NCBI GenBank assembly: GCA_948629335.1
Contig: CAPHZB010000002.1
Location: forward strand, 1-57,828
Length of the DNA stretch: 57,828 nt
Source of the DNA: an uncultured Bacilli bacterium
GTDB taxonomy: Bacteria > Bacillota_I > Bacilli_A > RF39 > UBA660
Direction of reading: 5' to 3'
Position numbers and translations under genes: made by a program
Part shown: in pieces, positions 1-57,828 of the stretch
Position numbering within the stretch: the stretch's first letter is position 1
How the letters are laid out: each line of letters opens with the position of its first letter
The notes under the pieces: generated by a model
The model's input: the letters and a program-made list of their open reading frames with translations, nothing else
Database searches by the model: none
Told to the model about the DNA's origin: nothing

Positions 1-272
1 CAAAAGAATGGCGAGAAAATAATCCAAAACTTGCAGAGGATGGAAATATGAGAGATTACACTGATTTACTTCATTTGGTAATATTAAATAATTTAGAAAA
101 TTCTAATGCTGAATTTATTAAATTAGGCATTAGTCAAAGAGAAAGACTAATAAAATTAAATGAATCCGCTAGAAATCAAATGGAAGTATTAAAAAATAAT
201 AATGGAATTAAGGAATTAGAAATATTGCAAAAGCAAATAAATGCAAGTAAACATTTAATAGAAACAAAATAA
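1..272 (+). CDS. 3' end of a CDS entering from the left edge; prophage antirepressor/DinD-like C-terminal region (tentative)
   Basis: The frame is open from nt 3 to the stop at 270-272. The peptide ...GNMRDYTDLLHLVILNNLENSNAEF... resembles the N-x-RD...LEL..L..L.E segment I recall from Bro/KilAC/DinD-type prophage proteins. This rests on recollection only. Confidence 0.35.
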   Translation, partial: KEWRENNPKLAEDGNMRDYTDLLHLVILNNLENSNAEFIKLGISQRERLIKLNESARNQMEVLKNNNGIKELEILQKQINASKHLIETK

Positions 273-278
273 TATTAA

Positions 279-320
279 AAAGACGGTCACATATTATCAA
301 TGCAACTGTCTTTTTATTTT
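279..320. terminator. Bidirectional intrinsic terminator between convergent genes
   Basis: AAAGACGGT (279-287) pairs with ACTGTCTTT (305-313), with one G-U pair. T-runs follow the hairpin on both strands. Confidence 0.5.
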
Positions 321-1774
321 CTTCCAAATAATCCATGTTTTTTCTCAATTGTTTTAGTTAAAACATAAGGTTTATTATTTTCATCATCAGGTTTTACTAA
401 TGAAATACTTGAATATTCTCCAGCAAATATTCTAAATAAAGCACTACTTATGCAATCATCAAACACTGTTTTTAAACTTCTAGCACCACTTTGCTTTGAG
501 ATGGCAAGTTCAGCAATATATTCAATAAATTCATCACTAAAATCAAAATCTACTTCTAACATATCAAATAATTTTTTATATGTGTTTAATGGACTAAAAT
601 CAGATTTTTTTAATATTTTAATTATATCTTCTTTTGATAATGGATTCATTGCAATAGTTTTAGAAAATCTACCAATTAATTCTCTCATAATACCATATTT
701 AATAAAATCATTACTACTAATTTTGCTATAATCATCGTAATTTACTTTTTCCCCTATGTTATTACTTCCAAACCCAATGGTATTACCACTATTTTGTTTT
801 TTTTCATCAATTATACCAGTAAATGCACCTAATGCAACAACTGTTAATTTAGATGTATCAAATTTTTTATCACCAAAATAGAATAATGTTCCATCAAGTA
901 ATTTTAATAGTGATCTTTGAACTCCTAACCTAGAAACGTGAGATTGATTATCTTCGGATTTTTCAGCAAGTTTATCAAATTCATCAATTACTAAAATACC
1001 TTTTTCTGCAAGTTCAATGTCATTATCAGCTGCAAGGCATAAATCTTCAAGCATATCAGTTATTTTTCTTCCTTGATAACCTGTTTCAGAAAGTGAAGTG
1101 GCATCTTCAATAACTAGAGGTATATTATACAATTTAGAGATTCTTTTTAAAATTTCTGTTTTACCAGTTCCAGTAGAACCATAAATTAAAATGTTTTCTT
1201 TTAATTTGGCTATTAAATCCATATCTAAATCAGAATTAACAACCTTTTGATTTTTAAATAGTGCAGTTAATATTTGCATTATTTGTTCGTCCTGTGAAAT
1301 TATTGTTTTCTTAATTGACGAATACATAGATGATATATCGCTAGTCTTTTCAAATTCCTCTTCGTCAAAATCTGATTGTCCTTTTTTATCTTCTTTTTGT
1401 AAGTAAGATATTAAATCTCTATTCAATAATTGAGTTAATCCTGTACTTTTATCATTTCTTAAATAATATTTTGCAGTCTTTGATATTCTTTTTTTTCTAA
1501 TTTCTATAAAATCTACGCTATTTTCATTATCTTTAATTGCTTTATCAATATCATCACTTAAAAAGACATATTCACCTTCATTTGCATCTTCGTTAATAAA
1601 ACTAGCATATATACCAGCATTATTTCCACTTAAAACATTACATATGTCATTATTATGAGTATTAGTAAAACCAATACCTGAAACATAATCAATAAATTCA
1701 AATACTTCATACTTTTTGTCTTGATAATTTATGTATTTTTTCTTAAATAAATATCCAACTCTTAAACTAGACAT
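314..1774 (-). CDS. ClpX-family AAA+ unfoldase paralog with a non-canonical N-terminal domain and no C4 zinc finger
   Basis: Walker A is GSTGTGKT, Walker B is ILVIDEFDKL and sensor-2 is GARSLKTVF. The pore-1 loop is GYQG (ClpX has GYVG) and an IGF-type ClpP-docking tripeptide is kept (NTIGFGSN). I prefer the start at ATG 1774 (MSSLRVGY...) because a G7 Shine-Dalgarno lies at 1781-1787. The longer ORF up to 1969 has no RBS. Confidence 0.8.
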   Translation of the reverse strand: MSSLRVGYLFKKKYINYQDKKYEVFEFIDYVSGIGFTNTHNNDICNVLSGNNAGIYASFINEDANEGEYVFLSDDIDKAIKDNENSVDFIEIRKKRISKTAKYYLRNDKSTGLTQLLNRDLISYLQKEDKKGQSDFDEEEFEKTSDISSMYSSIKKTIISQDEQIMQILTALFKNQKVVNSDLDMDLIAKLKENILIYGSTGTGKTEILKRISKLYNIPLVIEDATSLSETGYQGRKITDMLEDLCLAADNDIELAEKGILVIDEFDKLAEKSEDNQSHVSRLGVQRSLLKLLDGTLFYFGDKKFDTSKLTVVALGAFTGIIDEKKQNSGNTIGFGSNNIGEKVNYDDYSKISSNDFIKYGIMRELIGRFSKTIAMNPLSKEDIIKILKKSDFSPLNTYKKLFDMLEVDFDFSDEFIEYIAELAISKQSGARSLKTVFDDCISSALFRIFAGEYSSISLVKPDDENNKPYVLTKTIEKKHGLFGRK

Positions 1775-2093
1775 AGTATTCCCCCCCAATGTGAGAGTTA
1801 TTATATCATACTTTTTAATTTTTTTGTTAAAACTATTCAAATTTCTTAAAAAATGTGCTATATTCTTATTAGTGAGTGATATTTGTATCATTCGTACTTG
1901 TGAAAAGTTGTAGATATCTACGACACTCGCACCATTAGGAAATTCGTTCGAACTATTCGGACTTAACATATAATACCAGTCAATGTGATTTGTATTTTTT
2001 TAACCCCCTAGGTAATTTTGCTATACTTGGCGAAATACAGGGTGAGGTAAATATTTTGTCAAAGACGAAATATGATATTAAGAGGGTTTATTT

Positions 2094-2726
2094 ATGGTAG
2101 TAGAATTTAAAGATAACAATTGTTTTAGTGGAGTAAAAGATATCTTTATTAGAGATGGTAGAAAATTACTTAAAATATTTTATGGTGCAAATGGAGATTT
2201 ATATTTTGATATATTTGGAAGTGGCAACAAAAATGAAAATGGTCTTCGTACTGCTATTTTTAGCATCAAACAACATGAAGAAGTTTATCAATATTTTGAA
2301 CGGCTTGTAAATTGTATAATAGGTTGTGAAGTATTTGATATGAGTGATATTGAATTAAAATTCTGTGATTTTGATAATGATGTTACTGATGAACTAAATT
2401 CTGCTCAAAAAAGAAATGAGAACTTAAAAACAAAGCAAGTTTATAAAAAATTAGTACACAATGACACAATTATTTGGCATAGTGATAATATATATGATGA
2501 AAGTGCAAATATTCTACAAATTGAAGGAAATCGTGAAGAGATTAAATTGACATTTATTGATAACCCTGATGATCCGTCATTTGGATTTGGTATCAGAATT
2601 TGTAATTCAGGCTCTAAGTATGATCCGTTTAATATATGTTTTATGAAATTATTTAATCAACTTCAATTGTTAGATAAAGCCGATTCAATAAAAAAATTAG
2701 TGAAGACTGAAAAAAGTTGTAAATAA
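2094..2726 (+). CDS. Hypothetical protein, 210 aa, divergent from the ClpX paralog
   Basis: Clean ORF followed by a terminator at 2789-2815. A putative TTTAAC-17-TATACT promoter lies upstream. I recognise no motif. Confidence 0.6.
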   Translation: MVVEFKDNNCFSGVKDIFIRDGRKLLKIFYGANGDLYFDIFGSGNKNENGLRTAIFSIKQHEEVYQYFERLVNCIIGCEVFDMSDIELKFCDFDNDVTDELNSAQKRNENLKTKQVYKKLVHNDTIIWHSDNIYDESANILQIEGNREEIKLTFIDNPDDPSFGFGIRICNSGSKYDPFNICFMKLFNQLQLLDKADSIKKLVKTEKSCK

Positions 2727-2788
2727 CTACTTCAATGGCACCAGATTGATAGGAAACTCGAACTTTTTATTCGGGAGTAATAAATATT

Positions 2789-2815
2789 AACTAGAAGTAT
2801 CGTCTAGTTTTTTTG
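2789..2815 (+). terminator. Intrinsic terminator
   Basis: AACTAGA/TCTAGTT stem followed by a T7 run. Confidence 0.6.
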
Positions 2816-2845
2816 TTATTTGAGAATGAAAGTGAAGAGTTTTTT

Positions 2846-3004
2846 ATGAAAGTAGAAGTAAAAGAATTAAAAATTAGCAATGAATTGCAAAAGAAAATTG
2901 ATATGATATGTAGATTTGCAGGTGTAAGTTCTGCCTTTTCAAGTGGATGTGTAAAAAATGTAAAAGGAACAAATATTGCCTATGTGAAACCCCATATTAA
3001 ATAA
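2846..3004 (+). CDS. Small hypothetical protein (52 aa from ATG 2846)
   Basis: ORF-track entry 2813-3004; the internal ATG at 2846 gives MKVEVKELK.... The RBS is weak and there is no recognisable motif. Confidence 0.3.
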   Translation: MKVEVKELKISNELQKKIDMICRFAGVSSAFSSGCVKNVKGTNIAYVKPHIK

Positions 3005-3135
3005 AGAGATTGTTGAATTCAAAACGGCTGAGTAGTAACTATCTCCGCCAAGTTTTTATTATTTTTTTCAGTTCTAGAATGATTTACATTGTTAATTTTG
3101 ATATAATATTCATAGATAAAACTTAATGAAATGAG

Positions 3136-3986
3136 GTGACACGTTTGAATATAGAAAATATTGAGAGATTATTAAAACAAATAGATGAAAAGGTATATAC
3201 TTGTAAATCTTGTGATAAATTAGTAGACAAATTTCCTAATGATTCAACAGTGTTTCTTGGAAAAGACAACGATATAGTTTTAGTTGGAGAAGCACCTGCA
3301 AATAATGGTTGGAGAAAAAGTCATAAACTATGGTGCGATATGAATGGGAAGGTATTACCTAGTGGAGTTGTATTACAAAAACTATTGGATATAATTGATA
3401 GGAATATTTTTGAAACTACTTTTTTAGAGTCCGTTAAATGTTATCCACTTGAAAGGAAAAATTTAAAAACTTGTTCTAATAATTGTAAGAATATAATAGA
3501 CTTGTTCGGCAAGCTTAGGTCAAATTTAATCAGTAAATACAACATATTATTCACAACTAAGATAAGTATTACTTTCAATGATTTTTGCATATTTTAGGAT
3601 AACATTTTTAACTATTATAATTATTACACTTTATATTGTAAGGATAATGCTATTTACGTGGATTTTCTGCCATTCAAATTATTCTTACATAGGTATGCTT
3701 ATTATCCTTTTTCTTCTTTTAATTCAAAGGAATAGCTTGCCGAACAGGTCTAATGTTAGAACAATTAAAAATTTTAAATCCAAAATTAATCATTACCTTA
3801 GGTGAATTTCCAACTAGAAATTTACTCAATTTTAAATTTGGTAAATTTGCGGATGTAGTAGGAAATATATATGAAATTAATGGATATAAGATATTACCTA
3901 TATATCATCCTAGCCCAATTTCACCAAAAAGCTATAAAGGGAATGTTCCAATTTTTCAAAAGTTAAAAGAAATTTATAATTTGTGA
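3136..3986 (+). pseudogene. Uracil-DNA glycosylase superfamily gene (family 4/5-like, with Fe-S cysteines) interrupted by a 252-bp insertion
   Basis: The N-terminal ORF 3136-3597 carries CKSC, GEAPANNG, VKCYP and CSNNC. The C-terminal ORF 3753-3986 carries LNPKLIITLG and YHPSPISP. The two halves are in different frames. Deleting 3499-3752 joins ...CKNII to MLEQLKILNPK... in frame, giving 198 aa. An alternative start is TTG 3145, after GAGGTGA. Confidence 0.75.
3499..3750. mobile_element. MITE-like non-autonomous element with 17-bp terminal inverted repeats and a TA target duplication
   Basis: The left end GACTTGTTCGGCAAGCT (3499-3515) matches the reverse complement of the right end AGCTTGCCGAACAGGTC (3734-3750) at 16 of 17 positions. 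TA flanks both ends (3497-3498 and 3751-3752). The interior is AT-rich with no credible ORF. Confidence 0.6.
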
Positions 3987-4003
3987 AAGGAGAATATTGT
4001 ACT

Positions 4004-4159
4004 ATGGAAGAAAGAATAAATTTAATGATTAGAAGTAGCACGGAAGAGTTTTTAATATTTAAAATTCAAGAAGGCGATAAAGAAATTCAGGTTAGATATG
4101 ATAAAGGGATGATAGAAAAGTTGTTTTTGTATAAATCAATAAAAAATATTGCCTGGTAG
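4004..4159 (+). pseudogene. Truncated RhuM-family-like N-terminal fragment (51 codons)
   Basis: RBS AAAGGAGAA, then MEERINLMIRSSTEEFLIFKIQEGDKEIQVRYDKGMIEKLF.... This resembles the EFLIYQTEDG..I.VR....W....QMAELF N-terminus I recall for RhuM-like proteins. It stops after 51 aa and runs into the tRNA promoter. Confidence 0.35.
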
Positions 4160-4189
4160 GAAATATTCATGTTATACTATTAGTAGCTT

Positions 4190-4274
4190 GTGAGAATGGC
4201 GGAATGGTAGACGCGCTACTTTGAGGGGGTAGTGAATTTTATTCGTGAGAGTTCAAATCTCTTTTCTCACACCA
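4190..4274 (+). tRNA. tRNA-Leu (anticodon GAG), class II with a long variable arm and encoded CCA
   Basis: Acceptor stem is GTGAGAA/TTCTCAC. The D region TGGCGGAATGGTAGACGCG is typical of tRNA-Leu. The anticodon stem is CTACT/GGTAG with loop TTGAGGG. A long variable arm precedes the T arm GAGAG-TTCAAAT-CTCTT, then ACCA. Confidence 0.9.
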
Positions 4275-4320
4275 AAGAAGAATCTGCTAGAACTTTTATA
4301 GTTAGAGCTTAATGATAAAT

Positions 4321-4349
4321 ATCAATTCTAGAAATGGAATTGATTTTTT
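4321..4349 (+). terminator. Intrinsic terminator after tRNA-Leu
   Basis: ATCAATTC (4321-4328) pairs with GAATTGAT (4337-4344), followed by TTTTT. Confidence 0.7.
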
Positions 4350-4410
4350 GTTGTGCAAAGATAAGTGAGGAGATTCTTTAATGGCTAATATTATCAAATA
4401 AGGAATTGAA

Positions 4411-4933
4411 ATGGAAATGGCTTTAAAAAACAAGATTGAATTTATATGTAGTTTTTGTAATACTACACCAATAATTCATAATGGAAGTATTAGAACAATA
4501 GAACATACAAATATCTCTTATGTGGGGCCTCATAGCATTATTATTAAAGGTATTACTTTTTTGGTATTTAACTATTGCTGAATACATTGATAAAAAAGGT
4601 TATGCTTTAATTGGTAATGTTGTTACGAAATTAAGATTTAGTGAGTATTTGACTTTTGAAAAGAATAATAAACATTACTGGTTGGAACATTTATGGAATA
4701 TATGTAAGGGAATCCATAAATACAACACAAAAGAAGTTCTATTATTGGATGTAAGAAAAAAATTTATTCAATATGAATTAAACAATAAGTATGAGAAACA
4801 AAACCTTGTTTTATATAATACCCAAAACAATACCAAAAGCCAAAATTCCATACCACAGTGCAGGAGTTCTATAGTCATTGTGAAAATGGAAAATTTATTG
4901 ATTTTACTACATTTTGATAAAATGTATCTTTGA
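4411..4933 (+). pseudogene. Frameshifted hypothetical gene (56-codon ORF 4411-4581 plus the overlapping ORF ending at 4933)
   Basis: Two overlapping ORFs in adjacent frames meet at a T6 homopolymer (about 4555-4560). Removing one T would fuse them. The N-terminus has a CxxC...H segment (FICSFCNTTPIIHNGS). No family is recognised. Confidence 0.3.
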
Positions 4934-4958
4934 CATATCCTTACAAATGTGGTACTAT
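4930..4958 (+). promoter_or_regulatory. Sigma-A type promoter for the ABC exporter leader
   Basis: TTGACA (4930-4935), a 17-nt spacer, then TACTAT (4953-4958). Confidence 0.6.
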
Positions 4959-5033
4959 GAACATATCAAAAAGGTGTGTATCCTAAAATTGGAACATTTC
5001 TAAGTACTTGTTATCTTCAGACTGATTGGAATA

Positions 5034-5160
5034 GGCACTCCATCAAATAAAAGAGTGTCTCGTTTTTACTTAAAAGAGATTAAAAATATATCAAATATGC
5101 AAATATGATTTAAAGGAAATAGGAAGAAAATTTCCTTATTTCTTCCTATACTTGTTTTTA
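5034..5160 (+). promoter_or_regulatory. Transcription attenuator leader with alternative hairpins
   Basis: Hairpin 1 is GGCACTC...GAGTGTC followed by TTTTT (5034-5067). AAGGAAAT (5113-5120) can pair with ATTTCCTT (5130-5137). Alternatively AGGAAGAAA (5121-5129) pairs with TTTCTTCCT (5139-5147), followed by T-rich sequence. The last two pairings exclude each other. Confidence 0.5.
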
Positions 5161-5171
5161 TGAGGTGATGT

Positions 5172-6917
5172 ATGATGAGAAGAAAAGAAAAATCTAACTT
5201 TTTAAAAAACATAAAAAGAACATGGCAATATATGAAATCTTCTAAATGGAATTTATTTGTTTATGCATCGGCAAGTGTTTTAGAAGGAGTCATCGGAATT
5301 GTTCTTCCTCTTATTTCAGCAAAAATTATTTTAAATTTAACTGATGGTCTTATGAATCAACTCATGTTGACTGCTTTAGCCGTTCTTTTAATTGAATTAT
5401 TTCTTTACATTTTATTTTATTTCAAATCCTCTTTTTACCAAAAAATATATCAAAAAACACTTGTCGATTTACAAATGGCAGTTGCAAGGGAAACACTAAA
5501 AATAGAGGTAAGTGAAATGGATAAAGTATCAACAGGCGTATTCATCGATCGTTTAAATAAAGATACGGAAGAAATTGCCTCCATGTTTATGGAGTATACT
5601 TTTTGGATTTCTCAAGTTGTATCGCATATAGGAATCGTATTTGCTATTTTTGCTGTCAATAAGTATTTATTTATCTATGCTTTATTCACAGGAATAGTTA
5701 TATTTATTATTAATAAGAAAAAGCTAGATAAACGCTCAGAAGTGAGAAAAAGTTTAAAAAAGATTCGAGAGAGAAAAACTGGTTTAACAAGTGAATTAGT
5801 AAGAGGTATTCGCGATATTAAAGTTTTAAATGCGGAACACTCTATTTTAAAACAAACAGAAAGTAGTATTGTAAGAGCATCAAAAGAAGAAATTAAAATG
5901 ATGAATATCAGTAGGGTGTATCAATATATAGAAGAGAATGTTCGAGCAATTAGTGATTTTCTTTTTATTGTATTTGGATGTTTTCTTTATAAAGAAGGAT
6001 TACTTACGATTCCTATTTTTGTAATTGTCTATAATTATCAAGGAAAAGTAAAAAGTTTATTAACAGGAGTTTCAAAATTACTTGAATATAGTAAACAATT
6101 TATAGTATCTTCTGATCGAATCTTTGAAATTATTGAAGATGATACATTTAAAAAAGAAAAGTTTGGAACGATTACACGTAAGAAATTAAGTGGACATATT
6201 TTATTTGATCATGTAAGTTTTCAGTATAAAGAGGACTCTCCTATATTAAATAAGATGAGTTTTGAGATTTATCCAAACGAAAAAGTTGCTTTTGTTGGAA
6301 AAAGTGGTGTAGGAAAAACAACTATTTTTAATTTGATTACGAAACTCTATTCTGTAACAGACGGTTGCATTTATTTGGATGGACATGCTATTGAAGACTT
6401 AACCTGTGATACATTAAGAAATAATATGTCTATTATTACACAAAATCCTTACATATTTAATTTTTCTATCAAAGAAAATCTTTTATTAGCAAAAGAAGAT
6501 GCGAGTATGGAAGAAATACGAACAGCCTGTAAATTAGCGTGTATAGATGAATATATTATGTCCTTACCAGATGCATATGATACCATGGTTGGGGAAAATG
6601 GTGTAATTTTATCGGGAGGCCAGAAACAACGTTTAGCAATTGCTCGAGCTTTACTGATGAAAACAGAAATTATTTTATTTGATGAAGCGACATCTGCACT
6701 TGATAATGAGACACAAGGTGAAATCCAAAATGCAATTGCAAATTTAAAAGGCGAATATACCATTTTAATTGTGGCTCATCGTTTATCAACTATTATTGAT
6801 AGTGATAAAATATTTGTTGTAGAAGGTGGAAAGGTTTTAGCGCAAGGAACGCATAAAGAATTATTAAAGTCGTGTTCTTTCTATAAAGGGCTTTATGAAA
6901 AGGATTTACAAGTATAA
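5172..6917 (+). CDS. ABC transporter ATP-binding/permease protein (type I exporter half-transporter)
   Basis: Six-TM N-terminal half followed by Walker A GKSGVGKTT, signature LSGGQKQR, Walker B ILFDEATSALD and an H-loop in IVAHRLS. Confidence 0.9.
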   Translation: MMRRKEKSNFLKNIKRTWQYMKSSKWNLFVYASASVLEGVIGIVLPLISAKIILNLTDGLMNQLMLTALAVLLIELFLYILFYFKSSFYQKIYQKTLVDLQMAVARETLKIEVSEMDKVSTGVFIDRLNKDTEEIASMFMEYTFWISQVVSHIGIVFAIFAVNKYLFIYALFTGIVIFIINKKKLDKRSEVRKSLKKIRERKTGLTSELVRGIRDIKVLNAEHSILKQTESSIVRASKEEIKMMNISRVYQYIEENVRAISDFLFIVFGCFLYKEGLLTIPIFVIVYNYQGKVKSLLTGVSKLLEYSKQFIVSSDRIFEIIEDDTFKKEKFGTITRKKLSGHILFDHVSFQYKEDSPILNKMSFEIYPNEKVAFVGKSGVGKTTIFNLITKLYSVTDGCIYLDGHAIEDLTCDTLRNNMSIITQNPYIFNFSIKENLLLAKEDASMEEIRTACKLACIDEYIMSLPDAYDTMVGENGVILSGGQKQRLAIARALLMKTEIILFDEATSALDNETQGEIQNAIANLKGEYTILIVAHRLSTIIDSDKIFVVEGGKVLAQGTHKELLKSCSFYKGLYEKDLQV

Positions 6918-6949
6918 TCTGAAAAACATATAGAAGGGGAGTGTCATAA

Positions 6950-8692
6950 ATGAAAAAGGATAAAAAGAAAAAAGGAAATAGTTTTAAAATTTTTTTTGTG
7001 TATCTTAAACAATATAAAATGAAATTAATAGGAATCTCTATTTGTATTTTCTTATTTAACTTATCTTATATTTTGACTGGATATTTAAATGGTGCTGCAA
7101 TAGAGTCAGTTGTAAATCAGAAGATAGAAGAATCTCTATTCTTTTTAGGTATCTACTTTTTGATAGAAATAATTAGTGGTTTTATTAATCGAATGGCTTA
7201 TTATTTTTTATCGAAAATTCAGATAAAAGTTTCTAGAAAGATTGGATATGATACCTATTTGAAAGTCATGTGTCTACCTGCTTATGCTTTTGAAGAATTA
7301 TCAAGTGGAGAAATTATTAATCGAGTTACAAATGATACTGAAACAATAGCAGGTTCGATGAACCGTTTAATTAGCATTGTATCAAATATCATTTCCTCTT
7401 TACTTATTTTAGTTTATATTTTCTTAAATAGTTGGATTATTGGATTAGAAATTGTTTTCTTTTTAGTGGTTTACTTATTTATTGTTAAGTATTTTACCAA
7501 ACGTATCAAAACTTATGATAAAGAAGTGAAAACAAAAAATGATGCATATACTGCTATTGCAAATGAATCAGTCAGAGGCATTCGCGAAATTAGGACATTA
7601 GGTATTGTTAAAAACCTAGCTAATAATGTTGCGACAATTATCAAAGAGATGTACCATTGTTCTGTAAAGGGAAATAAGTTAGAAACAAATTATGATTGTG
7701 TTTCAGGATTTTTAAAAAGCATGCTAGAAATAGGAACGTTTATCACCTGTGCGATTCTTGTCTATTATGGACAAATTACAATTACTTTCTTTGTAGCAAT
7801 GACCTATTATATTTATAGATATACGTGGCTTGTTGAAAACGTAACGGAGTTTACAAAAACATATGAAAAATTATCTGTTTCTTTAGATAGAATCAATGAA
7901 ATTGTTGGCAATACATTATACCAGGATGTAAAATATGGAGAACAAGTTTTGAAAAATCCAAAAGGAATTTTGACGTTTAAAGATGTCACATTCCATTATA
8001 AAAATGAAGAAACATTATTAAATCAATTGAGTATTACATTTGAGCCAAATAAAAAAATAGCAATTGTTGGTTCTTCTGGAGAAGGGAAAACAACCTTATT
8101 CAATTTAATTACGAGAATCTTTGATCCTGTTACAGGAACTATTTATTTAGACGATGTTCCACTTTCTTCCCTTACAGAAGAATCCTTAAGAGAAAATATC
8201 TCAATTATTCGGCAAGAGCCTTTCTTATTTAATCGAACGATTTTGGAAAACTTCCAGGTTTTAGACCCTAACATTACTCTAGAAGAGGTTAGAAAATATT
8301 GTAGTCTTGCTTTTATTGATGACTATATTATGAGTTTACCTGAACAATATAACACCATCCTAGGAGAAGGGGGAGTAAACTTATCGGGTGGGCAAAAACA
8401 AAGAATGGCAATTGCCCGCACTCTATTAAAAAAAGCAAAGGTTATTTTATTTGATGAAGCAACATCTGCTTTAGATAATGAATCACAAGCTTATATTAAA
8501 GAGTTAATCGATACTTTAGCACATGACCATACCGTATTGATTGTAGCGCATCGTCTGTCTACTATTATTGATGCTGATATTATTTATGTTATAAAAAAAG
8601 GAAGGGTATTTGCTCAGGGTACACATGAAGAATTAATGAAAACGTGTGAATTTTATAATAAACTATATAATACAGAAGGTAATATAAAGTAA
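6950..8692 (+). CDS. ABC transporter ATP-binding/permease protein, partner half-transporter
   Basis: Same architecture: GSSGEGKTT, LSGGQKQR, ILFDEATSALD, VAHRLS. It starts 32 nt after the first gene, which suggests a heterodimeric exporter. Confidence 0.9.
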   Translation: MKKDKKKKGNSFKIFFVYLKQYKMKLIGISICIFLFNLSYILTGYLNGAAIESVVNQKIEESLFFLGIYFLIEIISGFINRMAYYFLSKIQIKVSRKIGYDTYLKVMCLPAYAFEELSSGEIINRVTNDTETIAGSMNRLISIVSNIISSLLILVYIFLNSWIIGLEIVFFLVVYLFIVKYFTKRIKTYDKEVKTKNDAYTAIANESVRGIREIRTLGIVKNLANNVATIIKEMYHCSVKGNKLETNYDCVSGFLKSMLEIGTFITCAILVYYGQITITFFVAMTYYIYRYTWLVENVTEFTKTYEKLSVSLDRINEIVGNTLYQDVKYGEQVLKNPKGILTFKDVTFHYKNEETLLNQLSITFEPNKKIAIVGSSGEGKTTLFNLITRIFDPVTGTIYLDDVPLSSLTEESLRENISIIRQEPFLFNRTILENFQVLDPNITLEEVRKYCSLAFIDDYIMSLPEQYNTILGEGGVNLSGGQKQRMAIARTLLKKAKVILFDEATSALDNESQAYIKELIDTLAHDHTVLIVAHRLSTIIDADIIYVIKKGRVFAQGTHEELMKTCEFYNKLYNTEGNIK

Positions 8693-8781
8693 AGTGATTT
8701 AATAGATGTTTTTCTATAAAAGGGATAAGTTAAGAGAATAGTTGATTATGGAAAATGATTTTGAAGAAAGAGGGAAGAAAA

Positions 8782-9453
8782 ATGAAATTAGTGACATTTC
8801 AGTCAATGGAAGCATGCAAAGATTTAATAAATAAAGGATACTTAGAATGTAAGGAAGGGTATATTGATTTAAAGAAAGCAGGTCCCACGTATCAGTGGGT
8901 GCTTGAAAAGATGGAAGAGAATGTTAAGAAAGAAACGGGTGTGAAGTATCCTATTTGGTGTTGGGTAAAATGCTATAACAACATATGTCCACCAAAACAT
9001 AAGGGAGAACCTGTAGAGGGTTTTGATGTAAAAATAACTTTTCACAAGGAAGAAAAAGATGTTTTTATTACTGACTTTAGGAGATACTCTTTTCTACTCA
9101 GTAATACATACATTCCCACTTCTTTAGAAGATAAAAAGATATTTGATGAAGAACTAGAAAAAAAGGGGATAACGAAAGAAGAATTAAAAGCATATGTGAG
9201 ACCTGATAAATTTCCAAACCATAGAACCGATAAGGAATTTTTAGATGTTTGTTTAAAAACTCGAAAAAGCTTTGATAGATGTATTACGACAGATAGTGAC
9301 GTATTGCAAGGCTGTGTATGGCGAATTGATATGTCAGAAGTTGAGAAAATAGAAATATTACAAGATAAAACGTATCGATATGGGTCCCTTAATTATATAA
9401 GAAGTAATGGAAAAAGAATCAATTGGCAAGAGGATTTCTATAAGAAATTGTAG
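8782..9453 (+). CDS. DUF3841-like protein
   Basis: I prefer the start at ATG 8782 after AGAGGGAAG. The peptide MKLVTFQS...YQWVLEKM...PIWCWVKC fits my recollection of DUF3841. The family assignment is from memory. Confidence 0.5.
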   Translation: MKLVTFQSMEACKDLINKGYLECKEGYIDLKKAGPTYQWVLEKMEENVKKETGVKYPIWCWVKCYNNICPPKHKGEPVEGFDVKITFHKEEKDVFITDFRRYSFLLSNTYIPTSLEDKKIFDEELEKKGITKEELKAYVRPDKFPNHRTDKEFLDVCLKTRKSFDRCITTDSDVLQGCVWRIDMSEVEKIEILQDKTYRYGSLNYIRSNGKRINWQEDFYKKL

Positions 9454-9486
9454 AAAGAAATATGGGGAAGGAAGTATAAAAGGAGT

Positions 9487-10431
9487 ATGTTAGATAAAGT
9501 TTTAAAAACAAGTGAGTTTGTAGTGAGACACGCCAAACATGTAAAAATTAATGAGGATAAGGTAAATGAATTGATAGACGAATTATTGCAATTTAAGCAT
9601 GTACACTATTTAACCCAAGTTCCTTATGGTATATATGATATGAGTACAAAAGATATAATCAATTTTTTACTGATATATGATGCAATTGATTTTTCTTTTT
9701 GGGGAAACCATAAATGGGCTATTGATGTAGGAGAAAAGAAATTAGATGGTGGAGAAGCATTATTACATTGTATCTTTTACCTATTTGATGGTCGTGATAG
9801 TATAGATGTTTACAAGCAGTTAGAAAATATGACACTAGATAGGTTCAAAGAAATTCTAAAAGGAAATATTGATATTCCACTTTTAGAGGAACGTTATCAA
9901 ATTGTTACAAAAATTGCGAAAATGGTAAATGAAAAAATGCATGGAAATTTTTATGATTACATAAAAAAGATGCATACAGATACAGAAATATTGGAAACAA
10001 TTCTTTCTTATTTTAGTAGTTTTGAGGATACTCGAACTTATCAGGGGGAAACTATTTATTTTTATAAACTAGCGCAACTTTTAACTTCTGATATTCTACA
10101 TGTAATGAAAATAAAAGATAAAAAGAAAGTAGATTATTCAAATTTAGTTGGATGTGCTGATTATAAAATACCACAAGTAATGGAGAGTTTCGGTATTTTA
10201 GAGTATGATGATGAATTAACTTCTAAATTAAATGAAAAGAGGGAAATAGCAGAAAACAGTGAGTATGAGGTTGAAATTAGAGCAAGTATGATTGTAGTAG
10301 TTCATTTTATTTGGAAGAAGATAGATAAATGTATTGATAGAATCGATATCAATGATTTTATATGGGGTAAGGGGCAAGATAAAACGCTAAACTATAAACC
10401 ATACCATTTGACTAGAACGACTTCTTATTAA
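9487..10431 (+). CDS. Queuosine salvage protein, QNG1/DUF2419 family (queuosine 5'-phosphate N-glycosylase/hydrolase homolog)
   Basis: Several blocks match human QNG1 (C9orf64) as I remember it. IDFSFWG matches LNFSFW and PLLEERYQIV matches PLVEERHRIL. FYKLAQLL matches FYKRAQIL, CADYKIPQV matches FADYRLPQV, and EVEIRAS matches EVEIRGC. Confidence 0.8.
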   Translation: MLDKVLKTSEFVVRHAKHVKINEDKVNELIDELLQFKHVHYLTQVPYGIYDMSTKDIINFLLIYDAIDFSFWGNHKWAIDVGEKKLDGGEALLHCIFYLFDGRDSIDVYKQLENMTLDRFKEILKGNIDIPLLEERYQIVTKIAKMVNEKMHGNFYDYIKKMHTDTEILETILSYFSSFEDTRTYQGETIYFYKLAQLLTSDILHVMKIKDKKKVDYSNLVGCADYKIPQVMESFGILEYDDELTSKLNEKREIAENSEYEVEIRASMIVVVHFIWKKIDKCIDRIDINDFIWGKGQDKTLNYKPYHLTRTTSY

Positions 10432-10479
10432 AAATGACTATCTGAGAAAATGAAAATAGAATAAATAGGATAACGTAAG

Positions 10480-10507
10480 AAAAAATTTAATAAAAAGTTT
10501 TAAAACA
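10480..10507. repeat. 28-bp direct repeat, left copy
   Basis: AAAAAATTTAATAAAAAGTTTTAAAACA is identical to 10760-10787. Confidence 0.9.
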
Positions 10508-10759
10508 TGTGATTTTTTTTTGAAAATGTTACATAAAAATAAATGAATTTTATGTGATTATGTTACATCATTATTGCTTTGTAATAGGAACCCAATTATA
10601 TGATGATATCGGCTTGCAAAGGCCTGTAAATAAAGCCTTTGGCTAATAAGCCTATCATATAATTGCCTATTATAAAGCAATAATTCCATATGATCTTTAT
10701 GTAACATTTTCACTTAAAATTGACTATACAATAATGTAACATTTTCATTTAAAATTCAC
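10508..10759. mobile_element. 252-bp palindromic MITE-like element flanked by 28-bp direct repeats
   Basis: The ends are inverted: GTGATTTTTTTTTGAAAATGTTACAT against the reverse complement of AATGTAACATTTTCATTTAAAATTCAC. The (G)AAAATGTTACAT box is duplicated in each arm. The central arms of about 50 bp are imperfect inverted repeats (ATTATTGCTTTGTAATAGG...GGCC / GGC...CCTATTATAAAGCAATAAT). Confidence 0.55.
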
Positions 10760-10787
10760 AAAAAATTTAATAAAAAGTTTTAAAACA
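10760..10787. repeat. 28-bp direct repeat, right copy (A/T-rich sequence immediately upstream of the tRNA-Gln promoter)
   Basis: Identical to 10480-10507 and abuts the -35 box at 10789. Confidence 0.9.
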
Positions 10788-10788
10788 C

Positions 10789-10817
10789 TTGCGCCTAGTC
10801 CATTGTTTTGATAAAAT
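10789..10817 (+). promoter_or_regulatory. Promoter of the tRNA-Gln / T-box / gltX unit
   Basis: TTGCGC (10789-10794), a 17-nt spacer, then TAAAAT (10812-10817). The tRNA starts 12 nt downstream. Confidence 0.6.
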
Positions 10818-10828
10818 AAAAATGGAAT

Positions 10829-10904
10829 TGCCCCATAGCCAAGCGGTAAGGCATCGGACTCTGACTCCGACATTTCGTTCGTTCGAATCGAACTGGGGCA
10901 GCCA
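10829..10904 (+). tRNA. tRNA-Gln (anticodon CUG)
   Basis: The acceptor stem TGCCCCA/TGGGGCA has the U1-A72 pair typical of tRNA-Gln. The D region is TAGCCAAGCGGTAAGGC. The anticodon stem is TCGGA/TCCGA with loop CTCTGAC. The T arm is GTTCG-TTCGAAT-CGAAC, then GCCA. By my count the variable loop is 6 nt, one longer than usual. Confidence 0.85.
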
Positions 10905-10914
10905 AAATTATAAA

Positions 10915-11122
10915 AAAGCGATGAAGAAGAAGAGTAAAATGTGTATTTTTAAAGAGACCTTATGGTTGGTGAGAATAAGGAAAAGAAACATTTGAAGAAA
11001 CTTTTGAGCTGAATATAAAATTACGTATTCTCGCGTTAAGAGAAAAGCGCATAAGTTATTATGAATTAAGGTGGTACCGCGGGAAAACTCGTCCTTAAAA
11101 TTCATAATAACTTTTTATTTTA
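10915..11122 (+). promoter_or_regulatory. T-box riboswitch leader of gltX
   Basis: The conserved T-box sequence AAGGTGGTACCGCG lies at 11068-11081. The terminator helix is TTATTATGAATTAAGG (11057-11071) with CCTTAAAATTCATAATAA (11093-11110), followed by a T-run. AGAGA and GGTGAGA elements lie in the stem I region. Candidate specifier GAA followed by A lies at 10997-11000. Confidence 0.85.
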
Positions 11123-11150
11123 AAAAAGGAAAGATGAGGAGGAAGAAAGT

Positions 11151-12803
11151 ATGACAAATAAGGATTTAGCTGATGTAATATTTCCAAATATTACAAAGAC
11201 AATTGCCGATTATGAAAAGATGTACCCAGAAAGAAAAATAGAAGAGGGAGCAAGTGTAACTCGTTTTGCACCCTCTCCAACAGGATTTATGCATTTAGGT
11301 GGATTCTTTCAAGCAATCATTGATAAATTAATTGCACATAGTACAGATGGTGTCTTTTTTGTGAGAAATGAGGATACAGATCAAAAAAGAGAGGTAGAAG
11401 GGGCTACAGAATTGATTATGAATACACTTAGCCACTATGATCTTTTACCAGATGAGTATGAATTTAAAGGAAAGATTGTAGGAGAGTATGGACCTTATAT
11501 TCAAAGTGAAAGAAAAGAGATTTATCAAACATTTATTAAACACTTAATTGAAATTGGTAGAGCTTATCCTTGTTTCGCAACAAAGGAAGAACTAGAGGAA
11601 TTAAGAAATGCTCAAGAAAAAATAAAGATGAGAACAGGATATTATGGAAGATATGCAAGGGATAGAAACTTATCCGTAGAAGAAGCAATTAAGCGAATTC
11701 AAAGTGGAGAAAAATATGTCATTCGTTTTAAATCCATGGGAGATTTTGAGAAAAAGTTTAAGTTTATGGATGAAGTGCGAGGACTTCTTTACTTACCTGA
11801 AAATGACGAAGATTTTGTCATTATGAAAAGTGAGGGTGGTCTTCCAACCTACCATTTCGCTCATCTTGTAGATGATGTTTTAATGCATACTACACATGTA
11901 GTCCGTGGAGAAGAGTGGTTAAGCAGTGTTCCAAAACATGTAGAACTATTTGAAACATTTGGCTACCCACTTCCAAAGTATGTACATACTCCTTTAATTG
12001 TAAAAAAAGAAGGAACTAGTGTAAGAAAGTTGTCAAAACGAAAAGACCCAGAAGCCACAATGCGTTATTACGAGGAACAAGGATATCCTAAAACAGCTGT
12101 AATTGAATATTTAATGACAATTATCAATTCCAATTATGAAGAGTGGCATACCGAAAATCCAGAGAAGGCATATTTAGATTTCACATTTAATCCTAAAAAA
12201 ATGGCTGCATCAGGTGGTGCTTTATTTGATATGGAAAAGTTAAACAATATCTCTAAAAATTGTATTTCTAAAATGACAAAAGAAGAACTTTTAGAGGAAT
12301 CTTATGCATGGGCGAGTAAATATAATCCTACATTAAAAGAAATTATTGATAGAGATAAGAATTACTATATGTCTATTTTGAATATTGAAAGAGAAAGTGC
12401 GAAACCAAGAAAAGACATTACTACCTATCAGGATATCCTTGCTAATATCTGGTACATGTATGATGACTTATTTGAAAAAGAGGATACATACGAATTTATG
12501 AAAGTTACAGATAAAGAAGAAATAAACAAAATTACGAAAACTTATATGGACAAATATTATTCTGTAGAAGACGATAAGGATACATGGTTTACAAAAGTAA
12601 AATCTTTGTGTGATGAATTAGGTTATGCTTCCAATATGAAAGAGTATAAAATAAATCCAGAAGCATACAAAGGAAGTGTCACAGATATATCTACTGTACT
12701 TCGTGTTTCCCTAACGAAAAAAGCACAAACACCAGATTTGTACGAGATTATGCAAATTCTAGGTCGAGATAAAATGATAGAAAGGTTTGAAAAGTTGTCA
12801 TGA
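11151..12803 (+). CDS. gltX: Glutamate--tRNA ligase
   Basis: HIGH motif in PSPTGFMHLGG and KMSKS motif as KLSKRK. Class I GluRS-like throughout. Strong RBS GAGGAGG. Confidence 0.9.
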   Translation: MTNKDLADVIFPNITKTIADYEKMYPERKIEEGASVTRFAPSPTGFMHLGGFFQAIIDKLIAHSTDGVFFVRNEDTDQKREVEGATELIMNTLSHYDLLPDEYEFKGKIVGEYGPYIQSERKEIYQTFIKHLIEIGRAYPCFATKEELEELRNAQEKIKMRTGYYGRYARDRNLSVEEAIKRIQSGEKYVIRFKSMGDFEKKFKFMDEVRGLLYLPENDEDFVIMKSEGGLPTYHFAHLVDDVLMHTTHVVRGEEWLSSVPKHVELFETFGYPLPKYVHTPLIVKKEGTSVRKLSKRKDPEATMRYYEEQGYPKTAVIEYLMTIINSNYEEWHTENPEKAYLDFTFNPKKMAASGGALFDMEKLNNISKNCISKMTKEELLEESYAWASKYNPTLKEIIDRDKNYYMSILNIERESAKPRKDITTYQDILANIWYMYDDLFEKEDTYEFMKVTDKEEINKITKTYMDKYYSVEDDKDTWFTKVKSLCDELGYASNMKEYKINPEAYKGSVTDISTVLRVSLTKKAQTPDLYEIMQILGRDKMIERFEKLS

Positions 12804-13495
12804 AGTTAGATAAATTAAAAATAGTTTTAATGAGTATTTTATTCCTTTTCTCTATTGGAGCAATGGGTGTATACGAATTAATGAATAAAGAAGAAAATAT
12901 AAAACCAGATGCTGTGAAATTTAAAGAAGAATATGAAGCACTAAATGATAAACAAATCGAAGGAACAGAGAAAACATATAAACAAATAGAACTGTCAGAG
13001 AAAAACCCATTCTTGTATGCTTCTTATGAAGATGTATTTAAAAGTTTGGAAAAAACAGCTGTGATTTATTTAGGATACCCAGAATGTCCTTGGTGTAGAA
13101 ACCTTGTTCCTCTTTTAGCGCAAGCTTCTAAAAAAGTGGGTATGGGAAAAATATACTACATCAATATGAAAGAAGAGCGAAATGTTTTGAAATTAGAAAA
13201 TGGAGAAATCGTAGAAGAAAAAAAAGGAAGCGAGGGGTATAATAAACTCGTTCAAAAATTAAATGACGTTTTACCTGTTTATGAGGGTTTAGAAAATGAT
13301 TCTTTAAAACGTATTTATGTTCCTTATGTTCTTTTTGTGAAAGATGGAAAAATTGTAGATACGCATACAGGAACAATTGATGAACAAACCGATCCTTATA
13401 CCACTTTAACCGAGGAAGAAAGTAGTACTCTTTTAAGTATACTTGTAGATAAATTCATGAAAGTAACGGATACAAGTTGCGACAATGCTTGTTAA
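12800..13495 (+). CDS. Membrane-anchored thioredoxin-fold protein
   Basis: N-terminal TM or signal segment and a CPWC redox motif (YLGYPECPWCRN). The start overlaps the gltX stop (ATGA). Confidence 0.7.
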   Translation: MKLDKLKIVLMSILFLFSIGAMGVYELMNKEENIKPDAVKFKEEYEALNDKQIEGTEKTYKQIELSEKNPFLYASYEDVFKSLEKTAVIYLGYPECPWCRNLVPLLAQASKKVGMGKIYYINMKEERNVLKLENGEIVEEKKGSEGYNKLVQKLNDVLPVYEGLENDSLKRIYVPYVLFVKDGKIVDTHTGTIDEQTDPYTTLTEEESSTLLSILVDKFMKVTDTSCDNAC

Positions 13496-13513
13496 GGTAG
13501 AAAGGAAAACCAT

Positions 13514-14428
13514 ATGAAAAAAGATATGACACTACTTATTATGGCAGCAGGAATGGGAAGTCGTTTTGGAGGATTAAAACAAATTGAACCTTTTGGTCCA
13601 TCAGGAGAATTCATTATTGACTATTCTATTTATGATGCAATTATAGCAGGATTTAATAAAGTTGTTTTTGTTATCAAAAGAGAAAACTATACTATTTTTA
13701 AAGAAACAGTTTCTTCTCGCATTGAACCTTTTATTCAAGTAGAATATTGTTTCCAAGAATTAGATGATTTGCCAGTTGGTTATACAGTCCCAGCTGGGCG
13801 AACAAAACCTTGGGGAACAGCACATGCTATTTTAGCAGCCAAAGATAAAATCAAAGAAAACTTTGCAATCATTAATGCTGATGACTTTTACGGAAGAGAA
13901 GCTTTTCTCGATATAGCTGCCTTTTTACAGGAAGAAGTAAAAGAAGATACATATGCAATTATTGGCTATGAAGTAGAAAAAACACTTACCGAACATGGAA
14001 GCGTAAAAAGAGCTGTTCTTACAAATCAAAATGCTTTTTTAGAAAGTTTAATAGAAAGTAGTGTCCAAAAAATAGATGGACAGATTATTGCTTCCCCACT
14101 TGATGGAAGAATCCCATTTTCCATTTCAAATATTCATCCTGTTTCTTTAAATCTATTTGGTTTTTCACCTAGTATATTTGCCTTTATTGAAAAGAACTTT
14201 ATTCCTTTTCTCGAAGAAAACAAAGAAGATATTTTAACCTGTGAATATTTAATTCCCAGTTTAATTTGTAATCTGATTAAGCAAAAAGAAATTAAAGTAA
14301 AACTCATTCCAACAAAATCAGAATGGTTTGGAGTCACTTATAAAGAAGATAAGGAAAATGTAGTTAAAAAAATTAAAAAAGAAATTGCGTGTGGAAAATA
14401 TAAAGATAATCTATGGAAGAGGGTGTAG
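13514..14428 (+). CDS. Sugar-phosphate nucleotidyltransferase family protein
   Basis: The N-terminal LIMAAGMGSRFGG..KQ signature is typical of NTP-transferase folds. Confidence 0.7.
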   Translation: MKKDMTLLIMAAGMGSRFGGLKQIEPFGPSGEFIIDYSIYDAIIAGFNKVVFVIKRENYTIFKETVSSRIEPFIQVEYCFQELDDLPVGYTVPAGRTKPWGTAHAILAAKDKIKENFAIINADDFYGREAFLDIAAFLQEEVKEDTYAIIGYEVEKTLTEHGSVKRAVLTNQNAFLESLIESSVQKIDGQIIASPLDGRIPFSISNIHPVSLNLFGFSPSIFAFIEKNFIPFLEENKEDILTCEYLIPSLICNLIKQKEIKVKLIPTKSEWFGVTYKEDKENVVKKIKKEIACGKYKDNLWKRV

Positions 14429-14556
14429 GCATACCTCTTTTTTCATGAAAACAAACATGTTAAAAACACGTATTTGCAATATAGGAAAGCCTTATATTTT
14501 AAGTATAGAGGAGTTGACTCACAAATAAAAAAAAACTATAATATGAGGTAGGTGAT

Positions 14557-16017
14557 ATGATGAAAAAACGATATGTATTTTATATAATTTCTCTTATCCT
14601 TTTTCTCATTTCTTGTTTTATGCAAAAAGAAACGAAGATTATTTTTGAAGGAATAGCTACTCTTTTTCTATTAGAAGAAGAGATAGAAGGGCTCATTAAA
14701 AATATACAAAACCATAAAATAACGATAATACCTTATCTAGATATTGTACTAGCCATTTGTTTCTTTCTTTTTAAAGAAGAAAAATTATTCTTTATTTATA
14801 AATGGATTGAACAAGTTTTACATTTTCTTTTTATAAAAAGTTTTAAAGAAAGCCCAAATATAGAAATGAATACAATAGATTTCTTAAAAAATAGGAAAGG
14901 GGACCTAAAAAAAATTTATCTTTTCTTTCTCTTTTTTGCAGGAGTTTTATCTTTGTTTTTGCTTAACAAAGAAAGAAAAGTGTTTTTTCTATTTTTTCTT
15001 ACTATTCTTCTTTTACTAAAACAAAATCGACTACGACCTAAACTTACATTTATTTATCAGGCTAGCTTAAAAAAGATAGAGGAGAAAAATATCATTCTTC
15101 ATAAAGCAAATGCGCTAGAACAACTCCAACACTGCGATGAAATCATTTTAACTAAAACGGGCGTACTTACATATGGAGAGATGGAAATTACCAAAATTAT
15201 TCCTGTATATCAGACCAAAGAGGACATTTTTAAGTATGCAACCCTTCTAGAAAAACAGAGTAATCATTCCATAGCAAAAGCTTTTCATGGAAAATATAAG
15301 GATAAGGAAGAACACCAAGTGTCCTTTATCAGTGAAATGAAGGGAAAAGGAATACGAGGCGTCATCGATGGAATGGAATTAGTATTTGGAAATGTCACTT
15401 TGTTTGAAGAATTAAATATCAAATATCCAAGAGTTGAGTTCTTGCATCCAACGAGTATGATTGCAGTTGACGGAACTTATGTAGGAACTTTTGTTTTTAA
15501 AGATGAAATACGAAATGATTTAGAATTTCTATTTCCCCTTTTAAAAGAAGAAGGCATAACAAAATCCGTCCTATTATCTTCTTCTTCCAAAGAACAAATC
15601 AAAAAAATCGCATCACATCTATCCATTACAGAAAGCTATGCGAATTTAACCTTAGAAGATAAACTTGCCATTTTAAAAAATGAAAAAAGATTTCACCGAA
15701 TTCTATACATAGATGATGTATACCAAACGAGTGAATTTATGAAAATTGCTGATGTGACAGTTAGTATGAAGCCGAATAAGAATTGTGATATTGAATTCAC
15801 AGATGGAAATATCAATCACTTACTTTTCTTAAGAAAAGAGATTAAAAATTTAATGAAAATCAGAAATAAAATTACACGTTTTTATGTTCTATTTTTAATC
15901 TGCAGTTTTCTTCTTGCTTTTCTAAACTATAAGAATTTGCTTTATATTTCAATTCTCCTTCTTTTTTATGAAGTTACTACTTTTTATCTTTTAAAATCCC
16001 ATAAGAAGAATTTGTAG
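14557..16017 (+). CDS. Truncated, catalytically degenerate P-type ATPase homolog
   Basis: Membrane N-terminus plus a HAD-like P/N domain. The phosphorylation motif DKTGTLT reads LTKTGVLT (Thr codon ACT at 15151-15153 in place of Asp). The hinge GDGxND reads IDDVYQ. No TGES actuator domain is present. Confidence 0.65.
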   Translation: MMKKRYVFYIISLILFLISCFMQKETKIIFEGIATLFLLEEEIEGLIKNIQNHKITIIPYLDIVLAICFFLFKEEKLFFIYKWIEQVLHFLFIKSFKESPNIEMNTIDFLKNRKGDLKKIYLFFLFFAGVLSLFLLNKERKVFFLFFLTILLLLKQNRLRPKLTFIYQASLKKIEEKNIILHKANALEQLQHCDEIILTKTGVLTYGEMEITKIIPVYQTKEDIFKYATLLEKQSNHSIAKAFHGKYKDKEEHQVSFISEMKGKGIRGVIDGMELVFGNVTLFEELNIKYPRVEFLHPTSMIAVDGTYVGTFVFKDEIRNDLEFLFPLLKEEGITKSVLLSSSSKEQIKKIASHLSITESYANLTLEDKLAILKNEKRFHRILYIDDVYQTSEFMKIADVTVSMKPNKNCDIEFTDGNINHLLFLRKEIKNLMKIRNKITRFYVLFLICSFLLAFLNYKNLLYISILLLFYEVTTFYLLKSHKKNL

Positions 16018-16366
16018 GGTCTTTAAAAAATTCCCATTTTGGTGGATGATAGGTAAATGTATAAGAAAGAAGAAGAAAAAGACCGAAGATACCAATTGCG
16101 AGAAATGATTGGTATTTTTTTGTGGGTAGTTTTAGAAGATTGTAACTGACAAAGTTCGAAAGAAAAATAGCAAGAAAAAGCCAAATAAGAGTAAACACCA
16201 TATTCCCTTTAAATAAGAAATAAATAGGAAGAAAAAGAGATAAAAAAAGAATAATACAAAAACGGGAAGTTACCAAATAGGAAAATAGATAGGATTCCCA
16301 CCTTTCCTTATGGAATAAACATGAGAAAAGACTAAACAAAAGATAGGAAGTAAAAATCATTTTCAT
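15977..16366 (-). CDS. Hypothetical integral membrane protein (129 aa)
   Basis: Hydrophobic ORF with about 4 predicted TM segments. It is convergent with the previous gene and overlaps its 3' end. Confidence 0.45.
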   Translation of the reverse strand: MKMIFTSYLLFSLFSCLFHKERWESYLFSYLVTSRFCIILFLSLFLPIYFLFKGNMVFTLIWLFLAIFLSNFVSYNLLKLPTKKYQSFLAIGIFGLFLLLSYTFTYHPPKWEFFKDPTNSSYGILKDKK

Positions 16367-16610
16367 ATGTTCAAAAATACTTTCATTTATAGGTACAAAA
16401 ATGCTTGTAAGGAAATGAGGACATGCTTCATATAAAAAATGAAGTGGGAAATTAATAAGAAAAATACAGATTGAACTGATAAAAATATGCTTTTTTTAGT
16501 AGTATCACCTAAGGATAGAATATACAAAAGTACAAAAATTATACATTTTTTATGCAAAAAAAAGGGATTTGTAAAGATTTGTCGTATATTAAATATAGGA
16601 GGCTGATGAT

Positions 16611-18392
16611 ATGCTTGAAAATTACACACTTTCTACAGAAAAATTAAATGAAATCAGAACAAGTGTAGACATTGTAGATGTCATCAGCGAATATTTACCT
16701 CTTACAGCAAGAGGGCAGAACTTTTTTGGCGTTTGTCCGTTTCACGATGACCATTCTCCAAGTATGAGCGTCAATCGAGATAGACAAATCTATAAATGTT
16801 TCTCCTGTGGTGCTGGTGGGAATGTGTTTACCTTCATTCGCGATTATGAAAACATTACCTTTATGCAAGCAGTACAAAAGGTAGCAGCCAAAACAGGCAT
16901 CTTTGTTCCTATCTCTGGTGTGAATGAAAAAACAATACAAAAGCAAAGTAAATACCATGAAATGTATGAGATTGCGACTAAATTCTATATAAATAATTTA
17001 TATACAGAAGAAGGCCTTGAAGCTATCGCGTACTTAGACAATCGTAAAATCACGAAAGAAGCTAGAAAAGAATTTGAGATTGGTTTATCTTTAAAAAATA
17101 GTCATTTACTTACAGGTTTGTTAGAAAAAAAGGGATTTACGGAGGAAGAAATGCTAGAAAATGGACTAGCCATTTCTAAAGAAGGGGAACTTAGAGATAG
17201 CTATTTTAATCGTATTATGTTTCCACTTTTTGATTTAACAGGAAAGCCTGTTGGATTTTCGGCCCGTATTTATCGTTCAAATGATGCATCGAAATATATC
17301 AATACGAAGGAAACAAACTTTTTTAAAAAAGGAGAGTTATTGTATCACTACCATAAAGCCAAAAATGTATCACGAATGAAGGATCAGGTAATTTTGGTAG
17401 AAGGTTTTATGGATGTTATTCGTATGTTTACTGTAGGCATAGAAAACGTGGTTGCCTCTATGGGAACTTCCGTTACCAAAGAACAACTTTTACTTTTAAA
17501 AAAGATGGGAAAAGAAATCATTTTACTGTTTGATGGTGATGAAGCAGGAAGACATGCTGCTTATAAGACAAGTAGCGATCTTATGAAAATGGGAATTTAT
17601 CCAAAAATTGTTGTATTAGAGGATAATTTAGATCCAGATGAGTATATTTTAAAATATGGGAAAGAAAAAATAGAATATAAAATAGCTCATCCCATCAACA
17701 CCATTGATTTTAAATTAGAATACTTAAAAGAAAACAAAAATATATCGTCTCCTTTAGATAAAGCGAACTATATCTCTTCTGTTATTGGGGAATTAAATCA
17801 AATTACAGATCCAATTTTAAGAGAGACGACTCTTTTAAAAATTAGTGAAGAAACCTCTTTCGATGCAAACATTATACGTAGTCAACTGGTTGATATTAAA
17901 GATGTAGTGAAAGAAGTAAAAACACTACCAAAAGAAAAAAAAGAAACCTTGAAAATTAATCGGTACCAGGAAGCCGAGAGACGATTTCTATTTTATATGT
18001 TAAATCATGAGGAAGTGATAGATATCTATCAAAAAAAAGTCCAATTTCTATCTACAGAAAAATATCGATTATTAGCGAGAGAAATCAATTATTTTTATGA
18101 GGAACATGGCTATATAAAAGAAGCAGACTTTATCAATGTCATTTTAGAGGATGCAGATTTATTAAAAACATTTCATGAGATTACATCACTTGACTTAAAA
18201 GATATATATACAAAAGAAGAAATGGACGAGTATGTGGATACAATCTATGAATATAAAATTGTAAAACAAATAGATTATTTAAAGAGTGAACAAAAACTAG
18301 CAATCGACCAAGAGAAAAAGAAAAAATTGGGAGATGAAATTTTGGAACTAAAGATTGAATTACAAAAAAAGGAATTATGGGAGGAATTATGA
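16611..18392 (+). CDS. dnaG: DNA primase
   Basis: Zinc ribbon [11 protein letters not shown]...CFSCG, then a TOPRIM region ([15 protein letters not shown]). RBS AGGAGG. Confidence 0.95.
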
Positions 18393-19465
18393 ACGAAATT
18401 AAAACATTTGATGAAAGAAAAAATGAATTACTAAAAATAGGAAAAGAAAAAGGGAAAATCACGTATGAGGAACTTGCTAATCATTTAAAGGGTTTAGAAC
18501 TTACGAGTGAAGAATTAGATGAACTTTATAACTTATTTTCTGAAAACAATATTCGAATCGTTTCAGAAGATGATAGTGACGATGAAGAAGGGGAAGCACT
18601 TCTATTGGATGATAATGCCATTACGAAGGATTTGACAATCAATGATCCTGTACGCATGTATTTAAAAGAAATAGGACAGATTAAATTACTAACAATGGAA
18701 GAGGAACTTCAACTTGCAGATCGTATCTTAGAAGGAGATAGTGAGGCGAAAGCAACACTTGCAGAAGCCAATCTTCGTCTTGTAGTTAGTATTGCAAAGC
18801 GTTATGTAGGAAGAGGAATGTTGTTTCTTGATTTGATTCAAGAAGGAAATATTGGACTCATGAAAGCGGTTGAGAAATTTGATGTATCCAAAGGATATAA
18901 ATTTTCAACCTATGCAACATGGTGGATTAGACAAGCAATTACAAGAGCAATTGCTGATCAAGCAAGAACCATTCGTGTTCCAGTACACATGGTAGAAACT
19001 ATTAATAAATTAGCCCGTATTCAACGCCAGTTAACTCTTGAACTTAACCGTGAACCAACGGAGGAAGAACTTGCTAAAAAAATGGGAACAACTCCAGATA
19101 AAATTCGTGACATCTATAAAATTAGTCAAGAACCTGTTTCTTTAGAAACTCCAATTGGAGAAGAAGATGACTCTCATTTAGGGGATTTTATTAAAGATGA
19201 GCGAAATGTATCTCCAGAAGAATATGCTACGAATGAACTTCTAAAAGATGAAATTGCAGAAGTATTACTTACTCTTACCGAAAGAGAAGAAAAAGTCATT
19301 CGCTTACGTTTTGGTTTAGATGATGGTAAAAGCAAAACGCTAGAAGAAGTAGGACAAATCTTTGGTGTAACAAGAGAACGGATTCGTCAAATTGAAGCAA
19401 AAGCATTACGTAAATTAAGACATCCTTCTCGTAGTCGTAAATTAAAAGACTATATGGGGGATTAA
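18389..19465 (+). CDS. sigA: RNA polymerase primary sigma factor (sigma-70/SigA)
   Basis: Region 2 reads [18 protein letters not shown]...[14 protein letters not shown] and region 4 reads [31 protein letters not shown] prefer the start at ATG 18389 after GGGAGG. Confidence 0.95.
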
Positions 19466-20139
19466 TGCATCTCAATCGGCGATTATTATTACTTACATCT
19501 CTTGTACCAAAGGATGTTGTTGTTTATGATATAGGTTGTGATCATGCGCTTTTAGATATATTTTTAACCCTTTATAATAACAATACATGTTATGCTATTG
19601 ATCAAAAAGAAAGCGCATTAAAAATGGCTAAAAAGAATATTGCTTTATACCACTTGGAGAAAAAGATCACAGTTTTATGTCAAGATGGATTTTTCAATCA
19701 AGAAATAAAAGAGAACAGTGTTGCAGTACTTGCAGGAATGGGGACAAGGACGATTTTAGATATTTTAAAAGGTAGAGAAGATGCTCCATTTAAAAAAATC
19801 ATTATTCAAACCAACAACGATTATGAAATTCTACGTGAATCTATGATGAAAAAAGGATACAAAATTACTTCTGAACATGTCCTTTTGGATAAAAAAATTT
19901 GGTATGTGATTATGACTTTTGAAAAAGGAAAGGCTTCTTATTCTACTTATGAATTGAAATTTGGGCCTCTTTTAAAAAAGGAAAATAGCATAAAGAGAAA
20001 TTTATATTATACGTATTTAATCGAAAAAAGAGAAGCTATTTTAAAAAAATTGCCAAGAGGACATCTTGGCAAAAAACTAGAAATAAAAAAAGAAATTGTA
20101 TGGCTTAAGCGAACAAGCAAGGTTAAAGAAAGAAAGTAG
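19465..20139 (+). CDS. trmK: tRNA (adenine22-N1)-methyltransferase TrmK-like SAM-dependent methyltransferase
   Basis: DIGCDHALL SAM-binding motif. Its position after dnaG-sigA matches Bacillus yqfN/trmK. Confidence 0.75.
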   Translation: MHLNRRLLLLTSLVPKDVVVYDIGCDHALLDIFLTLYNNNTCYAIDQKESALKMAKKNIALYHLEKKITVLCQDGFFNQEIKENSVAVLAGMGTRTILDILKGREDAPFKKIIIQTNNDYEILRESMMKKGYKITSEHVLLDKKIWYVIMTFEKGKASYSTYELKFGPLLKKENSIKRNLYYTYLIEKREAILKKLPRGHLGKKLEIKKEIVWLKRTSKVKERK

Positions 20140-20467
20140 GACCACTTTGCTTTTTAGGAACCACTTGTTGTTCTTCCCTTAAAGAATTCGTAGGCATGGA
20201 GGTAGAAGGCATAGTACTTTTAGGCGTACTAGGGGCTTCTGCCTTTTTAAATTCATTCATAACACGAAACATCGTTTTCGCATTTCTCATCATTGGTCCA
20301 GCCTGTCTTACAAGGGGAATTGCTTGATTGACGACATTTAATGTTTTACTTGTACCTGCTAAAATAGAAGAAAGATTTAAGTTTCCAAATAAACTTTTGA
20401 AAATACCTGCTTTAGGTGCTGCTGAAACGGTCGGGTAGGCCATATAATATGGGTTAAAATAATTCAT
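20123..20467 (-). CDS. YqfQ/VrrA-like small protein
   Basis: Low-complexity 114-aa protein ending in GPTFFL, in the sigA-trmK neighbourhood as in Bacillus. The family assignment is from memory. Confidence 0.45.
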   Translation of the reverse strand: MNYFNPYYMAYPTVSAAPKAGIFKSLFGNLNLSSILAGTSKTLNVVNQAIPLVRQAGPMMRNAKTMFRVMNEFKKAEAPSTPKSTMPSTSMPTNSLREEQQVVPKKQSGPTFFL

Positions 20468-20597
20468 AAATCTGCCCCTTTCTAAAATATTATATGATTT
20501 ATCAAAAAAATGTTTTACAAAAAATAAATTTGTGTTATAATTACTAATAGAATAGGTGAGTATAGTTTACCTGGAATAATACAAGGGAGATTGGAAG

Positions 20598-22535
20598 GTG
20601 TTTATTTCGATGAAATTTTTGAAATGTATTGTGAAACCTATTACTTATATAGCCAAGGGAATTTTATCCCCAGTGTTGTTATTGTTAGATCACAATGAAA
20701 ACAAAAGATTGGATGAAGCAAGTGGTAAGAATATAGAAGTATCTAAAAAACCATTAAGTCCAAGAGAAGAGAAGAGAAGACAAGCAAAATTAGAGGCACA
20801 ACGAAAGAAAAGAGAAAAAGAACAAGCCCGGGTACAAAAAAAGATAGCATCTTTATCAAAAGACCCAGTAAAACAAAAAAGGCTAATTGAAAATGAAGCA
20901 AAAAAATTAAAAGTAGCTAGAGAAAATTTAGAAAAACAAGAAAGACAACGTATAGAAAGACAAAAGAAGATTGAAGAAATTCACGCAAAACAACAAAAGA
21001 AAGAGGAAGAATTATATCGTCGTGAAAAGGCAAAACTAGAGGCAAAACAACGTAAAGAGGAATTAGCAAAACAAAGGCGAGAAGAAAAAATTCGTAAGAA
21101 ACAATTAAAGAATAGAAAAGAAAAAGACATTTATGAACAAGCAATGCCTAAGCCAGAAAAGAAGAATGAAAGCTTTTCTAAGAAGATTAAAGAGGCATTT
21201 CAAAACAATCCTTTTTCAAAAAGTGCGAAAAACAAACGAGATATTAACAGACAAGCGCTTCTTCTTGATTTTGACGGAGAAGATGCACAAAGAAGTGATA
21301 TCAAGTTAATTTACGAATATGAAGCAAAATCGCCTGAAGGAAAGTTTGTTAAAGGACATTTTGAAGCTTTCTCTAAACTAGAAGTGCATTCCTTTTTATT
21401 AAGTGAAGGTTATGAAGTTTATAAGATTCATACAAACAGGTGGGTTGCTTTAAAATATGCATCTGCTGCATCTAATAAGAGAAAATTCAAAAACAAAGAC
21501 TTAATTTTCTTTTTAACACAATTGTCTACTTATTTAAAAGCAGGTATTACTTTATCCGAATCACTTAAAATACTTGCAAGACAATTTTCAAAAACAAAGG
21601 CGTATGAAAATATTTTTAAATCAATCAATTATGAATTATCTATTGGAGAAAGTTTTTCCTCTGCACTTGATAAACAAGGGAATGCCTTTCCAAAATTATT
21701 AATCAACATGCTTAAAACAGCAGAAATGACGGGGTCTCTTCCAGAAGTTCTTGATGATATGGCAGAATATTATACACAAATGGAAGAATCAAGACGACAA
21801 TTGGTTACAGCTATGATGTATCCAACTATTGTAGGTATTTTTGCTATTGCAGTTATTACATTTATCATGGTATATGTTGTACCACAGTTTGTTGATATTT
21901 ATAACTCAATGGAGGGAACAGAAATTCCAGCATTTACTAAGGCTGTTATAGGTTTAAGTTCTTTCTTGAAACAGTATTTATTATTTTTATTGCTTGGTAT
22001 TATATTATTTGTGTTTTGTTTCTATCTATTATTCAAGAAAAACAAAACTTTTAGAAAATATGTTCAGTTAGTTACAATGAAACTTCCTATATTTGGAAAT
22101 ACAATTATTTATAGTGAAGTTACGACATTTACAAAAACATTTGGTTCTTTACTTAGTCATAACGTACCTATTGTAGATTGTATGGATATTCTAGCTAGAA
22201 TTACAAATAATGAAATCTACAAGGAAATGATTTTAAATGTTGTAGATACCCTTGCGAAAGGGGGAAAAGTTTCAGAAGCTTTTGATGGACAGTGGGCTTT
22301 CCCAATTCCAGCTTATGAAATGATTGTAACGGGTGAAAAAACAGGGGAATTAGCGGAAATGATGACAAAAGTTTCTCTATACTATCAGGATTTGCAAAAG
22401 AATGCTGTTGCACGTATTAAAACATTTATTGAGCCAGCTTTGACTGTGTTCTTAGCTGCTTGTACAGGGCTTATTGTTTTAGCAATCGTTATCCCAATGT
22501 TTAATATGTATACTGCTGTTCAGAATATGTCGTAG
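20598..22535 (+). CDS. Type IV pilus / type II secretion platform protein (GspF/PilC family) with a charged N-terminal extension of about 235 aa
   Basis: Residues from about 236 to 645 show the duplicated GspF architecture (FFLTQLSTYLKAGITL..., FTKTFGSLLSHNVPI...) with three TM segments. Residues 40 to about 190 are a K/R/E-rich helix-like tract. The start codon is ambiguous (GTG 20598 or ATG 20610). Confidence 0.85.
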   Translation: MFISMKFLKCIVKPITYIAKGILSPVLLLLDHNENKRLDEASGKNIEVSKKPLSPREEKRRQAKLEAQRKKREKEQARVQKKIASLSKDPVKQKRLIENEAKKLKVARENLEKQERQRIERQKKIEEIHAKQQKKEEELYRREKAKLEAKQRKEELAKQRREEKIRKKQLKNRKEKDIYEQAMPKPEKKNESFSKKIKEAFQNNPFSKSAKNKRDINRQALLLDFDGEDAQRSDIKLIYEYEAKSPEGKFVKGHFEAFSKLEVHSFLLSEGYEVYKIHTNRWVALKYASAASNKRKFKNKDLIFFLTQLSTYLKAGITLSESLKILARQFSKTKAYENIFKSINYELSIGESFSSALDKQGNAFPKLLINMLKTAEMTGSLPEVLDDMAEYYTQMEESRRQLVTAMMYPTIVGIFAIAVITFIMVYVVPQFVDIYNSMEGTEIPAFTKAVIGLSSFLKQYLLFLLLGIILFVFCFYLLFKKNKTFRKYVQLVTMKLPIFGNTIIYSEVTTFTKTFGSLLSHNVPIVDCMDILARITNNEIYKEMILNVVDTLAKGGKVSEAFDGQWAFPIPAYEMIVTGEKTGELAEMMTKVSLYYQDLQKNAVARIKTFIEPALTVFLAACTGLIVLAIVIPMFNMYTAVQNMS

Positions 22536-22544
22536 GAGGTTTGT

Positions 22545-23309
22545 ATGGTTGTGTATTATGCTTGTGTTATGTTTATATTTGGAGCTTGTTTTGGTTCTTT
22601 TTACAACGTGGTGGGATATAGGCTTCCAAGAAATATGTCTATCGTAACACCAGCATCACATTGCACATCCTGCAATCATAAACTAAATATAGGAGATTTA
22701 TTCCCTATATTTAGTTATTTATTTTTGAGAGGAAAATGTAGATATTGTAAAGCAAAAGTGGGTTTATTTTATCCCATTTTTGAGACAATTACAGGGTTTC
22801 TTTTTCTCTTTTGTTATTTGAAATATGGCTTTACAAAAGAACTATGGATTTCATTAATTTTTATATCTATTTCTTTGATTATTATTATTAGTGATTATCA
22901 AACGATGATTATACCAGACGAAGTCTTACTTACGGCACTTATTTTATTATTAGGTGTTTATGGCTTTGGCTATGGTATTGAAAAAGTGGGAAGCGTTCTA
23001 TTCCATGGTTTTATTGCATTTAGTCTTATGTACATTTTAAAACTTTTTGGAGACTTTTTATTTAAAAGAGAATCCATGGGTGGAGGAGATATCAAGCTCA
23101 TGTTTATTTTTGGGATGGTTCTGGGATGGCCTACCGCTGTTTTAGCAATCTTTTTCTCTGCTTTTATCGCTCTACCTGCTTCTTTATTTTTAATTAATAA
23201 GGAGAATAGTCATGAAATTCCATTTGGACCATTTTTGGTTATAGCTGCTATGATTTTACTTCTGTCAGGATTTGATATGAATAGTTTAATAGCTGTCATG
23301 ACTTATTAA
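22545..23309 (+). CDS. Prepilin peptidase (A24 family, PilD/ComC-like)
   Basis: N-terminal Cys cluster CTSCNHKL...CRYCK, a polytopic membrane body, and a GGGDIKL catalytic Asp motif. Confidence 0.9.
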   Translation: MVVYYACVMFIFGACFGSFYNVVGYRLPRNMSIVTPASHCTSCNHKLNIGDLFPIFSYLFLRGKCRYCKAKVGLFYPIFETITGFLFLFCYLKYGFTKELWISLIFISISLIIIISDYQTMIIPDEVLLTALILLLGVYGFGYGIEKVGSVLFHGFIAFSLMYILKLFGDFLFKRESMGGGDIKLMFIFGMVLGWPTAVLAIFFSAFIALPASLFLINKENSHEIPFGPFLVIAAMILLLSGFDMNSLIAVMTY

Positions 23310-23426
23310 ATAGAGATAACTCACATAGGGTTATTTTTTGTATACTAGAAAGTTGATATCTTTTATTGCTTGTGTTATACTTATTTCGTGATAAAGTTAT
23401 GCATACAATAGGAGTGGAGGTTTATT

Positions 23427-24203
23427 ATGACAGATTTTTTTTCGAAGATGAATGAGGATTATGTACAAAAACATTTTCCAGATGGTTCTGTATTGGAGAG
23501 TGCGAGGAAGACCGTTAAGCGAAGAAGTATTGGAGCTATTTTCTTCTTTGCTTTATTTTTTGTTGGGTCACTTTGGGGATTTGTGTGGTCCGTTGGTAGA
23601 ACTATTGAATCTGTATCTAGTGGAGATGATACATTAGGGGTTGGAATAGCAATTTGCGTGTTTTTTGGACTGGTTACTTTAGGCCTTTTTGCTCTACTTT
23701 ACTTTTTAATTAAGGAAAGCAGAAAAAAACGTAGTGATTATATTGCAGCTTCTGCAAAACATAGTAAATTATTAGAGAGCGAAGTCGAGGAGTTTGAGCG
23801 ACAGGCGGTCGCAACTGACTGTTATATTCTGAAACTAACGACAGGGTTAGATAGAGCACTTTCAAATGCTACCAATCCAGATGGACTACTTACAAGAGAT
23901 TATATTTATTTAGCTAATCCTGCGCAAATAATTATGCGGGTTGATCAATTGAAGGCATGTTGTTTTAGTGATTATACTTATTATATCAGTGTTGGCAATA
24001 AACAAAAAAAGATACACTGCTTGTCTATTGGTTTGATTGCTTCTAATGGAGTAAGTGTTTGTTCTGATACAACCAAAGAGGCAGGGGAGGCCCTTATGAA
24101 TCTTTTAAAAGAGAGAAATAGTGAGATGGATACCAATAATGGAGAAGTATTAAAAGAGGGTGAATTTGATAAATACAAAAAAAGAATCCTTGGGGAAAAG
24201 TAA
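23427..24203 (+). CDS. Hypothetical membrane protein (2 TM, cytoplasmic C-domain)
   Basis: Good RBS GGAGTGGAGG and two hydrophobic segments. It is locally more GC-rich than its surroundings. No motif is recognised. Confidence 0.6.
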   Translation: MTDFFSKMNEDYVQKHFPDGSVLESARKTVKRRSIGAIFFFALFFVGSLWGFVWSVGRTIESVSSGDDTLGVGIAICVFFGLVTLGLFALLYFLIKESRKKRSDYIAASAKHSKLLESEVEEFERQAVATDCYILKLTTGLDRALSNATNPDGLLTRDYIYLANPAQIIMRVDQLKACCFSDYTYYISVGNKQKKIHCLSIGLIASNGVSVCSDTTKEAGEALMNLLKERNSEMDTNNGEVLKEGEFDKYKKRILGEK

Positions 24204-24385
24204 ATAAAGAGGAGAAAATGTAAGAGAATATGAAAAGATACGCTTCATACTAGATTATAAGGAGTAAATTGAAAATAGGAAAAATATTTGTATCTGAAAT
24301 CTAAATTTTGCAGAATTCCCCTTACAAACTAGAGCGTAACTAAATTTATATAAATAATGTAAAATATTAAAAAGGAGAAAAAAAC

Positions 24386-25294
24386 ATGGAAAAGAAAGAT
24401 ATATTTCCTATTGCAATAGGATCATATGGCTTAGGAGCTTCTAGAAGTGAGTCATGGGAAGATAATAAAACAGAATTGGTAATAGATGAAAAAGAAATGC
24501 AATCAATTATATATTCATATGAAAAGGGTCAAAATTATATAGATACAAGTTACATATATGCTGGTGGACAAACTATGAAGTTTATTTCTGAGTTTATTAA
24601 AAGGGTTGATAGAAATAAATTATTTATAGCTGTTAAAATTGAAAATTTTATAGAAAAAGTAGAAGATATTGAAGAGCAATTAGATAAATATTTAGAAATT
24701 TTAGGAATAGACTATGCTGATAGTATATTATTACATACACCAAAAGCTAGTAAAATTCCTTTAAAAGATAGTTATAATGAGTTAAAAAGATTAGTAAGCA
24801 TTGGTAAAAGTAGATATATAAGTGCAAGTAATTTAAATATTGAACAATTAAAAGTAATAGTAGAAGAATTAAATATTGATTTATTTAGTTTTGAAGGATT
24901 ATATAATTTAGAATGTAAACAAAATGAAGATGTGGGAATCTTAGATTATTGTCAGAAACATAATATTTTATTTTTAAATTATCAACCATTTAGAAGAAAT
25001 AGAACAGCAAATCATAACTATCCATTGTTAGTAGAACTTGCTAATAAATATAATAAAACGCAAAATCAAATACTTTTAAATTACTATATTTATGAGAAAA
25101 AGTTAATTCCAATCACAAAGGCAAATAAGATTGAACATATAGATCTAAATTTGGAAGCATTAAATTTTAAAATGGAGAAAATTGATTACGATAGACTAAA
25201 TGAATTTAGGTGCAAAGAATTTGATGCGTTACAAGTTGATTGGCAAGACAATGGAGGAATTTCTATTTATAAGTTTGCCAATCAAGTTGAATGA
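24386..25294 (+). CDS. Aldo/keto reductase family oxidoreductase
   Basis: The IDTSYIYAGG motif and overall AKR-like layout. RBS AAAGGAG. Confidence 0.7.
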   Translation: MEKKDIFPIAIGSYGLGASRSESWEDNKTELVIDEKEMQSIIYSYEKGQNYIDTSYIYAGGQTMKFISEFIKRVDRNKLFIAVKIENFIEKVEDIEEQLDKYLEILGIDYADSILLHTPKASKIPLKDSYNELKRLVSIGKSRYISASNLNIEQLKVIVEELNIDLFSFEGLYNLECKQNEDVGILDYCQKHNILFLNYQPFRRNRTANHNYPLLVELANKYNKTQNQILLNYYIYEKKLIPITKANKIEHIDLNLEALNFKMEKIDYDRLNEFRCKEFDALQVDWQDNGGISIYKFANQVE

Positions 25295-25603
25295 AAGAAA
25301 TGAAACTTGCAATGGAAAATAATCGATAAAATTCGACAATCAACAGGGTAATGGATGCTTAAGGAAAACCACACTCAAAACTTTATAAATAAAGTGAAAT
25401 TATTAAATTCTTTTTACATATTTACTATATTTTTGCTCAATACCAAATGATAGAAGATGAGTTTTAAAATAAGGGCTGTTTTCATAATTGAAAATATAGG
25501 TATCATGTAGTCACTCCTTATAGAATAGGACAGAGCTAAGATATATATAGTTTTAAAGAAGGAAAAAGACAATGAATGTAAAATACTTCACTGTCTTTTC
25601 ATT

Positions 25604-25801
25604 TTAAATTTTTTCTTTTTGTATTTCGCATTTATGTATAATTTTTACTGAATAAGTCGTTAATATAAATACTGTGATAATAGATATGTATTGTAAAAAT
25701 AAATATTTTGTAAGTAATGAAATAGCAAATAGAAAAATAGTTATGCCAATCGTAGTACTTAACAATATTAAAAAACAATACTTATTCCAATTCATTTTCA
25801 T
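25604..25801 (-). CDS. Small membrane protein (65 aa, 2 TM)
   Basis: Hydrophobic ORF with a downstream hairpin at about 25565-25600. Confidence 0.4.
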   Translation of the reverse strand: MKMNWNKYCFLILLSTTIGITIFLFAISLLTKYLFLQYISIITVFILTTYSVKIIHKCEIQKEKI

Positions 25802-25887
25802 AAAGATTCCCCCTTAAAAATATATGTGCTATTTTAGCACATTTCCAAATTTTGTCAAATTTAGATTCAAATATAAAAATAGAACAA

Positions 25888-27105
25888 TTAATTATTCTGC
25901 AATTGTTCTATTTTATCGTATATCTTTTTTAAACTTTCCTCATATTTAGAAGTTGTCTTTGGCTTATAGTACTTTCTATGTTTTAAATTTTCAGGCAAAT
26001 ATTCTTGCTTTACAAAGCCATTTGGATAATTATGTGGGTACAAATAAGTTGTGGAATTTGTTTTAATATGATTTGGAACATTTCCTGTATTTCCTTTATG
26101 AATATCAGCAAGCGCTAAATCAAGGGCGAGATGGGCACTATTTGATTTAGGCGAAAGGGCCATTTCTATCACCATAGTTCCTAGAGGAATTCTTGCTTCA
26201 GGAAGACCCAAACGTTCACAAGCATGAATACAAGCATCTACTTTTGGACCAATGGATGGGTTAGCAAGACCAATATCTTCATAAGCAATGACAGTCATCC
26301 TTCGATAAATACTATCTAAATCTTCTGCTTCAATGAGGCGCGCTAAATAATGAAGAGAAGCATTTACGTCACTTCCACGAATGGATTTCTGGAAAGCAGA
26401 TAACACATCATAATGACCATCTTCGTCTTTATCGTGAAAAAAAACAGGTTTCGCATTGATATTTTTTATGACTTCTTTAGTAATATGAAAATCATTGGTT
26501 GCATAATACGATACCTCTAATAAATTGTAAGCACTTCGAACATCTCCACTAGACAGAGTACTAATCATTTCTAATGCATCCTCATCTATCTTAATATCCT
26601 TTAATATACCAGATTGTATTGCCTTTTTTAAGGCTTCTAAAACATCATCGCCTGATAACTCATGTAATTCGAATATTTGGCAACGACTTCGAATGGCAGG
26701 ATTAATTTTATGATAGGGGTTTGATGTAGTCATTCCAATTAAAGTAATTAATCCATTTTCTAAATAAGGAAGAAGTAAATCTTGTTTATCTTTATTTAAT
26801 CTGTGAATTTCATCCATAATCACAACCAGACCATGATTCATCTTTGCTTCCTCGATAACAATATCAAAATCCTTTTTAGAGTGAATGACTGCATTTAACA
26901 TGCGATGTTTTAAGTGTAATTCATTTACAATAGCGCTTGCTATCGTCGTTTTGCCAATGCCTGGTTTTCCATATAAAATCATAGAAAAAAGATGTTTATT
27001 TTTCACCAAATTATAGAGAACTTTTCCTTCTCCAATTAAATGTTTCTGCCCAATAATTTCTTCTATACATGTTGGTCTTAATTTAACAGCTAACGGCTCA
27101 TTCAT
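25888..27105 (-). CDS. rarA: Replication-associated recombination protein A (MgsA/RarA AAA+ ATPase)
   Basis: GKPGIGKTT Walker A and VIMDEIHRLNK Walker B, plus a conserved MgsA C-terminal region (HYDVLSAFQKSIRGSD..., AYEDIGLANP). I prefer the start at ATG 27105 (MNEPLAVKLRP) after GAGGAAG. The ORF-track extension to 27321 lacks an RBS. Confidence 0.9.
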   Translation of the reverse strand: MNEPLAVKLRPTCIEEIIGQKHLIGEGKVLYNLVKNKHLFSMILYGKPGIGKTTIASAIVNELHLKHRMLNAVIHSKKDFDIVIEEAKMNHGLVVIMDEIHRLNKDKQDLLLPYLENGLITLIGMTTSNPYHKINPAIRSRCQIFELHELSGDDVLEALKKAIQSGILKDIKIDEDALEMISTLSSGDVRSAYNLLEVSYYATNDFHITKEVIKNINAKPVFFHDKDEDGHYDVLSAFQKSIRGSDVNASLHYLARLIEAEDLDSIYRRMTVIAYEDIGLANPSIGPKVDACIHACERLGLPEARIPLGTMVIEMALSPKSNSAHLALDLALADIHKGNTGNVPNHIKTNSTTYLYPHNYPNGFVKQEYLPENLKHRKYYKPKTTSKYEESLKKIYDKIEQLQNN

Positions 27106-27162
27106 ATCATCACTTCCTCGTATTATTTTAACATGTTTTTCTAAATTATGATAGTTATTAAT

Positions 27163-27191
27163 TTGACAAGAATTTAAAGTGAGTTTATAAT
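27163..27191 (+). promoter_or_regulatory. Consensus sigma-A promoter
   Basis: TTGACA (27163-27168), a 17-nt spacer, then TATAAT (27186-27191). Confidence 0.7.
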
Positions 27192-27210
27192 AGCAAAACA
27201 AGTGAAAGGG

Positions 27211-28047
27211 ATGAAACTTTTTATGGAAAAACAAATTAGTAAGGAAATATTTATTCCTTTTGGCCTTGAAATTGAAATGGAAGGAATTCCATTTGAAGAA
27301 GGAGAACGTGTTATTTGTCATAAAGTAGATGAAAATTGGATAATAGGAACAGATTTAAGTTTAACCGATGAAGGAATTGAATTATCTTCTCCTGTCTTAT
27401 CCAATGAAATAGAAACATTTAAGAAATTAAAGAAACTAGCAAAAACACTCGAATTTTTAAATCCTACCTTTGAACATGCCAGTTTTCAAATTAATTTAGA
27501 TGCTTATACTTTTTCGAAGGAAGATTTTATCAATTTACTTAAAATGTTTTCTATATACGAAAATATTATTTATCGCTTTTCTACAGGAGAAGAGGAACAT
27601 ATAAGAGAATGTGCTGGCGAATTTGCAAGCCCTGTAGCACAACGTTTTTATGATAAATATCATGGAACTGCAAAAAAAGAGATGAGTTATCAAAGACTTA
27701 TTAATAATGAAACTATGGCGCTTTCTTTAAAAAGAAAATTGAAAAAGAAGGAAAGTCCTATTGCAATGATAGAATTCAGGACCCCGAATGGAACTTGTAA
27801 TTACGATTTGTGGTTCAATTATATTACCTTTTTTTCTGCTTTTCTAACTTACATAAAAAGTGAAGTCTATGATAAAGAAAAAATGGATTATTTATTTGAA
27901 CATGAACCATTTTTAGGTTGTATAGGAGAGTTAGAAGCAATTGATGAGAAAAAAGCTTTACAACTTGCAGACTTAATATTTACAAATGAAGAGGATAAAA
28001 GTGCCTTTTATAAACAATATATTTATAAAAGAAAAGTATATAAATAA
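27211..28047 (+). CDS. Amidoligase (glutamine synthetase-like, Amidoligase_2) family protein, tentative
   Basis: FGLEIEMEG...GTDLSL...GIELSSPVL resembles the conserved N-terminal blocks of the amidoligase family as I recall them. The start is uncertain (27211 or 27223). Confidence 0.5.
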   Translation: MKLFMEKQISKEIFIPFGLEIEMEGIPFEEGERVICHKVDENWIIGTDLSLTDEGIELSSPVLSNEIETFKKLKKLAKTLEFLNPTFEHASFQINLDAYTFSKEDFINLLKMFSIYENIIYRFSTGEEEHIRECAGEFASPVAQRFYDKYHGTAKKEMSYQRLINNETMALSLKRKLKKKESPIAMIEFRTPNGTCNYDLWFNYITFFSAFLTYIKSEVYDKEKMDYLFEHEPFLGCIGELEAIDEKKALQLADLIFTNEEDKSAFYKQYIYKRKVYK

Positions 28048-28079
28048 AAGAGAATGCATATTTTTAGATAGGTATCAAT

Positions 28080-28108
28080 TTGACAAAAGTATATAATTTT
28101 GATACAAT
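28080..28108 (+). promoter_or_regulatory. Strong sigma-A promoter with extended -10, driving the large ncRNA
   Basis: TTGACA (28080-28085), a 17-nt spacer, then TGaTACAAT (28100-28108). Confidence 0.7.
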
Positions 28109-28114
28109 TTAATC

Positions 28115-28730
28115 CAGTGATTGGCGCATTATTCTAGTCACGAAGTTTATTATGAAGGCAGGCCTAAAAATCTGTCAAAGAGCATACCTGTGAAACTTTT
28201 GGTGCTTGCTTTATACGCCCAGTGTGGGGTGAGTGCTGGAAGGTAGAGTATTGGGAAACCTATAATGGCATATAGGGGAACCCAGTGTTCGTGGAGACCC
28301 ATACTTGTTATTAGCCTATACATGAATCCATTGACGGACTAATGACGACTTGGGATTAAACCTACTATGTGGTTAGCGCTACGAGTAGTGTAGCTTGTCT
28401 TGCGTGAATGTCTTGGGATAATTGATCTAAGTAAAAATAACTGGCCAATTATTTTTACCTATTGCAATTTGAAATCACATTTGCAAAAAAGAATTAGTAA
28501 TAAATGGAGTGTTTGAGGAAATCTCCTAGAGTGTAAATAAAATGGGATTGCGGTGTATACTAAGTGGCGATCAAGTTATATATGTGGTGACACTATATTG
28601 GAATCTTTAAAGGGGAACCGCACGTGTGGTAACGCACTGTAGATTCTAGAGAAATTCTACTTGACCTAAGATACAAAGTTTACTGTTTTATAGCCAGACA
28701 CATCTAATTTGGGAATATTTCCCTTTTTTT
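28115..28730 (+). ncRNA. Large structured noncoding RNA candidate of about 615 nt. The best guess is OLE-class RNA; it could also be another or a new large RNA.
   Basis: The supplied track shows no ORF of 60 aa or more in any frame across 28048-28665. G+C is clearly raised: I count 32/60 for 28201-28260 and 25-26/60 for the next two 60-nt lines. Local helices include CCTATA/TATAGG (28259-28276), GCTAC/GTAGC (28378-28394) and GTAGA.TTC/GAA..TCTAC (28639-28660). The unit ends at the hairpin GGGAA-TAT-TTCCC plus T7 (28711-28730). A small DUF21-like membrane protein follows directly. Confidence 0.6.
28711..28730 (+). terminator. Short intrinsic terminator or partial terminator at the end of the ncRNA
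   Basis: GGGAA / TTCCC stem with a 3-nt loop, then TTTTTTT. The stem is weak, so read-through into the next gene is plausible. Confidence 0.45.
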
Positions 28731-28744
28731 GTTTGAGGTGCATA

Positions 28745-29350
28745 ATGAAAAAAATAGAAAAAATACGTTTAAAAGAGGAATTTACAAATCTAAAAGTACT
28801 AACAGAGAGAAAAGAGAAGAAAAACAAAAGGATTGTAGACATAAAGTGGATTTTAAAAATAACATTGCTTGCCTTTATTTTATCAATTGGTTTCTCCTTT
28901 TTATGTGAAATGGCATTACCAAAAGTGGATCTTTTAATAGAAATTTTACTTATCTTTTTATTTATTTTATTAGGAGTCTTGTTTGATATGGTAGGTGTAT
29001 CAGTAACCAGTGCAGATATAGAACCTTTTAATTCTATGAGTTCTAGAAAAGTAAGAGGAGCTAAAACGGCAGTAAGATTGATACAAAAGGCGGACAAAGT
29101 ATCTTCGTTTTGTAACGATGTCATAGGAGATATTTGTGGTATTGTTTCAGGTTCTGCTGGAGCAATCGTATCTGTTAGCTTGTCAAACGATTTTTCTGTC
29201 TCGCCACTTATTACAACATTAATCACCACTGCTTGTATTGCTTCTTTAACCATAGGAGGGAAGGCTTTAGGAAAAAGCTATGCTGTGAATAAGAATAATA
29301 TCATCTTGTACAAATTCGCTAAATTCATATCTCGTTTTATAGGTGAATAA
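28745..29350 (+). CDS. Small DUF21 (CNNM/CorB transmembrane domain)-like membrane protein; candidate OapA-type OLE-associated protein
   Basis: RBS GAGGTG, then ATG 28745. The product is 201 aa with a Lys/Arg-rich N-terminal tail (KKIEKIRLKEEF...RKEKKNKR) followed by TM segments. DMVGVSVTSADIEPFNSMSSRKVRGAKTAVRLIQKADKVSSFCNDVIGDICGIVSG resembles the DUF21 pattern. No CBS or CorC domains follow. Confidence 0.55.
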   Translation: MKKIEKIRLKEEFTNLKVLTERKEKKNKRIVDIKWILKITLLAFILSIGFSFLCEMALPKVDLLIEILLIFLFILLGVLFDMVGVSVTSADIEPFNSMSSRKVRGAKTAVRLIQKADKVSSFCNDVIGDICGIVSGSAGAIVSVSLSNDFSVSPLITTLITTACIASLTIGGKALGKSYAVNKNNIILYKFAKFISRFIGE

Positions 29351-29413
29351 CTTCTTACTTGAAAAAAAACGAATAGTTTGGTATGATAGTAACAGAATAG
29401 AAGAGGTGTGTCT

Positions 29414-30925
29414 ATGAATGAAGAATCTAAAAATATACAGGAAGAACAATCAGAAGAAATTCCAGAGGAATTATATGCCCCACTTGGAGATGTTTCCTTT
29501 CAAAAACCGAAAAAAGAAATTATTCCTGAATATGTATCTTATAAGGATGTAGATTTGGAGTATTCTAAGAAACCATTTAATGCTAAGAAATTAGTTTACC
29601 GCATTGTTACACTTCTTATTATAGCTCTATTTGTTGTAGCAAGTGTTTTGTATGTAAAAAGTAAGAAAAATGTATATAGAAGTTGGTTAAATGGAGAAAC
29701 AAAAAATATAACAGCTAAATTAAATACAGTTTTGGAAAATAAATTCATCCATTTAAGTAAAAGTTCACCTTTTGTAACTTCTTTTCTTGTAAACTTTGAA
29801 ACAGATTACGATACAACTTTAATTACTAAAGAAGAAAAAGAACTATTAGATACAGTAAAGAATATACATATGTCTTATACTTTAGGAATGGATTTAAAAA
29901 ACAAAGAACTTACACATGCATTAAAATCAACATATAGTAATGAAGATTTACTTACCATTTATGGAAATGGGAATCAAGATGTATTTAGTCTTTTAATACG
30001 TGAAGTAACAGGTAGATATATGGAAGTTCCAAATCATGCTTCGTTTTTACTTCAGGATACAAAAACGACAAAAAAAGATATAGAAACTTTTCGAAAATAT
30101 ATGGTTCAATTTCTTTTAAATGAGATTGCAGAAGATGATTTAAATGAAGAAAAAAAAGAGTTAGAACTTGATGGAAAAATAGAAAATGTAAGAGATATTT
30201 CTTTTCATCTTACACAAAATAGAATACAGAATATTCTTATAAAGTGGAGTGATACATTTAAAAATAATAAACTATTTAAAGAAAAAATCACTTCTTGTTT
30301 TAATATTAGTGAAACAGATTTACACAATTATTTAGAAAAAATAAAAAATATGCCTGTTCAAGAGATAGAAATACATGTTTATGCCAAAGGTCTTATAAAT
30401 AAAGTAGTTGGTTATGACATCAAAGTAGAGACGTCTTCTATCTATGAATTTTCAAATAGAAAAGGAAAAAGGAAACAATATAAATTAGTCAAAAATGGAG
30501 AAAACATCTTTGATATAGTAAAAAAAGAAGAAAACATAACAGGGAAAATAGGAAGCAATTCTGTAGAAATTACAAAGACAGATGAAAATGCATACACATA
30601 CTCTATACAAAGAGATGAGGAATATTATAAAGGGACAATCGTAAAAAAAGATACAGAATTAAAATTATCAAAACAAGGGAATATTGATTTTTTAGTTCAT
30701 CATTTAGATAAAGAAGAGCGTGAGATTTCACATAGTAAATTATCCTTTACGTATAACACAAAAACAGTGGATTTTCTTTCAAAATATGATGATAATCAAC
30801 TTATATCTTATGAGGCTTTAAAAGAAGAAGAAAAAATAGAAGTTAAAAAGAGGATTAAGCAGAAAAAGACTGTGCGACAAGTTTTGGATAATGTGAAAAA
30901 ATATAGAAAGAAAATGTGGAAATAA
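29414..30925 (+). CDS. Hypothetical single-pass membrane protein (about 504 aa)
   Basis: RBS AGAGGTG. One TM segment (LVYRIVTLLIIALFVVASVLYV) and a large extracytoplasmic domain. No motif is recognised. Confidence 0.6.
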   Translation: MNEESKNIQEEQSEEIPEELYAPLGDVSFQKPKKEIIPEYVSYKDVDLEYSKKPFNAKKLVYRIVTLLIIALFVVASVLYVKSKKNVYRSWLNGETKNITAKLNTVLENKFIHLSKSSPFVTSFLVNFETDYDTTLITKEEKELLDTVKNIHMSYTLGMDLKNKELTHALKSTYSNEDLLTIYGNGNQDVFSLLIREVTGRYMEVPNHASFLLQDTKTTKKDIETFRKYMVQFLLNEIAEDDLNEEKKELELDGKIENVRDISFHLTQNRIQNILIKWSDTFKNNKLFKEKITSCFNISETDLHNYLEKIKNMPVQEIEIHVYAKGLINKVVGYDIKVETSSIYEFSNRKGKRKQYKLVKNGENIFDIVKKEENITGKIGSNSVEITKTDENAYTYSIQRDEEYYKGTIVKKDTELKLSKQGNIDFLVHHLDKEEREISHSKLSFTYNTKTVDFLSKYDDNQLISYEALKEEEKIEVKKRIKQKKTVRQVLDNVKKYRKKMWK

Positions 30926-30950
30926 AAGAATGTGAAAAAACATTCTTTTT
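30925..30950 (+). terminator. Intrinsic terminator
   Basis: AAAGAATGT / ACATTCTTT stem followed by a short T-run. Confidence 0.6.
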
Positions 30951-30969
30951 GGGTAGATGAGGTGCTTAG

Positions 30970-31908
30970 ATGATATATATATTTTATGGATTAAATACAT
31001 TTTTAATTGACAAAGAAATTGAAAAATTGAAAAGAAATATAGATCCACTTTCTTATGAAAAATATGATTTAGAAAATAGTAATATGACAGATATTGTTAT
31101 GCATGCAGATGAAGTTTCCTTGTTTTCAAGTAAACAGATGATTGTTGTTGAAAATGCATATATATTTATGGCTTCGACAAATAAAAAATTACCTGAACAA
31201 AACATAGATGGCTTAGAGGCTTATTTCAAAAATCCAAATCCTAATACCATTCTTGTTTTTAAGGTTGAAAAAGACAAACTGGATGAAAGAAAAAAAATAG
31301 TGAAATTAGCAAAAGAAAAAGGATATCTAAAGGAATATAACAAGATAGATCATACGCCAAAAATGGTTTTAGATCTTTTTGGGGAGTATTCAATTACAAA
31401 AGAAGACGCTACTTTTTTATTAGAACGGGTAGGAAATAATCTGTCAATTCTTGAACAAGAAATCGAAAAAATAAAATTATACAAAAATGAGGATAAGACT
31501 GTTTCTAAAGAAGATATTCTTCTTTTGACAAGCCAAAATATTGATACAGATATTTTTAATTTGATCGATGCCATTCTTACAAGGGATAAAAAGGTAGCAA
31601 TTCAAAGTTATCAAGAAATGATAAAATTAGGGGAGGAACCCATTATGATTCTTGTAATGTTAGCCAATCAATTTCGAATGATTTATCAAGTAAAGAAATT
31701 ATACCAAAGAGGATATAGTGAAAAAGATATTTCAAGCGAACTGAAAGTACATTGGTATCCTATCCGAAAAACACTTGGAAGAATGCAACAATATGATGAG
31801 GATACATTAATTTCCTATATACAGAAATTAGCTAATTTAGATATTGCAATCAAAAAAGGAGAAGTCGACAAAGGTATTTCATTAGAAATGTTTATTTTAA
31901 ATGTATAA
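30970..31908 (+). CDS. holA: DNA polymerase III delta subunit
   Basis: IYIFYG N-terminus, 312 aa, with delta-subunit-like layout. Its position relative to rpsT/gpr fits the usual Firmicutes neighbourhood. Confidence 0.8.
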   Translation: MIYIFYGLNTFLIDKEIEKLKRNIDPLSYEKYDLENSNMTDIVMHADEVSLFSSKQMIVVENAYIFMASTNKKLPEQNIDGLEAYFKNPNPNTILVFKVEKDKLDERKKIVKLAKEKGYLKEYNKIDHTPKMVLDLFGEYSITKEDATFLLERVGNNLSILEQEIEKIKLYKNEDKTVSKEDILLLTSQNIDTDIFNLIDAILTRDKKVAIQSYQEMIKLGEEPIMILVMLANQFRMIYQVKKLYQRGYSEKDISSELKVHWYPIRKTLGRMQQYDEDTLISYIQKLANLDIAIKKGEVDKGISLEMFILNV

Positions 31909-31932
31909 AAAAAAGTTCCTTATGGAGCTTTT

Positions 31933-33327
31933 TTAAATGTCTAAATTAATATCAAAATCATTAAATTCATTTGAAGAAACATCTCTTACAACATCGTTTT
32001 CAATACGAAGCGGTGGGTTTGAACTAAATATAGGTGGAGTAGTTGGTTGTGGCTTTGTGGCTTCTACCATTTGTTTTTCTGTATTTATATTTGTGGAAGC
32101 AATAGAACTTGCTATTCCAAAATTCTCTTCTTTACTTGCTTCATCATTTTCTAATTCAATTAATTTTAGAACTTCTTCAATTGTTGTTTCACCCGCTAGA
32201 ACCTTGTTGATTCCATCCTGCAATAAAGTAGTAACATCAGATGTATATACTAACTTTCTTAGTTCATCCTTTCTTACATTATTACTAATCGCATCTTTTA
32301 CTTCCTGATTAACGAGAAGGACTTCATGTATTGCAATACGACCTCTATATCCATTGGAACATTCAGGGCATCCGACGTTTGTATAGACTTCATTTATTTG
32401 TTTGTGCGTAACTTCGTAGAGTAATTTTTTTTCATAGTCATTTGTTGGTCTTAACTTGCGACATTTTTTACAGAGCCTACGAGCTAATTTTTGTGCGATG
32501 ACACCTGTTAGAGCAGAAGACAAAAGATAACGTTCGACATCCATATCAAGTAAACGCTCAATTGTATTTAAAGAGGAATTGGTGTGGACAGTGGAAAGAA
32601 CGAGGTGCCCAGTAATTGAAGCACGAACTGCAATCTTTGCTGTTTCTGAGTCACGAATTTCACCAATCATGATAATATTTGGGTCTTGACGTAAAATAGA
32701 ACGAAGAACAGAAGCGAAGGTTAAACCAATTTCGCTGTTTGTTTGTACTTGATTAATACCTTCAATATTCATTTCAATTGGGTCCTCAACTGTAATAATA
32801 TTTGTTTCCTCTCGATTCAATCTCTGTAAGATGGAATAAACGGTTGTTGATTTACCACTACCAGTAGCACCTGTTACTAAAATAATTCCGTTTGGAACCG
32901 AAATCATCTTCAGTACTTTCTCATAATTGCTCTTTGAAAATCCTAAAGCTTCTAGACCTGCTTGGCTCATCGAATAATCCAAAATACGAACAACGATTTT
33001 TTCCCCTAAGTTTGTAGGAAGGGCAGAAACACGAAGATCCAAGTCGATGCCACCTAGTGTTGCTTTAATCGCACCATCTTGTGGAAGACGTGATTCTGTA
33101 ATATTCATTCCAGAAATAATTTTTATACGTGTAACTAAATTTTTCTTAATGTCGTTTGGAACCTCTACATAGTCCATTAAGTCTCCATCAATACGGATAC
33201 GAACTTTCATTTTATCTTCATGAGGGTCAAAGTGGATATCAGAAGCACCTCTTTTTGCAGCATCAACTAACATATCATTGACCACTTCAACAACTGGTAT
33301 TTTTTCAAAATCTATAATTTTTAACAC
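31933..33327 (-). CDS. Type IV pilus / T2SS assembly ATPase (GspE/PilB/ComGA family)
   Basis: Walker A GATGSGKST, Asp box, Walker B IIMIGEIRD, His box LVLSTVHTN and a tetracysteine CKKC...CPEC. GTG start with GGAG RBS. A low-complexity C-terminal tail of about 70 aa is present. Confidence 0.9.
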   Translation of the reverse strand: MLKIIDFEKIPVVEVVNDMLVDAAKRGASDIHFDPHEDKMKVRIRIDGDLMDYVEVPNDIKKNLVTRIKIISGMNITESRLPQDGAIKATLGGIDLDLRVSALPTNLGEKIVVRILDYSMSQAGLEALGFSKSNYEKVLKMISVPNGIILVTGATGSGKSTTVYSILQRLNREETNIITVEDPIEMNIEGINQVQTNSEIGLTFASVLRSILRQDPNIIMIGEIRDSETAKIAVRASITGHLVLSTVHTNSSLNTIERLLDMDVERYLLSSALTGVIAQKLARRLCKKCRKLRPTNDYEKKLLYEVTHKQINEVYTNVGCPECSNGYRGRIAIHEVLLVNQEVKDAISNNVRKDELRKLVYTSDVTTLLQDGINKVLAGETTIEEVLKLIELENDEASKEENFGIASSIASTNINTEKQMVEATKPQPTTPPIFSSNPPLRIENDVVRDVSSNEFNDFDINLDI

Positions 33328-33435
33328 ACCCTGTCAACTCCTTTTTTTATTCTTTTTTTTATTTAGGACTAGCATTTATCCTAGAAGTATTATATAATAG
33401 ATAAGAGGAAAATACAATAAAAAGGAGTTAAATTT

Positions 33436-33951
33436 ATGAAAAAAAATAATAGAGGTTTTACATTAGTTGAGACATTAGTCGTCTCTGCCTTTATCATCGG
33501 TGTTTTGGTATTTTTGTTTGCAGAGTTTACACAATTGAAAAAAAGCTATGATGTATCTTTTGAGTTTAATACAATTCCAGCATTATATAAAGCAAAGAAC
33601 ATTGATCGCTATATTACCTCTACAGGAAATGAACTATTAATTCAAGCTCTAGAAAATAGCAGTGGGGGATTTATTGATATTACAACTTGTCCAAGTGAAT
33701 ATGTAATGAAGACAGATTACTGTAAAACTTTATTTAGTGATTTAAGAGTTTCTTCGGTGTTTGCGGTAAAAGAATCTACCCTTAAAACAAGTTTTGAAGA
33801 CGAACTAAAAGATAATAAGACAGGATTTTACCATGAAAAGCTATACCAATTTGTAAAAAATATGAGTATTAATAATGAAAACTATGAAGGGTACAGATTG
33901 GTTGTTGAATTTGAAGGTGACCAATTTGGAACGGTTAAGTTAAGTAATTAG
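33436..33951 (+). CDS. Prepilin-type N-terminal cleavage/methylation domain protein (pilin or pseudopilin)
   Basis: MKKNNRGFTLVETLVVSAFIIGVLVF shows the class III signal G/FTLVE followed by a hydrophobic helix. Confidence 0.85.
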   Translation: MKKNNRGFTLVETLVVSAFIIGVLVFLFAEFTQLKKSYDVSFEFNTIPALYKAKNIDRYITSTGNELLIQALENSSGGFIDITTCPSEYVMKTDYCKTLFSDLRVSSVFAVKESTLKTSFEDELKDNKTGFYHEKLYQFVKNMSINNENYEGYRLVVEFEGDQFGTVKLSN

Positions 33952-33960
33952 GAGGATTAT

Positions 33961-35448
33961 ATGGAAAGAAACGAAAAAGGATTTACACTTGTTGAAATTA
34001 TTGTTACATTTTGTTTAATTTCAACAATATCATTTTTATTATTTCAAATTGTTTTAAGTTTAAAAAATTTGTATACCTCTTCTGATTATAAAACGATTTT
34101 ATTAATTGACCAAGGGAATTTGACACGGAGAATCAATGATGACTTTTTTGATTTAAATGTAAATGAGATTAAGACTTGTTCAGATGGAACAGTAGATCAC
34201 CAGTTATGTTTGGATTTTGTATTAACAGATCCAAGTACAAGAGATGAAGCAGGGGAACCTACGAAAGTAACAAAACGATTAGAGGTCATTTCTCCGAAGG
34301 AAGATGTAGAAGGAAAAATTATATACGATGGTTATGCAATGACTTTTGCAAAAGGAAGTCAATTAGGTGAAGTAGAAGCAACACTTTCTTATATTCCAGA
34401 TGATACAGTTAGATACAACACTTTTTTGACAATCGACGCTCCTATTACTAATAAATTATCTTCTGGAGACTTTGGACTACATATGACAACGCAGTTCTAT
34501 ACCGAAATGGATGCGAATGGAGAATTATCTCCTACTAAAATGAACGAGTATAATCAATTGCAATCTTCAAATTGGGGACTTACAGGGGTACAAGCAGTTC
34601 ATTTAACAACATTTACAGTGAATGATATGATACGTAGAGTTTTAGCAACAGAGGGAGGAAAATATACAAAAGATGGACTTTATGATGTATCTCTTGATGT
34701 ATGGAATAGAAATGATAAAGATTTTCCTAAATATGTATATAAAGGAACAAGCCCAAATAACTTTATTGTTATAGATGCAAAGTGTTATCGAATTATGCAA
34801 ATAACACAAGAAAATGGATTAAAAATCATTTATGATGGAACTTATGTAGGGAATTCTTGTAGATCAGAAACAACGGCTTCTAAAACAGCAAATTATGGAA
34901 CAAATAACAATTGGTTAAATTCTCAAATTCGAAATACAACATTAACGAATTTCGTCTTGGATAAAAATATCAGTTCTAATAGTAATTTCTTCTATGGGGC
35001 AGTAACGTTACCTAGTACTTCAACAGAAGATACTTATACCAATATGGTAAATATGTTGGTACAACAAAAGGGTGCATCAGCAATTTCTGCAGTTGTTAGT
35101 GAATATTATGGAGATCATGCAAAGAGTATTGCTGTTCCTTCGATTCTAGATTATGTTTTATCTTCAAGTGCAGAGACTTGTACGGGGATACTCTCAGCTA
35201 GAACAGGAAGTTGCAATAGTGCGAACTATTTAGCAAAAAGTTTTAATTATTGGTTGATGACAGCAGATGGAGCTAACACAACAAATGCATGGAGTATTGT
35301 GGGTGGAAAATTAACATCAAGTACAGTAGGAACTTCTATGGGTGTAAGACCTGTCCTTTATTTAAAAGCTTCAACAACATTTACCCTTTCTGAGGGAGGT
35401 GTAGGAGCAAAAGGTTCAAGTACAAACCCTTACATTGTAAATTCATAA
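33961..35448 (+). CDS. Large prepilin-type protein (495 aa) with a big C-terminal domain
   Basis: MERNEKGFTLVEIIVTFCLIS is a class III signal. The C-terminal region of about 450 aa is Ser/Thr/Asn-rich and of unknown fold. Confidence 0.8.
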   Translation: MERNEKGFTLVEIIVTFCLISTISFLLFQIVLSLKNLYTSSDYKTILLIDQGNLTRRINDDFFDLNVNEIKTCSDGTVDHQLCLDFVLTDPSTRDEAGEPTKVTKRLEVISPKEDVEGKIIYDGYAMTFAKGSQLGEVEATLSYIPDDTVRYNTFLTIDAPITNKLSSGDFGLHMTTQFYTEMDANGELSPTKMNEYNQLQSSNWGLTGVQAVHLTTFTVNDMIRRVLATEGGKYTKDGLYDVSLDVWNRNDKDFPKYVYKGTSPNNFIVIDAKCYRIMQITQENGLKIIYDGTYVGNSCRSETTASKTANYGTNNNWLNSQIRNTTLTNFVLDKNISSNSNFFYGAVTLPSTSTEDTYTNMVNMLVQQKGASAISAVVSEYYGDHAKSIAVPSILDYVLSSSAETCTGILSARTGSCNSANYLAKSFNYWLMTADGANTTNAWSIVGGKLTSSTVGTSMGVRPVLYLKASTTFTLSEGGVGAKGSSTNPYIVNS

Positions 35449-36395
35449 AGAAGTAAAAATAAACAACCTGCAATGGCTGCATGAAGTAGGCGTGCCATTA
35501 AAAAAGGAAGAGTATTTAAGTCAGTATCTGAAAGGATACTGATTATTTGTATATAGATACTGATGCCACCGAAAGATAAAAGCATCACAGATAGAATCCC
35601 TTTATGAAAGGAAGACAAATCCAAGACAGAAAGGGCTTGTAAACCTTGTGTCATTTCTAAAATCCCTTTTATGGTAGCGTTTAAGTATCCATTCGTTGGT
35701 AGAAAATCGTGAAGTAGTGCAGTTATTATAAATATGAATGTCACACTTCCTAAAATTAATAACATCACATCGAGTGCTTCTTTGATACTTTTTACAACTA
35801 TAACAGCAATATTTTTCTGTTTCTGCACTTGCCACATTTTTTTCATTGCTTCTTTTAAATGTATCTTATGTTCCCCCTCTTGATTTGAAGGCGTACCATA
35901 ATTACGAAAAAGAAAAGCAATGATAAAGTTAGCTAAATAATGGCAGGTTAAAATAAGAAATCCTAATTTTGGATTTTGCAAATAGGTAATTGATAAGGTT
36001 CCTAAAATAAAAAGAGGACTTGAGAAAAAAGTAAATGTTAATACCTTTTCTGCTTCTTTTTTAGAAAGTAATCCTTTTTGATATAATTCCTTGGTATATT
36101 TTGCATTAGAAGGGCTACCTGATAACAAGCTCATAGCCACGACAAAAGAAGCATTTGGATTAACTCTAAAAAGATACATAAGTGGTTTTAAAATTTCTTT
36201 AAAAAGTTCAATAAATCCATATTCAATCATAATATGTGCTATAATGAAGAAAGGAAATAGGGAAGGAAAAATATTTTGTTTCCAAATATCTATGCCTTTT
36301 ATAACGGATTCTAACACAATGCTTGTATTTCGAAATAGTAAGAAAATAGAACTAATTAAAAGAAAACTAATCAAAAAAGAAGAAAATTTCTTCAT
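35430..36395 (-). CDS. ylbJ: Sporulation integral membrane protein YlbJ-like
   Basis: Polytopic membrane protein with nucleoside-recognition-like repeats, located next to a ylbL-like gene as in Bacillus. I prefer the start at ATG 36395 after AAGGTGA. Confidence 0.6.
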   Translation of the reverse strand: MKKFSSFLISFLLISSIFLLFRNTSIVLESVIKGIDIWKQNIFPSLFPFFIIAHIMIEYGFIELFKEILKPLMYLFRVNPNASFVVAMSLLSGSPSNAKYTKELYQKGLLSKKEAEKVLTFTFFSSPLFILGTLSITYLQNPKLGFLILTCHYLANFIIAFLFRNYGTPSNQEGEHKIHLKEAMKKMWQVQKQKNIAVIVVKSIKEALDVMLLILGSVTFIFIITALLHDFLPTNGYLNATIKGILEMTQGLQALSVLDLSSFHKGILSVMLLSFGGISIYIQIISILSDTDLNTLPFLMARLLHAAIAGCLFLLLYEFTM

Positions 36396-36459
36396 AAGAA
36401 TCACCTTATAAAATATATGAAAGAAATTTGGAATCTTGAATAGAATGGAGTGGTGAGAT

Positions 36460-37446
36460 ATGAAAATTACAAAATTAATAAAAGGAAATTGGTTGTATAT
36501 TTTAATTGTTGTTATTGCTTGTTTTCTCTTTTTATTTCCGCTTCCTTATATTATAGAAGGACCTGGCGGACTAATTGCGGTTGGAGAGCGTTTTCAAGTA
36601 GAAGGGATGGAGAAAGACCTAAATTACTATTTGGCGTATGTGTCAGAATATAAAGCAACACCTATTACTTTTTTGCACGCGAAAATGCATAAAGATTATG
36701 AAATCACTTCTAAAAGGGAACAGGTAGGAACAGATAGTGAGGTTAGTTTTAGAAATCATCTTATGTTAGAAGAAGCAAATCAAGATGCTTTAATCTATGC
36801 TTATTTAAAAGCAGGAAAACAAGTCAATATTTTAAAAGAAGAAGCATATGTAACTTATATTGATAACCTCGCAGATACCGACTTAGAAATAGGAGACAAA
36901 ATCATAAGTATAAATGGAAATACACTCGAAAGTAAACAAAACTTATTTGAAATGATTCAATCATCTACTATTTCAGAAAAGTTAAAAATACAGGTAGAAA
37001 AGAACGGAAAAATAGAGGAGAAATATGCACGTGTATTTGATGTAGAAGGAACAAAAAAAATAGGAATTTTACCTACTTTAAAAAGGGAAATACAAGTGGA
37101 GCCTAAAATCGAATTTATTTTTGACAAAAGCGAATCAGGTTCTTCAGGGGGATTTATGATGACACTTGCCATTTATGATGCGCTAACCAATTCAAATTTT
37201 TCAAAAAAAATGAAAATAGCGGGAACTGGGACAATTGATGGAGAAGGAAATATTGGAGAAATTGGGGGAATCAAGTATAAAATTCTAGGTGCCTTAAAAG
37301 AAAAAGCAGATATTTTCTTTGTTCCTTCTGAAAATTATGAGGAAGCTTTAAAAACATTAGAAGAAAGTAAGAAAAAAATGAAATTGATTGAGGTAAGCCA
37401 TTTTGATGAGGCCATTTCTTATTTAGAGAAAATTAAGGTAGAATGA
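36460..37446 (+). CDS. YlbL-like PDZ domain / Lon-type serine protease (SDH family)
   Basis: N-terminal TM segment, a PDZ-like segment (GDKIISINGN) and a Lon protease-like C-terminus with ESGSSGG and KIAGTGTID...GEIGGIKYK. Confidence 0.75.
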   Translation: MKITKLIKGNWLYILIVVIACFLFLFPLPYIIEGPGGLIAVGERFQVEGMEKDLNYYLAYVSEYKATPITFLHAKMHKDYEITSKREQVGTDSEVSFRNHLMLEEANQDALIYAYLKAGKQVNILKEEAYVTYIDNLADTDLEIGDKIISINGNTLESKQNLFEMIQSSTISEKLKIQVEKNGKIEEKYARVFDVEGTKKIGILPTLKREIQVEPKIEFIFDKSESGSSGGFMMTLAIYDALTNSNFSKKMKIAGTGTIDGEGNIGEIGGIKYKILGALKEKADIFFVPSENYEEALKTLEESKKKMKLIEVSHFDEAISYLEKIKVE

Positions 37447-37482
37447 GTGCGTATAACTGAAAATAAAAAGTCTGAAATTGGT

Positions 37483-37511
37483 TTGACGAATAGGAAGTTT
37501 TGTGCTAAAAT
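37483..37511 (+). promoter_or_regulatory. Promoter of the candidate sRNA
   Basis: TTGACG (37483-37488), a 17-nt spacer, then TGcTAAAAT (37503-37511). Confidence 0.6.
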
Positions 37512-37517
37512 GTATGT

Positions 37518-37631
37518 AGTGAAAGAAATTTCATATAATAAAAAAGAGATACATTTGATATTCGCATGTCAGATGTATACTCTATTCAATAGTGTAACAC
37601 CGTTTCAAAAGAAGATTCGGTGTTTTCGTTT
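37518..37631 (+). ncRNA. Candidate small RNA of about 115 nt, unknown family
   Basis: Bounded by the promoter above and the terminator AACACCG (37596-37602) / CGGTGTT (37618-37624) followed by TTCGTTT. An internal hairpin is GAGATACAT...ATGTATACTC. There is no RBS for the overlapping ORF-track entry 37447-37638. Confidence 0.45.
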
Positions 37632-37647
37632 AAGTTAGTCCTTATTT

Positions 37648-37737
37648 TTAAGAACTAAGATAGTATAAAATACTATAGTTATAAAGATAACTACTAATTC
37701 CAAAAGAATTAATCCTTTCTATAATTTTTTGAATCAT
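37648..37737 (-). CDS. Candidate 29-aa peptide (MIQKIIERINSFGISSYLYNYSILYYLSS)
   Basis: RBS GAGGTGA lies 5 nt before the ATG at 37737. An upstream TTGCTT-17-TACAAT promoter is present on the minus strand (about 37800-37830). The ORF is convergent with the sRNA and shares its terminator region. Confidence 0.35.
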   Translation of the reverse strand: MIQKIIERINSFGISSYLYNYSILYYLSS

Positions 37738-37924
37738 AGAAATCACCTCTATTCTAGTACCAAAAGATACAAAAACAGAGTAAAACACCTAACTATCAAA
37801 TTATCTCTAGATTAATTGTATAACATTTATAAAAAATAAGCAATAAAATTTATGAATGAATGTTCGTAATTGGTAAAATAATAGAGTTTAAAACAAAAGA
37901 AATCCATTTTTTATCATTTCAATC

Positions 37925-38103
37925 CAGGATAAACGCATGAGTTTTTCTTGTAAATAAAGGCTTTGTAGACAAGATGTTATCAAAAACAATTAAATAATCA
38001 TAATAAATATTAAGTTTAATTGAAATTTGACTGATGATAATTAAATATTTAATCCCTTATTTTATTGAGAATTTAGTAATTGTAATCTCATGCGTTTATC
38101 TTG
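37925..38103. mobile_element. 179-bp MITE-like element with 17-bp terminal inverted repeats and a 10-bp target duplication
   Basis: CAGGATAAACGCATGAG (37925-37941) matches the reverse complement of CTCATGCGTTTATCTTG (38087-38103) at 16 of 17 positions. Identical CATTTCAATC flanks both ends (37915-37924 and 38104-38113). Confidence 0.55.
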
Positions 38104-38316
38104 CATTTCAATCTGTTTTTTATATTCTTTTTCCAATTTTTCTGTTATAATTATCCTAAAACTTCTTTATTGTCTATTTTTTCTTTTAACAACAGTTTAC
38201 GAAGTTGCTTTATTTTTGTCAAATTGTAACTTTTATTTTTGGAAGACACCTATAGAATAAAGCGAGGATTGAAGGAAGAACAAAAACAGTTCACTAAAAA
38301 ATAAGGGTTTAATCCC

Positions 38317-39231
38317 TTATTTTGTTTCTAAATAAACTTTTTCATTAAAATTATGTTGTTCTCTATCTAAATTTTTTAATGTGGTTGTATCGATTAAAAA
38401 GAATTTGTGCGTTAATATACTTTCACCTGTTGAAGTAATTGGATCATCCCAAGTCAAATCCAAATGTTTCCAACTTCCATTAATATAAACGAGATTCCAA
38501 ATATGATTATCAGAAGAAATGCGATAATTTGGAATGTTCATTTTTTCTAAAAAGAGTGCCATTGCATCTGTATAGCCACCACATAAGGCTTTTCCAGCAA
38601 GAAGGGGTCCGTAAGCCATATTGCTTTTATATTTATATCTATTTGCATCTGTAGGATCTTCTTCTTTTAAAGAATCATATACCGTATGACTAATAATATA
38701 ATCATGAATTTTTTTAATTTTATCATAATCACTCATTGTATCTGTAATGAGTTCCTCATAGATTGCATTTATTTTTTTATCAATTTCTAAAATATCATTA
38801 TTTGTATATTGGTGTGTCACTCCAATCGTGATTTTATTAAAATTATTGATACTAATAGATATAGTTTCATAGGTATTATAAGGATGAACGAAATTATTGA
38901 TATTTGATAATAATTCTGCGTCTTTTGCGATGGCATTGACATCAGTACTGCAATCATATTCATCACTACAATAGAAAGAAAAAGTATCCCAACCTGCATT
39001 TAATATTGTATAAATTACATTTAAGAGTTCTTCTTTTGTTTTAGGATAAAAATTATTAGTTTCTTGTACATAAGCAAAAGCATAATCTTTATGGTATGAA
39101 GTGACTTCAGGTACGACAACTTCTTTTTTAAAGATAAAATTGGTATATAAATAAGTTGCAATTGGTTCTTTATAATAAATAATACCTGCACAGATACATA
39201 AAACAATCAAATACTTAAGGAACTTTTTCAT
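38317..39231 (-). CDS. Transglutaminase-like (Cys-His-Asp) domain protein, membrane-anchored or lipoprotein
   Basis: Signal or anchor MKKFLKYLIVLCICAG. The core reads CGGYTDAMALF...NHIWNLVYINGSWKHLDLTWDDP, typical of the transglutaminase-like peptidase fold. Confidence 0.75.
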   Translation of the reverse strand: MKKFLKYLIVLCICAGIIYYKEPIATYLYTNFIFKKEVVVPEVTSYHKDYAFAYVQETNNFYPKTKEELLNVIYTILNAGWDTFSFYCSDEYDCSTDVNAIAKDAELLSNINNFVHPYNTYETISISINNFNKITIGVTHQYTNNDILEIDKKINAIYEELITDTMSDYDKIKKIHDYIISHTVYDSLKEEDPTDANRYKYKSNMAYGPLLAGKALCGGYTDAMALFLEKMNIPNYRISSDNHIWNLVYINGSWKHLDLTWDDPITSTGESILTHKFFLIDTTTLKNLDREQHNFNEKVYLETK

Positions 39232-39281
39232 ACCATCACCACCACTATTATACCAAATAAAAGAAAAAAAAGAAGTATTTT

Positions 39282-39545
39282 TTACTTCATTTCGTTTACT
39301 TTTTTTGTAAGTCTTGACTTATGACGTGCTACAAAATTACTTGTAACCACTCCCTTTGATGCAGCCTTATCTAATCTATTGTAAACAATTTGTAGGTTTT
39401 CTTTTGCTTTCTCAGCATCTTTTGAAGCAATTGCTTTTTCTAAGTTTTTCATAGCCGTTTTTAAACTTGCTTTATACACATTATTGACTTTATTTTTCTT
39501 TTCTTGTACAATTACAGCTTTTTTGGCATTCTTAATATTTGGCAT
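39282..39545 (-). CDS. rpsT: 30S ribosomal protein S20
   Basis: MPNIKNAKKA... is a basic 87-aa protein with the classical S20 N-terminus. Confidence 0.95.
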   Translation of the reverse strand: MPNIKNAKKAVIVQEKKNKVNNVYKASLKTAMKNLEKAIASKDAEKAKENLQIVYNRLDKAASKGVVTSNFVARHKSRLTKKVNEMK

Positions 39546-39635
39546 ATTCTCACCTCCATGTCACTTGCTTTTTATATTTTAGCAAACTTTTTTAGAAAAT
39601 GCAAATAAAACTGCACTTTCTGGTAAAAAATAGTA

Positions 39636-40649
39636 ATGGTGATTATGTTGAGAGAGATTGACTTAAAGAATTTTAAAATTAGGACAGATTTAATTACAGA
39701 ATCAGTTACGGATTTGAAACGGGAAGAAGTTTTAAAAGGCGTATTTGTCAGTAAGCTTTGTTTAGATGAAACTAGGGCAAAGGAAGGATTAAAAAAACCA
39801 GGAAACTATACCACAATCGAATTTACTGATATAACCGATATTGATAATTTTTTAGGGGTAAAGCAGGTACTGAAATCTTGTTTAAAACCATTCATAAAGG
39901 GTGAAAAAACATTACTAATAGGACTTGGAAATCAAAAATCAACACCAGATATTCTTGGTCCTAAGACCATTGATGAAATTGTTGTTACCAGTTATTTGGA
40001 GAATCTTGGTCCGTTAGAAGAAGGATTCTCTAGTACGGCTATCTTTAAACCAGGAGTCACTGGAGAAACAGGATTAGAAACGAGTAGTGTCCTAAAAAGT
40101 ATTGTTACAAGCTTTAAGCCCAAACAAGTCATTGTTATTGATGCTTTAGCTAGTAAATCGTTAGATCGTGTCTGTAAGACCATTCAAATTACAGATACAG
40201 GGATTGAACCAGGTAGTGGAGTTGGGAATAAACGAACAGAAATTAGTGCAGATACACTAGGTGTACCCGTTTTAGCTATTGGAATTCCTACGGTTGTTGA
40301 TGCTGTTAGTGTTGTAAGTGACACAATTACCTATTTAATGAAGCAATACTCTTTTCAAAAAAAATTTTTACATACAAAAAAGAGTAGGCTCATTCCAACA
40401 AGTAAAATTAACTATTTAAATGAAGAGATTGAAATTGATAAGGAAGATAAAGAAAAGGTTCTTGGTATGTTAGGATTATTAGAAGAGGAAGAGGTAAAAG
40501 AACTTTTCTATGAAGTTTTGACACCAATCGGTTATAATTTAATGGTAACCCCTAAAGAAATTGATTTTACCGTTCAAAAATTAGCCCATCTTCTAGCAAC
40601 TGCCTTAAACGAAATCTTACATCCCAAGTTGGAAGAAAGTAAGGAATAA
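39636..40649 (+). CDS. gpr: Germination protease (spore endopeptidase GPR)
   Basis: IRTDLITES near the N-terminus, LIGLGN and VIVIDALAS blocks, and a position next to rpsT as in other sporeformers. The real start is possibly ATG 39645. Confidence 0.85.
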   Translation: MVIMLREIDLKNFKIRTDLITESVTDLKREEVLKGVFVSKLCLDETRAKEGLKKPGNYTTIEFTDITDIDNFLGVKQVLKSCLKPFIKGEKTLLIGLGNQKSTPDILGPKTIDEIVVTSYLENLGPLEEGFSSTAIFKPGVTGETGLETSSVLKSIVTSFKPKQVIVIDALASKSLDRVCKTIQITDTGIEPGSGVGNKRTEISADTLGVPVLAIGIPTVVDAVSVVSDTITYLMKQYSFQKKFLHTKKSRLIPTSKINYLNEEIEIDKEDKEKVLGMLGLLEEEEVKELFYEVLTPIGYNLMVTPKEIDFTVQKLAHLLATALNEILHPKLEESKE

Positions 40650-40776
40650 AGATCATTAAAAATGTCAAGAAGTGTAAAAATAGAAAAAAAGTATTCACAA
40701 AAAGAAGAAATTAAGGTACATTTATGATAAGTAAAAAAGGCTTATTTTTATTTACAAAGATAGAGAGGTTTTGGTT

Positions 40777-41772
40777 ATGGAGGTAAGAAGCCAACAAGAT
40801 ACAATGCATAAGGGAAACGATGAATATAAAAAAATGATAGAAGGGTATCGCTTTCGCATTTATAAAGCAACTACAATAGATGAACAAGTAAAGATGTTAA
40901 AAGAAGTGTATGAGATTGTAAAGGAGATCTCTACAAAAATGTATAGGGAGGAACAAGGATTCTCTAAACAATATTATGCAATCATTCAATTGGTGTTAAG
41001 TATTGAGGATAATATAAAGCATGCTTATATTATGAATGTAAAGCCAAGATATGGCTATCAAGAAGAGATGAAATCACTTAGCGCAAATGAAAAAGTATTG
41101 CAGTCAATTACAGACACTATTCGAGTAACTCTTTGTCGTAAACTCAATAAAAAACATGGTTATGAAAACAAATCATTTGAGTCCTTTGATTTACAAGGCT
41201 ATTGTCCTACTTCTGCGAACATGGTAAAACAAATTGGAGATGTTTTTTCGATTGAAACAACGAAAGTAACGATTGAACCTGCTTTCTTAAAAGATTCGCC
41301 CCTATTTAATCAACGGAAGAAACATTGTTGCAGTTTAGTAAAGGTAAATGATGAATTATATTTAGTCGATTGTACGTATTCCCAGTTTTTTTTACAAAAA
41401 GATTGTATATTGGAGCGACTTGGAATACCTATGTTATCAGGATGTGCCCCAGGCGCTTTCATGTTGATGGATGAAATGCGAAAAAAGGTAGCAGCAAAAC
41501 TTTTAAAAGATGGTTGGATTAAAGCAACTCCAGAAGTATTAAAAGCATATATGGATGGTTTTGCACTTTCTTTTCGAAATGGACTCTACTATGAAGAAAC
41601 GAATGACTTTTCTTATACCACAGATTATACAGCAGGGGACTATATTCGTTTTCTCTTTGGAGAAGATAATCAACTGAATTATGAAAAAGAATCCCATTTG
41701 GGATTCCAAAATCAACCTTTAAAAGACATTCATATGTCTTTCTTACCAGAAACTTTAAAAAAATTTAAATAA
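40777..41772 (+). CDS. Hypothetical protein with a possible papain/transglutaminase-like Cys...His...Asp arrangement
   Basis: The spacing in GYCPTSANMV...KHCCSLVKVNDELYLVDCTYSQFF suggests a thiol-peptidase fold. This is unverified. Confidence 0.5.
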   Translation: MEVRSQQDTMHKGNDEYKKMIEGYRFRIYKATTIDEQVKMLKEVYEIVKEISTKMYREEQGFSKQYYAIIQLVLSIEDNIKHAYIMNVKPRYGYQEEMKSLSANEKVLQSITDTIRVTLCRKLNKKHGYENKSFESFDLQGYCPTSANMVKQIGDVFSIETTKVTIEPAFLKDSPLFNQRKKHCCSLVKVNDELYLVDCTYSQFFLQKDCILERLGIPMLSGCAPGAFMLMDEMRKKVAAKLLKDGWIKATPEVLKAYMDGFALSFRNGLYYEETNDFSYTTDYTAGDYIRFLFGEDNQLNYEKESHLGFQNQPLKDIHMSFLPETLKKFK

Positions 41773-41800
41773 AATGAAAAAAGCGCCCTTTGGCACTTCA

Positions 41801-41908
41801 CTAAATCATAAAAAAGGTAGCTAAGTAATAGATAATAATAACAATTAACAAAACAATCGCACAAATTTGTTGTGGATTTACTTTAAATTTTTTCTTTTTT
41901 TTAGACAT
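41801..41908 (-). CDS. Small membrane protein (35 aa, MSKKKKKFKVNPQQICAIVLLIVIIIYYLATFFMI)
   Basis: RBS GAGGTGAA before ATG 41908, a basic N-terminus and one TM segment. The longer ORF-track version overlaps the spoIIM start and lacks an RBS. Confidence 0.45.
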   Translation of the reverse strand: MSKKKKKFKVNPQQICAIVLLIVIIIYYLATFFMI

Positions 41909-42000
41909 CTTGTTCACCTCTACCACTTCATTATATACTTTTTTTCTTATTTTTGGAATAGGAAGATAGATACTTGCATATGTTTTACTAGAGGTGGCAT

Positions 42001-42627
42001 ATGAAAGAAATGAAACGTATTTTAAAAGTAAAAAGTAAACGAAATAAGAAGCTACTCTTTTTTCTTTTTGGACTAGCACTTATGGGAGTGGTAGCAGGCA
42101 GTGTTTTTTTAACATTCATAAATGCAACAGATCAGGAATTGGTAAAAGAATATATTACATCTTTTATGAAAAGTATTCAAGAGGGAAAACTCAATTACTT
42201 AGATGCATTTAAAAATACTTGTGTATCAAATATTATATATGTGGTTGTTCTTTTTATACTTAGTCTATCAATTGTAGGTATTCCCATTGTCTTATTCTTA
42301 TATTTTGTAAAAAGTTTTATGATTGGGTTTTCCATTTCTTCTTTTGTATTTACTTACGGATTTAAAGGAATGCTCTTTAGTTTATTCTATATTATTCCCC
42401 ACTTTATCAATTTTATTTTCTATTCTATCTTTTTAATTTATGCAATGAAAGTATCTTATCTATTGATTACAGCTCTCTTTGGTAAAAAGGAAGTATCTTT
42501 AAAAAAGCCTATCAGTAATTATATTACTTATACATGTATTTTACTTTTGGTTATTCTATTTACATCTATTTTGGAAAGTGTTTGCGTTCCCCTAATTTTA
42601 AAACAATTCTTATTCCTAATAAAATAG
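42001..42627 (+). CDS. spoIIM: Stage II sporulation protein M
   Basis: 208-aa polytopic membrane protein of the expected size and topology. The N-terminus KRNKKLLFFLFGLALMGVVAGSVF is typical of SpoIIM. RBS AGAGGTGG. Confidence 0.7.
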   Translation: MKEMKRILKVKSKRNKKLLFFLFGLALMGVVAGSVFLTFINATDQELVKEYITSFMKSIQEGKLNYLDAFKNTCVSNIIYVVVLFILSLSIVGIPIVLFLYFVKSFMIGFSISSFVFTYGFKGMLFSLFYIIPHFINFIFYSIFLIYAMKVSYLLITALFGKKEVSLKKPISNYITYTCILLLVILFTSILESVCVPLILKQFLFLIK

Positions 42628-42634
42628 GAATTTT

Positions 42635-43126
42635 TTAGTCAGTGAACTTTCGAATTTGCTTATAGGCTTCCTTTAATTTTTCTTCAATTCCCTTAGGACA
42701 ATATAAGGGAGAAGTACTAGGTAAAGAGATGGCTTTGATATGGGTAGAAGGATAGCTATATTTTTGATAAAGTTGATAAGCTTTTTTCCCTGTAGTAAAG
42801 ATAACTTTAATCTGTGTATCCTTTAAAAGGGGAAGCAAATCATTTGGAATGGGATTTTTGATGGATTGATCACTGGAATTCACAATATCACAGCTTTTTA
42901 GAACATCAAAAAGGGCAATATTGTGTCTTTTTAGAAAAGCAATTTTTTCATTCTTCGTTGGCCCAATTTCCTCTTCATAGACTTGTTCTAATGTTTTCCA
43001 AAAACGATTTTTCGGGTGAGCATAATAGAATCCAAGCTTTCTTGATGTAACTGAAGGCATACTTCCTAGAATTAATACCTTCGCATTTTTTGTATAAATG
43101 GGTTTTAATGAGTGATTTACTTGCAT
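42635..43126 (-). CDS. UDG-superfamily DNA glycosylase (deoxyinosine / mismatch-specific glycosylase-like)
   Basis: VLILGSMPS...YYAHPKNRFW motif near the N-terminus, about 163 aa. ATG 43126 follows AAGGAGA. Confidence 0.7.
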   Translation of the reverse strand: MQVNHSLKPIYTKNAKVLILGSMPSVTSRKLGFYYAHPKNRFWKTLEQVYEEEIGPTKNEKIAFLKRHNIALFDVLKSCDIVNSSDQSIKNPIPNDLLPLLKDTQIKVIFTTGKKAYQLYQKYSYPSTHIKAISLPSTSPLYCPKGIEEKLKEAYKQIRKFTD

Positions 43127-43224
43127 AATCAATTCTCCTTTTTTTAAAAGTATTATAAATTAGTATTAAATCTCTTGTCAATTGCATAAAAGAAGAGTAT
43201 AGTATGTTTAAAAGAGGTGAAGGT

Positions 43225-43650
43225 ATGGAACTATGGATGCTTTGGTTACTCCTTGTGTTTTTCCTCATTGTACTTGAAGTAAGCACAGTCAATCTAGTAT
43301 CTATTTGGTTTATTGCAAGTGGAATTGTTTCTTTAATTGTTTCCATTTTTTATGATAATTTTCTTGTCCAATTTGCGATATTTGTTTTACTGGGAATATT
43401 CTTATTATTGACAACTCGTAAGTTTTTAAAACGATATATAGAACCAAATAAAGAAAAGACCAACTTGGATCGCATTATAGGAGAGGTGGCTATTGTTACA
43501 GGGAAAATAGTAAAAAACGAAATTGGGGAAGTAAAAATTGATGGAAAACGTTGGAGTGCAGTTTCGAAGGAAGAAATCGAAGTAAATGAAGAAGTCATCG
43601 TTGAGAAAATTGATGGCGTTAAATTAATTGTAAGAAAGAAGGAAAAATAG
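43225..43650 (+). CDS. NfeD family membrane protein
   Basis: Hydrophobic N-terminus plus a C-terminal OB-like segment (GEVKIDGKRWSAVS). It lies immediately upstream of an SPFH gene, the classic pairing. Confidence 0.8.
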   Translation: MELWMLWLLLVFFLIVLEVSTVNLVSIWFIASGIVSLIVSIFYDNFLVQFAIFVLLGIFLLLTTRKFLKRYIEPNKEKTNLDRIIGEVAIVTGKIVKNEIGEVKIDGKRWSAVSKEEIEVNEEVIVEKIDGVKLIVRKKEK

Positions 43651-44544
43651 ATGGAATTTTTAATTGTTATACTAGTTATTGTTATTTTAATTGTATTACC
43701 AAATATTAAGGTGGTACCACAAGCAAAGAGTTATGTTATCGAAAGACTTGGTTCTTATTATGTGACGTGGAAAAACGGTCTACATTTTAAAATTCCTTTT
43801 ATCGATCGTGTAGCCAATGTTGTTACTTTAAAAGAGATTGTAAAAGATTTCGCTCCACAACCTGTTATTACTAAAGATAATGTTACTATGCAAATAGATA
43901 CAGTGGTTTATTTTCAGATTACAGATGCGAAATTATATACATATGGTGTAGAATATCCAATTAGTGCGATTGAAAATTTAACAGCAACAACTTTACGTAA
44001 TATTATTGGAGAATTAGAACTAGATCAAACCTTAACATCAAGGGATATCATTAATTCAAAAATGCGTTCTATTTTGGATGAAGCAACTGATCCATGGGGA
44101 ATTAAAGTAAATCGTGTAGAGGTGAAGAATATTCTACCTCCTAAAGATATTCAGGAAGCAATGGAAAAACAAATGCGTGCTGAACGTGAAAGACGTGAGA
44201 AAATTTTGCAAGCTGAAGGAGAAAAGAAATCAAGTGTTCTTATTGCCGAAGGAGAAAAAGAAAGTGCCATTTTACGAGCAGAAGCTGATAAAGAATCACG
44301 TATTAAACGTGCTGAAGGAGAAGCAGAAGCAATGCTTAAAATTAAAACAGCAGAGGCAGAAGGTATTAAATTATTAAAAGAAGCAAAAGCAGATAGTTCT
44401 GTATTAACGTTAAAAAGTTATGAAACACTATCACGTATGGCGGATGGGCAAGCAACAAAGATTATTGTACCAAGTGAACTACAATCCATTGCTACATTTG
44501 GAACGACTTTAAAAGAAATGATGAATGATAAGAAAGAAAAATAG
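43651..44544 (+). CDS. SPFH/band 7 (stomatin/flotillin-like) protein
   Basis: N-terminal anchor, then the SPFH core (VVPQAKSYVIERLG...TKDNV...VYFQI), then an EA-rich coiled coil. Confidence 0.9.
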   Translation: MEFLIVILVIVILIVLPNIKVVPQAKSYVIERLGSYYVTWKNGLHFKIPFIDRVANVVTLKEIVKDFAPQPVITKDNVTMQIDTVVYFQITDAKLYTYGVEYPISAIENLTATTLRNIIGELELDQTLTSRDIINSKMRSILDEATDPWGIKVNRVEVKNILPPKDIQEAMEKQMRAERERREKILQAEGEKKSSVLIAEGEKESAILRAEADKESRIKRAEGEAEAMLKIKTAEAEGIKLLKEAKADSSVLTLKSYETLSRMADGQATKIIVPSELQSIATFGTTLKEMMNDKKEK

Positions 44545-44645
44545 AAATCTTCTTTTGAAAAGGATAACGTTTGTTATCTTTTTTGTTAAAATTTTTTTCA
44601 TTTAAGAAAACCCATGGTATAATGGTGTTTAAGGAAGTGATGATT

Positions 44646-45746
44646 ATGAAAAAAGTCATTGTTGGAATGTCTGGAGGAGTCGATAGTAGTGTATCTGCTT
44701 ATTTATTAAAGAAGCAAGGTTATGAAGTGATTGGTTTATTTATGCGCAACTGGGACGCGAATATAAATAATGATATATCTGGAAATCCTACATTACAAGA
44801 TGACATTTGTCCACAAGAAAAAGATTATAATGATGCATTAGCCGTATGTGAAAAGTTGGGTATTCCTCTAAAGCGTATTGACTTTATTAAGGAGTATTGG
44901 GATTATGTTTTTACTTATTTTTTAGAGGAATTAAAAAAAGGAAGAACTCCAAACCCAGATATTATGTGTAATAAATATATTAAATTTGATATGTTTTTAA
45001 AGAAAGCAGAAAGTTTGGGCGCTGATTATATTGCAACAGGACATTTCGCACGGTTTGAAAATGGAAAATTACTTAGAGGAATTGATGAAAATAAGGATCA
45101 AACTTATTTTTTATCTCAAGTACCTAAGGAAAAGTTTGAACATGTTCTCTTTCCAGTTGGTCATTTAACAAAGAAAGAAATTCGTGAGCTTGCTTCTTCT
45201 TTGGATCTTGTGACAGCTTCAAAAAAGGATTCAACAGGAATTTGTTTTATTGGGGAACGCAACTTTACGCAATTTTTAGAAAACTATTTACCAAATATTC
45301 CAGGAGATATTGTAAATATAGAAACAGGGGACGTATTAGGAAAACATATTGGACTGATGTATTATACCATTGGGCAGAGAAAAGGATTGCAACTTGGTGG
45401 GGATACAGATAAAATCTTTGTTGTTGGCAAGGATTTAGAAAAGAATGTTTTATATGTTGCTTATGGAGAGAATAACCCCTATTTGTTTTCAGATGCTTGT
45501 TTGATTGAGAGTGTGAATTTATTAAGTGACGAGGAAATAAGCATTTGTAGTGCCAAATTCCGTTATCGACAAAAAGATATTCCTGTTACTGTAAAAAAAT
45601 GTGGGGAGGAATACTTAATTACATACGAGAAAGCAAAAAGTGTCACTCCTGGACAGGCTTGTGTTTTGTATGATAAAGATATTTGTCTTGGTGGGGGAAT
45701 TATCAAAGAAGTCTATAAGAATGGAAATAAACTTTGGTATTTATAA
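44646..45746 (+). CDS. mnmA: tRNA 2-thiouridine(34) synthase
   Basis: PP-loop GMSGGVDSS and the conserved NPD..CN and GICF blocks. I prefer the start at ATG 44646 after AAGGAAGTGA. Confidence 0.95.
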   Translation: MKKVIVGMSGGVDSSVSAYLLKKQGYEVIGLFMRNWDANINNDISGNPTLQDDICPQEKDYNDALAVCEKLGIPLKRIDFIKEYWDYVFTYFLEELKKGRTPNPDIMCNKYIKFDMFLKKAESLGADYIATGHFARFENGKLLRGIDENKDQTYFLSQVPKEKFEHVLFPVGHLTKKEIRELASSLDLVTASKKDSTGICFIGERNFTQFLENYLPNIPGDIVNIETGDVLGKHIGLMYYTIGQRKGLQLGGDTDKIFVVGKDLEKNVLYVAYGENNPYLFSDACLIESVNLLSDEEISICSAKFRYRQKDIPVTVKKCGEEYLITYEKAKSVTPGQACVLYDKDICLGGGIIKEVYKNGNKLWYL

Positions 45747-45829
45747 AATAGAAAGCCATGAAAAGATGGAGAAGGAACTTTGATATTTTAAGAAAATAGG
45801 TTTAGCAATGTACAAATTTATTATAATTT

Positions 45830-45855
45830 AAATCTGAATAAAATCAGATTTTTAT
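45830..45855 (+). terminator. Intrinsic terminator after mnmA
   Basis: AATCTGA / TCAGATT stem followed by TTTT. Confidence 0.6.
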
Positions 45856-46002
45856 TATCTCTAAATTTCTTAATACGAATGATATTACTAAATTGTTAAT
45901 AAACACTACATGATTTAAAGTTTCATACATTTATCCTAATTCAAAATTTGACAAAACCAATACATTATGATAGTATAATCCTCCAATAAGGGGTGGGTTT
46001 AA

Positions 46003-47025
46003 ATGGAAACAAATAATATGAATTTTGTTGCAAAAGTTTATGATGATGTTCTTTCTCAGTTAGATCGTGCTTTAATAGGACAAAAGAAAGTAAAAAAAGT
46101 AGTGGCTTCTTCTCTTCTTTGTGATACAAATAGTCGAATTTTGCTTACAGGAGGAACTGGATTTGGAAAGAGTACTTTATCTGATTTTGTAGCAACTAGT
46201 TTTAAAACAGAAAGAATTGAAGTAACTTCAGATTTGCTTCCAAGTGAGATTCAAAAAAGTTTAACAACTTCTGTGATACCAGAAGAGGAAAATAATAGTG
46301 ATATACAAAAGCAGGTAATAGAAGAAAAAAAATTCCGATTATTACAAGTAGAGGAATTAAATCGGGCGAATGCAAAAGCACAATCTGCATTTATTGAACT
46401 TTTTGATAAAAATCAGATAACAACAGATGAAAGAATTTATCATTTTCAAGATTTTTATGTGATTGCAACACAGAATAATGAAGAAGTTGCAGGAATATTT
46501 AATGTTCCACTGGCAATATATGATCGATTTGGTATGAGTGTTTCTTATGATGATTTAAGTGAAGAAGAGTTAAGAAACTTACTCTTTGGTTACTTTCAAC
46601 CAAGCAAGAAGTCTCATTTAAATGAATTCTTTATAAATACAGTAAAAAAAGAAGTGGAATCTTTTCACTTAACTAAAGTAGATGAAGATATGATGTTAGC
46701 CATATGTAAAAAGATTGACACGATGGTACTTCATAATAAAAAATTGTTTGCAGGTTCTAATTATCGTGCGCATGCATTTGCCTTAAAGCTAGTTAAGTTA
46801 ATGGCTTTATCTAGTGAAAGAAATTATTTGATGCCTACAGATATTTTAGATTTTATTGAGCCTTTATACATGCATAGAATAAACCAAAATGTGGCACAAA
46901 TTGGGGATGAAAATGTAAAAGAATTATTTGATGATATGAAATTAAAAATAAGAAATTTAAATCGAAAAAATCCATGTTTTGACGACACAAAAATATATGT
47001 AAAAGGATTTGGAAAAAGGAAATAG
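46003..47025 (+). CDS. MoxR-like AAA+ ATPase (AAA_3 type), divergent
   Basis: Walker A is GGTGFGKST. The block LQVEELNRANAKAQSAFIELF...VIATQNN...PLAIYDRF matches the MoxR pattern (DEINRA..QSALLE...ATQNP...DRF). The Walker B Asp is replaced (VEE). An insertion lies between Walker A and Walker B. Confidence 0.7.
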   Translation: METNNMNFVAKVYDDVLSQLDRALIGQKKVKKVVASSLLCDTNSRILLTGGTGFGKSTLSDFVATSFKTERIEVTSDLLPSEIQKSLTTSVIPEEENNSDIQKQVIEEKKFRLLQVEELNRANAKAQSAFIELFDKNQITTDERIYHFQDFYVIATQNNEEVAGIFNVPLAIYDRFGMSVSYDDLSEEELRNLLFGYFQPSKKSHLNEFFINTVKKEVESFHLTKVDEDMMLAICKKIDTMVLHNKKLFAGSNYRAHAFALKLVKLMALSSERNYLMPTDILDFIEPLYMHRINQNVAQIGDENVKELFDDMKLKIRNLNRKNPCFDDTKIYVKGFGKRK

Positions 47026-47054
47026 TAGTTTTAAAAGGAAAAGGGGAGTTTTGT

Positions 47055-49811
47055 ATGGACAATGTGGAAATGGTAAGAAAAAATCTTGCCTATCTTTCTA
47101 AACATGGAGATTTATATGATACAATTGCGTTAAAAAAAGGATTTCAAACAAGAAAAAAAACATTCTTTAAGGCAAATATTCTTCTCTTTTCCCGTTTACT
47201 TTATTTAGGCGTTTTATTAGAAGAAAAAATAGTAAGGCATTTTTCCCCTATTAAAAAGACAAAGAATGTTCAAGACGAAATTCGTAATATCTTGGGTGTA
47301 AATATAGATATTGTTCGTAGGAGAACCTGTACGGATTTGATGAATAGTTCTTCTTTTATGCAATTGATGAAAAAATGTCGATATTGCTTATGGAATGGGG
47401 AGAAAGATTTGTCCATTCTTTATCAAAGAGAAGCTGTATCTAAAGAGGAATATATCCAACATTTAAAGAAAATTTCACAGTTTTGTGAACTTTATTCGAT
47501 TGAAGAAGTTCTTCTTAATAAAAAAGAGATAGAGCAATTATTTTCTGATATAAATTTAGAAAATTATAATGAAACGAAATTAAGAGAAATACTTGATATA
47601 ATTATTTATGGAACATCAATGAGTAAGCAACTTGATGAGCAATTTTTATCCTTGCGTTCTAAGGAACTTCCTATTTTCATTCAAGAATTAGAAAAAGCAA
47701 AAATGGATTGCAGTTGGATTTTAAAGCTTGGAGAACAAATAAAAGATATTCCTGTTCAAAATGCTTTAAGAGAATTTATGGAAAGAGGAAATTTAGATCA
47801 ATTAAAACAAACTGTTCTTCTAAGACTTTCCTTACATTTGAACAGTGAAGGTTGTTATAAAGATAAAGTGTATGGAAAAGTTTTTGAAGATATTGCTATA
47901 AAGGATGAATATATAAAAGTTTTAGCCCATAACGAAGAGGGAAATTTGCACGATATTCGTGTTATGCGTTTATATGACTATCTAGAAGTAAAAAATTATG
48001 ATGCTTTAATAGAAAAGGTAGCTCACTCTTTTGATGATAAAGAAATTCTATATTTATCTCTTCTTCATCTCTATTTATGCAATCCAAAACAAGAAAATGC
48101 TATTAAGCAGGTTGCAGGAAAAAGCCTTTTTGATGAATTATATGATAGTTTTGAAGAGGAGAAAAAGGAAAGCTTTTACAAGAAATTATTACCTTGTGCG
48201 AAAAAATCACGAAGACTGATAAATGGATGTATGATACTATTCTCCATTTTTATTACACTTGGTTTTTGTGGTGTTCTTTGGATAGGGGGACTTTCTTTTG
48301 ATTACATACAAACCTGTTTTCTAGGGGAAAAAGGGACCATTTCAGGGGAAAAAATATGTTTGGCTATAGTTGATACCTATGATAAATCTTCTTCATTTGA
48401 GAAAAATTTGGTAAAGTCTATAATGGGTACGTTAAAAGAAATAGAGTTTGATTTTTCAAATCCACTTTCTGCGTCTACAGGAGATGTATCTACTAAAGGT
48501 ATAGGCAAAGAAGAAGTAATAGGCTATTGTCATTCAGTCAATGCGCAAAAACAAGTTCCTTTCTATTATGCAACAGGATATGCAGATAGTGCTACTTATC
48601 AAGGGGGGAAATTGGATTATCATATTGTACAACCTTCCATTTCTTTTTCAGAATTTCAAGAAGTAGAAGAAGCCTTTTCCGTAGAAGATTATATGATGAA
48701 TAGAAAAGATTTAAAGAAAGCAATTTCCAATCATGAACTCCACTTAGTAAAAAATCTATATCCAGTAGATGACCATTACGTAATGAGTAGTATTCATATT
48801 ATAGATAGAAAAGATGCATCAAAAGAATTTTCCATTGATTATGAAAGAGCTTACGAAATGGGCGGAACAATTACGTTAGAGGAAGAAAAATTACTTCTTT
48901 CCATGCGTCAGCCTGCAATCATATGCACATATGGAATAAATCCAAAGTATAACCATTTTTATGGAGAAGATTTAGAAAGAAAGTCTTATACTAGTCTTCC
49001 ACAAAGCCAGATAAAAGAAGCAATAATTAGAGGACTAGGTTTAAAACAAGATGCCTCACTAGAAGCAATTTTAAATGCTATAAAGGGAAAAAACTATTCC
49101 AAAACGCCTATTCGAGATGCAGGATTATCCTATAAGATAAAAAGACTAGATGAGGAAGAATATATGGAGACGATTGCTTCTATGGACTCTCTCGTATGTA
49201 ATTTAGCAGCCTCTCTAGCAGTAGAGGTAGATGAAGAACTTACTTATGTTATTGGTTATAAAATAGAGGCGGATGGTTTTATAAAAAAGGAAAATGGTCA
49301 TGCTTGGGCTATGAAGGAAAATGGAGAAATCATAGAGGTTACGCCTTCTATTTCCTTAGAAGAAGAGAAGAATGAATTACAAGAATTAATTAACAATGTC
49401 ATGGATTTTGGAGTACAAAACAATATTCCTATTTGTGTTATTCTATTTCTTATTGGCGCAACAGTAAATAAATTATATGGCAAAAAGATTAGAGTAACGC
49501 TTAAAGAAAAACAAGTGAAACAAGTATTAGAAACAGAGGGAATAGAAGAAGCATATGCCAAAATTAATGAAGTTTTGTATGGAGGAATCAATTTACCAAG
49601 AAAACGAAATATGGTTGATTTTATAGAAACCATTGAAAGAGAATTTGCTAGTTTTGATAGTCATGATTTAAAGGAATTAAAGGAAAAATTGCAAATGGGT
49701 ATTGAAGAAAAAGAAGTAAAAGATAAAGCAATCAAACTCGTTCATGAAATTCCTTATATCAAAGAACATGCAGAAGAGTTGCAAAAACAATTGATATATA
49801 AGAAAAGATAA
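47055..49811 (+). CDS. Large membrane protein (918 aa) with a transglutaminase-like core
   Basis: Two TM segments (about residues 390-415 and 795-815). The core reads CNLAASLAV...GHAWAMKENGEIIEVTPS, a Cys...His motif of the TGase-like fold. It immediately follows the MoxR-like gene. Confidence 0.65.
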   Translation: MDNVEMVRKNLAYLSKHGDLYDTIALKKGFQTRKKTFFKANILLFSRLLYLGVLLEEKIVRHFSPIKKTKNVQDEIRNILGVNIDIVRRRTCTDLMNSSSFMQLMKKCRYCLWNGEKDLSILYQREAVSKEEYIQHLKKISQFCELYSIEEVLLNKKEIEQLFSDINLENYNETKLREILDIIIYGTSMSKQLDEQFLSLRSKELPIFIQELEKAKMDCSWILKLGEQIKDIPVQNALREFMERGNLDQLKQTVLLRLSLHLNSEGCYKDKVYGKVFEDIAIKDEYIKVLAHNEEGNLHDIRVMRLYDYLEVKNYDALIEKVAHSFDDKEILYLSLLHLYLCNPKQENAIKQVAGKSLFDELYDSFEEEKKESFYKKLLPCAKKSRRLINGCMILFSIFITLGFCGVLWIGGLSFDYIQTCFLGEKGTISGEKICLAIVDTYDKSSSFEKNLVKSIMGTLKEIEFDFSNPLSASTGDVSTKGIGKEEVIGYCHSVNAQKQVPFYYATGYADSATYQGGKLDYHIVQPSISFSEFQEVEEAFSVEDYMMNRKDLKKAISNHELHLVKNLYPVDDHYVMSSIHIIDRKDASKEFSIDYERAYEMGGTITLEEEKLLLSMRQPAIICTYGINPKYNHFYGEDLERKSYTSLPQSQIKEAIIRGLGLKQDASLEAILNAIKGKNYSKTPIRDAGLSYKIKRLDEEEYMETIASMDSLVCNLAASLAVEVDEELTYVIGYKIEADGFIKKENGHAWAMKENGEIIEVTPSISLEEEKNELQELINNVMDFGVQNNIPICVILFLIGATVNKLYGKKIRVTLKEKQVKQVLETEGIEEAYAKINEVLYGGINLPRKRNMVDFIETIEREFASFDSHDLKELKEKLQMGIEEKEVKDKAIKLVHEIPYIKEHAEELQKQLIYKKR

Positions 49812-49987
49812 ATGTTCATTTTAAATATAAAGTGAATTATGTAAAAGAGAGAGGGCGTGTTTACCGAGAAAAATCTTTTTTTACAAAATGAATGCAATTT
49901 GACTCAAGAAAAATTTAATTTTACCTTTCCTTTACACTTGCTAAATGAGAAGGGGAGTGGTAAAATGATAATAGGAGGTTGCATCAA

Positions 49988-50761
49988 ATGGAAAAACTAA
50001 ATGATATTTTACGTGAACTTGGAATTTCAAAAGTTAAATTAGCAAAATATCTAGGTGTATCTAGACAAATGATTTATAATTATCTAGAACTAGATGATCT
50101 TAATAAATGGCCAAAAGAAAAGAAAGTACTTTTACTAAATCTTTTAAACATTAAATCAGTAGATGAAATGGAAAATATTAAAGTAGATACAGACTATATT
50201 ATGCAAGTAGAAGCAAATATAAACGCCTTATTTAATGAAGAAGTCGCATCTTCTACAACGTCTGATGTCTATCAAGGATTATCTACTAGAAATAAAGAAC
50301 TTCTAGCAAACATTATTGATTTGGTTAAAGAAGACTTAGAAGATGACAGTGATGAAGAGGCTTATTATAAATATCTTTATTTATCTCATTTTATTCAAGC
50401 AATGATTACATCTAGGGAACTCAAATATATTTTAGGATATGTAGCAAAAGCTGCTGGATTTGTAAAGCCACTTGATTTTGTATTTAATGAAGAAGAACAA
50501 TTTCGTTTTGAAAGTATTATGTTTTCTGCAATGATTTTATATAATGGAAGGGGAGTATCTACCTCAAAGATAGCTGAATCGCATAAACGTTTTGAAGAGC
50601 AAATTGAACATAAAATGGAAGAAAAATTAAGTCGAACTATGGAATTAAATACAATCAAAGCACAAGCCTTAAAAGAACTTGGATATACAGCTATTACAGA
50701 AGAAAATGCTGCTGAGGTTCTAGCAAAGATTACAGAAATAGAAGTTCGAACAGTTGCTTAA
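49988..50761 (+). CDS. HTH (XRE-like) domain protein
   Basis: The N-terminus LNDILRELGISKVKLAKYLGVSRQMIYNYL is a helix-turn-helix. RBS AGGAGG. A terminator follows at 50763-50795. Confidence 0.65.
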   Translation: MEKLNDILRELGISKVKLAKYLGVSRQMIYNYLELDDLNKWPKEKKVLLLNLLNIKSVDEMENIKVDTDYIMQVEANINALFNEEVASSTTSDVYQGLSTRNKELLANIIDLVKEDLEDDSDEEAYYKYLYLSHFIQAMITSRELKYILGYVAKAAGFVKPLDFVFNEEEQFRFESIMFSAMILYNGRGVSTSKIAESHKRFEEQIEHKMEEKLSRTMELNTIKAQALKELGYTAITEENAAEVLAKITEIEVRTVA

Positions 50762-50762
50762 A

Positions 50763-50795
50763 AATAGGGGAAACTCCCCTATTTCTTTTCTGCCT
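50763..50795 (+). terminator. Intrinsic terminator
   Basis: AATAGGGG / CCCCTATT stem followed by a T-rich tail. Confidence 0.7.
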
Positions 50796-51196
50796 TTTTA
50801 TAATGCGTATTTTAAGCAATTTTTCTATTTTAAGGTGAACAATTATTCATCTTAAATGAACTAAAATGTACATTATTTTATCTTTTAAAGTTAAAAATAA
50901 TTGCCTTTATAGGATATATTATAGAATAGATATAAGCTTTAATTAAATATATTTATTTTAGAGATATTCTAGATTCATTACAAATGATAATGAAATCTTT
51001 TAAATATCTTATAAAGTTATTATAAATCGAATATAATATATTTATACATAGAAATGATATTTATATAGGATTATAGGCATTATAAATTGAGTCTATAAAA
51101 AGCCTATAATATATATTATGTTAACTAGCAAAAATTTATTTTAATGAAAGCGTATTTTTTTTTATTTCTAGGTTATTCTATTTATGGGTGATCAAA

Positions 51197-51379
51197 ATGA
51201 AAAAGAAAGAAACTATGAAGACAAACAACAAAATGACTGATAGTTGTAATAAGTCAAACGTTTCAAATAAGTCTAATGCAAAGATGACGAATAAAGCTTC
51301 TAAAAACATAGGTTTTGAAAACGAAGCTTCATCTTTTGAAGTAGACCATGATAAAAATGATTCGTTTAAACTTAGATAA
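51197..51379 (+). CDS. Small hydrophilic protein (60 aa, Lys/Asn/Ser-rich)
   Basis: A possible RBS GGGTGA lies 5 nt before ATG 51197. The sequence is low-complexity and may not be coding. Confidence 0.3.
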   Translation: MKKKETMKTNNKMTDSCNKSNVSNKSNAKMTNKASKNIGFENEASSFEVDHDKNDSFKLR

Positions 51380-51420
51380 CCCAAGGTAAGAAAAAAGTAG
51401 ACTCCCTACTCTTTTCTTTT

Positions 51421-52170
51421 TTATATAGATAATAGGAAATGACTAATAAGCATGAAAAGGATTCCAAAGATAAAATAGAAGATAGTCTTTGTTGGTTTTT
51501 GATAAGAAAAAGAAGTAGGAAGCAGTTCTTTAAAACTAATCGTCATCATAATTCCTGCAATGGTGCTATATAAGAAGCCCATAAAAATATCGTTTGTTAG
51601 GTTTTTTAGAAATAAAAATGCAATTATAGCCCCCACGACTTCTGATAATCCAGAAATCATTGTATAACAAAGTGCTTTCTTTTTACTTTTAGTCGCATAA
51701 TAGATAGGAATTGAAATAGAAATTCCTTCAGGAATATTATGTAGAGCAATTGCTATTGTTAGTTTTAATCCTAAATGAAAGTTATTTTCACAGGATATAT
51801 AAGTGGCAATTCCTTCAGGAATGTTGTGAAGGATAATAGCTAGCATAGATATAATTCCTATCTTATATAAGGAAGAACTGTTTTCCACTTTTGCTACCTT
51901 TTCTTCAATATAATTTGAAAGAATAATGCCTATATTAATTCCAATTAAAATAACACATAACATAGGAATAAAAGGAAGATATTTTTCTAATGTTGAGAAA
52001 GACTCTGGAATTAAATCGGAGATAGAAACACATAACATAACCCCTGCAGCAAATGCCAAAGAGGAAATTAATATAGTATCTCCCCTCTCCTTCTTACCAA
52101 AAATAAGAAGAGCACCTAGCATTGTAGAAGCTCCTGCTAAAGAAGTCATTAAAAAAGAGCTTGAAAACAT
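51421..52170 (-). CDS. zupT: ZIP family zinc transporter
   Basis: Two HNIPEGI(A/S) motifs and 7-8 TM segments, 249 aa. Confidence 0.85.
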   Translation of the reverse strand: MFSSSFLMTSLAGASTMLGALLIFGKKERGDTILISSLAFAAGVMLCVSISDLIPESFSTLEKYLPFIPMLCVILIGINIGIILSNYIEEKVAKVENSSSLYKIGIISMLAIILHNIPEGIATYISCENNFHLGLKLTIAIALHNIPEGISISIPIYYATKSKKKALCYTMISGLSEVVGAIIAFLFLKNLTNDIFMGFLYSTIAGIMMTISFKELLPTSFSYQKPTKTIFYFIFGILFMLISHFLLSI

Positions 52171-52335
52171 GTTATCACCAGTACAAGCTTATGAAATAAA
52201 AATAAAAATAGACTTTTATAAAAAGTAATCTTTTTTTAATTTTTACAATCACTCTTTTTTATTTTCTTAAAATCCAATAAAACGCCAATATAAGAAAGTA
52301 AACAAGCAACAAAAAAATATGGGTATGTCCATATT

Positions 52336-53145
52336 TTATTTATAAAGTTTTAACTTTTCTTTGTATTTATCTTTAACATAATCAATAAAATAGTATCCTT
52401 CATAAGAAGGGGCTATATGACGCATTTGCCCTCTAATTTCTTTATAAGCTAGAGGTAGTAATTCTCTTGGAATTTGTTCTGATTCTAAATATTCTTCGAC
52501 TAAACGATTTTCATCTAAAAAACATAATTCTTTTATTGTAAATAGATTATACATATAAGAAATAGCTTTTTCATTTACTTTCATAGTAGAGGAAAATTCA
52601 TATTTTCTCATAAATTCTCCTAAACATACAGGAACTATATCCATGTCTAATTCTTGATATGCCACATTATCTAAATCACAAAAAAACACATCATTTTTAA
52701 AAAATAAAATATTAGAACTAGAAATATCTCCATATAATATTCCTAATTGCTCAAATTGTTTTAGCTTTTGACGCGCTAACCATAAATAGTTTAACATTTC
52801 TGTACGAGAGGTAGGAAAAAAGTCTATTTCTCTATAAGGACTCTTATTCATTAAATACCCTATGATTTCTCCCTCACAAGAAATAGATGCGATAATTTGA
52901 ATATCATTGATTTCTTTTAATGTATCTATATGATAAAGTCTTTTCAATTTTTCAAATTTATTTTGAACCGTTTTTTCTTTACAAACATCAACATCCCATA
53001 TTTTAGCAAGCCTATTTTCCCCAAAAAGAGAGGGAGCATCAAAAATTAAACTCTCTGTTCCATAATTAAACCTATTTTGATTTAATAAATATTGTTTTTC
53101 TTCATTTGTTATTTTTATATTTGGTAAACATTTCATATACATCAC
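52336..53145 (-). CDS. Protein kinase-like fold protein (atypical; CotS/APH-like)
   Basis: The catalytic-loop-like YGDISSSNILF and the DFG-like CDLDN, with an upstream LAKIWD candidate Lys. The start codon is uncertain. Confidence 0.55.
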   Translation of the reverse strand: MMYMKCLPNIKITNEEKQYLLNQNRFNYGTESLIFDAPSLFGENRLAKIWDVDVCKEKTVQNKFEKLKRLYHIDTLKEINDIQIIASISCEGEIIGYLMNKSPYREIDFFPTSRTEMLNYLWLARQKLKQFEQLGILYGDISSSNILFFKNDVFFCDLDNVAYQELDMDIVPVCLGEFMRKYEFSSTMKVNEKAISYMYNLFTIKELCFLDENRLVEEYLESEQIPRELLPLAYKEIRGQMRHIAPSYEGYYFIDYVKDKYKEKLKLYK

Positions 53146-53407
53146 GGGAACTATTGTAATATAAAGGTGTCATAATGTCAACAAATAGAATAATTATTCA
53201 GCAAAAAAATAGTAAATCTGATATGAATTTTATTTGCAAAAAAATTTTTGATATATTAACTACATAATAAAATGGTATGTAGTATGTGTGATGAACTAAA
53301 AAAAGGGATTGAATGGGCAAAACAGTTAGGAAGAAGTGCAAGAAAAAAGAACTTCAAGTAAGTATCTTATGTGGTTTTATATAAAATCTTTCAAGAACTG
53401 GGTTCTT

Positions 53408-54625
53408 TTATATTCTTTTATAGTTATTTTCTTCTAACTCATACATCACTTCATAGGATTCTAGACCATCTTTTAATACAAAATACTCTACATTCTCACC
53501 TATTCTAGCATCATGCACTTCGATTATGATTTGGTTTGGTAATTCACTTATATTTTCTGAAACATGGCTGTATACTTTTATTCCATCTCTTAATGCTTTA
53601 TCGTGTGTGTTTGCTAAAATTAAACTGATAATGCGTTCAAAGTCACAGGTAGATGGTCTACCAATTGTCTTTAAATTTTTAATTTTCTCTAAAAGAATAG
53701 TTATTTTTTCAAAGTTATTATTTCCTTCAATATGATTTGCAAGATTTATAATATATGTATCTGTATATTCTCCTTTAAATTCCTGTAAGTACCCTACTGC
53801 ACAGTCTAACTGTCTTATTTCCTCATCACAGAGCGAATGAAATTCATAATCACTTGCTTCTGTTTCTTCTAAGTGATGTCCATCTTCTATGAACTGTTTT
53901 TTAGAAACGCCAAAGCTTCTTGATTTCATTCCAAACTTTACCCTTGTAGCATCAGATGTAGAATCAGTTAAAATGTTTCCTAGTTTTGTATGTTCGATGA
54001 CTACATAATCATGATTTTCTTCCGATAATACTTGGCTTTCCAGTCCAGCTCTATAACACAGATAATCATAACTAGCGGCAAAAGAGGCGCATATACCCCA
54101 GTTTTTGGCCATAGCTGTAAAAATATTTCTAGAGTATTTTTCGTGTAAACGTCCATACGATGTATATGATAAAGCATTTAAGTCATAAGATAACATTTGG
54201 CTATTTTTATTATATAGATATTTGTATTTTTGTAATTCACTCCACTGGGGATCTATCCCTTTTAAGATTTCATCAAATATTTTCTCTCCTTCAAAAAATT
54301 CTTCAATACTTATAGGGATTATTGGATCTGCCCCATCTTTTTCTGTTTTAAACCTTACTTTAAATGTAGGAGCCAATTCAAATAAAATTCTCATGGTATC
54401 TACACTTGGAATATATTGACTTGTGACAGTGGGATATATATAATTCTTTAGATTTGTTAATATATATCTTAATTCCTCTTTTGTAAGTGTATCTATATTC
54501 TCCAAAATAGAATTTTTTACAATTAACTTTCCATTTATTTTTATATCAACTATATCCTGATTAGACATGGTTGGTGGCAGTTTCTTTTCTTTATCTAAAT
54601 CTATAAATATCTTCTTTCCCATCAT
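53408..54625 (-). CDS. Hypothetical protein with a transglutaminase/papain-like Cys-His-Asp signature
   Basis: WGICASFAASYDYLCYRAG...HDYVVIEH...TDSTSD. I prefer the start at ATG 54625 after AAGGGAGA. Confidence 0.55.
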   Translation of the reverse strand: MMGKKIFIDLDKEKKLPPTMSNQDIVDIKINGKLIVKNSILENIDTLTKEELRYILTNLKNYIYPTVTSQYIPSVDTMRILFELAPTFKVRFKTEKDGADPIIPISIEEFFEGEKIFDEILKGIDPQWSELQKYKYLYNKNSQMLSYDLNALSYTSYGRLHEKYSRNIFTAMAKNWGICASFAASYDYLCYRAGLESQVLSEENHDYVVIEHTKLGNILTDSTSDATRVKFGMKSRSFGVSKKQFIEDGHHLEETEASDYEFHSLCDEEIRQLDCAVGYLQEFKGEYTDTYIINLANHIEGNNNFEKITILLEKIKNLKTIGRPSTCDFERIISLILANTHDKALRDGIKVYSHVSENISELPNQIIIEVHDARIGENVEYFVLKDGLESYEVMYELEENNYKRI

Positions 54626-54669
54626 TGTATCTCCCTTGAAATTCACTATTTTTTCTATATATAATTTTG

Positions 54670-55308
54670 TTACTGAAAAGTAACAAATGGTATTCCTAAA
54701 TTTTTATAAATGGTGGATGCCCGAGGCAAATGTAGAATTCGCGCGAATAATAAATTATAGAACTCATCAAATAAAATGATACTACATAAAGTAATACTAA
54801 GAATTAAAAACAATTTCTTATTCATTTTTTTTGCTAAATAGAAACAGAATGGAACTAAACCATACATAAGAAGTAAACTTGAAAGTCCGAAGATAAGTAC
54901 ACTACGTAAGCAAACAAACCCATGAATACTTCCAAAACTTAAAATCTCTTGGTTATAATCCCAACAGCGCATACCATCTTTAATAATATACATTCCAAGC
55001 CCCGAAAAATACTCTAAAATTCCACAAGAAATGGCACTAATGAAAAAGATTTGCAATGGTTTTTTTCTCTTTTTATAAGTTAAAAAATAAATCATAATAG
55101 AGCCAGTCGCATAAATATTAATCCAAGGTAGGAAATTCGCGCCTCTCCAGTAAAATGTTTTCATTCCGCCATTAAAATAATAGAAAATAAATTCATAGAA
55201 AAAGCCAAACATTCCTGTAAAAACAATAAGTAAGCAAAATATACCAAGTAATGTTTCTTTATCAAATGAATGTTCTTTATTTAAATAGTTTACATATTTG
55301 TCTTTCAT
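54670..55308 (-). CDS. Polytopic membrane protein (possibly the CmpB-like putative ABC-transporter type IV family)
   Basis: About 6 TM segments and FYEFIFYYF near the N-terminus. The family assignment is from memory only. Confidence 0.5.
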   Translation of the reverse strand: MKDKYVNYLNKEHSFDKETLLGIFCLLIVFTGMFGFFYEFIFYYFNGGMKTFYWRGANFLPWINIYATGSIMIYFLTYKKRKKPLQIFFISAISCGILEYFSGLGMYIIKDGMRCWDYNQEILSFGSIHGFVCLRSVLIFGLSSLLLMYGLVPFCFYLAKKMNKKLFLILSITLCSIILFDEFYNLLFARILHLPRASTIYKNLGIPFVTFQ

Positions 55309-55330
55309 ACAACATACACCTATTTTATTC

Positions 55331-55525
55331 TTAGACTACAATTTTTTTAGGGTTTTTGACATAGGATTTAACTACTGCCCCACAATTTAAACAAATTTTA
55401 TGATACAATGTTTGTGATTTAAAAGTAAAGGTCTTATTTGCTGGTCCAACACTAGCATACCCTTCTTGTTTTCCTTCTACGAACTTTTCTCCACCACAAT
55501 ATGGACATTTTTCTTCATTTTTCAT
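55331..55525 (-). CDS. Small zinc-ribbon protein (64 aa)
   Basis: CPYCGG...CLNCG pairs and a strong RBS AAAGGAGGAA. Confidence 0.65.
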   Translation of the reverse strand: MKNEEKCPYCGGEKFVEGKQEGYASVGPANKTFTFKSQTLYHKICLNCGAVVKSYVKNPKKIVV

Positions 55526-55707
55526 GTTTTATTCCTCCTTTAAATTGGTACTATTTATATTTGATATTATAACACATATAGTATTCGTAGTAAATTGATG
55601 AAATCACGAAGGCTGTAAAGTATATGACCTACTTATTTTTGTTTTATTTAGTCATGAATGCATTTAAAAACAGATAATTCTAAAAGAAACTATCTGTTAA
55701 ATTATCT

Positions 55708-56244
55708 CTATTTTTGTCTTTTCCACTTTTCTAGTTTACATCCTTTTTGTTCTAACTTGTTACGAAAAGCTTCTGCAAAATCAAGAAATTTTTCTATTTC
55801 TTCTGGTTGATAAATATTTTTAGGTCCATATATTGTCTTTTTATTCGTTCCCCCTATTTTTAATAGTTCTCCATATTCTCTACAACCTTTTTGATACTTA
55901 AAACATAATTGATGATACTTAGGATCATACGACACATTCTCTATTTTGTCCATATCGACATGGTATGCCTCACTATGTTCTTTTAATTCGCTATCTATTT
56001 GTATAAGAATAAGATCAAAATCACTCATTCTATACCCCACAATATAGTAAAAAAACGAGGTTGTGTTGGTATCAAAAACAAAGCCATGCTCGAACTTTGA
56101 AGTCGTCATATAACAATATAAAATTTCATATTCATTTCCTTTTTCCACTGTTTTATCAAAGATTTCTCTCATTCTTTTTTTCTTTGCTTCACAGTCTATC
56201 GCATCATAATCGGGTGTTTTTTCTTTTTTTGAAAATAGTCCCAT
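55708..56244 (-). CDS. Hypothetical cytoplasmic protein (178 aa)
   Basis: Strong RBS AGGGAGGAA. A terminator hairpin AACAGATA/TATCTGTT lies downstream. No motif is recognised. Confidence 0.6.
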   Translation of the reverse strand: MGLFSKKEKTPDYDAIDCEAKKKRMREIFDKTVEKGNEYEILYCYMTTSKFEHGFVFDTNTTSFFYYIVGYRMSDFDLILIQIDSELKEHSEAYHVDMDKIENVSYDPKYHQLCFKYQKGCREYGELLKIGGTNKKTIYGPKNIYQPEEIEKFLDFAEAFRNKLEQKGCKLEKWKRQK

Positions 56245-56314
56245 AAATTTTTCCTCCCTATATTATTTATTTTCCTAATAAGGATAGCACAAGTAACAGA
56301 TATTTTCAATTGTA

Positions 56315-56539
56315 TTACGGCAACCAAAATAATAAATCAATAACACATAGAATTGTACCTTTTAGTTTCTCATTTGTTTTACACAATTTAATAATTGAAC
56401 CTAAAAAAAGATAAAGACTAACAACTAAAATAAGGGGCGCTAAAAATGTGGTATTATTTAATAGACGAATAGAGAGAATGAATAAAAGAATGGATACCAA
56501 CAGGAAGAAAAAGTATAAATATTTTTTATTGTTTTTCAT
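56315..56539 (-). CDS. Small membrane protein (74 aa, 2 TM)
   Basis: RBS AAGGAG and two hydrophobic segments. Confidence 0.5.
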   Translation of the reverse strand: MKNNKKYLYFFFLLVSILLFILSIRLLNNTTFLAPLILVVSLYLFLGSIIKLCKTNEKLKGTILCVIDLLFWLP

Positions 56540-56564
56540 TCAAATGCAACTCCTTAATACGTTA

Positions 56565-57828
56565 CTATCTGTAACTTTTATTTACGTGTGATTCTTCTGA
56601 TAAAGAATTCCATGTTGGATTACTTAAGGACTTAATATACATTTTTACTTCATTAGATAGATATGGATAAACACCCTTTTCTTCTGTCATATTCATTAGG
56701 TAATCATCATTAAGTACATTTGTTAATTCTAGACTATCTAAGTTTTTAGGATGGTATTGCACTAAAAAATCAGAAAATGGAATAAATCCTATAAAAGAAT
56801 TTTCTATCTCATTCGTTTGTAAGAGGACATCTCCCTTTTTATCTTTGATGAGGTATGCAATCTCTCCATCTGAACTTAATTCAATTGCAATTTTTAAATC
56901 AGGAAGAAAAACATCTCCTAATAAGTTCCCATTCCAATACACGGGAATAGATTTAAAATCAGAAAGATTTCCTCGCATATATTCTAGTGCAACCTTTTCC
57001 CAATACTTGCTAGATCCAAACGTATCATAATTTTCAATACTAGTTAATTTCATAAAGAATTGCACACGTCCCTTTGACTCCATAGTTGCATAGCGATAAT
57101 ATGTGTCAATTGGATAACTGAAATAAATACGCTCCCCCTCTTCATTTACTGTTTCTAATATAGCCTGGTTGTTCTTTTCTAGTTTCGTAGGTATACTAAT
57201 CATTGGAATTACAGTATTTTCTTGATAAAAAATTCCTATCACATCTTCAAATGGATTTGTTTTATTGATGATATCCTCTTTGGTAATGCACTTTATATCT
57301 GGATTCTTTTCTCTTAATAACGCATTGTACTTTTCTAAGTAGTGATACAAAATGGATGGGTCATTATTTAAAAGATTGGTGGTATAGTATAACAATTTTA
57401 CGTATTGCGTAAAAGGCTCATAATCAGATGTGTATGTTTGAGATGCTTCTATCTTACAAATTTCAAAAAGTTCATCTAATAAATCATCTACTTGATCTAA
57501 ACAAATATAATCTGAATTTTCTTCTTCTATACCCATGGTATCAAGGGCTGTTATAATATAGTTAATGTCTACAGTAGGATATTTTTCTTGTAATTGTTTA
57601 GTAAGATACCAAATTCCCATTTGATTATAATCATAATAATCAAATGGAACATAGTTTCTAAAATATTCTAATATGGCACCATACTTATCATAGGATGAAG
57701 GCTCTGCAATGCACGATGCAGTTACGTTAGTCATGGCTTCATCGAGCATAAATCCATTATTACTTATGTTTCTATATAGGCGTCTTCCAAAAATAAAAGT
57801 TACAATTTGACAAAAATAAAACAACTTC
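56565..57828 (-). CDS. Hypothetical protein, probably continuing beyond the right edge
   Basis: The frame is open to the window end and no convincing RBS precedes the internal Met codons. No motif is recognised. Confidence 0.5.
   Translation of the reverse strand, partial: KLFYFCQIVTFIFGRRLYRNISNNGFMLDEAMTNVTASCIAEPSSYDKYGAILEYFRNYVPFDYYDYNQMGIWYLTKQLQEKYPTVDINYIITALDTMGIEEENSDYICLDQVDDLLDELFEICKIEASQTYTSDYEPFTQYVKLLYYTTNLLNNDPSILYHYLEKYNALLREKNPDIKCITKEDIINKTNPFEDVIGIFYQENTVIPMISIPTKLEKNNQAILETVNEEGERIYFSYPIDTYYRYATMESKGRVQFFMKLTSIENYDTFGSSKYWEKVALEYMRGNLSDFKSIPVYWNGNLLGDVFLPDLKIAIELSSDGEIAYLIKDKKGDVLLQTNEIENSFIGFIPFSDFLVQYHPKNLDSLELTNVLNDDYLMNMTEEKGVYPYLSNEVKMYIKSLSNPTWNSLSEESHVNKSYR

Follow-up and report, generated by a model that had tools for sequence, protein, structure and literature searches.

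Within the window analysed here, the whole 57,828-nt stretch of DNA, a G+C-rich and ORF-free region of about 610 nt is followed on the same strand by the gene of a small membrane protein. This raises the question of whether the locus encodes a known large structured RNA together with its protein partner, or an RNA that has escaped description so far. The original prediction, made from the letters of the sequence, took a pair of OLE RNA and OapA as its primary reading, and the covariance-model search of the RNA, the analysis of the protein and the comparison of homologous regions all speak in favour of it. We are highly confident that positions 28105-28713 (+) and 28745-29350 form a bona fide ole-oapA locus, which encodes OLE RNA and its partner OapA. 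The G+C-rich stretch is an ordinary full-length copy of a described RNA class in an uncultured low-GC gut bacterium.

What this analysis observed is that the RNA and the protein belong to their families, that the RNA is conserved and covaries, that the two genes occur as a pair, and that promoter and T-run are conserved. The OLE class, its OapA partner, the pairing of RNA and OapA, the relationship of OapA to CNNM and the occurrence of OLE in reduced gut Bacillota are already published. Since class, partner, pairing and occurrence in reduced gut Bacillota had all been reported before, the novelty of the locus is low. OLE is among the most enigmatic large bacterial RNAs; the present copy adds little to what has been learned of it, and a standard Rfam scan suffices to detect it.

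Family match and structural conservation of the RNA

As found by cmscan, positions 28105..28713 on the forward strand match the Rfam OLE model (RF01071) with all the major stems of the family. The score of 387.3 bits (E 2.6e-110) compares with a gathering score of 50, and the alignment spans model positions 1-616 of 616 without truncation. At the gathering score neither ROOL nor GOLLD, HEARO or raiA, the other families named in the original prediction, matched anywhere in the window; the whole-window Rfam scan returned OLE, one T-box and two tRNAs. In the window copy 141 of the 153 model base pairs are canonical, and 206 of 249 strongly conserved (upper-case) consensus positions (83%) are identical, the 43 that deviate showing mostly G-to-A or C-to-U changes. 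The conserved OLE motifs UAUUCUAGUCA, CCUAAAAAUC, GCCCAG, AAUGGCAU, GUGGAGACC and GUGUAGC are present, and so are UGGCCA, CUCCUAGA, ACUAAGUGG, UUUAAAGGG and GACCUAAG.

The G+C content of the RNA is 38.6%, against 29.5% for the whole window. It is about the most G+C-rich 609-nt stretch in the 57.8 kb, as 0.01% of stretches of that length reach its value or a higher one, every one of them overlapping OLE. The G+C counts first reported for it proved to be exact, with 32 in the 60 nt from 28201, 25 in those from 28261 and 26 in those from 28321. The absence of open reading frames was likewise borne out, with no ORF of at least 60 aa in 28105-28713 and the longest ones reaching 57, 41 and 38 aa. 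Very A/U-rich but structurally complete, this OLE may be of modest help to comparative and structural work.

Related metagenome genomes carry the same RNA, with strong covariation, and it is not replaced there by a coding gene. In 76 of 81 related loci an oapA homolog is preceded, on the same strand, by an OLE homolog; all 17 loci that were run against Rfam scored 323-543 bits for OLE, and an intact protein-coding gene in place of OLE was found in none of the 76. The nearest genomes are gut metagenome bins labelled as uncultured Bacilli, Firmicutes, Tenericutes or Mollicutes. To assess covariation, the Rfam structure was projected onto a structure-blind MAFFT alignment of 74 homologous RNAs. 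In this alignment 86.6% of cells were paired, compared with 38-46% when the partners were slid, a percentage which, like those given below for single helices, is inflated because the structure was projected through the window's own row. Changes on both sides were noticed in 119 of 153 pairs as against 60-74 with slid partners, and none of 500 shuffles reached the observed values.

Individual stems could be followed through the same alignment. The P2 hairpin with its conserved CCUAAAAA loop (28157..28176, +, by model alignment; helix 1) had 93.5% of cells paired and double changes in five of its six pairs, and one of the two OapA-binding palindromes has been mapped to P2 or nearby (PMC12265935). 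The long P3 stem with a GCCCA loop (28196..28242, +; helix 2), whose counterpart has been proposed in cryo-EM papers to span the membrane (PMC12265935), comprises 20 pairs with 91% of cells paired and double changes in 11 pairs. The long P9 arm with the conserved UGGCCA loop (28397..28493, +; helices 8-12) is A/U-rich in this genome; its outer helices are well supported, and its apical part was poorly aligned by MAFFT (40-65% of cells paired). In P13 (28578..28598, +; helix 17) all eight pairs covary, with 93.8% of cells paired, and the model-projected structure shows a GUGA tetraloop at 28587-28590 and a single bulged U at 28583. A GNRA tetraloop and a one-nucleotide bulge in P13 are the determinants of OapB binding (PMC7936274), and this accessory site is intact in the model-projected structure of the window OLE.

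Of three local helices proposed earlier, the one at 28259-28276 corresponds to a consensus OLE hairpin; those at 28378-28394 and 28639-28660 were not accepted as parts of the consensus, being alternative local pairings in competition with helices that covariation supports. The P7-type stem (28298..28354, +; helix 5) contains a 13-nt insertion relative to the Rfam model in the cmscan alignment, and at its apex stands a module of the form CCUAUAC-hairpin-UGACGGA (28316-28339, +) which 28 of the 74 related OLE RNAs share and whose small internal hairpin covaries. We considered whether this module is a k-turn and rejected this on inspection, the G-A pair required for such a fold being missing from the 5′ strand (UAUAC).

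Compared with the OLE of Halalkalibacterium halodurans, the window copy lacks two elements, the P6 anti-Shine-Dalgarno mimic CCUCC, in place of which the 3′ strand (28281-28291) reads ACCCAGUGUUC, and the small hairpin at model positions 425-436, which is absent from the cmscan alignment. The conserved GGG/CCC pairs of P6 remain, and the mimic positions are lower case, that is variable, in the family consensus. In H. halodurans it is bS21 that uses the CCUCC mimic.

An alternative is that the RNA is no longer functional and represents an OLE remnant decaying in a reduced genome. In reduced gut lineages, defective ole genes are known as rare cases and shortened variants also occur (PMC11332333), and the 43 off-consensus positions together with 12 non-canonical pairs among 153 would be in line with erosion. 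Such erosion should be hard to reconcile with a molecule in which all the major stems and the OapB-type P13 tetraloop and bulge are retained, which follows a near-consensus promoter and precedes an intact oapA with invariant motif residues; moreover, the same RNA is retained in the three closest genomes, where it scores 500-550 nhmmer bits and shows compensatory changes, and defective copies have been reported only where the genome has no oapA. We therefore regard decay as very unlikely and read the RNA as a complete OLE. The published 'variant 1' (TANB77) and 'variant 2' (RF39) OLE RNAs likewise come from uncultured low-GC gut genomes (PMC11332333); the window copy differs from them in being of the full-length type, with P7, P8 and a long P9 present and the P13 OapB site intact. 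P7 is frequently short in the 74 relatives and missing from one RNA (L058), and none lacks both P7 and P8. The OLE RNAs of Clostridium botulinum and C. acetobutylicum, seen as dimers by cryo-EM, belong to the same family model, and by sequence the dimer-forming domain-1 stems P3-P9 are present here too. The clostridial relatives among our loci (L072 and L079) score higher than the window copy, at 480-543 bits compared with 387.3, and differ from it by extra insertions in P7 and P8 and by possession of the hairpin at model positions 425-436.

The partner protein OapA

The gene oapA (28745..29350, +), the commonest neighbour of OLE RNAs, starts 31 nt past the end of the OLE match and encodes a 201-aa four-helix membrane protein, OLE-associated protein A. 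Its ribosome-binding site GAGGT (28735-28739) and ATG (28745) lie where they had been predicted, and the description of the product held as well: the N-terminal tail is basic, with 13 K/R in the first 34 residues, and the only domain signal is a sub-threshold match to CNNM/DUF21 (Pfam PF01595, 24.1 bits at a cutoff of 28.4), Pfam giving no further domain. Hydropathy peaks mark transmembrane-like segments at residues 36-54, 61-79, 126-144 and 152-170; prolines, of which CNNM domains have a conserved one that OapA proteins lack, occur here at residues 59, 94 and 154. A DxxxD motif, DVIGD, occupies residues 125-129, and both D125 and D129 are invariant in 58 homologs. The loop between the second and third segments (residues 95-122) carries seven K/R against one D/E, so that loop and N-terminal tail, judged by their residues, together make up a basic cluster of the kind that defines a putative RNA-binding surface. 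The protein is 43% identical (E 6e-54) to one encoded beside the 543-bit OLE of a Clostridia genome (L079).

An AlphaFold model of OapA (pLDDT 86.7) has long helices that agree with the hydropathy segments. When this model was compared by Foldseek, the top four matches were structures of the archaeal MtCorB (7M1T/7M1U), with probability 1.00 over about 140 aligned residues, and the other matches had E above 1.7. Sequence identity to MtCorB is 16-18%, and searching the PDB by sequence with OapA found nothing at E up to 1; CorB was found by fold comparison only. Thus the signature of OapA in sequence and Pfam analysis and a CorB/CNNM-like fold in the AlphaFold/Foldseek comparison were both recovered, and the original prediction was right about the relationship of OapA to the CNNM/DUF21 domain, which has been published (PMC11332333). 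OapA shares its transmembrane fold with the MpfA/CorB/CNNM transporters, which combine a DUF21 domain (PF01595) with a CBS pair and CorC. OapA differs from these in having four membrane helices instead of three, in its DxxxD motif and in lacking CBS and CorC. With 201 aa, a CNNM score below the cutoff, no Pfam match to CBS or CorC and no NCBIfam match, the protein does not have the transporter architecture; the DxxxD motif is what sets OapA apart from CNNM domains, which lack it (PMC11332333). The NCBIfam scan found no family for OapA or for either of its two unknown neighbours, and a lookup of the exact protein returned a single 4.3-kb contig from run ERR3199547.

In H. halodurans and Clostridium species, OapA is described as a four-helix membrane protein that is dimeric and a distant relative of the CNNM/CorB Mg2+-transporter domain. 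Its binding to OLE is cooperative and keeps the RNA at the membrane, or possibly across it; the resulting OLE RNP aids tolerance of cold, short-chain alcohols, excess Mg2+ and poor carbon sources (PMC11332333, PMC12265935, PMC7936274, PMC12054373).

Promoter, putative terminator and predicted expression of the pair

A scan placed a sigma-70-type promoter at 28080..28108 (+), consisting of a -35 TTGACA (28080-28085), a 17-nt spacer and an extended -10 TGaTACAAT (TG at 28100-28101, TACAAT at 28103-28108). With 11 of 12 matches plus the extended -10 TG, it is the near-consensus element that had been claimed. Of 72 related loci, 59 have a promoter at the corresponding position that reaches 10 or more of the 12 matches with a spacer of 16-18 nt. 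Transcription would be predicted from the sequence to start at about 28115, and the first conserved OLE nucleotides follow within a few nt. Between ole and oapA the scan also recovered the weak intrinsic-terminator-like element of the original prediction (28711..28730, +), in which a 5-bp hairpin, GGGAA-UAU-UUCCC (28711-28723), is followed by T7 (28724-28730). The hairpin, at -5.2 kcal/mol (z-score -1.2), is not significant alone, as 28 of 200 shuffles fold equally well. In 43 of 57 related short-spacer loci OLE and oapA are separated by a T-run of at least five, often preceded by a small G+C hairpin, and no promoter-like site was found by the scan in the 31-nt spacer.

We infer from these elements the following course of expression. 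The strong housekeeping-type promoter at 28080-28108 would drive a non-coding OLE RNA of about 610 nt, whose end would fall at 28713 or just after, where the weak hairpin and T-run may stop most transcripts; the fraction that reads through would serve as the oapA message (28745-29350), and such leaky termination would give more RNA than protein. The conserved promoter and the weak terminator or T-run before oapA suggest that ole-oapA is a self-contained unit with oapA expressed by read-through. The comparison of the 70-odd loci is of modest value in this respect, as it suggests that in this lineage ole is served by a strong promoter of its own, with a T-run ahead of oapA.

The same arrangement might be read as a cis-acting, riboswitch-like 5′ leader whose sole role is to control oapA by way of the terminator at 28711-28730, for oapA directly follows the RNA on the same strand, has no promoter of its own and is set off from the RNA by a terminator-like element. 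We consider this extremely unlikely. At 600 nt and about 19 helices the RNA is far larger than any known leader, and published OLE is a stable, abundant, membrane-localised RNP component (PMC12265935). Furthermore, unrelated genes intervene between ole and oapA in about eight related loci, and in four loci no OLE is found within 4 kb of oapA, which fits a trans-acting RNA. In H. halodurans an ole deletion has been complemented in trans.

In this low-GC gut Bacilli lineage the pair may have taken a particular form, namely that of an autonomous, relocatable two-gene cassette with its own consensus promoter, an internal leaky terminator that sets the ratio of RNA to protein, and flanks that vary between genera, unlike the classical ole, which is embedded in an operon. 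To this we join the proposal that the lineage-restricted P7 apex (CCUAUAC-hairpin-UGAYGGA in the 28 of 74 relatives) could dock an undescribed partner. The combined proposal is tentative, and we hold it to be possible with the balance leaning against it.

Gene neighbourhood and comparison with H. halodurans

The ole-oapA pair sits between an amidoligase-family gene and a gene without assigned function beside holA, in surroundings that also include type IV pilus or competence genes and rarA. Within about 15 kb there are neither isoprenoid nor xse genes, in agreement with the predicted non-canonical neighbourhood outside the ispA-dxs context. Around the pair, rarA, the amidoligase gene, a 505-aa gene and holA are kept only in the three closest genomes; no functional link to the flanking genes is proposed. 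A published anticorrelation with MpfA would predict few or no MpfA genes in this genome, and the intact P13 site would predict that OapB is encoded. Pfam scans of 42 of the ORFs in the 58-kb window, a small part of the genome, did not find genes for OapB (YbzG), OapC (YbxF) or bS21 (rpsU), nor any L7Ae-type or KOW/S1-type small protein; bS20 was the only ribosomal protein among them.

An undescribed giant structured RNA with a superficial resemblance to OLE, the alternative offered in the original prediction, might account for the unusual genomic context, the unusually A/U-rich composition and the 13-nt insertion in the P7 arm, and has practically no probability left once the 616-position OLE model is matched end to end at 337 bits over threshold, 83% of strongly conserved positions agree with the OLE consensus and the oapA partner gene is present, the full-length match excluding it for all practical purposes.

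Among known systems, the OLE-OapA pair of the window can be compared with that of H. halodurans, the experimental model. Both RNAs belong to the class of about 610 nt and share its helices, conserved junction sequences and a P13 with GUGA tetraloop and single bulged U; in both, oapA follows immediately downstream and its product has four transmembrane segments, DxxxD and a putative basic face. The ole of H. halodurans belongs to a long polycistronic cluster that also includes isoprenoid genes, DNA-repair genes and others (PMC12265935), whereas here it has its own near-consensus promoter. OLE occurs in Bacillota, typically in anaerobes or extremophiles. The two hosts differ as well, H. halodurans being an alkaliphile and the present one a gut bacterium of 29.5% G+C. 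The synteny of the window is Bacillus-like (dnaG-sigA-trmK; holA-rpsT-gpr), and a germination protease is present.

Full-length OLE RNA upstream of oapA

All 4227 Rfam families were run over the whole window with their gathering cutoffs. The OLE model (RF01071) matched 28105-28713 on the forward strand with 387.3 bits, where 50 is the gathering score (E 2.6e-110), and the match covered model positions 1-616 of 616 without truncation. OLE was the sole large-RNA match in the window, and the same scan gave no match to ROOL, GOLLD, HEARO or raiA, the other families named in the original prediction. That prediction had read 28080-29350 as either an OLE/OapA pair or an undescribed large RNA; the sequence is as it described, and the observation is real and its OLE/OapA reading is correct. 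No open reading frame of 60 aa or more lies within 28105-28713, the longest being 57, 41 and 38 aa, and the G+C counts reported for successive 60-nt lines (32, 25 and 26) are exact. The OLE stretch has a G+C content of 38.6% vs 29.5% for the window, a value matched or exceeded by only 0.01% of 609-nt windows, all of which overlap the stretch itself; the intergenic gap holding it, 697 nt, is the third largest in the window.

On projecting the structure line of the model onto the window sequence, both partners were present for 153 of the 159 pairs, and 141 of these 153 were canonical. The RNA is identical to the consensus at 206 of 249 strongly conserved positions, and the 43 differences are mostly G-to-A or C-to-U, as is expected of a very A/T-rich genome. 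Three local helices had been proposed from the sequence, of which 28259-28276 is indeed a consensus hairpin, while 28378-28394 and 28639-28660 compete with covarying consensus helices and were not upheld. The small hairpin at model positions 425-436 is absent, the P7 arm carries a 13-nt insertion relative to the family consensus, and P6 lacks the CCUCC anti-Shine-Dalgarno mimic which H. halodurans uses for bS21 (PMC12054373). The P13 hairpin is retained, with its GUGA tetraloop (28587-28590) and single bulged U (28583), both of which are determinants of OapB binding (PMC7936274). The window OLE is of the full-length type, unlike the shorter variants described in TANB77 and RF39. The standard Rfam model detects it effortlessly and the finding is already known: earlier publications describe the OLE class, OapA as its partner, the adjacency of the two, the relation of OapA to CNNM and the presence of OLE in reduced gut Bacillota, with 2822 Bacillota hits in a GTDB-wide survey (PMC11332333).

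Related loci and compensatory changes

An identical OapA protein is present on one other short contig (run ERR3199547). A search with this protein that covered a single genome from each GTDB species yielded 80 loci; gut metagenome bins with the labels uncultured Bacilli, Firmicutes, Tenericutes or Mollicutes account for nearly all of them. With the window's RNA as query, nhmmer placed an OLE homolog ahead of the oapA homolog, in the same orientation, at 76 of 81 loci, and all 17 loci passed to Rfam scored 323-543 bits for OLE. We then counted pairs in a structure-blind MAFFT alignment of 74 full OLE copies carrying the projected Rfam pairs. Paired cells amounted to 86.6%, compared with 38-46% when the 3' partners were slid by 1-3 columns, although the percentage is favoured by projecting the structure from the window's own row. 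Changes on both sides were seen in 119 of 153 pairs vs 60-74 when slid, and none of 500 shuffles reached the observed values; the counts of compensatory changes are far beyond the controls despite the window-row structure.

In four loci (L005, L027, L042 and L055) with OapA homologs 54-61% identical to the window's and oapA at about 4001-4600, OLE was not found within 4 kb on either side (nhmmer --max; Rfam, E up to 0.01). OLE and OapA almost always co-occur according to published work, and the OLE of these loci may be located elsewhere in the genome. About eight loci (L020, L057, L036, L048, L052, L061, L029 and L078) have a gene inserted between ole and oapA. In L020 (3374-3952), for example, it encodes a 192-aa charged protein, and the L048, L052 and L061 spacers show a similar N-terminal sequence; the product is a multi-pass membrane protein of 330 aa in L057 (2970-3962) and a protein of 419 aa in L036 (2478-3737). 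Since the inserted genes are unlike between loci, no common third partner is evident. We also noticed a module at the P7 apex (28316-28339), CCUAUAC-[2-4 bp hairpin]-UGAYGGA, whose hairpin stem covaries. It occurs in 28 of the 74 related RNAs, one Oscillospiraceae copy among them, at positions which the Rfam consensus marks as variable (lower case), and it does not fit a k-turn.

The OapA protein

The oapA gene occupies 28745-29350 on the forward strand, with GAGGT at 28735-28739, ATG at 28745 and 201 codons, in agreement with the original description. Its product has no NCBIfam match, and its only Pfam match is CNNM (DUF21), below threshold (24.1 bits vs a cutoff of 28.4, residues 68-198). 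Hydropathy gave four membrane-spanning segments (36-54, 61-79, 126-144 and 152-170), the second and third being joined by a basic loop; the basic N-terminal tail noted earlier was confirmed. Residues 125-129 form a DVIGD motif, in which D125 and D129 are invariant among 58 homologs. Four helices, DxxxD and weak CNNM homology without CBS/CorC define OapA, whose best structural match is archaeal CorB, 7M1U (Fernando and Breaker, PMC11332333). Our AlphaFold model, built on a 58-sequence alignment (mean pLDDT 86.7), had MtCorB 7M1T/7M1U as its four best PDB matches (probability 1.00, about 140 aligned residues), all remaining hits having E >1.7. Furthermore, the window's OapA shares 43% identity (E 6e-54) with a protein encoded beside a 543-bit OLE in a Clostridia genome, and more than 5500 homologs were found in a metagenome protein collection. 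The sub-threshold CNNM match, the four segments, DxxxD, the CorB fold and the clostridial identity together establish that this protein is OapA and not an MpfA/CorB-type transporter.

In published systems OLE is bound cooperatively by OapA, which recruits it to the membrane. OLE forms dimers whose P3 stems may span the bilayer, and H. halodurans without the OLE complex tolerates cold, ethanol, Mg2+ and poor carbon sources less well (PMC12265935, PMC11332333, PMC10898510). By analogy, the OLE-OapA pair of the window would have a similar membrane role.

Proposed expression unit, neighbourhood and other features

The predicted promoter at 28080-28108 (+), TTGACA-17-TACAAT, matches at 11 of 12 positions, has TG two bases before the -10 hexamer, and was the best site of the region in a promoter scan. 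In 59 of 72 loci, promoters with at least 10/12 matches and 16-18 nt spacers precede the first conserved OLE nucleotides by the same distance, usually with the extended -10 G. The predicted weak terminator was recovered by a terminator scan as the hairpin GGGAA-UAU-UUCCC (28711-28723) followed by seven T (-5.2 kcal/mol, z-score -1.2). The OLE-to-oapA spacer of related loci has a median of 27 nt; at least five T follow the RNA in 43 of 57 short-spacer loci, often preceded by a small G+C hairpin. In the window's own RNA-to-oapA spacer the promoter scan gave no promoter-like site. Whereas the ole cluster of H. halodurans is read as one long transcript (PMC12265935), we infer from the sequence a self-contained unit here, comprising promoter, OLE, leaky terminator and oapA. 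An antisense promoter-like site inside the OLE gene (28149-28178, minus strand; TTGACA-18-CATAAT, 11/12) is probably a chance match; its -35 overlaps the P2 3' strand, which reads differently in most relatives.

As predicted, the neighbourhood is non-canonical: the classical cluster's isoprenoid and exonuclease VII genes are not near ole-oapA. Nearby are dnaG, sigA, trmK and genes for a type II/IV secretion F-type protein, a prepilin peptidase and an aldo-keto reductase; rarA and an Amidoligase_2 gene lie upstream, and a gene for a 505-aa protein without family match, holA and a T2SSE ATPase gene downstream, with rpsT and gpr further on. These flanking genes are common only to the three closest genomes (77-85% OapA identity), ole-oapA alone being conserved in all other loci. 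The 505-aa protein (29408-30925), directly downstream of oapA, has no Pfam or NCBIfam match and is hydrophobic around residues 60-85; its conservation in this place is recognisable in the closest genomes alone (L002-L004, 48-64% identity), apart from faint matches in L006 and L009. The RarA/MgsA-type ATPase frame (25888-27321, minus strand) overlaps the amidoligase-family gene start by 120 nt, and no domain matches its first ~70 residues; translation probably begins instead at an internal methionine near 27105. Bacillus-like synteny of rpsT, gpr (germination protease, Peptidase_A25, E 1e-91) and a YqfQ-like gene (39282-40649 and 20123-20467) suggests that the host forms spores, which agrees with the correlation published for ole and sporulation genes.

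The largest gene-poor gap of the window (37447-38316, 870 nt) holds only 63-aa and 56-aa frames, and no Rfam family matches it at gathering score. Two short overlapping frames lie at 3578-3986 (75 and 77 aa), and the second of them matches a portion of the uracil-DNA glycosylase family, perhaps as a copy that is frameshifted or decayed; this family also has an intact gene of 165 aa at 42635-43132 (minus strand). A tRNA-Gln(CUG) gene (10829-10904) is followed after about 8 nt by a T-box leader (10912-11099, 133.5 bits), which precedes a class-I Glu/Gln-type aminoacyl-tRNA synthetase gene (11151-12803); it is unusual for a tRNA to stand directly before the T-box that senses tRNA charging.
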